Shown: positions 1-64,000 of the stretch, piece by piece
Numbering within the stretch: the stretch's first letter is position 1
Layout of the letters: each line of letters opens with the position of its first letter
DNA from: Catajapyx aquilonaris
Taxonomy: Eukaryota
Direction of reading: 5' to 3'
Length of the DNA: 64,000 nt
NCBI GenBank assembly: GCA_000934665.2
Contig: KZ538835.1
Span: 1 to 64,000 of the forward strand
Position numbers and translations under genes: made by a program
Notes under the pieces: generated by a model
Database searches by the model: none
Told to the model about the DNA's origin: nothing
The model's input: the letters and a program-made list of their open reading frames with translations, nothing else

Positions 1-344
1 AATGGTCCGCAGATTGGCTTATTAGCATTAGGATGGCTGATGGACAAAGGCGCTTTGATCATCACCATGATACAAATCTAATTATTGTGTAAAATGCAGA
101 AGTAAGATCTCTGGGTTACATTTATCCATAAGGTTGAAGATCTTACGCAGCCCAGTCTTGTTTCAGTAATTTCTATCCGTTACTTGGATCTTACTTTCCT
201 TTTTTTTTACAATTCCGTAGGGAATTAGTTTTTGTGATAATTTAAATAACCCAACATTTAATGAGATGGTTGCACTTGCATCAGGTAAACAACTGCATAA
301 TTATTCACAGCTGACAATGAGTATTTGTTAATGTAAAAACAACC

Positions 345-412
345 TTGGTGACCCCACCGAAAACCCTTCGTGACCCCCAAGAGGGTCGGAACCCACAGGT
401 TGGGAACCACTG
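345..412. mobile_element. Right end of a non-autonomous hAT-like (Charlie/MER5-type) element
   Basis: GGGTCGGAACCCACAGGTTGGGAACCACTG resembles the common hAT MITE terminus (...GACCCACAGGTTGAGAACCACTG). The left end was not found in the window. Confidence 0.5.
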
Positions 413-867
413 GTTTAGGGTTTGGGAATGGATTAATTCACTTTCCATTACATCTGATGGGGAAAACTTATTGGGACTTGGAAAAACTCAAGAGTTTGAA
501 TGGCCTCCTGGAACGAATTTAGTTTGAAGTATGAGGGAGCACTGTATGTTATGTTAACCATATGGTAAGTTTCACTTTGCAAGATGACCTGTGTATAAGT
601 GTTGCTTACTATGTTGTCAAGCAAGACAAGCTTGATGAACCATTTTTCAGGCAACAGTACCTGAATTCCTCGATATGTTGCAATTTTCACTTACGTGACA
701 CTAGTGAATAAGAATATCCCATTTTCCCTCTACACCAGCATCTTGTACCTTCCCAATTCTTCTCCTTTTTCGTCCTTCTGCACAACTAAAGCAAATAGCA
801 CTAGTACTTCTGTGCTTCAGACTGTGGTTATGATGGGTAGAAAAGGCATACGCAAGAAGATTCTCAC

Positions 868-2904
868 CTCTGTAATCCAATAATCAGCACGGTTTGCTTT
901 CTCTTTCCTCCTCTCTTCCTCCTCTTTGATTTCATCCAATGCAGTTATTTTCCTTTTCTTCGGACCAATCACTTCCTTCACTTTTCTTTCCTTTTTTATT
1001 TCTGTTTCACTTTTTATAACCAGTGGGTTGGAAGCAAGTGGCAGTGGAGGCAAGGGCACCTTGAATGTCGATGTTGAAGGCTGCAGATTCAAGACAATCT
1101 TTTCCTCTTCTTCCTCTCTCTTCAGCTCAGTAAAGCCAGAGTTTCGGTCTTTAGACTGATCCTTTGCTTTCTCAACCTGACACCAAAGTTAGAAATGAGG
1201 AATAGTGCAAGTAATAGTGCATTTAAAACGAATACCTGCTTGTCAATAAAGTCCTGCAATCTTTCAGCATCATCCCTCTCCATCTTAGCTTTCTTAGCTT
1301 TTGCTTGTTGCTTTGCAATGGTCTCTGGATCTCTGCAAAATATTCACAAGTGAGCACATCAAATACAATTGATTGCACTATAAACATTATCACTCATAAA
1401 GACGTGTCTGAAGTGACTTTAAGAAATAAACAACAATTATATGGTCTACGAACTGTTCAACATTGATGGAATATTAAACTTTTTGCAATGCTCGTTTTGG
1501 TGTTTGGTTTCAACTTGACGCCAGGTTACGGTTCCATCATGGATTCACTTTTACATGCATCAGTTCCCCATTCAAATGCAACGCACAAGGTCAGACAAGA
1601 TGAAACGGGATCCTTTCTTCCCTTTCTTATCCTCCAGTCTCCCTCTCTCACCCTGTCATGCATCTAGTTGCCTTAGCTTCCACTAAACTAATTAGTCTTC
1701 AGCATACAATTACATTACACTATACTGCCATGTAAAATTGCAAAGTGTGAAAAAATCCTGGCAGCACGTTTAACCCCAGGCATAGGCTACTGACAAACAC
1801 ACAGAACTCCACAGAATATTGTCCAAAAGCCCACTCACCTGTCAATGTACTGGACGTACCAGCCTTTCTCAGTTTCATCCACCGTACACTTCCCCTCCCT
1901 ACCCAGGTATTTAACAAATCCAGTCAGAGTCTCCCACTTGGTTGAATTCATGTGGAGATGGTGTCGATCTGCAATGTATTCTTGGTATACTTGGTTGGCA
2001 TGGACCCTTCTGGTTCCGAAGCGCCTCTTCAAGAGTTCCAAGTAGCCTTTCATAAACTCACTGCAAAACAAAATTAGCACTGTAGGAATATCAACAGATT
2101 TGGTTAACTAGAGGAGCAAAGGCAACTAATGTATAAGACATAATAACAGGAGGTGCATGTCATAAGTTCAGAACCTCTTTTACCTCTCCACTGTGCTCAA
2201 ATTAGGCATGACATAAATTAGCTATCAAAATAATGAATATAATTTCTGCTAAAATGCCATTCATTGTTACTTGAGATCGAGGCAGTCTATAAAACGCTGT
2301 CATTTGAGAAATACTGGCTTCATTCTCTGGTTCTTATAATAAATTCTTCCTGCAGTTTCTGTGGTTTTCTGCACTTATTTCCAACACAATTCCAAGATGG
2401 TTCTTATCCTTGCTCCTAAGCCTCATGGCATTAGCTTCCTTGGCTCTTCCAGTCACCTTAAGGCCGGTATCCACGTACAAGATTTCTCGCATACGAGGAG
2501 CCAACTGCGCATGCCCGGATCCGAGGAAAAGTTTACAATTTTCAACTTTAATCCCCTTTTCAAGGGACAAGAGGGGGCCCTGAGGCGACAAAGAGTCCGT
2601 CTCGACGTACAAGATTTCTTGCGTAAAAGGACTTTCACCGGCCTTTAGAATAGCAGAACTATTTTAAGACTGTTGTCTTAAACAGCCACACTTACTACGA
2701 GAAGTCATCAATGTATCTGCGCGGGTTGTCGGCAAAGAGCAGCAGCTGCCTCTGATGCGATTCGGACATCATGTGACACTTGAACCCATTTTCGTCTCTG
2801 CACTGCTTCTGACACATCTGGCAGTACCACCTCAGCTTCTGCAAGCCCTTCGACTTCATCATCTTCGCAATATGCTTCGGAGTCCCAAACTCATGCTTCC
2901 CCAT
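868..2904 (-). CDS. KIN: DNA/RNA-binding protein KIN17, partial (C-terminal exons lie before position 1)
   Basis: Exons 2904-2696, 2060-1839, 1332-~1236 and 1176-868 splice in frame at GT-AG sites. N-terminus MGKHEFGTPKHIAKMMKSKGLQKLRWYCQMCQKQCRDENGFKCHMMSESHQRQL (C2H2 finger), then HMNSTKWETLTGFVKYLGREGKC...KGWYVQYIDRDPET, ending at DYWITE. No KOW-encoding exon found in 1-867. Confidence 0.95.
2460..2645. mobile_element. Degenerate MITE, possibly PIF/Harbinger-like, in KIN17 intron 1
   Basis: Short inverted termini AAGGCCGGT...ACCGGCCTT and an internal direct repeat ACGTACAAGATTTCTYGCRTA at 2473-2493 and 2605-2625. The target-site duplication is not clean. Confidence 0.35.
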
Positions 2905-3719
2905 CTTGGCTGGCTACTTCTTTAACTTTTCCAACCCCTGCAAGTGTTGAAAGATGGTTAGACCTTGCTCCCATCGAGTTCCATGCAACGGCAACAGAAT
3001 GTTCCTGTTTGGTGAACCTACGTAAAATGCTTTATCTCCTTCCGACGGGTCTATCGCTTCAATGGCCTCGGAACCGTGCTCTGCAAGCAGGTGCAGCGTC
3101 TGTCTGGTCCGGACACGTCTGGAATTCGGAAGATGCTGCGAAGTGCAAAAATGTTATTCTTCCAAAAGGCGGATTAACTTACGAACAGAGTCGTTTCTTA
3201 TACTTTGCCAGCGACGCACTATCTTTCTCACTACCCGCAAGGTGGCTTGCATATTTCTCCTCAACTTGCTGCAGATGGCAGCACTTACCACTTCTATTGT
3301 AATACAGTACCGTAAATGACAGGTAAATGAACTGCAATCGAGGCCCTTTAGTAAATTATTATGGATAAAAATTCAGAATCAGTGGTTACTGTACTACCTA
3401 ATCACCTGCTCGCAACTGGTTGAAACTCCTGAAAATCGAACAGGCATTGTTTTATGGCGACATTCAGGCCACACGTCTCCTTCATCCAACAAAGGGCACA
3501 TTGTGATAGCTGTTTCACATACTGTATGAGCAGGGGCTTATCCGTATCCTGCCAGTACAGTACAAGTTTGTCAAACACAATGAGAACTACATATAAACCA
3601 CTTTTTACTCCCACTCATTAATACAAAAGACAAGTTTTATTTATACAAAGTCCAGGTCATTTAAAATGGAATACACTCCCCCCACCCCCCCCCNCCCCCC
3701 CGCCCCACATCTCTAAGCA

Positions 3720-4536
3720 CTAGTCTTTCATCTCCCCTTCTTCATCTTCCTCTTCCACGCCACGTATGTATAACACATTGTTGCACCTGATCAGCACCTC
3801 CCCAAGGTTGCCAGTGCAGTTTGATTCTATGAACTCCTCAGTGTTGGCCAACTGCAAAGATACAAATTCAATAAATCTGGGGTTAAAACCAGTGAGTGGC
3901 GAGTGGCAGAAAAGATGCAGTACTTCCGTGAACTAATAAATGCCATCAAAATCTGCTACAGCATTAGTGTGGTCCCAGTGTGCATGGTAAATGCACTACA
4001 CACATACCCAGCCAAAACTCTCATTTAAATGCGTCAAAAACTCCGATAGTGTACACCAGCAATCAGAAAACTCACCTGTAAGTTCATATATCCATCGACA
4101 GAGACAAGATATCCTTTGTATTCGTGGCCCCACTTCAGCTTCACCATTACCAGCTTCCCTGTCAGACTGTTCAGGAAAGGCTTGGGGTTTATTGGCATAG
4201 CCGCCTGAAATTGTATTGCAAAAATTAGTGCATGCTGAATCATCAAATTACTGAAATGCAAGAAACAGCCAGGTGTATACAGATACACATTGAGATCATT
4301 ACTAATATCTCATTAGCCTGGCTGCAATTACTTGAAAAACGTGACGCTCCATTCTGAATAATTATCATAAATTTTTTTCCCAATATTTCATGCTGCATTT
4401 GGATGGCCGGCAGAAAAAGCCGGGTGCTAGGCCTAGCTCCCCAACCGGACTTCACGCGGTCCATTCTCGTCGTACCCATGGCTTCACCATACCAACTTGT
4501 AGTGCGGAACATGCTGCACCCAATACTCACCGCCAT
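3720..4536 (-). CDS. SNRPF: Small nuclear ribonucleoprotein F (SmF)
   Basis: Exons 4536-4531 (ATG GCG|GTGAGT), 4204-4076 and 3851-3720 give [88 protein letters not shown], with both Sm motifs. Confidence 0.97.
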
Positions 4537-4820
4537 GGCTGCGAGTTGATCCTAGACACCGCGGTACGAACAGAAAATTGAGTGGACGACGTCCGTCGAC
4601 GTCCGCCAAACACAACAAGCGTTGAACAGACCCAGTGGCGCCAGACCAACTCCACTCACATTCAGGTCCATCAGAATATTCATATAATTCGAAAAATTTG
4701 TCATCAATTTATTCATAAAAAGTATATAAAGGTGAAGCACGATGTTTTATTATTAACTATCCATAACTAGTCTCGGAGCTTCAGCGGAACCCTGCGTGTG
4801 GAACAAAACATGGCGGCGCG
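4537..4820. promoter_or_regulatory. Putative bidirectional promoter between SNRPF and the Pil1-like gene
   Basis: About 270 bp separates the divergent ATGs (4536 minus, 4810 plus). CpG-containing segments, and a YY1-like AAACATGGCGGC overlaps the plus-strand ATG. Confidence 0.5.
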
Positions 4821-7800
4821 CAGTAGGAGAAATTCAATGCATTTGTAATTAGGCTTAAATTACGCTGTTTTTGCACAACCAAATGAAACAGTTTTCACTG
4901 AGAGTTGCTCCTGTGATTCATGTAATAGTGATACATTACCGGTTGTCTGTAAATAGTTCTGTATTGCTCCTTTTTAAAAAAATTCAATGTTGAATTTGTC
5001 TCCGGCTCATTACTTAGGCATTTTAGGGTTTAAAAAGAAATGCTTTTCATGTTTAATTTAGTAAAATTCATGGGCTTTGCGTTCTGTGGTATGAAACACT
5101 AAAACATCAACATAACTCATTTTCAAACTTTAATGCATAAGTGAACAAGTAACACACACAGTTTACAGAAATTGTCAGTATGCTTGCATTATTTAGTTAC
5201 TGACCATTTTTTAAATCATATTTGAGCTACTATTCCTTGCACAAAACTGAATAGTACCGACTCCTGTACATCAGTGGTTGATCCCCTTCATTCACAAAAT
5301 TTCTTAACGGCCGTAAGCTCCTGTATGGATTCTTGGTGACAGGAATTATTACTTTAGCACCTGTTGCCTTGATCATACGATGCACATCCTTGGGTGCTTC
5401 GACATCAGTGTAGGCAGTGAGCAGCAGTGGAACTCCCTTCTCGCGCACCAGAGCTGATAAGGACTGGCCCCATGTGTCCTTGCCAGCGAAACCAGTGCTG
5501 CGGTACAACCCACAGTTGAAAGCGCATACCACATCTGGTTGTGTGTAAGCATCGGACTCACAATAATCATGATAAAGGACACCTGATTGGAATTCAATCG
5601 CAAGGTCTACACCCTTTTTGCTACAACTGTAACAACGAAAGTCTTCCGGACATACCCCAGGTGGTATTTCAAATGGTGCAACTTGTGGCCCAACAAACAC
5701 AAGTCGGAGTGATGTTAATGCTGGCAGGAGATGAAAAATAAAGATATCCCATTTTGATATGGCATCACCTTCAAATTCCAGCTCAGCCCCAACCAAGTGT
5801 ATGACCAGTCTGCTTGTTGTGCTGAGATCTCGGCATTGTTGCAGGGCATGCAGTACGGTTAAAGGGTATGAAGCTAGTTCTGTCAGGCATGAAAACAGTA
5901 CAGAACCCATTGACATGATGGATGGACCACCCATCAAACGCATGACCAGCAACTCTTTCATGCTCCCAGGTAGTGGCTCATATTTCTTTTCACATTTTGT
6001 TGGCAAATGTGGATCAGGTAGCCCATACTTATGCTGATAGATTGCTATATCGACCCACACCTTCAATTGGTCACATTTGTGTGGGGCATCACGATGCTCT
6101 TTGCAGAAATTGACTGCATTACAATTAATGCATGTGACCACACCTTGTGGCGGATATGTTTCTCTGCATACATAGCAACATTTTGGAAAGAGGAACATCT
6201 CGCGCTCGTATGGCTCTAAAGGCCGGCCCAATGCCTCACCGCAACTTTGGACAGCATCGAACCGCATCTTACGCCATTGCTCCCATCCAACATTTGGCCC
6301 ACCTGACAATACATGGCTTTTACCCTGTTTGGCTGTAAAATCTCGCACCCATCGGCACAATGACTTATGCTGGCTCCAGTGTTGCTTCTGATGCTCAGGA
6401 CTGCAGTAACATATCAGCTGGCAGGCACCACAAGTCTTCAATTTTACTGCAGAATCCTGAAGCGCCTTGCACACATGACATGCATTCGGGAGGTACACAG
6501 GCCGGCATGTGATGGTATCCTCATCTTCATCATCATCTGGCAGTGCGTCTTTCGGAGGTGTGACAACCTTGCTTTTCATCTGCTGCGGCTGCTTGGATCC
6601 ATGCTTCTTTTGACGACTTCTCTTGCTGTCCATTCTGCGGAAGAACACATAGCGCATTAACACTGTTTTGTAACCTGCACGTAAGCAAGCGTACCGTATA
6701 CACAATGTTGAGTTAGTCCCCCAGCCAAATCTTGAACCCCGCAACGCTTGGGCCTGTGCTAAAGAAGAGTCAAGAGCCGCACCATTCTAAAAATAAAGCA
6801 CCTCCTTTTGGCTCCAATCCCTGGGATGACGCTGAAAGACAACCCCTCATGTAACGCACATACTGTATGTGCAGTGCCATGTGCAGCACAAATTACATAC
6901 AAATTGCAATTGTTCTTATTTTTTATTTATTTGTATTTGTATGAATATAAGTTTGAAGCCCCCGCTTTCTCTCCTCTTGTGGTCCATCCCACCACCCACA
7001 GGCAGCTGCCAGCTGCTCGGATAACCGGAAAAGGGGGGGTGCGGGGGGTTACAATGGGCGCACCTGGGAGGCGGACAAAAACTCCCCGTTTGAAATCCCT
7101 TGGTCCGTTGGTGCAGCCCAGTTAGAGACCCCCACCAAAAAAAAGTGCTTCTTCTTCTGCCTTGCCTGGCCGACCATGGTTGACCCGAATATCCTGCTGA
7201 ATCGATATGGTGCGTGACCTCAACCGCCTTTTTTATACACTTTGGCTACACCCCCGCTGAGAGCTGCGCGGCACAGAGTCAACAACATACCCTGAGGAGG
7301 GTGTGTGGCCTTCGAGAGGTGCGGTCACGGATTATAAGCCGGTCCAGCTGATTAGTCATAGGCTTTGTTGTGCTTTAGGGGTCGGGTGTCTCATCCTGTC
7401 ACGCGGATGACTAGTCCGCCGGGAGCTAGAGAGCAGCAGCCTTTGTCATTGCCAGTCTGGAGCTGGGTTGCTTCTGAGGTGTCTGTGCAGTTGGACAGTG
7501 CTGGATATGGATGTGGGAAGGGCTGTCAGGAGGTGAGCATATGTCCAGGTCCACTTATGTGCTTCAATGTTGGTGTACCAACACAGATTAGAGGTTGTCA
7601 TTGCGTTATTAGATGGATAATCGAGGCAGACCATGTCATGTGCGGATAATGCAACTGTCAATTAATTTTGAAAACACAGTGACTATTCAGAGGTGTGCAC
7701 ATACAACAGTTGTAACATTAACGGTTACTTACTTTAAATATTCCAGTTCCATGACATTGCAATAATTTAGACATTACTGTAGGTTACTTGTAGGTTTATT

Positions 7801-8790
7801 TTATTATAATAATTGATAAATAAGTGTAGTACACATTACGTCATCGCTGGCTAGAAATGAATGAATGAATGAATGAATAAATAATAAATGATAGGCTACG
7901 GATTGGAAATGAAGGAAGAGTACCGGTACGCATAGTGAAATCACATCTGCACATCCAACTTAATGCATCCCATATCCATTTTGTGTGTATAAAGATGCTG
8001 AATATATTTAAACGTTGCGAACAATAATTTTTTGCAAAGAACTGGTAGTGAGAAGTAAAAATTTTGTTGGTATGGCACTGTGCATCCATATTATCTGGTT
8101 CTGAAATCTAGGTTGCTACAAAAGTGTGACACTTTCTGCGTTTTCTTCTGAGCAAGTTTTGGTTGAGAGCAATTTTTATTAGACCATATGATTGTAATGA
8201 AGAGTGTTTTGGGGCAATTAAAAAAATTTGCTTGGTTGAGCTTCTACAGTGTGGAAAACAGACTCTCCTATTTTGAATGCTTGTAGAAATGATTACTCCG
8301 TAGGCATCGTTAAAAGTTACTTTTCATAAGCTAGGTTCTCTTTTTTTTAAGGGCACACTTTACACATCAACTGGTGCATACTGCATTTATTTGTTCTTCT
8401 GTCTTAGGGTTTATTCATATGCCAAGGGAATCACCAAAAGCATAATGTCTTTGACTACATTTATCAATAAGGTTGACAGGGAAATACTTTTCATATACCA
8501 TAAGTGAGGCATTATGTTGTGAAATATATTTTTAATTGAGTGAATACTATTTTCAAATGGCAGTGTGAGTAGTAGATTGTGATGATGTTGATGTGTTTGA
8601 GCAGTTTGTAATTCTATCAAAGTAGATAAGGTGTGGTTTTCCTGTCCTGTTTGTAACGGTTTTTGTTCAAGCTGAAGTTTGAAAGTGAAAGCACATTTGT
8701 GTTTGGAATTGCTGTTGTTGTTACGAGAATTATTATTGTAATAATTTCTAAGCATTTTTAAACTTACGATTTTATTCTATAATAATAATA

Positions 8791-8853
<63 letters not shown>

Positions 8854-11772
8854 GGCTATCAAGTGATAGGCCAGTGGCCTCTAGAAAATACCTTATAAAT
8901 TCCTGAGTTGATTAATCCTTGCACTGTTGATATAGTTTGATGTAATGGAGAAGGTCTCTATAACAATTGCATAATATAATATGCCTGCCCCTTCTGCATG
9001 TGACATACCATGAAAAACCCATGTGCAATATTTACTGTAATTCTATTGGTAAGGATAACAAATTGCATTCAGATGTGAAACATGATATAGTTCATTATAC
9101 TGGTAATACTGTACAAGTGTACATGTGTCAAGTCAGCAACAAAGTGTCATCTGATACACACTTGCTTTGAAGTAGCTGATGCTGATTTAGCATCACAGGA
9201 ATCATTTTCAGCAAAGACTGCACTTCCTTCTCCAGGATGTCACATGATATGCATGTCACATGCAATGTTGTGATAAAGAGAAACAAGAGTGTGGGAGTAA
9301 CAAGATATAAATCATCAAGGCTATTTCAGGTCATATGAGCTTTGTTGGAGTGGTTCCTCAATGGTGTTTTCTGAAGTAGATAACTCTAGAACTCAGTCCT
9401 TTTATGAAATTGTAACAAAAGGGAAGAGTATATGTGTTTTGAAAACTGATTTTGGCCCAATTAATTCCTGCGATTTTGTGCCTAGGTAACTAATTGACAA
9501 ATGCTTCCAGTTGCATATACCTTTTCAGCTGACTGTAGAGAGTGAATAGTTTTCAAGTATATTGCTATCACAAATGGTGTCAGGAATTATGGGGAAATTG
9601 CCAAATATTTCTGTTAATGTGTGAGATAGACTCAAATTGGAACATTTTAAAATGTGGTTGCAGGAGCTAGTGTTCTAGAAAAGGGTGCTTGGCCCATGTT
9701 CACAAGCTGATGAGGACTAGGATTTTTGAGCAAATTCGAGACATTTTAGCATCAGCGAGACGTCAGCCGATGAAGGGGATGCAAGAATTGGCTTGTTGGT
9801 CGTGAAAATGTGTGGACACACCTTGACGCCCACAAAACGTTAATATTCATTCAACTACAAATGAAGAGAGAAATTCATCAGGCACACCTGACCATACTTT
9901 GCTCTTGACATGTCTTTTTCTCTGTGGCTTTTAGGGGCAGTGTGCACCTGCGCAACATTGGGAGCAGCCACAAGAGCTTGAGCATGGTGATATCCCAGCT
10001 GAGAGATGTTAAATCAACCTACAAGGGGTTCATCAATGCTCAGAATATGGCTGCCCAGGACATAATGAAGTGGGCTCACCAAGGCGAAAACTGTGCAATC
10101 AAGGATGTGTGTTCTCACATGGCTGACCTGTTTGCTCTCTGGGCTGAGATACAAAAGGAACTCCTAGGTATGTAAGGCTGCACACCTTGTTTTGAATGAC
10201 TGGAATTAATGATAATTTTTCCAGAATGTGTGAAGCAGTTTCGTATGCAGTTTGAGATGATCCTGGAAGGCGAGAGGAGCATGGACCGAGCTCGGGAGAA
10301 TCTGGAACAGTGTGAACAGAAGAGAATCAAGGTGAAGAAGGAGCTCAACAAGGCAACAAGGCGCTCTGAGGGAGGTCAGATTGAGGACCTGAAGCTTCGA
10401 TTGGCTGATACTGAAAAAGCAACTACCATGGCCCATCTAGCAGGTATATGCTAGTAGAATAGCAGTTTGTTAACCTCTTCTGTTCAGGTTAACACTTTAA
10501 TTAGTGTATTATATGTGGTGTTCACCTCCCAATAAATTATGATAATTGAAGCAAGTTGTAATTTTTAAGTTGCTTGTAATGGAAACATATATCTTTGAAA
10601 GTTGTTTTTGAACATATGAGGCACAAATTTGCAGTAACTGGACTTTTATGTCTGAAAATTATTGGACACATAATTTACATTGCTGAGAAGAATATTTCTG
10701 ATGCCTTATGATAAAACTATTTCATATTTTGTTTATGTATGTTTATTTTATAGTGGTCCTCAAAATGGAATGTTTTCTGACTTGCAGTTGTCCAAAGTTC
10801 AAAAGACAATGAGACTACCAAACTAATCCGCTTGCGCAAGGGTCTCCTGAAACTGTCTGACGTCTACTGTGATGTAGGCCTCAAGTGTCAAGTTGTGTTT
10901 GATGCTCAGCGGGATATAGCTCGAGAGATTCCATCCCCACAGCAAGAAGAAGTGTTTCAGATGAAGTATTCAGGCTTTGCAGCTACAAAGCAAGCAGCCC
11001 TGAAAGCCAAGGAGCATATACAGTTGATGGGAAGGCCTTCCCCTATGTATTCGCCCACTGCCCCTCCCGGACCAGCAGGACATGCTTCAGGCAGACACAG
11101 TCGTGGGAGTAGCAGCGACCCACCGCCACCATACAGTGGGGCATACTCTTCACCAGATTCGGCGGATGGCTGCTCAAGGAGATCCCTAGGGTGCACTGGT
11201 GGGGATTCCAGATGCCAAGTTTGTCCTAGAGGGTAAGTGAAAATGTGTCTTTGTGTCTGTAATAAAATGGTGAGATTGCATTCCATTTGTTACTAATACA
11301 ATTTTCTGGAATAAGGACCCTTCAATAAACATTGAGTCGGATTTTCTTTTTCTAATTAATAAATCACACGACACTTTTAAGTTGTTATTGTGCCCACTTT
11401 ATGCTCTTCTCAAGTTGAACAATGCACTGTAATATAATGTGAAGTGTAAAATTCCTTTAGGTTTAACAAGATCTCCAGAAAAGCACTTTCTAGACTTTGA
11501 ACAAAAATATGGCTTACGATGGGAAACTATTCCAATTAATATCATGGTGGAGCTTGATTGAGATTGTCATCTAGACAACCTCTCTTTGCCCTGTTCTAAC
11601 AGATAACTATCATTTCAGGTTTGGATGTAATGTGTCACCTACAAATGGAATGTCTCCAACAATGTCTCCACCTCCAGGATCCCCGACCCCAAGATATTCC
11701 AATGTGGATGATCCAAACACACCTTCTCAGCAGCTGCTCTATCCAACATTCAATGATATGAAGTTGGGATGA
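4810..11772 (+). CDS. Pil1/Lsp1-like (eisosome-type) BAR-domain protein with Pro/Ser-rich tail, 361 aa
   Basis: Exons 4810-4844 (inferred), 9935-10167, 10225-10443, 10788-11232 and 11619-11772 total 1086 nt with matching phases. Helical core HKSLSMVISQLRDVK...AAQDIMKWAHQGENCAIKDV...FRMQFEMILEGERSMDRARE...MKYSGFAATKQAALKA is colinear with yeast Pil1 as recalled. Exons 2-5 are solid. Exon 1 rests on phase compatibility and a weak donor (TT|GTAATT). Confidence 0.8.
5230..6633 (-). CDS. MYND zinc-finger protein with MSS51-like C-terminal domain, single coding exon, 467 aa
   Basis: ATG at 6633 follows a splice acceptor (ttccgcag|A ATG). MYND finger CHVC...CGAC..CYCSPEHQKQHWSQHKSLC, a second Cys cluster CYVC...CINC...FCKEH, and MSS51-type motifs VIHLVGAE, LVFVGP, YHDY, PDVVCAFNCG, DTW, PLLLTAYT, NPYRS. 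Confidence 0.88.
   Translation of the reverse strand: MDSKRSRQKKHGSKQPQQMKSKVVTPPKDALPDDDEDEDTITCRPVYLPNACHVCKALQDSAVKLKTCGACQLICYCSPEHQKQHWSQHKSLCRWVRDFTAKQGKSHVLSGGPNVGWEQWRKMRFDAVQSCGEALGRPLEPYEREMFLFPKCCYVCRETYPPQGVVTCINCNAVNFCKEHRDAPHKCDQLKVWVDIAIYQHKYGLPDPHLPTKCEKKYEPLPGSMKELLVMRLMGGPSIMSMGSVLFSCLTELASYPLTVLHALQQCRDLSTTSRLVIHLVGAELEFEGDAISKWDIFIFHLLPALTSLRLVFVGPQVAPFEIPPGVCPEDFRCYSCSKKGVDLAIEFQSGVLYHDYCESDAYTQPDVVCAFNCGLYRSTGFAGKDTWGQSLSALVREKGVPLLLTAYTDVEAPKDVHRMIKATGAKVIIPVTKNPYRSLRPLRNFVNEGDQPLMYRSRYYSVLCKE
8779..8852. repeat. (AAT)n microsatellite
   Basis: About 24 AAT units with one AGT interruption. Confidence 0.97.
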
Positions 11773-12505
11773 TGGTGTTAGAAATTCGTAGACGAATTAA
11801 TTAAGCCCAGTGATTCCTTTGTTGGGTATATGATTCAGACTGAAAGTCACAAGAGGTCATTTTTATCCCAGTGAAAATGTATGATACTAGGTCACAGCTT
11901 TTCGATTACTGTTGTACCTCTCTATCCTAGTGATGCAAATGAATGAGGCCTAGCCTGAGATTTATTAAGAGCAATATGCATTATTTTATCTTTCCAGTTA
12001 GAGTAGATGTAGCGTGTTATACCAATGTGGTAATGATGGATATAATTTTTTTTTTCTTATATCTGAATTTTCTTTAGTTATGATGACTGCCGTAGTGTGT
12101 GGTGTTAACATGTGCTTTCACTTGACTGCCTCTAAGCAATAGAATTCACGTTTTTCTGTGATATGCTAACCGTTCACAACCAGTTGAATACTTAACGTTG
12201 GGTTTGTCAACCTATATTTTTGTATTTGTTCTGTTTCCCATTGCTGAAAGTAATAGTGAAATCAGATAAAATATATCATGTATATCATTTTGAAGAATAC
12301 AAGCTGTAATATTGCAAGATGAATAAAACTCCTGCCTTGTTTATAAGAGACCTTTTTATACATGCTATGTACACGACATAAGAAGAAATTTTGGTTTTGT
12401 ACTTGGCATCTTACAATGCTATGGGTGCAGATTTTCATCTTTTGGCTGCAAAGCAAATAATTGAAAGAGCAAGAATTCATATAAAAAAAGCCCAATTTTA
12501 CAGGA

Positions 12506-15500
12506 TCAGTTGTTCCTTTGGCTCCTTCCAGAGTGAGCATTCTTCCTCAGGATGAGTTTGGCATTTTCGTCGATGAGCTGCATTACCTTTGACTTGATAG
12601 GGTAACTGTCTGGGATCTTGGGACTAACCACTGTCCTCTGAAGATAGTACCTGTCATAGAAAAGTTTAAGGCATCAGTATAAGCGCAGGTTTTTTTTCTT
12701 CACTTTTTGCAGCAGTCTAAAATGTGTTTGAACACAAGAAATTACTGAAGTTTTATTCTGACCTGAACTCCTCCTGAAAGTTGGTCCGGATGAATTCCAG
12801 GACAGCCCCAGAGCTCTGCATAAGTGTTCTGAGCACAAATAGGTGCTGGTAGACCAACACAGCCTGACTTGGAGTCAGGGATCTTGCCTTGGCTGGATAG
12901 AGGAAGCTCAGCAGCTGCATGGTGGTGCAGTGCAGGAACCGATCCCATTTGATTCCATTCATCATTTTCGATATGCTGGGACAAGCCTTCTCTTGCGTCA
13001 GCTTAATGACCATTAGCAGCACTTCGTATACAACTGACATGGAACTGTTGATGACCTCTGCCAGCAGTTTGATTGTCTCTGCTTCAGGCAAGTTCTCCCA
13101 TGCAGTACTGACAAACTCATGGTAGTCATCCAACATGTGCTGACAGGTGTTGCGAAAGGGCATGGGGATTTCTGGCATCACAAACAGAAGAGACAGAAGG
13201 TGCTGGACTAGGGTGCCTCGGTTGTACTTCATCATCTGTTGAAACCATTTAAAATGTAAAAAATACACGTATTAATGGAGTCATGTGCAAGTGGTGTGCT
13301 ATACTGTAAATAGGTATGTGAATGTTCTGTGAATGTCCCTACACTGGGTGACCCTATAGACATCCCCTGTGTAAAGTACACGTCTTACATAATGCTGGAC
13401 TGATTCGCTCACATTATGCATGCAATGATGTCATGGATGTAAGCTTGCAAGCTCAATAACCCACAAGCGAAAAGTCATGCAGCCAATAATAATTATTTAT
13501 TAGCCCATTACTCATCTCCCACAGCCTTTTGCGGTTTCTTCAGTATGCCTTTCTGGAGCTCAAAGCCCTCAGTATATGGTAGCATGAGTAAGTCGCTCTC
13601 TCAGATATATTTCCGCATTAAATCAATTCCTATTGATGAATAAAAATGACACTACCATACAGGGGGACCTGTGGACTACGAATGAAGTACTGTACATCCT
13701 GGACGACTTCTAATCTATTGCTGATCTCGCTTTTTTTCTTTTTCCTTGTAACCATCCATTATCTAGATACTTAGCATGTTTATTACGTGCAATATTACCT
13801 GACGTAAGATATCAGTTGCCCAGATCCAAGGAAGTATTAGGTGTTCTTGTGAGGGTCAGGCCAAGAATAGAGGCATGTTATTTGCGAACATACTCAATCA
13901 TCCGTATCCCATTAGAGGGCCGAGTCCGATTACAGAGTGGGCGGACAAGGTTGGTATTATTTTTATAGTCTGGGTGCGAACTATCAGACCTTTTCTTGGA
14001 CCGTAACGCGGGCAAAGTCCATTCTGACACGCGTGACGAAAAGTATGAAACATGCTGGAGATGGCCCACCTGCAGCTTTGGCATGAGTGCATCCGTGTCC
14101 GTCAACATGATACGCAGCGTGTCGAGAATCAGAACCATCATTTCCAGTTGGTCCTCCGTAGTCGTCAGTATCTTCTCTTGAGACACTCGCGACGTCGGGG
14201 CTGTGGTCGGCAACTGCTTTTGGAAAAGCCTCAACAAATAGTGGTACACAGTTTGATCCTGCAATGTAACCCAAGTCATGTATTGTACACGCCATTAAAA
14301 TCGGCATTACAGCTGAGTACCTTCCAGAATATGCCTTTGAGAGCGTAGTTCCTTTCCGTTCCCTGATAGAGCTCGACCAGCAGGTCAAAGGTCTGCTCCA
14401 TGTTGTTGTTCGGGTCGTGAAGGTCCTCCAAGAACTGCTCGTAGATGAGCTGCAGTTGATGAGGACTTGCATCTCCCAACGTGGGTGCTGGAGTGTTTCG
14501 TTCCAGTGACAGTGTGGAGCTCTGGGAACAAAGCGTGTCATAAGCTACATTTTTTTGACTGAAACACCGGTTCCATATACTCACAAGCAGGCAGCAGTTC
14601 CAGGTGTTGTGCAAATAAGTAAAAGTCGGTGAGTCGCGCAGAACAACGTAAATGTGAACCTCCTTGTACGGCTGTAAAGGCAACAGCGTTGACTGCATCA
14701 ACGCCTTCAGTCCTCCCTTGTACAACCTGCCAATCGAACATTTCTGTCAGACACTGTTTTTGCAAATGTCATAAGTCATACGTACTCGATTGGAGCCAGC
14801 TTGATCTCCTTTTTGACAGGCACGGCCATTGCGCTGTAGGGCCTCTGAGGGACCTTCTTCTTGGCCTGAGGCTTTTCCAGGACACTCAAAGACCGCGGTA
14901 TTCTCAGAATGAGCTCAGAGTCTTCCTCCAGCCGGTCCAGCAATGGCTTCACTTCCTCCTCCGTCTTGCTCTTAGACATTTGATGGTCCGTGTCCAGTGA
15001 CCTGGATGACCCGCTGCGTCCAAGCTTCCCCAGCATGGCTCCCAAGACAGATGATGACCTCGGAGGATGCCCCTTTCTGTCACTCTCAGGAGACTTGCCG
15101 GAAACCATGGGTTCTTCGGGATGGCTGATGGTGGACACAGTCTGCTTCTGCTGGGTGGTCCATCCCATAGCGGCCAAAGGAAGCAGGGCGGCCACGGCTG
15201 TCGAGTCCGCGACTTTGCTGCTGGCAGTCTCAGGCACGGTCTCTGGTACAGGCAGCGATACCAGCACATCAGGGGTCTCGTAGTGCACGCAAATGTGCTG
15301 AGAATTTTCTCGATCGTTGCCTCGGAGGAACTCTGGATACTCGTGAATCTGAAATGGCAGGGTTTCACTCTCAATGGCTGAATTATTGTTATTAAGAAAA
15401 ATGAGTTTCTCCTTGACATTTAGTGCAAGTCAATTGATGCTCGGGCGGTGCCAGGGCTTGTACAGTATATCCGAATTCTCAATAACTGGATCGATTCATA

Positions 15501-18500
15501 GCTGGCAGCCGCGTGCGGTTTATCACGGGACTACCTTTCGCGAACCGGTTCCATTTATACCCATACCGGTCGAGGAAATGCCAGTCGGCGCCCATGAACT
15601 ACGGTAAACCCCTAGTACCCCTATACGTCAGCTATAATCGGAAATGTGTCATAAGCTCGCTGCAGGTATTTACATCGGCCGTGACTAAATTAATCCCATA
15701 TTTATGGCGCCATTACAATCTGGGTGCCAGAATACGACAGGTGACGTGCCCCCTGCTCGCAAGGTCAGGCATTAATCAACCTGGCTGAAATTCACAATCA
15801 CGTCTCTGTTACAGGTGCACGGTGTAACAATCTACTACCTCATGAATGATTTATGAGTCTTAGATAGTAGGCACTGTGCAAAAACCATAACGTATTCACA
15901 TTGCGAGTTGAATAAGAGTTGCAGGAAAACTACATAAACGAAATCAATATCCTTACGCAATGCAAGTTCTATATGTAAAACGCGTTCTTTTTTCTGTTTG
16001 TTGTAATAATAGGAACAAGCTAATACTGCTTGCTACAAGTTATGTGATATCATATTAATTTGACAACACTTCGCCACACGTCACGAAAACTTCCCTTACA
16101 CACGCTATCAGCTGCTATTACTGGATCAGCAAAACCTATATGCGCGATATTCAAGTAAAGCGTAGCTTTTTCCTGAAGGGCGCATGTATATAGGCTTACT
16201 TGTTACTGAAATTTTAAGCATGCTGGGCACCGTCCTGACCTTTTCATGGGTTTCTATCCTTGATAGTCAGCGATAAGGACGGGAAATGATGGTCTTCAAT
16301 CTTCCGTCAGACCTAAATGAGCTGCCCTTGAATGCTGAATTATTGACCCCTTTTTTTGAATTTCTCATGAAGCCTATAAGGTGCCGGCTCTCACGCAATA
16401 CCCAGCGTCATGACGATGGGGTCAAGTTCGGCTAACCACAGTCTGCCTACAGGGTATAAAGAGGGGTTGAGCTGAAAATGCATTTCTCGTGTCCGGACAA
16501 AGTTCTGGCAGAGTGACTCGTGTGTTTCTTTAACTTATTATTTCCTTACTATTTGCAAGGCCCGGTTCTCACACGAATGCGACAGGTTATTCTCAACCCT
16601 GCCCACAATCTTCGGGGTTACATGTGAACCAGAATCGATAACATTAATTTCCTGGAAAAAGTTTGTGCTCGGCGGCAAAGGCGAACATTTCCACTTAGTC
16701 GTAACCTTCCACGTTTACGTCCATGACCTATTTGACACAATCAGCACTCCGTTGGAATTGTGAATTCAAATGACTTTTGTTTCGCCAAAATTGCTCGCAG
16801 CACGCCCACATGACAAACTATTTCCTGGCCCATACATCTGGAGTGTATGAGCAGTTTCAATTATTTTGAAATAATGTGAACTGCAACACAAACGCAACTT
16901 GTAGTATACAAACTTGGTAATGAGACAGGTCTGAACACATTGATCTACCATCCTGATTAATAAGTTACGGGTAATGAGCGACTCTGTCCTTCTGCACACC
17001 TCTTGGCCCGGACTGTTTTGGCCTCCAAAATTATTCAGACCAGACTTAATTATTCAGAATCCAAACGCCCTCCAATTACGAAGGACCTTCGCATGAGGTT
17101 TGCCGGATGTTTACTATTTATCTGATAGGCATATTGCTACCCTTGAATGCCTGGCCAGCACAGAGCCTCGCACGGCTCTGAAAACAATCGAAGCAGCTTT
17201 ATCGACCCACACATGAGGCGAAATACACGTAGGCCTACAGTAAATGAGTCAGCATATATTTCATAGCCTAAAGCCAGGTTTATGCAGAGGAGAAAGCTCC
17301 TGAACCATGTAGCATAGTGGAAACATATCCTCCAGAGTGGTCCTATACAGGCTGTATAATAATAGAGAGCAAAAATTGCGTGTTCAACAGGATGTGGATA
17401 TTACTTCTGACATTAGATTCGCCACAAATGACGTCCACCTTGATGAACCTTAGGATTACGGAAGCACTTTGTGTAATAAAACATTTTGTTTACGCGCCTT
17501 CATTGCAAAAGATACTGTTATGTCCAGCAGCCTACCTATACGTGTAGCCTTGATTAATTCTCTGAACAGCTGCATATTTTCAGCCCTATATTGCCTATTA
17601 AGTATCATATAAATATGAATACCTTGTAACAGCGAGTCACAATCGTGCCCAGTGCTCACTATGAGACAATCATGTCAATAATTTCTAAAAATTATTTTTA
17701 ACATTTTCTGCCACCTGGTTCGTAAGGCATCATTTGATGGCTGCGTAGTACATTCGAATAGAATATTCTGGTTCAACATTGGCCAAAGTAGTCCCTTATA
17801 AGCAACTGCTGGATAACTAGATGGCCGACGTACAGTATAATGTCAGATGGGCTAATGAGTCTAGAAATTCTCAAACTCATTAAGTCCCCATTACGTGGCG
17901 GTGTTAACATATACGCAAATTCACTTTGTGCTCAATTTCTTAATACACGTAGTTACTCGGTTGCGTGTACATAATCGGCAGTGACCGCATATGCCGTAAC
18001 AATATTAAAAGTTCCCCGAAGTGCACACTGAGGTCGCGGAAAGAATAATTTATATGTTGAATACACGTCGCACACGCTAAGTAAAGTCGGATCTGATCTA
18101 TATGTACACTCGTACGAAAACAATTGATGAATGTATACAGTGCTGCATAATTATTTTACAGTGTAATCATATTTTCAAAAGTAATCATCCTGGATACTAT
18201 GCAACCGCACCCTTGTGTCACGGGGTATATAACTTGTAGGCGCACAACACGAACGAATCAAATGGCATGAACTTACGTACAGTGAAATTATATGTGGTGG
18301 TTGTGTGTCATGCAGACTACAAGTTCGTACCAGGTACTGTACCACTGTGCCAAAGAGAATAGAAATTGCGTGTTGAAAAGGATGCGGGTATCATTTCCGA
18401 CGTTAGGTGCTCCACGAATGACGTTAATCTTGACGAATATGAGGATTACGGAAGCACTTTGCATAATAAAGAATTCCGTTTCCGAGTCTGCACTGCAGGA

Positions 18501-21463
18501 GATTATCAGGTTTATAATCATGCTTGCCTAATGCTGATTAGTTTTCTGAACAATTACGTATTTTCAAACTCGCGTCGCTAAAAGCTACCAACGAGCCGTA
18601 AATACGACAATACTGTTTCAATGAGTCGCACCAGCTATTCCCAGGACAATAATCTCTTAGAAGTTCGAATTTTGGTTTTATAAGTATAGCTTTTGATGCC
18701 TGATTGATTGCCTGTATATATTCTAGTTTAATATTTCAAAGTTCAATATTGCCAAGTCATAAAACTGCCTCTTAGTCATACAATTCATTATAGGCGTACC
18801 TTGCAAGTCCAGATTGGTTAATTCTTAAACCTAGTTGTTAAACTCATTAAAGTTCTTATTACATACGCTGGCCCTGTTATATGGTAATTTAGTTTGTGCC
18901 TCATTTCTTAATACTCACTCGGTTGCGTGTAAATAATCAGTGGCCTCCTAAGCCGTAAAAATGTTAAAAATTCCCCGAAGTGCAACAACTCGCCCTGAGG
19001 TCGCGGAAAGGGTACTTTATATGTAGTACGCACCGCACATGCTAAGTGAAGTTCTCATGATCTACCTTACGACCAGATCCGGTTACGTGTACGTACTTCA
19101 AGTTTATCACATGACTCGGACATACGCACATCCGCTGGCATGTAACTAGCAAGGACGACATACAGCAAAAGGACTTCTTAAAAAGTTCTTTAGCCCCGCT
19201 TTCCATTAACCCTCGTGAGTCATAACACATAAGGGCCCCTGTACATGCCGGTGCAATATACCGGTGTAGTGGGGTATAGTGGACGTATAAGTGACGAGTG
19301 GAATTGGCTTTCGGTGGGCGTTACAGACCAGGTAGATGTCTTCCGGCACGCAATCCAATCACGCCCAGTTTAAGGAAGGCGGTGGGTGGGAAGGTGGAGG
19401 AATAAGCTGGACATGAAAATGCTCGAAATGGACGGTATAATTTCGAGTTAGTGTCAGCGTCGCGGCCTGGCACAGCTGACCCGTGTCATTTTGTTCGACC
19501 CTACTCTGAGCTGCAGCTCGCGTTTTTGTTCAAAACGGCAAATTAATATAGGCATTTAATCACCGGGCTGGATGGAGATGATGAGAAGGTCGAGTGCACC
19601 TTCACAAAAGCATTTTCAGCTTGGGAAAATTTCTGCCACCCAAATTAATTGTGCTAATCCATATCGATTATTAGCAGTGGGCAGCTTTTTTTTTTGTCAA
19701 ATTAAAGCCTGCTCTGCCTAACCAAACATTACATAATGGAAGTGTGTCTCGGTCGATTAGACTTCTCTGTGACAAAATCCACAGCTGATGGTAGTTATAA
19801 AACAAGAGTGAGTATATACAATAGAGGAGAGTTGCCCTTGAGAGAAAGCGTGTAGGCAGCTTGTTTGTGTAGGCACAAAAGCGATCGGACACTGGGGTTG
19901 AAGGGCCAGAATTGATTTTAGTGCCTAGCAACTGTACATATAAGTGGTTATGCTACTATGGCAACAACTATACTGTACCCTTGTGACGCTCAAATTCTAC
20001 ACGCTGCTGCCCCATTGCTTCAAGCAGGCCATGAATTTTACATGTCAGGGTCGGCTCTTAAGACTGATGGAGGTTGGGAAGGGGAGCAAGAGGAAATGGA
20101 AGTGTATTTACTCTAAATCGCATGGGATAAAATTTGACGTACAAACTGGAATTCGGCTTGCAGCAAAAGCGCAGCTTGTTTTCCCATTAATTGCATCTGG
20201 GACGAGTTTCATAAAATGCAGTATAAATTATACGTGTCGGAAGAAAGCGCCGATAAATATGGGCATCATGCTCAGCTTGAAACCAAATTAATGAGGAAGA
20301 CACTAATGCATATAATTTGGTTTCCAACGTCGCTCGCGTGCGGAATTAAAATCATCACTGCCGATAAGACATACCACAAGAGATTGCAGAAGCGTGGCTG
20401 GGAAATGAACCTTCTGCTCCCAAATCGAAGTCGTTGTGGTCTTTATCTCTTTTTTTCATCCCCCTCCAGTCGTATTATAATGCAGTACAGTAGGTGACAC
20501 GAAGTACTAAGTGTGTTTCATTCCGGTGCCATGGTTCCGGCGTTCGTGACAAAAAGACAAATATGAACTACTGCTAACCCAAATGTCTTCACGAGACGTT
20601 AGGTCTCCTAATGAGGCGTAATGCTGCTTCTTTTGTTTTGGGTTTCAAACTGTCCAAAAAGTTACAAAGATAATCTGTTGACTCACCAGGTCGATCCTCT
20701 TAACGTCCCGAAACTTGATAGCCTCTTGTATTGTTCTTGGCGGGTTTTCCGTGAAGTATAGAGCCTGATCAGTCAGGATAAGGTATTTGACCCCCAGAGC
20801 ACCTGCCGCTGACCTCACAATGCATGACTCGTAATATCTGCAAAACAAACATTTCCGGTGTGTAACGCGTGCATAATGAATGTTTCATCATAGACGTCTA
20901 TAGAGGTCTAGTGTGAACCCCCTGGCGCCGGATGATCATTTTATGCAAAGGTGTCATATGCCATCAACAGCCTCGTTAATTTACATGTCGTGAATCTGCC
21001 TAACGACTGCCTTCTACATCTAGGCTAATTTAAATTTTAAATTTTAATTTAAAATGCAACATTTTAAATTGCAATTGGGACCAAAACTCTTATTGTAATG
21101 ACTGTGTCATTTAAGTTCATAATTTAGATTAACTTGCGCCTCTTTCTTTAACGCGTATAGGAAAAATGTCGTGGGAAATGAATAAAATATTGAAATTGCA
21201 TGATAACACTGCTTGGATTTGCAAATTTATATGCGTCGGGATTTTTTTTTCTCCCCTTTGTTAGCTCATTATATTGGTAAAAACGACAACGTTAAATAAA
21301 GCGATCATCAGGTGCACCGAGTTCGCAATGCCAGAACAGTAATGAAAGAAATATTTTCAACATACCTGATCCCTTCAAAAATCTTCCTGGGCAGGGCCCT
21401 CTTGAGAAAACTTTCTAACTTGCTGTTCTTCTTGGACCACTTTGCCTCCCTGTCCGAATCCAT
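12506..21463 (-). CDS. C12orf56 homolog (uncharacterised protein), 8 coding exons
   Basis: Exon 1 (21463-21366) MDSDREAKWSKKNSKLESFLKRALPRKIFEGIR; exon 2 (20837-20687) YYESCIV...KYLILTDQALYFTENPPRTIQ...DVKRIDL; exon 3 from 15348 IHEYPEFLRGNDRENSQHICVHY. Further exons lie at ~14726-14070 and ~13236-12762, and the last reads EEFRYYLQ...SYPIK...* (stop 12508-12506). These motifs match human C12orf56 as recalled (RRNSRLDVFLRR, YLTENPP, DYPEFL, EEFRYF, YPI). Confidence 0.85.
17330..19070. repeat. Diverged tandem duplication, two copies with ~1 kb period, in C12orf56 intron 2
   Basis: Shared colinear blocks AAATTGCGTGTT, AGGATTACGGAAGCACTTTG, ACTCGGTTGCGTGTA, TTCCCCGAAGTGCA and CTGAGGTCGCGGAAAG at ~17370-18045 and ~18360-19010. 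Confidence 0.85.
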
Positions 21464-22856
21464 GTCGGCGTGTCACAGGCTTTCATGTTGAGTCACCATC
21501 CTCCTCCTCAGCCGGCAGACCACCAGCACATGCGTCCATGTGCAAAATGCGTAGTGTGGATTTTTGGGAGAGCCCTTTTCAGCGCGTGTGCCTGTCCATG
21601 CTGTGCCCCAGCGAATGCCTCTCCCGCCCTTGCCTTGCCTTGCTTCGTGACTGCCTCACTTACTACTCCACTGCTCTCTTATCGATGTAGCCAGTCAAGG
21701 TGCTCCTATGCTCGCCATGCAGGCCTATACACAATATTAAGCGTGACCTCGACACAATGTGCCCTATAAATCTCGACACGAAATTGATTGTCTTCACGCA
21801 ACTTCCCTGTTTAGGAATTACGCACATGCAATAATAATTCGAAAGTATCGAGTTATTTGTTGCGAGGAGAATTTGCGCACTTGAAAGGGAGGCTTCACTG
21901 GCCCGTCGGATCGTTATGACTGTCCTTTTTATAAAGCTAAGATAATTAATTTTTGTGACATTAATAATTTCATACTTTCAACTCAGATGTTACACTGTTT
22001 TTATGAGTTGGCTTTGACTTTACACCAAATAGGTTTGTATATCTTTGTGATGCGAGCGTCTATAGGCAGGGAGTGACCAAAAGACGAAGAATAGTCGTGT
22101 CTGACTTGAGAGAGAAGTCGGGATAGGCTTACAATATGTCACAGTTGTGAAAATCAGTGCTTATGTATCAAAATGGTGTTTTTGTGCAGTCACAGATAAT
22201 TATGCGGGCTCTGCTGATTTTTGTTGAACATTTTTCTAACATTTAAATGGCCAAACGCAGTAAAGTAATAGGCCTACTGTAGAGCTTCTCGCTATTCCGA
22301 TTGTTAATTGCTATTTTGTGACGAAGGAATGACTATGGCCTATGGCACGTGACCAGCCAATAAAAAAATGTACCATTACATAACCAATATGATAACTTCT
22401 CTGGAAGGTTTCTTTACTGACGCACACAATGACATAATTTGTCGCGCGCTTCAGCATGTCTCCTTTATTTTAGTATCGACACGTGAGTTCAAGGACTTTT
22501 CATAGTCGACCTATTTTTTCAGCACGAGCATGTGGGAAGTGCACTGTTACATTACTCTATTTCACACAACATAAACAGATCAGGTACTATAAATATAATC
22601 AGTTAATAATAATACACAATAAAATTACCAAAACTGCCTGTCCGGAGTTATTATTTCACATTCTGGGCTTCTGAAGCCGCTAGATGACATGTAACAATAA
22701 ATAAACATTATATTCAACACATTTTATTACAAAGCCATGCATGTATACATATGTCCCATCGGGCTCTGCGCCTGGCTGTGCTGTGTCGAGTGGAGAAAGA
22801 GAGTGGCCAGTGTTTGAGTTGGAATAAACCTGTCATGCTAGGAGTATCTCTCTCTG

Positions 22857-23042
22857 CTCTGCTGTCCCATGAAGAAACACCGTAACTCAAAAAAGTAAAA
22901 AAAGGTAACTAAAAAAAAGGGTAAGGGTGAAAGTCGCATGCATGTCCCCCATGACTCAGGAAGGATTAATGCAGGGCATGCAAGCAACTTTCACCCTCAC
23001 TAGTTTTTGAGCTACGGTGTTTCTCTCCATGGGACAGCAGTG
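22857..23042. mobile_element. Foldback MITE, CACTA/EnSpm-like
   Basis: Left arm CTCTGCTGTCCCATGAAGAAACACCGTAACTCAAAAA pairs with right arm TTTTTGAGCTACGGTGTTTCTCTCCATGGGACAGCAGTG. There is also an inner inverted pair (AGGGTGAAAGT.../...ACTTTCACCCT). A 3-bp CTG duplication flanks both sides (22854-56, 23043-45). Confidence 0.75.
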
Positions 23043-24399
23043 CTGCTAGAGGACCAGTGCAGGGTTGGACCGGTCACACACTCCAAAATTGTGCTTTGGG
23101 AGTGCAAAGTTTACACTCTAGCTGGTCCTACTTTGTAACATGGCTAAACCCAATAATTAAAAATTAAGAACTCAGACGAAGTAAGTTGCACTCCAGATGA
23201 AGGTCTGGTGTGCAAACTTTGCCCCTGGGTTAAAAGTTTAAGATTCGATCCCTGCTGTAAGTGTTATTACCTTGCAATGAGGACACTAATAATGCAAGTA
23301 GGCTTTTTAACAGAAGACATTGATCCTGCAGTGTTATAACTACTATACTGTAGACTTCAATATTTGGTCAAAGAAACTTCCCCTTCAAGACAGGGGTTCC
23401 AAGTGAATCCAGCATTCAGACTAACCTGTTATAGCCAAACCTTTTTTTAAACCACCAATGGTGTCCCCTAAGGCTCTCAAGTGTCTCCACCCAGAGTAGA
23501 ACTTAAAATTATGGGTAACAGTATATGAATGGTTCCACTGTACCTGAAAATCTAAAGGGTTCAGAAAGAAAAACAAGTCCTCATGCGACCACATATAGTT
23601 TATTACAACAATATAATTATGCAGTCGATGTTTACACATGCCTGTCTTACTATCAGGAGCAGTCCATAATAAGGTGGCCCACACTAAAAAGCTAGGTCCA
23701 ATAAGATCATGTCATTTCACCCCTGTGCTTTAAGTAGGGATGGCTTATACATGGACTGCCACTTTAGTCTTTATGCTAATCTTTGGTGATTTCACATTAT
23801 TCTGAGTGATTGATGCCCATCAGTTTTCCAAGAAAGCAATATCAACTACAGTAGCACAGCCAAAAAAAATAAATGCAGAAAACTAAATAATATACAACAG
23901 TGTATACATGGCTGGTTCCCAAAAGCTCTAAAAACCAGAAATGCTTTTCAATGAAGAAACAACAGAGGCCACACATTACTTATGCATTGCCTACTGGCAC
24001 TGACGTCTATAAATTATAACATCTGTCGCATCTTGTGTTCAACATTTGGGGTTCGGTGCATTCACTTATGGTAAACTAGAGGCAAGGTACCATTGTCTGC
24101 CTTTCTCTACTGCACATGTGACATGCTAACATCATTGCAGTTATGCTTCAGACATGAAGCCAGAAAAATATACTGTATGGTTAATGAAAACATCTGCATG
24201 AGTATCAGTTACACCATCTCTGGAACTTCCAAGCCCCAACAAATTTCTTTGGAGAATTGAGATTTTGTCAATTTTGATTACGTTGAAGTGACCATATAGT
24301 TCCGTCCTCACTAATTAAGTCACAAACTATCCACATTACCAGGACAAATTCAATACTTCACTATGTTCATTAAGGACCAGTTGTATGAATTCAACCTAA

Positions 24400-24443
24400 A
24401 GGCCCCTTCACACAGGCCGTCGACGGCCTGTGTGAATGGGCCT
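24400..24443. repeat. 44-bp near-perfect palindrome, probable PIF/Harbinger TIR-only remnant
   Basis: AGGCCCCTTCACACAGGCCGTCGACGGCCTGTGTGAATGGGCCT has one mismatch between arms. GGCCCCTTCACAC resembles Harbinger termini. Confidence 0.8.
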
Positions 24444-25980
24444 CAAGGGAAAAGCTCTGCTTAATATGTATAATGTCCACAATACATAATTTTTCTCTTA
24501 ATTTGCATTGATGCAATTGGTCCTAACAACAATACCCAATTTCACTGCTCTATCCTATGATAAATGTATCACATTTGAAATTAATCTTAGTAAATGTAGC
24601 CGTGTAGACCTTAATTCTCAATAGCTATTTTATGTAGAACCAACAAACAAAAATTAAAGATTTTTGTGCAAAAAGGAACCATTGTCTATTTATGTACACA
24701 TTCTTTTCATACATACTGTTACAATCTCGTAAGTTCATATGCTAATTTTTCGTGGCATTAAATTAATACCTATGGTAAATTTATGCATTGCTGCTAACAA
24801 GTGGAATACAAGTAAATCCAAGTTTCTTATAAATATCTGAATAACAATTTCGACAGTGCAATAAATAACCTCCCATCATTTTACAGCAATAAGTATAAAT
24901 CATTCCCTCTCTACACATCTGAGTGCCTGTCATTTATCTTGTACAATGTGGAATGCGGAATTTCCCTAGTCAATTACAACCCAGTCATTAAAATTACTTC
25001 CCAAGTACTGTACAGACATGCTTACTGGATTTCATTCTATACATATGGCCATGCAATATAATCTGTCCAACGCTCTTTCATTACCAGATGGTGTTATTGT
25101 CAGATAGCCACCTACTTAATGAGCTACTACAGAATCACAAATTACAATATTCACAACAAATCCTACCTTTGTGACAGGTAAACACATTTGCAGTAAAAGT
25201 ATACATACACAACAGACCACTGGCATGAGTTTTGAAGCAGTTTCGCTTGAGTCACACGATGGCTTGAGTATCATTTTGAGAAACACCATTTATCAATTGA
25301 ATGTAAATAATTTGAGATACATAATTCTGGAATAGTAAATAGTGTAATTTAAATGGAATGATTGGGTAAATCTCACTTTAGAAAATGGTTGCTGATATAC
25401 TCGTAGTTTCTATACTTAATAAATAAACTTGGCCCACTACAACCTCGGTCAACATATGACAGGAATTCCCTTATGAGATGACTAGCCTGTTCAGGCAATT
25501 TTTCTCCTTGTCAGATAAACAAAGACATAACGCTGCAAAAGAAACCTTTGGCAACAGGAACTTTCAGACATAATTATAACTAGGTCTATACTGGTCAACA
25601 TTCAGCAAAAACAACACAATTTCACGGTGGGGAACAGGTTATTTTCCAAAACCATTATGAGGTAAGTTAATATCAACAATTCACAATGCCAGAATACCCT
25701 CTGTGACCACTAAGTCTTCCCATACCAAAAACAATAAGATGAAACCCTATCCCAAGTGCAGCTTAAGAACAACTATGATTGCAACATATTATAAGTCCAC
25801 AATTGAAATCAACAGGACAATTAAAGTAACAATAACCTAGTATTGCCTATTTTCCCCATTTTTGGGTAGGGGGCTTGCAAATGGTTTTATAATATTTTCC
25901 TCTCTTTGTAAGCAAAATGCCCATCCATTTTACACCTTTTAGGAACATAAAGGAAACTCAAAAGCCAAACCCTGACCTGT

Positions 25981-28900
25981 TCAGTTATTATTCCTCTCTT
26001 GCACTGGTTTCGGCTGTACCCTGGCTGGTAATGGTGGGAGAGCCCCCCCTTGTCTGGTTGGGATTGGGGGTGGCTCCCCTCTTCGGGTGGGTGGCGTTGG
26101 GGGAGCAACAGGTTCGGTGGACACTTGAGGTGGTGGGGGTGGAGGTTGTGAAGGCGGCGGACCAGATCTGGGTGGAATTGGTGGGCAAACTGGCCCAGGA
26201 GGAGGTGCAGGTGGAGCCTCTCTTGGTGGCTGACTAGTGGGATCATTGGAAGATGGTTTTGAGTTGTCTTCAACAGCATTGTTGGTTGGTTGGAACAAAG
26301 GAGAATCTATGATAGGGGATATTGCAATAGCAGTGGGGCGCTTTGGTGGAGGTGTCCTCTCTACTTGCAGTTCAGTTGTGGGGTGATTTACAGCTGCTGG
26401 ACGTGAAGGAGGGGCTTTACTGGCTGCAGGGACACTGAACACTCCTGCCTGAAGGAGGGAACAGAAAAAGTGCATTAAACTCTACAAAAGATGACAATGT
26501 TAATTACAATTTGGTTAGTAACCATATCATTAGGTTTTTAATATGTGGATGTTTCCTTACGTCACTGAAGAATAAAGATAATGTCAAAGTGAATAGAAAA
26601 ATAGCATTTGAGTTTAAAAAGAAAAGTCATCCTGCTAGTGAAACCTCCCCATTACGGACCCTGGATATAGCGGAAACCTATCCATTGCAGAATTTTTTCT
26701 GGGAAAGGGCATATCCATAGGGCATGCAACGTATTTTTTGACGGATATTACGGAACATGCCCAATGCAGAAACAGAAGGGATTTTTGTCTCCCTTCAAAG
26801 AAAATCCCTGTTCATAACAGAAATCAAAAGGTTCACATTATCTCCTGCAAAAATAGAAACTACAGCCAGGTTCACTCCCTCCCCTCCCAGGAGGCCTCTG
26901 AGTGACCCTTTTTGGAGCGTCCTTTCACCATGCTGTGTCTCCTAATTGCTGGAATTGCTATCGGCCAGTGACCTTAAATATATTCGAGAGGAAAGGGGAC
27001 AATTTTTGGTTGGAAAACGGAAATGCGGCTTGTTGAGGGCCGAAGAAGATTGTGACTCATGATTCATAGGTGCTCTGCCTTCAAGTTCACTGTCCAGTCC
27101 AGTTTTAAAATGTAGGGGAAGAGGAAGGGGTTGACAAAGGCTCTACACGTTGCTCGTGTCTGGGCAGATGGTCCAAAAGAGCAGGCAAAATTAATAGCCC
27201 AAAAACTTGGAATGGCAAAACCTAGTGTTTCAAATGGGGTGGCTGGAAAGTTTCTGCAACAGGCATAGAATTTTGTGGAAAAAAGTGTGTGGTGTATATG
27301 TGGTAAACTGATTTTGCACCATACTGAAGGTAAGGTGCCTATTTTTGCTCTCCCGATTTTCCTCTCTTTCTCACTGGCAAAAAAACTTAGTCGAGTCTTT
27401 GATCTGCATATAGCGGAAACCTGTCCATTACGGAAATTTTTTAGGGTCCCATGCAATTCCGTAATACACAGGTTTCACAGTAGTACAAGCAACTCACTCT
27501 GGGAGGCTGCTTTTTGATAACTGGAGGTGAGGCAGATGCAGGTGGAGGTGGACGAGAGGGTGGACCAGGTCGAAGTGGAGGAGTTCTGTTCCTCTCTATC
27601 CCATCCTCCACTGGAGTGGATCTGCCTGACAGGCTGGTTGCATACACCCTTTCTGTAAAATACAATGAAACAGTTCACTTTGAGCAGACGCAAACCTTCA
27701 TTTCTTCTGACTTTACCTTCAAGTGGTTCTTCACTTGGGGTATCATGGTGATGAATGGAATCCAAATCTAATTCTTCAGGTTCACTTAATGGCACAGTGT
27801 TATTGGAGCATAGTTTGAGTTCCTTCTGGACAATAGTGGGCCAGTCCTCACTCCGTAACTTCAATTTCAGGAGATGCCCTGATATCTGCAAGGGCCGAAA
27901 AATATTGGTCAATGTAAACATAAGTGTCAACATTCGGAAGTATTTGTTCTCAGTTAAATTATTACGAAACACACATACCAAAAAAAATTACAGTATTAGC
28001 ATGTCCACCAGCAATACTTCACTGAACATGAAATGATCCAAGAAAATAATACCTGTAATTCATCTTTCTTAACAGCAGCCAAGGCACACTGTCCATCCCT
28101 GAATGTGATCCACATGGTGTCCTCCACAAACCGTATCAGTATCACCTCACCATATTGTGACAAATCACTCAGCAGTTCATTCATAAATTCATCATCAAAG
28201 ATGCTGTATGCATCCTCTGCAGCATCTTCATCTGCCACCTGAAATTATGAAAATATCCCAATGCTTTTCAAATATCAAGCATAAGAGTATCAAAAATTTA
28301 AATACCTGAGCTTTCCAATAATTTGCTGTATGGTATTTTGCTAATGCGGCACTTTCAATTATACAAGGTCATTGAAAATAATAATAATAATGGACTCCCA
28401 TTGTAGACTTTTTCGAGAAAAAAAGTCTTATAGAATGGCACTGTCTGTCTGTCTGTGGACAGGTATCAGACAGACAGACAGCCGTGCTATAAGAATTTAT
28501 ACATTGGATGAGAAAAGGTCTAAATGATGGGTTTGCTAGGGTAGATTTTTTAAAGGGGAAAGGGGCGGTCTGGGGGTGGGAGGAGGGAGGGGGTTTGGGT
28601 TTATTATGAAGCCAAAGCAACTATGAATATCTCTATAGAAGACGCAAAGGTGGGACAGAAGATGGAGACAGAAATGAAGAGGAAAAAGAAGAGAGGAAGA
28701 CTGGTTTCTCTCTTATTGTTAGTCTGTCTCCATCTGAAAGACTTGTCTGACTTGGGTGGCCCTACCAGTAGACGAAGCTACCACTGGCGTAGCTCTTGGG
28801 GTCAAGGGAGAAATTCAAAACCCACCACCATGATAAGATGAAGATATCATCAGGGAGAGGGAAGGGAAAAAGGGTGATCTAGGGGAGGAGGCGACACGGC

Positions 28901-31900
28901 AGGGGGACTGGGAGGTCAAGGGGAATGGGACGGTCAGGGGAGAATGGGCGGTTTCATGGATGAGACGTACATCATGTACATCATCAAGAACACTATGTGT
29001 GATGTAAAGACCCGTCACCTCCAGCACCTATGAGATAGGATGGCAATGGTAACTCCAGATATCATTGGGCAGGTTGGACATGAGGCCGAAAACAGTCTTT
29101 TTAAATCTTCCGAGCCACAAATTAAGCTCATATCGAAACAAACTAAGGTGAGACCAAAGCGTTAGACCTTTCTTAGCATTGCAAAACTTAAATCATTTAG
29201 GTACGTTTAGAAGTTTTAGAGTTATAGGGTTTTTAAAATGGGACATTCTTTTTTGATGACCCTGTATTAATTTTTATTATCTTTGGTGCTTGCCTTGCAC
29301 TTATGGCATGAGGTGATGCACACATAAACTTAGTCCGAGTCATCAGATGCCATATTGTTACTTATGCATCATTTTGTTCATCCTAGCACTATTGCATACA
29401 TAATGTATGAGAGTAATGGTCGTATAAGAAGATAAACATACTTCATGACGCATTTACATGTGAGTGATTTGATCAGCGATGTTATTGCTGATCAAATGAC
29501 TCCTGTGTAAATGCAGCTTTAAGGCTTTTATATGCACTAGCAGGTGAACAAAGACTACATTGCCTTCCGGTCATGGTCTGGAACCTGTCCTACTAGAGAG
29601 GTGTGCCTGTATTGTAATTACGCAGAGTGCATCATAAGTAAATTAAAGCCTACCTGAACCACAACAGTGGCATCAGGTGGTCCCAAATGCTGGATGACAT
29701 CCTGAAATACGACTGATCTTCTCCTTTCCTCAACTACAAGCACTTCCACATCTAGCACTGCTATCACAGGACGATGGTCACTCTGTTTCAAACCAGCACA
29801 TCCATAGTGGTACAAGGTGCCTGGGTTCCACGTAGATGGCAAATCTGTATTCAAATGGTCTCTTAGAGTCTGGGAACAAAATGTGGTAGCAAAATACTGG
29901 CCTGCATCTGGAACCATCTTCCTGCGCCTCCAGAGAACTCTGTCAGTCCAAGCAGGAACACGGCACTTCTCACTTGTATCGTAGTCTTCGGAGAAGAGAT
30001 CATACTTGTAGGTGGGTGCAAAATTTATATCACCTTCTAGAAAATTCTTAAAGCAGTTTCCTGCTGCTTGCTGAACCTGAAAAAGCAATAAGCTGCTAAA
30101 GAGTGTCGTTCAGAAATTGGCTGACAATAACAGGAATTAGCATGATCCTGGCACTGTTACATGTCACTCAACTAGAAGTAACATTAATAAAGGCTACTTC
30201 AGGCTACTTACACCCAAGACCAGTTTATCACACATTGGCAAAGCAGTTTATGACTGCTGACTTTTGAGTGTTTTGCAGCAGTAATGAAATTTGTGTGGCT
30301 ATTTCACTTGCAAGAAATCAGTCTTTTTGACTCTGCTTAAACTCGGTTTAGGCTACTTCATTGGCCATGCTTTTGAGTTGTTGACATTTCTGGCATTCTG
30401 ACTGCCAGTATGCTGTAGTTTAATTTACTAATTAGCCTACACAAGTGTAACTTAAATACTATGCGAAGCAGGTCCAGTGTCACTGTAATAAGCAGTGTTT
30501 CTCTAAAAGATCTAAGGTTTCTCCCCTTCCCATTCCATTTGCCTAAAGACCAGGAGGATACGACTCCAGGAAGTTATTGAAAAAGTTCACAATTCAGATA
30601 TTATATCAGCAAAGTTTATTAAATCTTGACTGAACAGTAAGTACCCGTTTTACACCCACAATTGGTCCCATCAACATAGTGGCATAAAGTGAATCGACAT
30701 AAAACGAAACAAAATTATAATGTAAGTGAATGGGATAGGTTCCAAAATGTCCAAAATTTTCCCATAGACAACACTAATATTGCTGTTTTTAAAGAAATAT
30801 TTGAAACATTTATTACACACATTTAATGGAAGAAAACAGGTTGAGGATTATTGGGTTCTGAGGGCTCCTTTCCCTTCAACGGCAAAATTTAAGTACATGC
30901 AGGGTATTATTTTAACGACGGTTAGAGTACTTCGGGGAATGCTGAGACCAACAATACTGTACTGTACCTATAGATAGACCCCATCACAATCCACGATGAA
31001 AAATAAACAGGAGCCTTTACAGCCATGTGTTTGGACTCGTAAGTGTTGCAGTGATGTGTTTATGTTTAGATTGTGTTATCTTCACATTTTTGACAATTTT
31101 CCGCTCGAAGAAATTTCAAATGCAATTTTCAAACTGGCGTTAATGTGAAACGGCGTAAAATGAAGTGGCGTAAAAAGGGTACTGGTACTTACTGTATTAA
31201 AGACTATCATGAATTTTTCAGAGGATATCCATATTCTACATGTAAAGACTTAACAAAAATCTGACAACTTACTCGAAGCTGGTCACATTTCAACAGCTCA
31301 TCCCATTCTCGCTTTTTGATGTGGTCTTTCACTTCATCCCTATCCATATCAACTCTATAGTTGAAGTCCCCACACCAGAATATGTAGTCATGTGAGTTCA
31401 GTGTTCTTCCCTGAAATGACAAGCATCAAACGACATATCTGTAACATCACACAAGAACAAGAATTTACCATGGGGAAAATAATCTTTCTTGTAATTTCAG
31501 AATAGTCCGCATTCCTCTCATTGACCTGTGACTGCCCTGCTGCAAAATGGGCACACACAAAGCACATAGATGTGCTATGCATCACAAAACGAATGGCAAC
31601 AGCCCCCTTGTTTCCTGCAAGTGAAAAATCCGGTTGAAACCCATGAAACATGTCCATAATTCTAAGATCTTACCTGTTGCACCTCCAAGACCAGTCTTGA
31701 CTGAATCAGTAGCTACATCCTTGATATGTGGTACATGCTCTGGTTTTACGAAAATATAGAGGCACACACCAACCAACTGAACTGAGGTAAGTGGAATGTA
31801 CTGCTGCTCTCTGGACAGAACTTTCTTCAGTTCATCACCCCAAAGCTTGGCATTCTCGGTGCTGTAGAAACAATCATATTGACAATTTTACACATTCAAA

Positions 31901-34900
31901 ATCAAAATCGAAATTATTACCTGGCAGCTACAATGTTGCTTGCATTGAGGTCAACCATTTCCTCAAAACCTATTGCAAATATATCTGGTGATGTATCATC
32001 ATCTTGGACATTAGCTATATCAACTAGTGCTAAAATAAAAACACAAAAGAGATGAAATTAGTGCTTTCAACAGTCAAAAAAGGTTCTTCACAATATATTT
32101 ACTGCATGCCATCATAATAGGCAAGCCTTGCCTGATCAAAATCTATTTGTAAATTTTTATTAACACATCATACTACATGTAAATAAACCTAACTCAACTC
32201 ACACGAAGATCGTGCAATTTTTGGTGCATCTAAGAGCCAGTCTGCTAATGACACATCTTTGTAGACTACACTTCGAAAGTGCTTCCCTCCATTGACATTA
32301 TATGTGCCCACAGAAATCCTGATGTTCATTGGATATGTATACTCATCATTTCTTTTGCACATGCCTCTCAGTACACTTGTTGGTGCTGCAATGCAATCCA
32401 AACAAATTGATACCCATTAGTACAATGTATAAGATGAAGATAATCCCTCCATGTACTTGCCTTGCAACATGTTGGACGGAAGCATAATCCTAGCCCTGTC
32501 AGCCAATTCACTGTTCAAGGTGCTACCAAGGAGAAGTATGTCAATGGCTTCCTGCTTGCTGTTGTCCAATAAGTTGTTTTGGATGGTTCGTGCTGCAGAG
32601 CGAGCTCCATCCATAAGCTTAAGAATGACAATTACACAAAATGTAATGTTGTTCAAAATACCAGGCATAAATTAAGTGTCTACTAACTTTGGAGCTTCCT
32701 TGAATGGCACCAGTACCAGCATATATTTTGCTTATCTCGTTTCCATTATTGATCCACATCTGCCGAAACACTTCCTCAAAACGAGACACTGTTTGTTGCT
32801 TATCTGTTAAACCCATTAAGTAGAGCTGTTGTCCCAGCAACTGAAAAAAAATATTTTTTCAACGTATTATTTACTCCATTATCTCAAGTCCTAATCAATT
32901 TTCTAGACACAAACTCACTTCAAGCCCAAAGAAAGTCTGGACACAATTAGTTCTATCCAGGCAATCCAAACAGTTTGTCCTAATACAACCTTTCTGTGTC
33001 CTGAAAAAAATATCACTTCCCTTACTGCAAATGTCTCATTGATTTGATTAATGCATTCTTTTAAAATAAGGAATGCTTACATTAGAACCTCGTCATTTCT
33101 GCAAGCAAAGACACCAAAGGCATCCAGGTATTTTTTCACCTTAGACTTCAACCTGGACAGGTTTTTGGTATTTCCTCCTCTACATTCTTGATGGTAGTCA
33201 AATAAAATGTGGGGAACTGTAGTTTTATGAGGTCCAGCTTTATGATGGATCTATAAATATGTTAGCATAAGTCAAAAACAATGCACATACATAATTTAAA
33301 TAACCACCATTACCTGGAACAACTGGCTTAACATTGCTTCTCCTTCTTTGCTGCCAATCATATTAGAACCCAAAAGATTTACAATAACTTGATGCCCATA
33401 TCGCTCTTTCAGAACATCCATGTGACGATCAAAAGCAGCAGAAGAGGCGTCTGAACCTCTTGACAGTTTAACTTTGTGTGAACCAACCTTTAATATTAAA
33501 AATTAATATTAGCAACATTCCCAAAAAGATTTTTATTTCCTGCCAGTATAAAATGACTGTTACCTGTACTCCTGGTTGTTCCCAAAACAGTGGGACTGAA
33601 CCTCGTGTTTGTAGAAAGGAAGACACTTCATGCTCCAGGTAGATGACCTGCTCTGTTTCCACAAAGTTTGCAACATGGCCTTCATCATTGGTACCACGTA
33701 CATTAAACCTGATCATAATACCATTGTTGCAGAAATTATTATGCAAAGTTGCAAAAAGTGTTGTTAATACCTTGTTCCTGCCCTTTCACAGCTAAGTCTG
33801 GATATAATGGCAGCCTTCGCTTGTCGATTTCCAACATAAACAGTCCTAACTTCAACACTACCACAAGTAGCCTTTATCAGCCAGTGTGAGCAGCTTACTC
33901 CAAACCGCAACAAGTGTATATGTAGCATACGATTCCTTAGGTAAGAAAATGAAATAATTCATAATTATCTGATATTATAATGATTCCCAGCTATACTTAC
34001 CAGAAAAATCTGTTATCAGTCTCATGAACTTTAGTCTTCCTTTGTTCACAGAGGGTTAAGTCCAGAGGGTCACCAGAGTGTGACCATGTGAAGTAAAATG
34101 TGCCTGAATTCAACACTTTCCTCACTTCTGCAACTCTCTCTTCATCTTGAAGTTGATTCCGCAAAGATATAAAGGACGTCTGCATTATGCGAAATATTTC
34201 AGAATCTCCTATCTTTGCTACTGATACACATCCTGTTACTAGCACCAAGTAGAGCACTGTATTATCCCCTGCAATTAAAATTGGGATTAGCATATGCTGT
34301 TTATCTCATGAAGTTGACTAGCAAATGTGTTGCTATTGAACATGACCACTACCTGCAGTGGGTCCTGTCAGCACAAATATTAAGACAAATTGTTATTACT
34401 TCATAATTCCATGCTCAGTCAACAGTGACAACTTACCAACATTCAATTGCATAACCCCCAAGCAACCATATCCATCTTGCAACATTGTGTACTGCTTTTT
34501 AATTGCAGATGTCTCCTGAGTGGCTGTAAAAAATTTAAAAACCTTTAATTTTTTTATACACATACATCCAGTGTATACCCAAGAATCACTCCTGTCATTT
34601 ATCTTTAAATACAGGAAGTCTCTTACTCCACAAAAATCTGATTAACAGCTACATTTGGCAATGCGTGAATTGCAGGGGTGGTTTCACATGACACATGATA
34701 TTATTACGTAACTTGAGCATACACGACAACAAGTTTGTTAATGCATCCTTCTTCCTGATATAAAATCATTGAAGCCCTACAACAGACAACATGCAATGTA
34801 GTATGTAGATATATCATTCCACAACATGAAATCTCTAGATACAAGATTGTAACGTTACTCATGATGGCTAAACTCACTTGTGATTGCCAACAGTTTATAG

Positions 34901-35753
34901 CAGTAAGGAAAGCAATATATTGTACAACTTGAAACACATCAACTTATGTTAAAGGTAGTTCTAAAATGGCTTAAATGTTATACATTACAAGAGTAACTTG
35001 CACAAATTACTTGCTACATGAAAAGTAGAGAATTAAACAACCTTCACTTATCCGCTACTTCATGCTTCAAGGGCAAATTCTACTTGAAATTATGCGGATT
35101 GCCATCGCTACCCCTGAACCACGAGTCAATCCAATAAAATTTTAACCCTCTCATAACAGCTGTCCATCCCCAATCAATACGAATGAGATATACAACGCAA
35201 CATCACTTGGCCACAACACCTGAATCTGACACCTCACTAGGTCATACACCACATTGCCAGCATCCAGACTCAATTCGCCGTACTCTCAGCCTGGAATTCC
35301 AGGAACCAGTAAATCGACTCGCACATTCAATGCGACACCAAATTTTCAGATCCTACGTAACTTCTCTCAGGTGGTTACACCTACATGCTTGGACCCCATA
35401 AGTACCAGACTGTCTGAGTGTTACAAATAATTTGCATAAAAATCAGTTATTGGAATTTCGCTGGATGCCAGTATATTACACGGCACGTTTTGGCATTTTT
35501 AAAGTCTACGACAGTGGAGCGGTATGCAGTGATCACATGTCGCTTTCTGTTGCATGCACCTGCTGTACTGCAAGTGCATTGTCTTCTATGGTACAGACGT
35601 GCCTACATCTGTATACGTATACTTACAGAGGACTGCGACCGCCTGCGACTCGAACAGCAGCGTCTCATCCTTCCCCCTCTGCTCCAACAGGACGCTGTAC
35701 GGACTCGGAGGGGCGACCTTCTGGTAGGCCCTGAATCCCTTTCCCATCGCCAT
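25981..35753 (-). CDS. synj: Synaptojanin (SAC1 + inositol 5-phosphatase + RRM-like + proline-rich tail), 21 coding exons
   Basis: Starts [27 protein letters not shown]1 motifs [21 protein letters not shown] and [12 protein letters not shown]; 5-phosphatase motifs [10 protein letters not shown] and FAPTYKYD...[11 protein letters not shown]; PxxP-rich last exons. Two introns need GC donors. Confidence 0.97.
26637..27480. mobile_element. Degenerate non-autonomous DNA transposon (pogo/Tc1-like ends) in the last synaptojanin intron
   Basis: Inverted ends GTGAAACCTnnnnATTACGGA / TCCGTAATnnnnAGGTTTCAC, plus a direct repeat ATATAGCGGAAACCTRTCCATTRCRGAA at ~26665 and ~27408. Confidence 0.55.
28715..28840 (-). 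mobile_element. RTE-clade (BovB-like) LINE 5' fragment
   Basis: Minus strand reads ...ATGGTGGTGGG...GACCCCAAGAGCTACGCCAGTGGTAGCT...GGTAGGGCCACCCAAGTCAGACAAGTC...GGAGACAGACTAA, resembling the RTE/BovB 5' region as recalled (GCAGGGCCACCCAAGACGGAC). Confidence 0.55.
30635..31194. mobile_element. pogo/Tigger-like MITE in a synaptojanin intron
   Basis: Terminal inverted repeats CAGTAAGTACC...GGTACTTACTG followed by TA, with subterminal GGCGTAAAA repeats. Confidence 0.65.
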
Positions 35754-36986
35754 GTTGCCCTGGGTCAGATGTTATTCCTCCGGAGCGACACAAGAGCCGA
35801 CCAGCAGTCCCCCTGAAATGGCCTGTCTCGCCCCCTACAACACTTATTCGATTCTCTCATGCCCCCAAAGGCTCGCTCCCACACCGCTTCACACCACCCT
35901 GTACATCCAACCCTAGCTTGAGAGCGAGTCTACGTCGGGCCAATCAGCTGGGTGGCCTGTGGCGGCGGAAAGATTCAAACCTGTTCAAACTGTGTTCCAT
36001 TTTAGAGAGGACTGAGAGATGCAGAGCCTTTTGGAACCTTTGGAACACTTGCTGGGGAGCTTCATGAGGGTAGTGCTGGAGAGGATGCCTTACCACCTTT
36101 TGGTATGTCACTAATCATTGCCAGTTAGACTCGTCTTGAGTTTGGGGACGTAATGTATTACAAGGTTCCAATCATAGTGTTTCTGCTGGTCGAGGTAGTA
36201 GCTGCTTGTCCTTTTGAGGCACTGGTTGATCGCGATTAGAAACCAACTAGGAAAATCAACCAAGACTATTCTCGAACAGCAGTTAATTCTTTCAAAACCA
36301 TGCGGTTGAATCTGCAGATTTTTTCAAAGATTTTTGACAATGTTCCGGATTGTACCAAATATTTCCCCTGAACACGGTTCAAAATTCAACTAACCTCGTC
36401 TCAGAGTGCAAGTACATGCCTGCTGACTGCTGAGTATTACCGACAGGACTTGCTAATTGTTATCAAATAGTTTTTTTTTGTAAACCTGTGGGCTGTGTCC
36501 TATAATATCACATGTTACTGATTGACAATACTTTGTGGGGAGCAATTTCAATTGTTGGCATAATTTGGCAGTTGTTCCAAATTAGGGCCTACTCCTATTT
36601 GAAGAGAATTTTCCTCTTTTTTTTTACTTCTCCTTCTGCATTCCCCAATATCCGTAACTAATTTCAGAACCTATATCGACAGTATCTAAGGGCAGCATGC
36701 TGCCTACTTCTATAAAGTGACGTGAACACTGACTTCCCCCGCCCCACGGCCAATTAATAAACAAAGACAGTGGTCCAGTAAAAGGTGACTGGTTAGAACT
36801 TTAATGACTTAGTAACCGAAAGGAGGAGTCGTCCGAAAGTATACTTTGGAGTTATTGAGTAAAGTTACATGTCCATTTGTGATCCTTTTTTTGTGTGATC
36901 TTGTCTATAACTTGGTACGTTAGAATTTAAGATATCGGGGTGGGTGAGGGTGCTGGTACGAGGGTGCTGCATGGGTTCGATTTTAT

Positions 36987-39842
36987 TTAGTCGACTTCTT
37001 CGACTGTGGGCCCCTTGTTGGCCCCACTGTGGCTGCTGCTGGTGCTGCTGTTACCAGCACTGGGTGCGGATGACCCTCCAGCGCTGTGCAGTCGCAGCAT
37101 GAGGTCCTTGCACTCATTCTGGATCTCCTTAAGTTTGTACTCGTACTCCGCCTTCTCCGCCAGCTGGTTGTCGTCCAGCCACTGGAGAACCTTCCTGCAC
37201 TTCTCCACCACCGTGGTCTTATCACTCTCGCTGATCTTTCCATTGGGAGCGTCCTCCACGGCCTGCTTCACCCCGAAGACGTACCCTTCCAGCTGGTTTC
37301 TAGCCGTGACCCTCTCCTTCTGCTTCTCGTCCTCTTCTCTGTACTTGTCCGCCTCGGACAGCATACGGTCTATCTCGGCCTGGCTCAGACGGCCCTTGTC
37401 GTTCTGAATGGTTATCTTGTTGGATCGTCCAGTGCTGGTGTCCAGGGCGTTTACGTTCAGGATGCCGTTGGCATCGATGTCAAAAGTGACGTCGATCTTT
37501 GGCACGCCTCGAGGAGCTGGAGGGATCCCGGTCAGGTTGAAGTTCCCCAGGAGATTATTGTCCTTGGTCATGGCTCGCTCACCTTCGAACACCTGGCAAG
37601 GAGCAGAAAGTGGGTGTCAACAAAGTTCATAAAAATCATTGGAATCATCGAGAGGTATACTGTAAGCCATGTTACCTGCACGGTGACGGCGTTCTGGTTG
37701 TCCGAATACGTGGTGAACGTCTTTGTCTGCTTGCACGGAATACGAGAGTTCCTCTCTATCAGCTTAGTCATAACCCCACCGGCTGTCTCGATGCCCATGG
37801 ACAGTGGAGCCACGTCCACCAGAAGCACGTCCTGGATGTTGGAGCTCTCGACTCCGGTGAGGATGGCCGCCTGCACAGCCGCTCCGTACGCCACAGCCTC
37901 GTCCGGGTTGATGCTCTTGTTCAGCTCCTTCCCGTTGAAGAAGTCCTGCAGCATCTTCTGTATCTTGGGGATGCGGGTGGACCCCCCGACCAGGACCACC
38001 TCGTGGATGATGCACTTGTCCATCTTGGCGTCGTTCAGGGCCCTTTCCACAGGCTGCAGGGTCGAGCGGAACAGGTCCATGCACAGCTCCTCGAACCGAG
38101 CGCGAGTTATCTGCATCAGGAGAGACCATCAATTAAGACCAGTGGTAACTTTTAGAATGGAGCACAATTTCACCCACCTTGGAATAAAAGTCGATGCCGT
38201 CGTGAAGAGCGTCTATCTCGACGCTCCCCTCTGTGCTTGATGAGAGGGCCCGCTTCGCCTTTTCGCATGCGGTGCGAAGCCTCCGCAACGCACGTGCGTT
38301 GTGCCTGAGATCCTTCTTGAACTTCCTCTGGAACTCCTCCACGAAGAAGGTGACCACCCGGTTGTCAAAGTCCTCCCCTCCCAGATGGGTGTCCCCTGCG
38401 GTGGACTTGACCTCGAAGAGCGAGCCTTCGTCGATGGTCAGCACGGACACGTCGAATGTGCCTCCGCCCAGGTCGAAGATGAGGACGTTCTTCTCGCCCT
38501 TCAGGTCCTTGTCCAGCCCGTAGGCCAGGGCTGCCGCCGTGGGCTCGTTGATGATCCGGAGCACGTTGAGTCCAGCGATGACCCCTGCGTCCTTCGTGGC
38601 CTGCCTCTGGGAGTCGTTGAAGTAAGCCGGGACAGTCACGACGGCGTCGGTCACCGGCATGCCCAGATACGTCTCGGCCGTTTCCTTCATCTTGGTCAAC
38701 ACCATGGAGCTGATCTCCTCCGGGGCGAACCTCTTCCTCTCGCCCTTGTACTCCACCTCGATCTTGGGCTTACCGGCTTCATCGATCACGTCGAACGGCC
38801 AGTGCTTCAGGTCTTCCTGGATCTTGGGGTCGTCGAAACGCCTCCCAATCAGACGCTTAGCGTCGAACACTGTGTTCTTTGGATTCATCGCCACCTGTCG
38901 AGGCAAAGTTATTCATAACCTGTACGTCCCAGCTACACATACAATGAAGCAGCTAATTTTAAATCACATTATATTACTGCACTGTCAAGAGGAGCTAAAA
39001 GGAACAAGTTATGGATTGTTTACCGCGGCAATCAGTGTGTGGCAAGCAGTATATATTAACGCCCCTGGTGGGGTATATTGTTACTTCCAACCTGATGCTT
39101 CTATACGGTATACTTGAGCTGTTTGTTGGATTAAACGGCATTAAACAATCGATAACATCTTCACTTATACCCCTATTGAGGGACTATATAGGGACTTAGT
39201 GCGTCATAATGTATGACGCCCAAGAAACTGCAATACACACTTTCCACTTCGCAGAGAAATGGATGGCAAAGCTTGTTTTGACATTGGAAAGTATGTATGA
39301 TACACTGTACAGTACATGTGAGTTTTCTCATGGCAGATTACGACGTGCTCTGCTCATGTAGAAATAATAGAGCAAAACATGATTGTCTTCAGACCACTAA
39401 ACACGACAGGCGTTGGCAGCACTGTGTTCCCTTTCCTCTGAAGCACAAAGAGCCACACTAGCAATTATTTTTGAAGGTTAATAAGCGTCCAGTAAACAAA
39501 AGATTTTGCGGTACTCAAAAAAACCTTGTTTTTGAACCCAATAAGTTTTACGCACAATATTTGCATTGCCTCCTGCATAATTTGTCATACAGCTGTATGC
39601 ACATCTGTGTGTCATCCTTGGAAGAATTCGCTCTATGTGCAGTATAATTTTACTATGCGACTCACTTGGTTTTTGGCAGCGTCTCCGATGAGCCTCTCGG
39701 TGTCGGTGAAGGCGACATAACTAGGAGTGGTCCGATTCCCCTGGTCATTGGCGATGATTTCGACCTTTCCATGCTGCCACACACCGACACACGAGTATGT
39801 GGTGCCCAGATCAATGCCCACGGCAGGCGCCTTCTTGGCCAT
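36987..39842 (-). CDS. hsp70: Cytosolic heat shock protein 70, 644 aa, three phase-0 introns
   Basis: Exons 39842-39666, 38894-38178, 38110-37676 and 37592-36987. Signatures [22 protein letters not shown] and [15 protein letters not shown]-terminus GPTVEEVD. Confidence 0.98.
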
Positions 39843-39954
39843 CTTCCCTGCTCTTCAGCCGCCTCAGAGAGTTCCTTCCCAGCACCCTTCGGGTTCCTTC
39901 CTCCTGATGGGACGACCCGTGCACTTGTCCCCGATTCCTGTAGGCGTCCGGCAC

Positions 39955-39961
39955 ATTTATA
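39955..39961 (-). promoter_or_regulatory. TATA box of the HSP70 gene
   Basis: TATAAAT on the minus strand about 115 nt upstream of the ATG, in a GC-rich context. Confidence 0.65.
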
Positions 39962-42900
39962 ATGCAAAAGGGCGCCAGCAGAGGGAGCCCGAGCCATTGG
40001 CTGTGTGGCCCATCCATTTTTGGATTCTGCGGGGGCCGTCCTAGTGGGACGGGTCGCCATCCCCTTTTTGCAAATCCAGTGTCTACATCTCTACATCTCC
40101 CTGCATGTATACTCCAGGTATCCCCCGCAAAAGCTTATTCGCACCGAATGGGCACGAGGTTGCTGCTCGCAAACCCTTTTATGGAACCGTGTGGGTTCGA
40201 TCATATATTTTTTCGTGGCCGGCCTTACCCAAGGGCTTTTGTTAAATACCGAGTGTCAATTTTTTAGGACAAGGCAGGAAATGTTGAAAAGCACTTTTCT
40301 ATAGTCTAAGGTTAAGGCTCAATCGTTACGCAAGCAATTAGGACCATTCATATAGAATATTTTAGCAATGTATTTTATAAGATTATAGCATGTTTTCAAG
40401 TAACTAGAACTGCTGCAATGTAAACAAAATGATTACATAACCATGCCTCATTACTGCAGCTACAAATTCCGTTAGTGAAATGTTGCCAGAAAAATTTGTA
40501 GCCTATTGATCGGATGATTCGGCAAATGAAACATTGTCCTTGAACAGGTGGAAGACCTAGTGAATAAACTCAGACCTTGATTACCTAACAGGCGGCAAAG
40601 CGGGTCACTTTTTTATTGCCACCTTGAAAGTGACACCAAAGTTGGTTTGTTCATGTGTCAAATATAGGCCATGTAGTGCACCTACGTCCTCACATACATT
40701 CTTGCGATTTAGGACAAATACACATTTCACATCGAACCTACCCCTGCCATCCTTTTTGAAACCCCACTTTCTAAAATTATGCTATACACACAACTTCCTG
40801 GTGACCTGCCAAAATAGTTGGCTTTGGCCTCATGCCTCGCTCGATCACTGTCTACATCCCACTATGCCATAGAGATACAAATTGTCCTTCATTCTTTAGG
40901 ATACAATGTCACTGGTGTCTTACAGGTGTTCTGTGTTACGCAATTACTCACATTGCCTTCACATTCCTTGATGCAAGATGGCGTGAAAGTGCACAGCAAA
41001 GGTTCACGGCCTGTACTCTCTAGCATACGCCCACATTTGAAAAAAGGAAAAAAAAAACGTGCAATTTTCATGGTGGTGATGGACCCAGACCGATTATCTC
41101 ATAGTGATCAGACCTTGGAAGGGATAATAAAATGTGGAGGAATACTGTGCGTACTTTTTCGGTGACTTTTATGCTCTGCATTTTTACACTCTGAATTCGG
41201 AGCGGAAGTGCGACTTTCAGTTGGCCTAATTTCCACCCACAATTTTGGAACCCATTCCATTCAAAATTGGAACATACAACTACGAACTACAGTATATGAA
41301 AAGGTATAAATATGCTTACGTGTTGTAAAGGGTAATTTGGAATTTTGAATTAAGTGTAACCTTGGAAACATAATACACAGTGTCAATAAAAACATTTCCT
41401 ACCAATATTATTTGGGGTCCCATCCGATGTGCAATATATGATGATGGCAACATTGCATTGGTCCGATGGTAATCACTCCAGTGCAATCGGTGAGCGGATC
41501 TGTCTCTGCAAGGTTACTGGCAAGGCTATCTATCTGTTTCCAAAAGAAGACTTTATATATGCCTTCGTCCTCATTTTGACAATCCCGAAGGTAAACCTGA
41601 ATTGCCATTCACACCCACGGTGCCACGGTGCCTTGTCACCGCACATGAACATTATCATTGCCTGCATCGTACACAATCATCATACACGTACAAACTTTTA
41701 GTGTCGACCAGTCAAAAATGCTTTTAATTGGTGTAAAGCTATGGCTTTCATATTGGTGTCAAACGTGTCATAATTATTCAGACATGATAAGTGACTATTT
41801 GTATAACCAAAGATGGAGTGCCAGAGGACAAAACACTGTCATAGTTTTCCTTCCCATTACGTAACAATCTAATTAAATCTTGCAAATTATATTTAGACTT
41901 ATGACATGACACGTGTTAAATAATAGGCATGATATTAGCAACTTACCGATAAAATAGTGTAGGGCCTACTGAAATGCAGTCCTAGGTCGAGGTTTTACCC
42001 AATGTCGTCAGGTTGACTAGTACGAAGTATAAGAGGTAGCTTATATCGGCAAATTCCGAAGTTGCCGAGACGGGTAGAGCTGTCCAAATAGGGTTGCCAG
42101 AGAGTGGAAGCAAAAAGGCTGTAAGGTTGTGTGGGCGAATAGTGACGCATCTACACGAGCTCGTTTTGGCTTATGTTACTCCTTCTGCTCTTCTTCATTC
42201 TAGGATGCAGGAATGTCATCCAGGATGTCATCATCAGTTCCCCCATTATAGTAATGCTTATTATAGAAGTAAATGTTGAACCAATTCTCACTATATGCTC
42301 TTACAGGCAAAATTAGAAATTCCTTACACTTCTTATTCATATTCAACAATACAGTTCTATACAGATGGTAATAAATAGCTTTTTTTATAGCTGAAATAAA
42401 ACCTTTCCAGAGCCATACTTATCCTTATGAATAATTACAACGACAATAAGAGTAAAGAAATATGCAAGGGCGATAAAGCGAGGAGAAAAAGTTACATTAC
42501 GGTTTCAACAAACCATTCATCACTCCTACCTACATTCTGGTGCGCGGCTTGCTCTGCTTTTAGTTAGACTTCTCATCATGAAAGTGTGTCAGTTTGCACA
42601 ACTACAACTGATGTAAGCAAACCGACAAATAGGGCGCCTATTAATCACGTCTTTATTCCTCTGCTACATCTATGCAGAGATAGAGTATTTTTACTCTGCT
42701 GATACGAAGCATACTTTGTAAAACAGACCTATCCTGCTTACTTTTTTGGGTCACTTAAAATTGATGATACAACAACTAGTCGGAGATCAATTTTTTCTCA
42801 CGACCTGAGATCAAGTATCCGAGAGGCCTAACTCAGTTATTAAGGAACATCCGGTTTGTCCCATTAATAACTTGCCGCAAAGTAGGCTATACTTACTGTT

Positions 42901-42971
42901 AAGTACAGTTTAATTAGAGGAAATGTTGGGGGGACTTAGTTTACTAGCGTGAGATACAGCCTCCGACTCAT

Positions 42972-45900
42972 TTACTGGCTTTCAGGACTGGCTTCTTCCG
43001 GACGTGCTGTATAGAAAAGGGAAAAGCCTCGTAAGAATTCTTGCTCTCAGAGGTTTTCATACAGAAGCCAATGCGGGCTTACTGGAACATGATCCCGGAT
43101 AGAAGCTGATGTCGTCGACGGCAAAGCCACCGTTGGTAGCCTGGCCTTCCAGGACCAATTTGAAGGCTGACCTGGCGTCCACGGCCACCTGTGCAGGCCT
43201 CCACTCCGGACGGACAGTGTCCACGTTGACCGCGGTCAGAGACCACAGCTGAAAACAGAATGTGAATCAGTTTGCCTGAAGAGAATATTATGAGAACCTA
43301 TACACGTACCAGGGTGCCTTCTTGTTCGTCGGTGCCATTGCCCTCGCTGCTGTTGGAATCTGGCAGCCTGAGGACCCTCAACTGGGTCGATTCTCCAGCC
43401 CCAAATGCGGAAAACCAGAAGGTTGCACATAGAACACTCTGGTCCGGTTGGGGTTTCATTGATGGGGACACTAGTCGGACTGGGTTGCCGTCAGCATTCT
43501 GGTTGAAGATGTCGAAGTATGCGTAACCGACTGCCAAATAAACAGGACGAAATGATGAACGTCTGTTACGACTTACGATCACGAGCTATACAGCAGTACC
43601 TGGTGCCTTAAAGGTGTTGTCTGGAAGGTTTGCAGGTCGTCGAGAAATAGTGGCTACTTGCCACTGAAACAGTGGATCTTTGGAGACGTTTCGCCATCCG
43701 CAGGCATCCTTTTCAAAGAAGCATTCTCCTTCGTGGACAAAAGCACTTTCTGGCAAAGCTGCAAATATGGATGTAGTCACATTACGTCACCCAATCATGT
43801 CGTGTACGACCTTACTTGTGCATGCTCCTTCAAAGAACGTAATGTCGTCAATCGCAATGTATCCAGTGGGACGACTTGAACCGATAACACCTTCGAAGAC
43901 AATCTGTAAAATAATAATACTAACAATAACACCTGACATAATGTACGAAGCATTTAATTACGCAGCGTACTCACGTGAAACTTGTCTTTCTCCTGAATCG
44001 CTGCCTGAGCATATTTCCAAGACGGTCCTTGCTGATTGTACAGTCGCCAAATAGGTCTCATCTTGGACATTCCGTTTTCGTCAATGGTCTTTGTGTATAC
44101 TTTCAACCCTCCCAGGCTTGGACCAGTACTGTCAATGAATGGCTCGTGCATGTAGTACCTGAATTGAAGGTTTTAAAATGTGGAAATTAACAAGGAAGTA
44201 TAGAAATAATTAACGAGCCAAACTATGAAATGTTATCAACCGGAAAGAGAGGCATCTCGCTTCTTCTCCGCCTTCAAATTCTCGTGACATCAACCAAGCT
44301 TTGTCTCCTGCACGTTGGACACTTCCGGTTGCTAACGTCATCACATTTCCTGCACAAAAATACAAAAGGTTTTCAGTAATCTATATCTAGAAAAATTACT
44401 AGCCAAGGGTTCACCTGATTCACTTCCCAGCGTGTGGTCAGTTGGTGGAGCCCTTCCGCCTTTGCCCAGCCTTCGCTCCCAATCCAGGTCGTCCAATCGG
44501 AGTGAAGATAAGACATTCATCCAGTTGCACTCGTCAACTTCAAAAGAGCAATCCCCAGATCGAGGAGATGCCGCCTGTGGTGCACCTGTGAATGTGAAAC
44601 ATTGCATTGGACACAAACAGACAATAACTGAAGAGATATACTGACTTGGACAAGCCCCTGGAGAAAACGAAATGTCGTCGATAGCAATGTCTCCAAGCTC
44701 GTTTCTTCCAATGACGGCCTCGTAAACAATCTGTAACAATTCACATGACTTTATATTCTTGAAATTAATTGCCAATATTTCATCAGAGTGGCTGTCTCAC
44801 CCTGAAGGGCTTGCTGGACGAAATGGGAACCTGTGCTTGGTACCAAGCGTTTCCAGCTTCTCCATTGAGACTCCAAACCACTGTATCCACTCTTTGATTG
44901 GTATCCACCAGTAGCACACGAAGAGTACCAATTCCAGTGCCCAACATGTGTGTCCAAAATCTCATGCACAGAGGACTATCGGCACCTGCGCATTTTTATA
45001 AATTACTGTTAAATATATAATAATTGACACCTGCAGTTGTTATTTCGAGGCTTATCGGGTTGACAAGTGCAAGTGCCATTATGCAAAGCACATTACAGGA
45101 AACTGACAGAAAAGCAGTGTGTTCACCTGGATGATTCATGACTGAGCTACGTTGATCGTTTATTTTATGGCCGATGGCAAAGAGATGTTAGATCGATAGC
45201 CTAGTATCTATTAAAACCGTGTTGATTGAACGACCTTCCCTTTTATCATGCTGGAGAGAAAGAATATGTCGTTTTTTCCACGGGGTTCACTTTGATCAAA
45301 ATTCTGCTTCAAAAAACAGCGTTTTGTATCCTGCAAGGCGCGTTCTTTGTCTGGTGCCGGAAGTATGACTATATTTATGCGGTTTAGCGTGTCGGGGGCA
45401 CTTGGACCATTGAGTCCGGTGAATTTTTTTCACACATAGTGTATAATGCACAGGAAAAGCTCTGAACTGCCACTTGGCCGTCGACCTCACCAGCAACTCT
45501 GCCGTCGGTTTCCGAGGTCACATATCCCCCAAGAAAATTATGGCATGGGGTTGTTGGGCACATGCTGGGAGTCAATAAACGGATGCGACCAATGCAGCCG
45601 CGTGCAACGCGTTCATTGACATTTGCAGGAAGGGTATGGCCGTTTCATAACACGTACATTTAATAGCCACGTCATTATGATGAGTGTCCAATTGCACGGC
45701 TACGAAGCGCAAGAAGCTAATCATAAAATGCCAACAATGATCAGTATGTATGCATAAAATGTGATGCCAGTAGCAAACAAGTGGAGGATGAGCATTGACG
45801 CATTATGCTTATACGACAAAAGGCTCAATCGCCGGCAATAAAATGGAACAACGGGCTCACCAGTTGGCGCGAATTCAATGCTGGCTAATCTCGCTTTATC

Positions 45901-48888
45901 TCCAGCTCGGCGAGGGTATGACGAATCGATGTATGCGTATCCACCAGTGACACCGCCATTGGTGTAGCTTCCTCTGTCAACCACAGGGCCTGTCAATGGG
46001 TTCCGACTTCCTCTGCCCTATGTACATGTAAAACAATTTTTTTTTTTGTAAAAGACCGTAATTCAAATAATTTTGCTGAACTTGCCAGCTTCCAATCGAA
46101 ATCATCCCCTTCTGCCTCGTTGCTCCAGCCACAAAAACCACCATCAAATGGACAATGGCCCGGGCAACCTTCCAGATTACGAAGGTCCAAATTGTCAACT
46201 GCCAAATAGCCTCTGTATCTCCTTGTGGGGTCCGCAGCATCTTTTGGTACAGCCTCTAGCACCACCTGATAAGGTGCGAAACGGTTAATTGGGAACAATA
46301 GTGTCATAAAACGAAAGATGGCACCCACTACTAAGAATTTACTCATCGGAACGCCCAAGAATGATGATTTGAACCAGATCATTGCACAAGCGTGATTTAA
46401 GAGAGGGAAAGCGATCATTAGAGCTTGACATGTGTAGGAATCAGCCCGTTACACCATGCTTGTTAGAGTGGTCTACTGTTCCTTTTCCAGCCTCCTCCCT
46501 TTTCCTTCTCACAGCGAGAAGGTCCAATTATATCACACCTGATGAGGAAAACTGCATGTGTACACCACTTCTGCTGTCCGCCAGTCTCCACCTGTAGGGT
46601 CTCTAGTTTCCAGAAGAAGGATGTCTTGAGGATGTTCTCCGCCGAGTTGCCTTCCATCCAGTTCCTCAGGTTCTTCTGGGATTTGACGCAGCAGCACTCG
46701 GAGTCGATCCGCACTCAATCCGTCAATGGCATAGCTAAAGAACCATTTGTCAGTTTATTTGTTTTTACCAAATTTACACCTAAGCGTAACGCTTACTTAA
46801 AAACTAAGCATGCTCCTTTGGGACCGGTCGGCTCCATCAAAGGACTGAGAATCATGCCATTATGGTCTGCTGGACTTCTGGCTACTGGCGGAATCTGTGA
46901 TGCTTCAAAGAGGATGTACCCACCTGCAATAAAGGAAAGCGATAGCGTATTCATCCTGAACGCAAATTAGTTGGCTGTTACGGGAGACTGACAATAAACA
47001 TCACGCACACTGTGGGAATGCTCCAAAATAATTCTTTAAATTGCGGGGGAGCATCCGTTGTAATAGTCACTGCTGCATAGTGGCCTCGCCCCACATATAC
47101 AGTTGTGCAGCCCACATTATATCTTTTTTTTTCCTGTCCGTTTTTAGAAAATGGGTTGGAACGCACCTTGCTCGTCGTTTTCGGTGGCGTCGATGCATGG
47201 GCCTCCGTACCAGTTGCATGTGGCGCCGGCGCCTTCTCTCCATTTCTGGGTTGTGTCATTTGGGAAATGTTGCCATCCGCAGATGGTCAGGTCGTCAACG
47301 CGACCGAATGCGCATGCATCTGTCGGAATACGACAAAACACGTGAAAAATTTTGTTGGGTTAGCCATATTTTAAAAGCCGGCTGGGACCTTCCTCAAGAA
47401 AAAGGTTCTGCATCACTGATCTTTCGCAAGGTTTGCTGATGTAAGCAAGTATATAGACAATGCTGCTTACCAGGTTGTGATTGCCTCCGTGATCTCACCT
47501 GTAAGGAAAGAACAAAGGTTACTAATATTAACCTTATCAGATCGCAGACGTACGTAATCGCCAAGTTAGTAATTATGACACATCCTGCACGTGTAAGAGA
47601 CAGCAATATTTTTTGAAGGCACAGAAAAATACCCCGTACACAAAAATAAGAAGTAGTACATTTTTTCAGAGCCAGAAGGTCAAGCTGAAGTTGTCATACT
47701 TGCTGTCATTGCCTGAGAACACTTCAAGCATGAAGCGTTTGATTAGCCAGAAATGACTGCCTCATAACCTATTATTTGTGGCTTCAGTGAAGGCCGGGAA
47801 GTTTTGATGTGTGTTTACTCACAAATTCGGGGAACAACTTTTGATTATACACTTGACGAACTCTCCCTCTCAATCTCTCATTGCCTGGAGAAATGACCGC
47901 TTGGCTATGTGTGCCTGTGAGGGACTCTATTTACAGGTAAAAACCTCATTAACACCTTTACCAATGTCGAGAATCTCAACGTGTATATGTTTGCTTCTTC
48001 TGACAAAGCACCAGTCCATTCAGTTTAATCCGAACTAATAATATAATAAATTTACACTGTAATAATTCGAGGCTTGTTGCTTGAGAGACGACGGAAAGAA
48101 GTAAAGGGCGGAGGTCAAAGATCGACGTGACTATGCAGTCAATGTCTCTGAACAGTTAATTTGCAGTTTATTAACGTTGCGATTGTGTGGGAAATGAGAA
48201 GTGCTATTAGAATTCAGCTGTAATTGTGCAATAATCAGATGTATTTCGAACATGTTTGCACACGGATGCATCTAGATGCATCTCATTATCTCTTACTTTC
48301 ATGGAACCCTTACAAAAAGACTATGGCTGCACCCATTCAGACGACGCGACGGTGTAAACATGGCTCGAAATTCTTCCAATAAAAGACAGTGTTCAAGAAC
48401 TATAAACTTGATTGAACACTTTCTGAGATTTTTAAGAAGGTTTACGCTCATTTACCTTTGAACATAACTGCATGTTTCTAAATAAAAATATGATTTCCGA
48501 GACGTATATTGTGTATGTTGCGTGACATTCCAATTGCACAGAAGGCGGGCAGGTACAAAAATACATAATGATAATTGCCGTATAAAAAACGCACATGTAG
48601 CACGGGTGCTGACCTTCAATCGTAATATGAAGGCACATCGCAACATGGCTAAAATGCCGCTTTATGCATTTAGAAATAACAATGCACCTGCTCCGAAATC
48701 TAATAACTGCACTACCTGTTATGGGACACTGAGGCATCTGAGCCATATAAAGTGAATAGCATGAAACCATATCTTACCTCTTGTGCTGGCGCACTTTCCC
48801 CTTGTAGTGGAGTAGAAGACACTTGCAGAATCAACACACTCCACAGCACTAATAAATTCCGTAATAGTCTTGCTGTCCCAGCAGCCAT
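42972..48888 (-). CDS. Secreted protein with four tandem MAM domains (MAMDC2-like architecture), 17 coding exons
   Basis: Signal-peptide exon 48888-48778 (MAAGTARLLRNLLVLWSVLILQVSSTPLQGESAPAQE) and microexon VRSRRQSQP. Four MAM repeats start CAFG..ICGW, CPFDGGFCGW, CSFEVDECNW and CFFEKDACGW, and end LAVDNL, IAIDDISF, IAIDDITF and FAVDDISF. Stop at 42974-42972; no transmembrane segment. A probable 5'UTR exon lies at ~49318-49473. Confidence 0.9.
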
Positions 48889-50588
48889 TGCTGTATATCC
48901 CTATTCTTCCTGCAAGTTTAACATTGCGTAACTCTCTTTCTTCTGTGAATGTTTTATGTAGCCTATACAAATAGCACGATGAGTAGTACTAGCTAAAGTC
49001 TGACTCCTTATACCTTACCACTGTTCATTTTAAAAATTATCTCAGCTAGCTAATTAGAAGAGATAAATCATACAGAGTAAAAATGGCAAGGATTCGAAGC
49101 TTGGAAAAATGCTCTTCACAAATTATTTAACTTTGCTTAATTTTTTTGTATGATGTAGTCTACAGTTTACATTACATGAAGCTGCAACAGCAAATTCAAT
49201 GTCGCAAACGTGTCTTACGTCACATTTATCTAAATCATTTTTTACAAAATGTAAGCATAGCTACACGGATGGATAAAAATGCCTAATGTTATGGCAGTGC
49301 GAACCTAACCTTCCGTACCTCCTAGTTGATGTTGAAGAGATTCCTATACAGTTGGAGGGCAGCCCTCCTGCACTGGTCTTCTTCGGCTGACTGAGTTTCA
49401 ACCCACTCCGATGGCGTGTTTTGCTCGGCGGGCTCTCGGTTGCCTCGGCGACGGAAGTGCCGTGGCTTGAAACCTACAACTTCACTTTTCAACTGCCCAA
49501 ATACCGTACTTAGACCCTGGCTCCTCCGCCATTATCATCACACCTCAGCACGTTAATGGCAGGCTTTAACTGACTCGACAACTGATAGAAACCTCATGCG
49601 GTTTGATCGGAAATGACATGAGTCGCGACTGGGCTGGTCATTCGTACTGCATTTTTTTACCCCTAAAACATCCATCCGGGAAATGTTTCCGGGAATAGAA
49701 GGACAAAACAGCAGGGCAATACGCTTGTAAAGTCCCTTCCTGGGCATATGATCTCTGGAAGCGATAGTTACAGGTAGCAACTATGAGCTGGCAGCAAAAG
49801 CACAGAACAATAAAGCACACATGACATACGTAATAATAACAATAATTTATTTATTTTTACATTAATGGGTTTCCCTATTGACTTATGCCAATACGCAGTT
49901 TAAAACAGTATATGACGTGTAATGGGTTTTTGGCCCACAATATGCAAAATTGCAGACCCATGGTCCGTTGCTTCTGATGATAGGGATGACTGACCACACC
50001 TCAGCAACCAAGGCCAAAAGGGCCTACCGGTCACTGCTCCATCGGCAGCCTCCGGCAATCTCTGGTTTAACAAATAAACGGGACCCTTTCCTACCACCCA
50101 TGGATGACCTATTGCCCCCTTCAAATTGGGGGGAAAAAACACTGACAATTTTTACTGCTTAATTGCTTCTGGGCTTGTTTTTTTTTCACCACAGGTTAAA
50201 ACCAGTTAGGGGAAATAGATTATTGCCCTAGGAAAAATCTGACTCCTTTCAGAAGTTCAAGGTTTCTGATTCCGCCTCGCCACTCCCCCCGAAATAATGA
50301 AAGGGTCAGGTTCGTTAATACAAAAAAAAAAAAATCAAGCACATGTATATAGCATTGCATTTAAAGGGTGTCTTCAGAAGTTCAACACTTGTGCCAACAC
50401 TCTGCACACTTGCTAACAGTATACAGCTGTGCCGTGCAATATTCTGCGCAACCCTTTTTATCACTTTTATAAATACATTGCGACACGTAATGGTTTTTAC
50501 AGCTTATGCGTGTCGGACTATAATGAGGACTAGTCAAAAGGAGGAACAAAAGTAGGTCCCATCACCCAGCAGATATTGAGGAAGAGGT

Positions 50589-53500
50589 TCACTTTTTTCC
50601 GGAAGAGCAGCAACTATTCTTCCGCTCGATATGAGCCGCATCGATCTTCAGGATCGAAGTTTGCATCTCCACATCCTCGTGCTTCATCATTTCCCTGAAA
50701 ATTAGCCCAAATAAATATTATTATCTCATTCTGACAATTACAGTATGAATGCTATCAGAATATTGAATAATTGAGAGTTTAATTTACCTGGAGAGCGAAA
50801 TGATAGCCTCCTGGACATTGTTTCCAGTCATGCTGCTGGTTTGAAAGAAAGAGGCTCCTTGCTGACGTGCCAGCTTCTCTCCATCTTCCCATGGAACCCT
50901 CCATCGTCCGTTTTGGACCAGATCTATTTTATTGGCGCACAAGACTAGCGGTAGAGGTTTTTCTGTAGAAGCCTGGGAAACACGACCACTATTATCATCA
51001 AAATATTTTGAACAGCAGACAGCAAACAGTACGCTTAAGATAATGCAAGTAGCCTATACCTCAATGTCTTGAACCCAGTGGCGAATGTTGAGGTATGAAT
51101 TCTCGCTGGTCACGTCGTACAGAAGAAGCACACCGTCTGCCCTCCTGAAGTACGTCTTGGTAATAGATCTGAATCTCTCCTGGCCAGCAGTGTCCCACAA
51201 CTGAACAACCACATTGTGCCCATCCACCGACAAAGTCTTTACCTGGAAGTCCACTCCTTCGTGACATAACGCCAATTACTACTTGCCCATAATTTACAGC
51301 ACTGAAAGCATTTTACAGCACTGAAATTTAAGTGTCTCACCAAGTGTGGATGCTAATGATGAGCTGAAAGTGCCTTTGCACACGCGATGTATGAAGCATG
51401 ACTTTCCTACCGATGCGTCTCCAGCAAGCACCACCTTGTAGGTGCGACCAGGAGGACCAGAATTTGACCATCTGCGACACCGGTCATCAACAGGTGAATT
51501 CAAATAATTTGGTGTTGTCGGAAAGCTTGAATTTTCACTCAGGCGGTAATCAGAAGACTTTCTTCTCATCTCTGCTTCCGAATCGAGTATCTCATCGTGC
51601 AGTGAGACATTGCTTAACACTTCTAAAGGGTCTCGCATTGTTGAATGGCCACTATCTACATTGCGTAAAATCAGTATTATATTTAGACCCTTTTGGTGCA
51701 TGAACCTAACTAACCTAGGTCATCCATAAGCCTCTGTATGCGGTATGAACCATTCCTGTGCTCTGCGCAAGGTGATCCTCTTTGAGATTCGCGGCCAGCT
51801 TCGGAAGGAGACCTGCTCCTGTAAGACAGCGATTAATTTTCATTGCTCTTTACGACATAGAAGTGCACACATATACCTTTGGTTATTATTACGGCGCTGG
51901 GAAGATTCGGAGGCCACAGAAGAATGCTGAGATCCGTCATCTAAATTCACAGACACAAAAGGGTTTGATGCCACACTGGAAGTGCTGCACCTCATGTCCG
52001 TTGACCCCAGAAGACTGTCATTGGTGTCCTGCAGACGTTTGTTGGCTTCGCTGTTGAGTAAACAAGGACATTACAGCTATATAATATGGATGATGTGGTT
52101 ATAAATCAAGCCAGGTGTCGGAAGAATACTCACTGCAGCAATTGCAGTTGCCTGTGAATGTGGTCATTTTGGTGCATGTACTCCACTACTGTCTCTCGTT
52201 CTCTGAAAATATTATTAAATTTTAAAATATACCAATTAAGTTCTAATTGTGTTTGTGGTATTTAGTGCAAAGGACAAAAGCCATAACTTGGATTTTCCCT
52301 GTCACAATAGCTACGCATATGACACAATGGAATAGCCCATGGGGATTCCTCATGCAGGAAATATGTAGATGTGTAGGAGGTGTTACATGGTTTTGTTACA
52401 GAAAGAAAACGAGAACAGCATCAATAAAGCAGAAACTGATTATGACCCATTGATCCTAACACTTGCTGTATCTGTCAGATGACATTGACCCTTTTTGTAT
52501 AGACTATGGGGGTAATCCCGAAAGGCAAGTAGCTAGCATAATAGACCTACTTGTGAAGTTCTCTGCACTTGTCCTCGTACTGAGTTCGCATCTGAGACAA
52601 TTCTGACCGCAAAAGAGCAACACTAGTCTGTGTCTCTGCTAATGACAGTCTCAGCTGACGAGTCTCTTGCATGGCATCTTCTAAGCGCCGCTTTGCTTCT
52701 TCTTTCCTACCCTCCTGCTTCTCATGCTGCATCCACTGGTCCACCTGCCCATTAAACAATCATAAACGATTCGTGGTATAAATAATATTGATGACGTCTG
52801 TATAAGTTAAAAAGGGATGCAGACCTTCTGGAACAAGTGCAACTGATTTTGCAGTTCCATTAGTTCGGACTCCATTTTGACCTGCAAGGCCTCTCGTTGC
52901 AGGTCAAGATCTCGACGAGATTCTTCTCTGGCACGAGCTTCTGCCTTGGACACTTGGACCTCCATCTCCTCCTCCAAATTCTTCAGATGAACTGAATGAG
53001 ACTCTCTTTCTCTGAAACAATACGGTTTCATTTTGAAAGCCACCGACCCATCTGAAGAACACAATTAAGTTTCCATCATTTTTTTAATGTGCATAATTTT
53101 TGGGGGGTCTAAATATCGACCTTGGAAAAATTACCAGTAGAGATCAATCAAGTGTGCAAAAACTCTGCAGGCGTCTACGATCACGTTTGGAAGGAAGTAA
53201 TCATTCTTCCAGCTGCCAATTCTTATCATGGCCCGCTATCGACTGACCCCTTCATGCTCGCGAAGTATAGTGTAATTATAAATCAGGATCCTATGTAGTT
53301 TTCATAGCCTGTCAGCAATTTTCCTTTCCCTTCCCAAAAATAAACGGTAATCTCACCTCCTAAACGTCTCTTCCAGGCTCTTATTCTCCTTGTAAAGCGC
53401 AAGGGTATCGGTGATGAGAGCTTCGAGGGCGCCTTCGAATCGTGAAATTAGCCGAGGAGCGCTACTGCCCATCTGCAGCTGCTGGTGCAGATCACACAGC

Positions 53501-54013
53501 TGCTCCCAACTATTCGAGAGAATATTCTTTGTATCCATCAACACTTCCTGTCCCAACTTCATCAACATGACAACATATTGGTAGAAGGTTCTATACGTCA
53601 TTAGCTCTTAGTTATTATAATCACCTGGTTTGCAACAACTTTTGCAACTGGTCATCATGGCCGAGGCTGTCGACAAAGTCCTTGAAGGGCTTCAGGGAAC
53701 CTCTTCGTTTGTGGTCCGTATTGTTGTCGTCAGCAACAGCACCGTTGTTTTCTTCCTCGATTGTTACCAGGAAGGAGTTACGTCTGGAAGCAACCGCTGA
53801 AGGTCCCAAGTACTCGCGAAATCCATTCGCAAAGTCAGCAAAACTAATCCGACCATCCCCATCCCCATCCAAGTCTCTGAATATGCTCTGAGCTTCTTTG
53901 CATCCAATCCCAAATCCGGAGCACAACTCTGCGAAATCGTCCGGACCCACGAATCCGGAACCCGTAGCGTCACAGGCTGCAAAAAGTCCGTCCAACTTCA
54001 CGTTGCAAGTCAT
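50589..54013 (-). CDS. RASEF: Ras and EF-hand domain-containing protein (RASEF/Rab45-like large Rab), 11 coding exons
   Basis: EF-hands ([26 protein letters not shown]), long coiled coil, and a Rab domain with [21 protein letters not shown] and NKID. C-terminal SCCSSGKK* is a prenylation-type motif. Confidence 0.9.
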
Positions 54014-55342
54014 ACCGTGCTGTCGCAACACGCAGCAGTCATGACGATAAACCACATCAGTTGCTGGTGCGAAACCTGCAGACGTTGTGCAGGTATGGCT
54101 CACACTTGCACAGCACTGCCTGTAGTGGCCTTGATTCCAACACACCTGACAGAGATATTATGTTCTGCAGAGAGAATCAGAGAGTATAAGTAAAGGTCGC
54201 TCTCTGAAGAAGATACCAGTTAATCAAGTCTTATCTGCACTTCATTTAAAAAAAACAGGCAGGTGCTAAGACCTCTGTTATTAAAAGCTGATATCTGATG
54301 GTCTCGGATGAGTTTTACGGAGAAAAGTGGTAAAAGTATGCGAACGACCCTCACGTGTTAGGAGATGAATAGCAGTCGTTACTGTACCGATATACGTGTG
54401 CAGCACGTCAAACTTTTGACTCATCCTCGCAGCTGGCACTCTCATTACGTATGCTTCACTATATAACCTTCACTTCGGAAAAGGCGAACAGCAAGTGTTG
54501 GAAATTGGCATTGAACTTTGCTGCATTTTATGCCTAATGCTGTTGTCTGCTATTTAAAAACCGTGAAAATTTTAAAATTCCCTTATATTTTTGCGCTGTG
54601 TATTTTTTTAAACGAAGGCCTACGATTTGAAACAACTATACCTCTGCACATATTTCATATTTTATCTAAGCACTGATCATGTTACTTAAGCTCTTATATC
54701 TTCATTGCAACCGGCTTTACTGGACAGTAATCCTTCACAGAGGCGATAATCATCGACTGATATTATGGGACAAGATATGTAATGCCAATGTAATGCATTC
54801 AAACTCCCAGTGTAGAGAGACCCACACCTACTAAAACATTTGCATAGATCAACTTTTGATTGTTTACATAATTTTTTTTCCTTCTCTGAACCTTTCACTT
54901 TTGAAGACTTACACTTACTTATTATTATATTTTTTTAAAAAATAACATATAGCCTACATACCATATATGCCAGCATCAGTGGAACGATCGGATAGAAACC
55001 TCTCCTCCGCCAGCTTTCGATTGACTATATGCAACGATTAAGTGTCGACACCAATAAATAGGAGGTTTCCATTCAGCACAACCCACTTTTTGTCGAATCC
55101 AGGTCTATTGTGGCACACATATTGTACGGCATATGTACATATAACACACCTTCGTAAGTCACACCTGCCTCACAATTACACTGTGAGGTCAGGATTTCTC
55201 CTGTAAGCATCACGAATGCAACATAGTGACCCTTCAAAATAAATGGACACACTGTGTTTTTAGGCATCACTTTTATTATATACATTTTGTCAAAAACCAT
55301 TCCGGACATATTTTGCCTCCATCCAGCTGTAACCAACAGATT

Positions 55343-55394
55343 TTTGTTTGTTTGTTTGTTTGTTTGTTTGTTTGTTTGTTTGTTTGTTTGTTTG
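55343..55394. repeat. (TTTG)n microsatellite
   Basis: About 13 TTTG units. Confidence 0.97.
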
Positions 55395-55860
55395 CTAAAA
55401 CTCATTCTAAGTTTAACAGTTTATGACAGTAATAAAAGCACTTAGCGTACTTTGCCAGCATAAATGTAGTTCAGTGTGGAGCTGAAGATGCCTCCACCTC
55501 CCCGAGTATGATTTTTGCAAGCGTACCGCGCATGACCTCGCGTAATTAGTATCATTTTGGTGCTGTATCGACGACTACTGCGAGTTCCCATCCACAATGC
55601 AATGGGTGGTCGGATCAGGGATGGTGAGACTTCTCTCATTTTTTTAACTAATTAATTCACCAGTTTTTTGTGCACGAAAAGTAGTGAACCTGACGTAAAA
55701 ACGTCTGCAGAATCATAAGGACAACCAAAAATGCAGGATTTAGTTTGGGTTTATTAATTATCCGTTTTTTCCCCCCTTGAGTCATGATAGTGGACTGTCC
55801 CAAAATGTGTGTTTCAATGTTTAATGAGATGTATGATCTCCTTTGTAATAGAACCTGGTC

Positions 55861-56850
55861 ATGTCGAGCGAGAGACTGAGGCAGCCCTTCGAGGGCCAGC
55901 TGTACAAGTACACCAATGTCATGAAGGGATGGCAGTACAGGTGGTTCATACTCGACCCAGAGTCAGGCATACTCGAGTACTACGTGGTAAGTGCCATGTG
56001 AAATGAGACAGAAATTATTACTAATAGTGAACAATATTACAGGCGGATTCAGAAAGGAAGCAGCGTCCTCGTGGGTCGGTCCATTTGGCAGGTGCTGTGA
56101 TTGCTCCAAGTGACGAAGACTCCCACACTTTTACAGTCAACTCTGCTTCGGGTGAGGTGTACAAACTGAGAGCTAGTGATGCGAGGGAAAGGCAAGAGTG
56201 GGTCACCAGGCTTAGAGCAGTGGCCGAGATGCACACACAAGCAATCGCACATGTAAGAGAAATGAGAACGCCAAACGACATCACTGATTTATTAGTTGCT
56301 TGGAATTGTGTTTTAAAATGCTAGGTGTTGCAGAGCATACCAGCAATGTCATCGAGGGAAGGAGGATCACATCACTCGTCATCGCAGCACCACTCACACG
56401 CACACCAGTCACGCATCACCTGCTCACTCTCGGTACTGGATGCGTTCAAGTCAGTCAGAGAATTCCTGCAAAGATCAGAGCAGAACCATTACTCACTGGC
56501 AAAGGCCATTGAGGAGATGCCAGGAACTGGTACTGACCACATGAATTGTGCAATTGCCTATCAAAAGGCTGTCATTAAAATGATTTCTTCTTACAGGAAA
56601 TGGGATAAAATGTACAGATATGGACCTGCTCCTTATGAAGGCAACCTCCCAAGCGACTCTGGTCTGCTTGGAACAGTGCCTGTCGGTGCTACACCACCAG
56701 ATGCCAATGTTCAGTGGAGCGCCTCCACCTCCACCTCTCCAGGTGATCCAGCCACACTCACCCCAACCACAGCAGGTCACAGCACCACCCCTGCCAGCCT
56801 CAGACGGACACTCAGGTGCAAACGGAGGGTGTGAAGGAGACCTCATTTGA
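55861..56850 (+). CDS. ORP10/ORP11-like PH-domain protein lacking the oxysterol-binding domain, 261 aa
   Basis: Exons 55861-55986, 56043-56252, 56334-56529 and 56597-56850 total 786 nt in frame. PH domain [19 protein letters not shown]...[38 protein letters not shown], then the ORP10/11-type helical motif [20 protein letters not shown], then a stop. Confidence 0.88.
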
Positions 56851-57707
56851 TCTCAAAGGACCTGATGCAATGAGGAGAAAATGGGACAATGTACAGAATG
56901 TAGTTACGTGTGTGGATGTGCATAGTGCTTTCAGTCATCCCACAGGAAAGAAATATTTGGCATGATTACATTTCTTAGTGCAACGACCTTCTCACGTTGT
57001 GAAGCAATCTCAGCAGCGGCCAAAATGTCTTCATTGCACACTTTTTTTTTTCCTCCATCCAGTAGGAAGATCAAAATGGAAAATTTTAAGCACTCTCTTA
57101 AAACTTTTTTGAAAAAAAAGTGCCTTCAAATTCTGAATTATGGGTTCAATTTTTGGTGACTTGTACAAAGCATTAAAAAAGCCAATTAATAAATAATTAT
57201 ACAGGGTGAACCTAATCTGTGCCAGTCAGTTACACATGTTTACACCTGCTGCTGTTGATAAACAGCTGTAATTTGCCTTGTTAAGCGTAAACAAGGCCGC
57301 TTATGATCAGGAATAATTGTCCTTGAATGAGTAATTGGCTAGCAAAGACTGAATTACCCATGTTTTTAAATACACTACTTCTATCCCATTGTCAGTGGCA
57401 GTGCCAACCAGGTCTAGAATAGGTCAATAATATACATTGAGAGAATATAATCTCTGAACGATGCATATCTTCTATATACCTTCCATATGACACTTTTTTT
57501 TTGCCCATACCAATTTCCCCATCGACATGCATTTTGAAATTATTATTTATCTGTTTAAAACGCACACTTGCATGTTTTTTTTTTTGTTGCTGTAAATTTA
57601 TGTATGTTTGTTTCCTCTATTGAATAAAAACATATTTTTGGGGGATGGACGAAGGAGTTTCTTTACTAATTTCTAAACATTTCACAGCATTTAATTAAAG
57701 GTGTGGT

Positions 57708-59194
57708 TCATTTGGCCAGCTTCTTCTTCTCTTGCATTTTTGCAGCTTTTTTCTTCATGATCTGCAGGCGCTTGTCTGCGTTTAAAATCGAAGCGGTCGA
57801 TGATCCGGAAGTCGATGAAGTATTTTTTGAATTGTTTGACTGGCTCGACTTAAAACTACTGGATGAGCTGGAACTGCCAGACTTTGACGATCCTGCAATT
57901 AAATTCACTCGTAAGCCCCCTGAACTTGAAAGTGAAATTACCGAGATCCATGCAAGAAAATTCAACTACCCCATCACCCCCTATGCAAAGAATTTTTTCA
58001 AAAAAGGTTAGTTGAGCAAATAGCCAACCCTTCTCACTACCTCCGAATGCCTTTCCAGGCTTGCCTGATTGGTTAACTTTCCCATTGTTAGTAGAGGGCA
58101 CTTTTGGGGTTGTTGTTGGGAGGGAAATGTTGTTGTGTCCACCTTTCAAGCTGGCTGCCAATGCTGCCATTCCCAAGGGTTTGCTTGGGCTGTTTGCTGT
58201 TGACCCACTACTGGATGATGATGACGCATTCTAGAGAAATATGAGGTTAATATACACTGTTGTTATCTAACCAATAAGCATTAAACGAACCTTAGATTCC
58301 CGCTTGAACAGGCTAGAAGAGTCGAGCTTCAGACTGGCTTTAGTTGGCACTGGGCTCTCTCTATTCTTCTGCTTCGTAGACGATGAAGATGTTGTCGACA
58401 CTGACGCTGAAGATGACGAGGAGGAGACAACTGGCTTGGTCAACTTGGTGGCTTGCTTCTTCATGGTTTTAGTGCAGTTGGCGCAATACCAGACCACCCT
58501 TGGGTCATTGTACTCTTGTGGGATGACAGGCATGTGGCACTCCTGGTGATAGAGGGAGTGACACTCCTGACATTCCACCAGCTGGTTGCGGGGTCCGACC
58601 TCCAGACGCTTGCAAACCACACAGTTCAGACCCATCATGATTTCCTTGGCCAGGTCATCCTCATTTGAGTCAGAATCGTCGGATTTGCGCCCAAATGAGT
58701 CGGAGTCAACTGAGAGTGAGGAAGCTGAGGATGGAGAATGTGATTTGCTCGCAACTACTGTTTTAGGGGACAAGCCACGTTTCATCCACTTTGGTTCCTT
58801 TGCCCCGAGATGGTTCAGCTCGGAAAGCTCATCTCTCAGCTTATCCAAGTTTCGTTTGTTTGATTCCTCACCTCCTGTACGCAGCAGCGGGGACGGGGAT
58901 GAGCTGCGGGACTTGGCCACCGGCTCCAGTTTGGAAATCAAGTCCTGGGAAATATACCGCACCATGCATTGTCAACACTCATCTTAAGAACACATGCATA
59001 ATCAAAACATCTGGTTTGTGAACTGTTTGCAGCTATACTTTTCTGATTCCGACAGCCGTGCTCCGCTGGCCCCCATGCCTCTGAGCAATCGCATCTTCCA
59101 ACATTTGACGCAGCTGATCAGAAGAATCCTTACTCTTGGAATGAAGGAGCCGAATAGCCCGGACAAACACAGGATCTAGCTCCAGGTTTGCCAT
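57708..59194 (-). CDS. INTS12: Integrator complex subunit 12 (PHD finger)
   Basis: N-terminal microdomain [43 protein letters not shown]...[18 protein letters not shown]...WYCANC, Ser-rich tail and C-terminal [14 protein letters not shown]. Four exons. Confidence 0.95.
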
Positions 59195-59699
59195 ATTCGT
59201 GATTCCCGTGACTTGACCTGAGGAATAAAGGGTTAAGTCAGAATGTTAGATATCACAAGAAATAACTGGACCTTTCTGCCGGAGTCGGCCGGAGTGGTCT
59301 CGTTGAATACTCATTTATTTATCTACACTATTTGTTCATTTATTTATTTGCTTATTAATTTATCTGCTTGTGTATTTGTTCAATTAATTTGGTTATTTAT
59401 TTACTTATGGGCGGGGAAGAAAAGGAGAGATGTTTCCCATGCAATATGAAGGTGTGATTATGACTCAAAAATGTTCCCTCTGAACCTTTTTTCGGGTGTA
59501 ATTACACTTGTCCGCCTCAAAAGGTCACACTTACTCGTTGGTTATACCCTCTGGAATTGTGCCAAAAGCAAAACGACAACTTGGGACGTCCCTGAATTAC
59601 TCAGACTCTCAGAGGAATAATTTCAGGTCAAAATCCTTTGGAAAAAAAAAAATGGATCTGCAAAATCGGAGAGAAGCCATTTCATGCTGAGCCGCGAAT

Positions 59700-60135
59700 C
59701 TGACCAATCACAGCGCCGCATTCTCAAGCGACGCATGCGCCGAGATTGGAATGTTCGCAATTAAAACATGTAATCGATGCTACCAAAGCATTCCAATTAA
59801 TTAATAAATGCCTAAATAAATTTAAACTAATGTACTTATGAAAACTGCCAATTAAATCCGACAGCAATGCCATCTGCAGGCATATGGATGTAGGCACAAA
59901 CTGGCCGCCATGTTGGCTCCCAAAATCCGGATATTCAATTGGCGCTCCGCATCTGACGTCATTTTAATTCCACCATGATTGGTTGTCAGCTCAGTAAGGA
60001 CCCAACATGTCCTCCTATATCTATAATCCCTGCCGTTTGCCTCATTTCCTCAGCCATTAGAGAAGTGAAGGGGGAAAAAAAAACTAGGAAAAAAAAAGAA
60101 CTTGTCGGCTTCCCCACCACATCAGGAAGTGACAT
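59700..60135. promoter_or_regulatory. Bidirectional promoter between INTS12 and Crk
   Basis: Between divergent genes: CCAAT (59704), NRF1-like CGCATGCGC (59732-59740), YY1-like GCCGCCATGTT (~59904), CRE TGACGTCA (59954-59961) and ETS CAGGAAGTG (60123-60131). Confidence 0.6.
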
Positions 60136-60366
60136 TTTTCCCCCCTATTTCGAAGGGTAGCCTGCAGGGGGGCGGGTTAAAGGTCAAAGGGAAGGGGTCA
60201 AAAGGGAAGCGAAGAGGGCAGGGGCGGGGACCCGGCTTTTTAATTAGGAAGCGATCGATAAGGACCCAAGAGAAGAGAGGCAAGCCCTAGGCCTCATGTG
60301 CATCACACAAGGGGGGATGAGACCATTGGCCTAGGACAGGGGGAAAAAAAACGAGAAGGAGTTTAG

Positions 60367-61802
<1,436 letters not shown>

Positions 61803-63681
61803 GCTGATTTTTGGGAACAAGAGGAAAGAAAACGGGTGTGAATGTATATAGCAGCATGCATCATGAGACGGACCTCTTCTTAGTGCTCAAGAGTTAATAT
61901 AATGGTTGCAAAAATAGAATATTCCTCCTCCCCAATCAGACATGTACAGGAACTAGAGTGTACAGGACATTTTACAAAAGTAGAGTTGTACCATATTTGT
62001 GCAATTTTTGAAACACTAGGTAGATGCATGTGTAATTTGACGTATAATGGTGAATCTTTTTAAAACAATGATTTTTTGCTTGCATGTCCTCGACAGGCCA
62101 TATTTTAAAATTGAATTCTTTGCGATGCTGTATTTCGACCATATTGGTGTCTTCTTTTATAATTTTTTTTTCAAACAATCTATTTATTGAATGCTGGTCA
62201 CAATTGGCAATAATGTGAAGGGTGCCAATGAGTGCTTTGTGCGACTCCTTTTTGGGAACTGATTTTTTTTTTGCATGTGAATGGGGCAATATTGGGTCAA
62301 TTTTCTTGAAGATGAGACTCTTTGAGGTGCCTTTTTTGGTGGGAAAAACAAAAGACATTTTGTGGAGGACAAGTTTTGCGAAGTTGTGGGGTGTGTGCGT
62401 GTGTGTTCATTTTTCTTTCCTTTTTGAAACTTGATATCAATTTTCGCAGAGTCTGACCGGTGAGTTTTATTCTTTCGTAGATTGCCAGTATTTCTGATAA
62501 GCTTGTCTTCCAAATGATTGACATTCATTCAATGTGATTCTGTGTAACAATTATATTTTATTAATGATGAATAATGATTTGCTAAGGCAGGTTACAGGCA
62601 ACGCCTCATTTTATGTGGATGTATTTTATGCATGTATATTATAATTCCTTCTACCCCCACCCAACGAAGTGACCTGACTTTGGTGGCGATTCCTAGTGGA
62701 TTTAATAAAACGCTCTTGTCATCATGCCAATTGTTTTCTTGTGCCAATAGATTTATGTTTATGAAATCACCAACTTCAGTCCTTTAAAAATACAGCTAAT
62801 TCCACTACTTTGGACAAAAAGTAATTGTAATTGCCATAAATGTAATTTGAACTGATTTTTGGGACTTACTGTCAGCCTATATGACAGTGTCGATAACCAC
62901 TTTAGTTTTGTGACCATAAATTTGATCTTATTTTATTTTCCGTGCTGGCTGAGGGAATTTTACCCAGCAAGCCTTTTCTCTTAATTAACTTGGGGTTAAG
63001 GTATTTTCATGTCCACTGCCTGTTCATGAAATGACTCTTTCTACCACAACTAGCTAACCAAACTTACGATGCTGACTCCTCCACACATACGTGCATTTTA
63101 ATGATCAGCTCCTGGACCTCCCTCAGAAAATATGTCCTATACAATTTAATGCTAATTTTGAATGGAATTTGTGGGAACCAGTGACCAACAGTGGAGGGGA
63201 ATAATCAATTCTGCGCATCATGTAGCATAATCTTGGCTATCATGGAATATTGCAGGTTTGAAGACTTCAAATCCGTCATATGCCATGGGCTCTTGATGTC
63301 GATATACTCTAGAATTTAAATTCCTACATACAGGGAAAGCTCTTTCGTTGTCCATGGGAGTGTTTGCAATTATTGTTTTTTTTAGCAAATATGGATTTCA
63401 GAATATTCATTAAACCTATAAGTATATCCAAACATGGTTGCAAACCATTGCACCTTTTTTTGTGTAGATAGAACCTCAAAAGTTGCATGAAAGTATCCGG
63501 TATGTTTTGCACCAATCTTTCTTCACTGCAAGCAGTCTCTCATCTAACTTTGATGCTGCAAAAAATGACCTTCCAGCATTTGTTAATCCCTCGGTTCTCA
63601 CAATCAAGGAGGATGAATCACGCACATAAAACCAGTTTAACAAAAAAATATTTAGCTCTTATTTAGTTCCGATTTTGTCCA

Positions 63682-63810
63682 TCGTACTCTTGTGAATGTA
63701 GGCCTATACAGTACTGTACCATTCAATTTGGCACAATTTTTCGTACTCGTGTGAATGTATACAGTACTGTACCATTCAATTTGGCACAGATTTGGCACAA
63801 TTTTTTGGCA
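63682..63810. repeat. Short tandem repeat, ~55-bp unit, two copies plus partials
   Basis: TCGTACTC..GTGAATGTA..TACAGTACTGTACCATTCAATTTGGCACA occurs twice, followed by TTTGGCACA partial copies. Confidence 0.8.
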
Positions 63811-64000
63811 GAAAATAGCAGCTGCCACCTTTTAATTTATGTTGACTATTTTACTGTTTGTAAAAATTAGAATATTATGTGAGTCATCATTAAAAACCTG
63901 TTTGTATACATTTTGAAATTTTGTAAAAAAGCAAATTCGGTCACGTGACAAGTTCAAGAGCGCTGATTGGCCAACTGTACCGTTGGCACCATTGCGTCAG

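Follow-up and report, generated by a model that had tools for sequence, protein, structure and literature searches.

The window, a stretch of 64,000 nucleotides of Catajapyx aquilonaris DNA, holds a gene for a Pil1-like protein with a proline- and serine-rich tail, and the question it raises is whether three short motifs in this tail, PTAP, PPPPY and LYPTF, are working ligands or chance products of its composition. The gene has five exons at 7507-11772 on the + strand, separated by GT-AG introns, and codes for a protein of 358 amino acids. The coding exons are as follows.

7507..7532, + strand: coding exon 1 (predicted), MDVGRAVR and the first 2 bases of the codon that follows, with the start codon at 7507
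9935..10167, + strand: coding exon 2, open frame, start of the BAR-like domain; 3' joint 10167/10225 in the X1 contig
10225..10443, + strand: coding exon 3, open frame, middle of the BAR-like domain; joints 10167/10225 and 10443/10788 in the X1 contig
10788..11232, + strand: coding exon 4, open frame, last part of the BAR-like domain, up to about 11030, then the beginning of the Pro/Ser-rich tail; joints in the X1 contig
11619..11772, + strand: coding exon 5, open frame, remainder of the tail, with the TGA stop at 11770-11772; joint 11232/11619 in the X1 contig

The X1 contig, 1610 nt long and obtained from the public run X1, matches the gene with 0 mismatches, is spliced at 10167/10225, 10443/10788 and 11232/11619, and extends to 12329. 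This transcript-like contig confirms all three introns from exon 2 to exon 5, and the 3' UTR beyond exon 5 reaches at least 12329. Run X1 was the sole sequencing run with matching sequence; its kind is not on record as RNA, yet the spliced form is present in it. Since the spliced contig covers exon 5, a mature transcript-like molecule contains the tail up to and including its C-terminal LLYPTFNDMKLG-stop. Exon 1 is predicted from homology and splice signals: it is the sole upstream ATG-to-GT candidate with a peptide fitting the family N-terminus (MxKAxxxxRR) and a phase fitting exon 2, and only its last 2 bases overlap the X1 contig. A tblastn search of the window for a paralogue returned the gene itself alone. 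An alternative last exon coding for the canonical GAMGG C-terminal box of the relatives was looked for on the + strand between 11200 and 40000, and none was found; the X1 contig shows the LYPTF exon to be the terminal coding exon.

The sequence-only reading had called the protein Pil1-like, and comparisons at the level of the family bear this out. With exon 4 as the query, 104 representative relatives were obtained. All those that are named come from protostomes (molluscs, a brachiopod, a nemertean, a priapulid, chelicerates, crustaceans, hemimetabolous insects and nematodes), and every one of them is annotated as uncharacterised or under an automatic name that is spurious. Vertebrates, Drosophila and C. 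elegans are not represented among the named matches, and the family may for this reason have gone unnoticed. When a profile of 50 family members was compared with all PDB chain sequences, only Lsp1 (8qb8, E = 2.4e-7; 3plt, E = 4.5e-7) and Pil1 (8qbf, E = 3.4e-4; 8qb7, E = 8.9e-4) matched, the next match having an E-value of 0.6. The best Lsp1 match aligns profile positions 33-252 with residues 65-271 of the chain, and the alignment to Lsp1/Pil1 extends over almost all of the domain, as far as the helix that starts with Y-x-G-x-E-A. The Pfam family Pil1 (PF13805) matches 20 of the 50 members at E ≤ 0.01, with scores that are borderline against the gathering cut-off of 27 bits (27.8 for P0005, 25.8 for P0122, 24.2 for P0002 and 19.6 for P0004). 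Exons 2-5 of the window gene, each scanned singly against Pfam, gave no Pil1 match, only sub-threshold coiled-coil families.

Evidence for the fold comes from the AlphaFold model of the homologue P0122, which shares 39% identity with the window protein, and not from the window protein itself. The model has a pLDDT >95 over residues 20-245 and consists of three long helices and a fourth (23-58, 63-131, 137-205 and 224-248), followed by a disordered tail. Foldseek placed Lsp1 or Pil1 at ranks 1-6 for this model, with E-values from 3e-8 to 6e-7. By profile and by homologue model, the window protein belongs to an animal family that unites a predicted Pil1/Lsp1-type BAR domain with a predicted disordered Pro/Ser-rich tail.

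The features of the tail are located as follows.

11054..11065, + strand: P-T-A-P motif, in frame (CCC ACT GCC CCT)
11120..11134, + strand: P-P-P-P-Y motif of the group-I WW ligand type, in frame, with D before it (11117-11119) and S after it (11135-11137)
11171..11628, + strand: five Cys codons clustered in the tail (11171, 11192, 11213, 11222 and, across the intron, 11626)
11734..11751, + strand: L-L-Y-P-T-F, in frame, six residues ahead of the C-terminus

Exons 4 and 5 encode all three motifs in their open frame, at the positions given by the sequence-only reading. The cysteine cluster might, at a guess, serve in palmitoylation or metal binding.

In 100,000 shuffles of the 136-residue window tail, PPxY arose in 12.0%, P[TS]AP in 5.2% and [LIVM]YPx[LIVF] in 0.8%, with the full set of three in 0.002%, figures that overstate significance because the motifs were picked post hoc. 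Counts in the relatives started from 105 proteins, of which 13 were set aside (9 lacked an anchor motif, 2 had false anchors and 2 were ambiguous); removal of 30 proteins with tails <60 aa from the 92 kept left 62 representative tails. For the tree, rows with a tail shorter than 60 aa or with fewer than 150 aa ahead of the tail cut were left out, and 125 of 186 anchored sequences were retained. Among the 62 representative tails, PPxY occurs in 57 against 5.8 ± 2.1 in 500 shuffles (maximum 13), P[TS]AP in 12 against 1.9 ± 1.4 (maximum 6) and [LIVM]YPx[LIVF] in 19 against 0.9 ± 0.8 (maximum 5; about 20-fold); as the shuffle tests ignore relatedness, these counts are not probabilities. The forward motifs also outnumber their reversed forms in a set of 150: 143 against 23 for PPxY, 17 against 0 for P[TS]AP and 38 against 0 for the LYP type.

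These numbers bear on the view that the motifs are functionless chance products of a Pro/Ser-rich tail. Such a view can point to the 22 prolines among the 136 residues of the window tail and to the rates at which its shuffles produce PPxY and P[TS]AP, but it does not account for the scarcity of reversed motifs, and for PPPY it is excluded by the conservation described below. Taken as a whole we regard it as very improbable. The earlier caution that short motifs arise by chance in proline-rich sequence does not extend to PPPY; it may apply to the PTAP and the LYPTF of the window, for each of which, considered singly, chance is a live option with the scales about evenly balanced.

The PPPY motif is present in 123 of the 125 family tails, with one change on the tree. 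In an alignment of 50 sequences (A1), P260 is invariant and P261, P262 and Y263 stand at 0.96, 0.98 and 0.96, whereas the remainder of the tail has a mean top-residue share of 0.25. The sequence-only reading had proposed to look for motifs conserved against a divergent background in orthologous tails, and PPxY stands out in just this manner. The family logo around the motif is [DE][PL]PPPY[ST][PE], and the equivalent region of the P0122 model has a pLDDT of about 50-62 and no secondary structure. Five of the 62 representative tails are without PPxY, all five being unverified gene predictions. PPPY is thus far beyond chance and is very probably a functional WW-domain ligand. Its conservation in an otherwise divergent tail makes the link to a WW-domain protein well founded, and judging from the motif and its setting the partner is most likely a Nedd4-type ligase.

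PPxY is also bound by WW proteins other than Nedd4 ligases, and the conservation of PPPY is silent on the identity of its partner. The motif class is common to all group-I WW ligands; the PPPY of beta-dystroglycan binds dystrophin, and the PPxY of AMOT also binds YAP. Docking of a non-Nedd4 protein (Yorkie/YAP, Kibra, MAGI, WWOX or dystrophin) would direct the family towards Hippo signalling or the cortical cytoskeleton and not ubiquitination. We consider this rather improbable, however, because the motifs enriched together with PPPY, namely LYPxL, P(T/S)AP and NPF (an EH-domain type found in crustacean and insect members), are trafficking/ESCRT motifs, so that a Nedd4 context fits better.

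P(T/S)AP is of the type bound by the UEV domain of TSG101. Twelve of the 125 tails have it, its distribution on the tree requires at least 9 changes, and its place relative to PPPY varies among the relatives; the conservation in orthologues that was to be looked for is therefore not seen for PTAP. The window PTAP lies in the predicted disordered tail, within a linker that shows a weak excess of PxAP (19 of 143 against 3.4 ± 1.7), x being S or T in 6 of the 21 instances counted. In four nematode-group sequences the motifs are joined as PPPPY[ST]PTAP, each with a C-terminal [LM]YPxL. As read from the tails, P(T/S)AP is modestly enriched, scattered, and conserved within sub-clades only.

The LYP-type motif is distributed by clade. 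In its relaxed form, [LIVM]YPx[LIVF], it is found in 26 of the 125 tails on the tree, and the strict form [LM]YP.[LI] in 15 of the 125 against 0.53 ± 0.72 in shuffles (maximum 4). It is shared by 8 of the 9 nematode-group sequences listed and, often in the form LYPxLP, within each of three further groups: a copepod-like one, the bivalves and the sacoglossan gastropods. By its distribution, the LYPxL-type motif appears clearly to have been selected in several clades. The canonical pattern for the V domain of ALIX is [LM]YPx[LI] or YPx3[LI]. The window motif fails this pattern by having F at the last core position; it is followed by N-D-M-K-L-G, with the next L 6 residues after the P, and among 34 listed instances (33 sequences) it is the only one ending in F. 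That the window LYP is imperfect had been recognised from the start, and the expectation of a conserved motif is borne out for the family, where it recurs within clades, but not for the non-canonical window instance. The window LYPTF occupies the place of the conserved C-terminal box YE[ED]DLxGAMGG of the relatives and may be a decayed copy of it. A general replacement of this box by LYPxL and vice versa was considered and is not supported (2x2 table 44/17/55/9; independent-pairs sign test, median p = 1).

All three motifs occur together in 3 of the 125 rows (the window protein, P0079 and P0186), most members bearing PPPY alone. This matters for the possibility that the three window motifs form a cellular late-domain set, in which PPPY would recruit Nedd4, PTAP TSG101/ESCRT-I and LYPTF ALIX, and a BAR lattice would drive ESCRT-dependent outward budding, vesicle release or repair. 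All three motif classes do exceed shuffles in the family tails, with reversed forms rare or absent, and the nematode-group sequences with PPPPY[ST]PTAP and a C-terminal [LM]YPxL recall the bipartite late domains of retroviruses. Membrane-shaping proteins with motifs of this sort are known, namely AMOT (PMC4337731) and LITAF (PMC8353527). Against this stand the rarity of the complete set, the scattered PTAP and the departure of LYPTF from the canonical ALIX pattern, as well as the opposite topology of the yeast Pil1-type BAR domain, which stabilises inward furrows. On balance, we judge this arrangement unlikely for the window protein. Of the earlier proposal that a BAR scaffold is tied to both ubiquitin ligase and ESCRT, the ligase half is supported by the conserved PPPY, while ESCRT recruitment by the window protein is plausible but unproven.

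The reading we prefer, and hold to be reasonably probable, is that of a Pil1/Lsp1-type BAR protein with a disordered tail in which a fixed PPPY docks a likely Nedd4-family ligase and accessory motifs are in turnover. The BAR domain would, by homology and fold, dimerise and bind curved, probably PI(4,5)P2-rich membrane as the yeast eisosome proteins do. The sequence [DE][PL]PPPY[ST]P, with the form of a group-I WW-domain ligand, is the sole feature of the tail under strong purifying selection, and would most likely dock a HECT ubiquitin ligase of the Nedd4 family onto the scaffold. The protein would in that case serve as an adaptor between the ligase and membrane cargo, become ubiquitinated itself, or both. 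Around the fixed PPPY, accessory motifs are gained and lost by lineage, including LYPxL-type (ALIX), NPF and sporadic P(T/S)AP (TSG101) motifs. The window protein has the fixed PPPY and, as candidate accessory ligands, a PTAP within the weakly conserved PxAP linker and, at its C-terminus, the non-canonical LYPTF. A bolder version, which we offer as speculative and doubtful, is a protostome eisosome-like plasma-membrane coat of the Pil1-type BAR protein, with the tail as a late-domain hub (PPPY plus lineage-specific LYPxL, PTAP and NPF) coupling furrows or tension sensing to Nedd4 ubiquitination and ESCRT-III scission. If true, such a coat would be the cell's own equivalent of budding of the Gag or ARRDC1 type, or would serve in membrane repair.

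In yeast, the link between eisosomes and ubiquitin ligases is indirect, via arrestin-related adaptors. The PPPY of the animal family would tie an eisosome-type scaffold physically to WW-domain ubiquitin ligases, giving a concrete hypothesis for organisms amenable to RNAi such as cockroaches, locusts, ticks and copepods, and the family tails would provide a clean example of short-motif turnover round one fixed motif. What is new, on profile, alignment and model evidence, is a family spread over protostome phyla with a predicted Pil1/Lsp1 BAR fold and an almost invariant PPPY. In the literature on Pil1/eisosome proteins and on BAR domains with late-domain motifs, we found no paper describing this animal family. 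Excerpts of PMC9045820 and PMC13312728 present Pil1/Lsp1 eisosomes as fungal and caveolae as what corresponds to them in animals; the family would extend the eisosome scaffold to animals.

Among known systems, the nearest are yeast Pil1 and Lsp1 of the eisosome (PF13805), the sole significant profile matches among solved chains and the top six structural matches of the homologue model. They differ from the animal family in sequence, with a structural-alignment identity of about 17-20% and Pfam scores of the family near the cut-off. The tails of yeast Pil1/Lsp1 are acidic and are not known to carry PPPY or other such short motifs, whereas these are present in the animal tail. The two also differ in distribution, the named animal members all being from protostomes and eisosomes being treated as fungal in the excerpts cited above (PMC13312728, PMC9045820).

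The remaining likenesses concern the motifs. In ARRDC1 and other arrestin-related Nedd4 adaptors, PPxY and PSAP act together at the plasma membrane to attract Nedd4-type ligases and TSG101; the scaffold of ARRDC1 is an arrestin fold, whereas that of the animal Pil1-like family is a BAR domain in the homologue model. Retroviral and filoviral late domains comprise the same three motif classes, and PPPPY[ST]PTAP of the nematode group resembles the bipartite viral forms, while its [LM]YPxL resembles the ALIX-binding LYPxL motifs of syntenin. Unlike the viral proteins, the present one is a cellular protein with a predicted lattice-forming BAR domain. In AMOT the motifs precede the domain, in contrast to their C-terminal position in the window protein, and the coiled-coil domain of AMOT is considered unrelated; AMOT is a functional analogue and not a relative. 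According to excerpts of the respective papers, NEDD4L binds to PPxY motifs of AMOT, which also possesses a BAR-like domain (PMC4337731); AMOT p130 and AMOTL1 pair a BAR-like domain that remodels membranes with L/PPxY motifs recognised by NEDD4-family ligases, and these proteins help in membrane envelopment (PMC4337731, PMC8368996, PMC6410177). LITAF/SIMPLE is likewise described, in an excerpt, as a membrane-curvature protein with a cytosolic PPXY for Nedd4 and PTAP for ESCRT-I, but as a monotopic membrane protein and not a peripheral BAR scaffold (PMC8353527).

The Pil1-like gene comprises five coding exons, exons 2 to 5 being read from the sequence by translation of candidate exons:

7507-7532, + strand, coding exon 1, encoding MDVGRAVR (inferred from a phase-fitting ATG-to-GT search and a match to the family N-terminus)
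9935-10167, + strand, coding exon 2
10225-10443, + strand, coding exon 3
10788-11232, + strand, coding exon 4
11619-11772, + strand, coding exon 5

The introns are GT-AG, and the computed spliced product is 358 aa. In X1, the one public sequencing run matching this DNA, a contig of 1610 nt showed 0 mismatches to the window, lacked precisely the three introns that separate exons 2 to 5, and extended to 12329. The tail and the C-terminus LLYPTFNDMKLG-stop therefore belong to a spliced, transcript-like molecule. Intron 1 carries a long trinucleotide microsatellite (about 8750-8900; poly-N, poly-I, poly-L or poly-Y by frame), of which 8769-8858 was passed over as repeat in the read alignment. Neighbouring features are as follows:

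4037-4309, - strand, LSM (Sm-like) domain exon (E 8.7e-11), probably belonging to a small nuclear ribonucleoprotein gene
5233-6786, - strand, MSS51-like single-exon ORF of 518 aa (MSS51_C, E 2.8e-38; zf-MYND, E 2.5e-8)
12756-13235, - strand, exon of a DUF4551 (PF15087) protein (E 6.8e-18), convergent with the Pil1-like gene

The MSS51-like ORF is oriented divergently to the Pil1-like gene, with about 700 bp between the ORF and exon 1 of that gene, and the Atlas clusters nearest to the ORF occur most often in Arthropoda. A second X1 contig (- strand, 12394-12653, with a loose end) fits a spliced neighbour transcript.

Scanned singly, exons 2-5 gave no match to Pfam Pil1. With exon 4 as query we obtained 10 longer relatives (gastropods and assembly-derived proteins) and 104 cluster representatives from a library of 1.84 billion proteins; the window protein shares 31-42% identity with all relatives over the BAR region and has no close relative. 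In A1, the alignment of 50 full-length family members, 20 reached E <= 0.01 with Pfam Pil1, scoring near the 27-bit cut-off. Searched against all PDB chain sequences, the A1 profile retrieved Lsp1 (E 2.4e-7 and 4.5e-7) and Pil1 (E 3.4e-4 and 8.9e-4), and no other PDB chain fell below E 0.6. An AlphaFold model of the abalone homologue P0122, with A1 as alignment, had a mean pLDDT of 83 (above 95 over residues 20 to 245). Helices are predicted at 23-58, 63-131, 137-205 and 224-248, and from 250 onward the tail is unstructured. Foldseek of this model against PDB placed Lsp1 and Pil1 chains at ranks 1-6 (E 3e-8 to 6e-7); SNX, F-BAR and other BAR domains ranked lower. The Pil1-like assignment of the sequence-only reading is thus upheld, and profile and predicted fold confirm the family as Pil1-like BAR proteins. 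For the window protein the assignment holds through its 35-42% identity to these members, the fold being modelled on the homologue.

All source-named family matches are from protostomes, and none of those listed is from a vertebrate, Drosophila or C. elegans. Among lophotrochozoans they include molluscs (many gastropods, a chiton, bivalves), the brachiopod Lingula and the nemertean Tubulanus, and among ecdysozoans Priapulus, chelicerates (horseshoe crabs, ticks, a scorpion), crustaceans (copepods, an ostracod, a barnacle, decapods, a mantis shrimp), hemimetabolous insects (mayfly, damselfly, cockroaches, termites, locust, stick insect, Hemiptera) and the nematodes Plectus, Dracunculus, Syphacia, Aphelenchus and Aphelenchoides. 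Database labels read "uncharacterized", "F-BAR domain-containing", or are spurious ones from proline-rich sequence. In a FastTree of the BAR region the window protein lies close to barnacle and copepod-like rows, with long branches. An arthropod source for the window is likely. The predicted 497-aa member from Cyprideis torosa (P0021) joins an N-terminal part like the mitochondrial ribosomal protein mS25 (Pfam PF05047; UniRef name mS25) to a Pil1-like protein, probably a gene-model fusion of adjacent genes.

The PTAP (11054-11065), PPPPY (11120-11134) and LLYPTF (11734-11751) first noticed from the sequence lie exactly at these positions, all in frame; whether they are conserved against a divergent background had been left as a question. 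In order to address it, tails were taken as all residues past the conserved K-Y-T-G anchor ending the BAR domain. Among 105 sequences (the window protein and the 104 representatives), 92 were anchored and 62 had tails >= 60 aa, and these were compared with 500 composition-preserving shuffles, which ignore the relatedness of the sequences. A larger set of 150 tails includes near-duplicates, and truncation or frameshifts may affect the tails of assembly-derived proteins. PPxY was present in 57/62 tails against 5.8 ± 2.1 (max 13) in the shuffles, and in 143/150 against 23 for the reversed pattern. On the tree it occupies 123/125 rows with a single change. In A1 the first P of PPPY is invariant and the following P, P and Y reach 96-98%, so that the motif columns span 96-100%, against a mean top-residue share of 0.25 for the rest of the tail and 0.54 for the BAR domain. 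The logo is [DE][PL]PPPY[ST][PE], at a median of 18 residues past the last helix. Judged from the alignment, PPPY ranks among the best-conserved features anywhere in the protein. Its form matches that of a group-I WW ligand.

The PTAP motif fared differently. P[TS]AP was found in 12/62 tails against 1.9 ± 1.4 (max 6) in shuffles ignoring relatedness, and in 17/150 against 0 reversed, yet it occupies 12/125 tree rows with at least 9 changes, and its distance to PPPY ranges from -23 to +76. In the aligned tails PTAP is therefore commoner than chance but not conserved against the divergent background. It is fixed only locally: four nematode-group sequences have PPPPY[ST]PTAP, and in two sequences of hemipteran type PSAP stands 14-23 residues ahead of PPPY in the context SPYSPGAPSAP, which resembles SPMYSPTAPP of the window. 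The linker is enriched in the less strict PxAP (19/143 vs 3.4 ± 1.7), with S or T at x in only 6 of the 21 instances counted.

LYPxL and P[TS]AP are the ALIX and TSG101 ligand patterns as used here. [LIVM]YPx[LIVF] occurred in 19/62 tails against 0.9 ± 0.8 (max 5), and the strict [LM]YP.[LI] in 15/125 against 0.53 ± 0.72 (max 4), both in shuffles ignoring relatedness; the reversed pattern was found in 0/150. At 188 tail Yxx[LIVMF] sites the commonest +1 residue is P (49). The motif shows at least 14 changes on the tree, yet is shared within clades: as [LMI]YPxLPxNPY near the C-terminus in the nematode group, as [LM]YPVL in copepod-like sequences, and also in bivalves and sacoglossan gastropods. 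P often comes directly after it. By these counts LYP is beyond the chance level and has the look of a real second motif in this family. The window copy, LYPTF, is the sole instance with terminal F among the 34 listed. It lies six residues from the C-terminus, at a place where a different conserved box, YE[ED]DLxGAMGGxx[IL], is found in most relatives. LYPTF may be either a functional variant of the motif or a degenerate remnant of this box. Conservation of the box extends from molluscs to chelicerates and insects (e.g. P0122 residues 312-326), but it is degenerate in the window (YPTFNDMKLG, 11740-11769). It is sometimes not at the extreme end, and is therefore no strict PDZ ligand. Box and LYP motif as mutual replacements showed no association on testing.

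In many crustacean and insect members NPF follows PPPY (35/150 vs 0 reversed; 10 changes on the tree), a putative endocytic EH-domain-type addition to the tail set. Copepod-like members (P0012, P0017, P0020, P0037, P0085, P0169 and others) have LPPPYSENPPxNPF, the PY motif followed at once by NPF. Five Cys cluster in the window tail (11171-11224 and 11626), and Cys-rich stretches also occur in some relatives, e.g. P0054 and P0016; palmitoylation or metal binding is possible. The conserved family N-terminus is MxKAxxxxRRSSVxLxSLGxGH, and in the window RRGS spans the junction of exons 1 and 2 (7525-7532 with 9935-9944). This RRGS/RRSS site looks like a basophilic-kinase site and recalls yeast Pil1, whose assembly is phospho-regulated.

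The family combines a Pil1-type BAR fold, as modelled on P0122, with a disordered tail in which one motif is under strong constraint. The BAR domain would assemble on curved plasma membrane, and we infer that the WW protein binding PPPY would be a Nedd4-family ligase, docked as by other PY-motif adaptors. In some lineages the same tail could be linked to the machinery of ALIX, TSG101 or EH-domain proteins through its variable motifs LYPxL, PTAP and NPF. Fold and motif classes are already known; their combination and taxonomic range appear unreported. Our literature search turned up no description of a Pil1-like family in animals, nor of PY motifs in Pil1, and an earlier mention in eisosome-evolution work is possible. 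ARRDC1, syntenin and viral late domains are further comparisons for the tail motifs. Among known systems, passages of PMC9045820 and PMC13312728 present eisosomes as a fungal structure whose counterpart in animals is the caveola. Functional analogues, as described in excerpts of the respective papers, are Angiomotin, with its own BAR-like domain and PPxY motifs binding NEDD4L (PMC4337731; PMC8368996), and LITAF, a membrane-curvature protein with PPXY and PTAP (PMC8353527).
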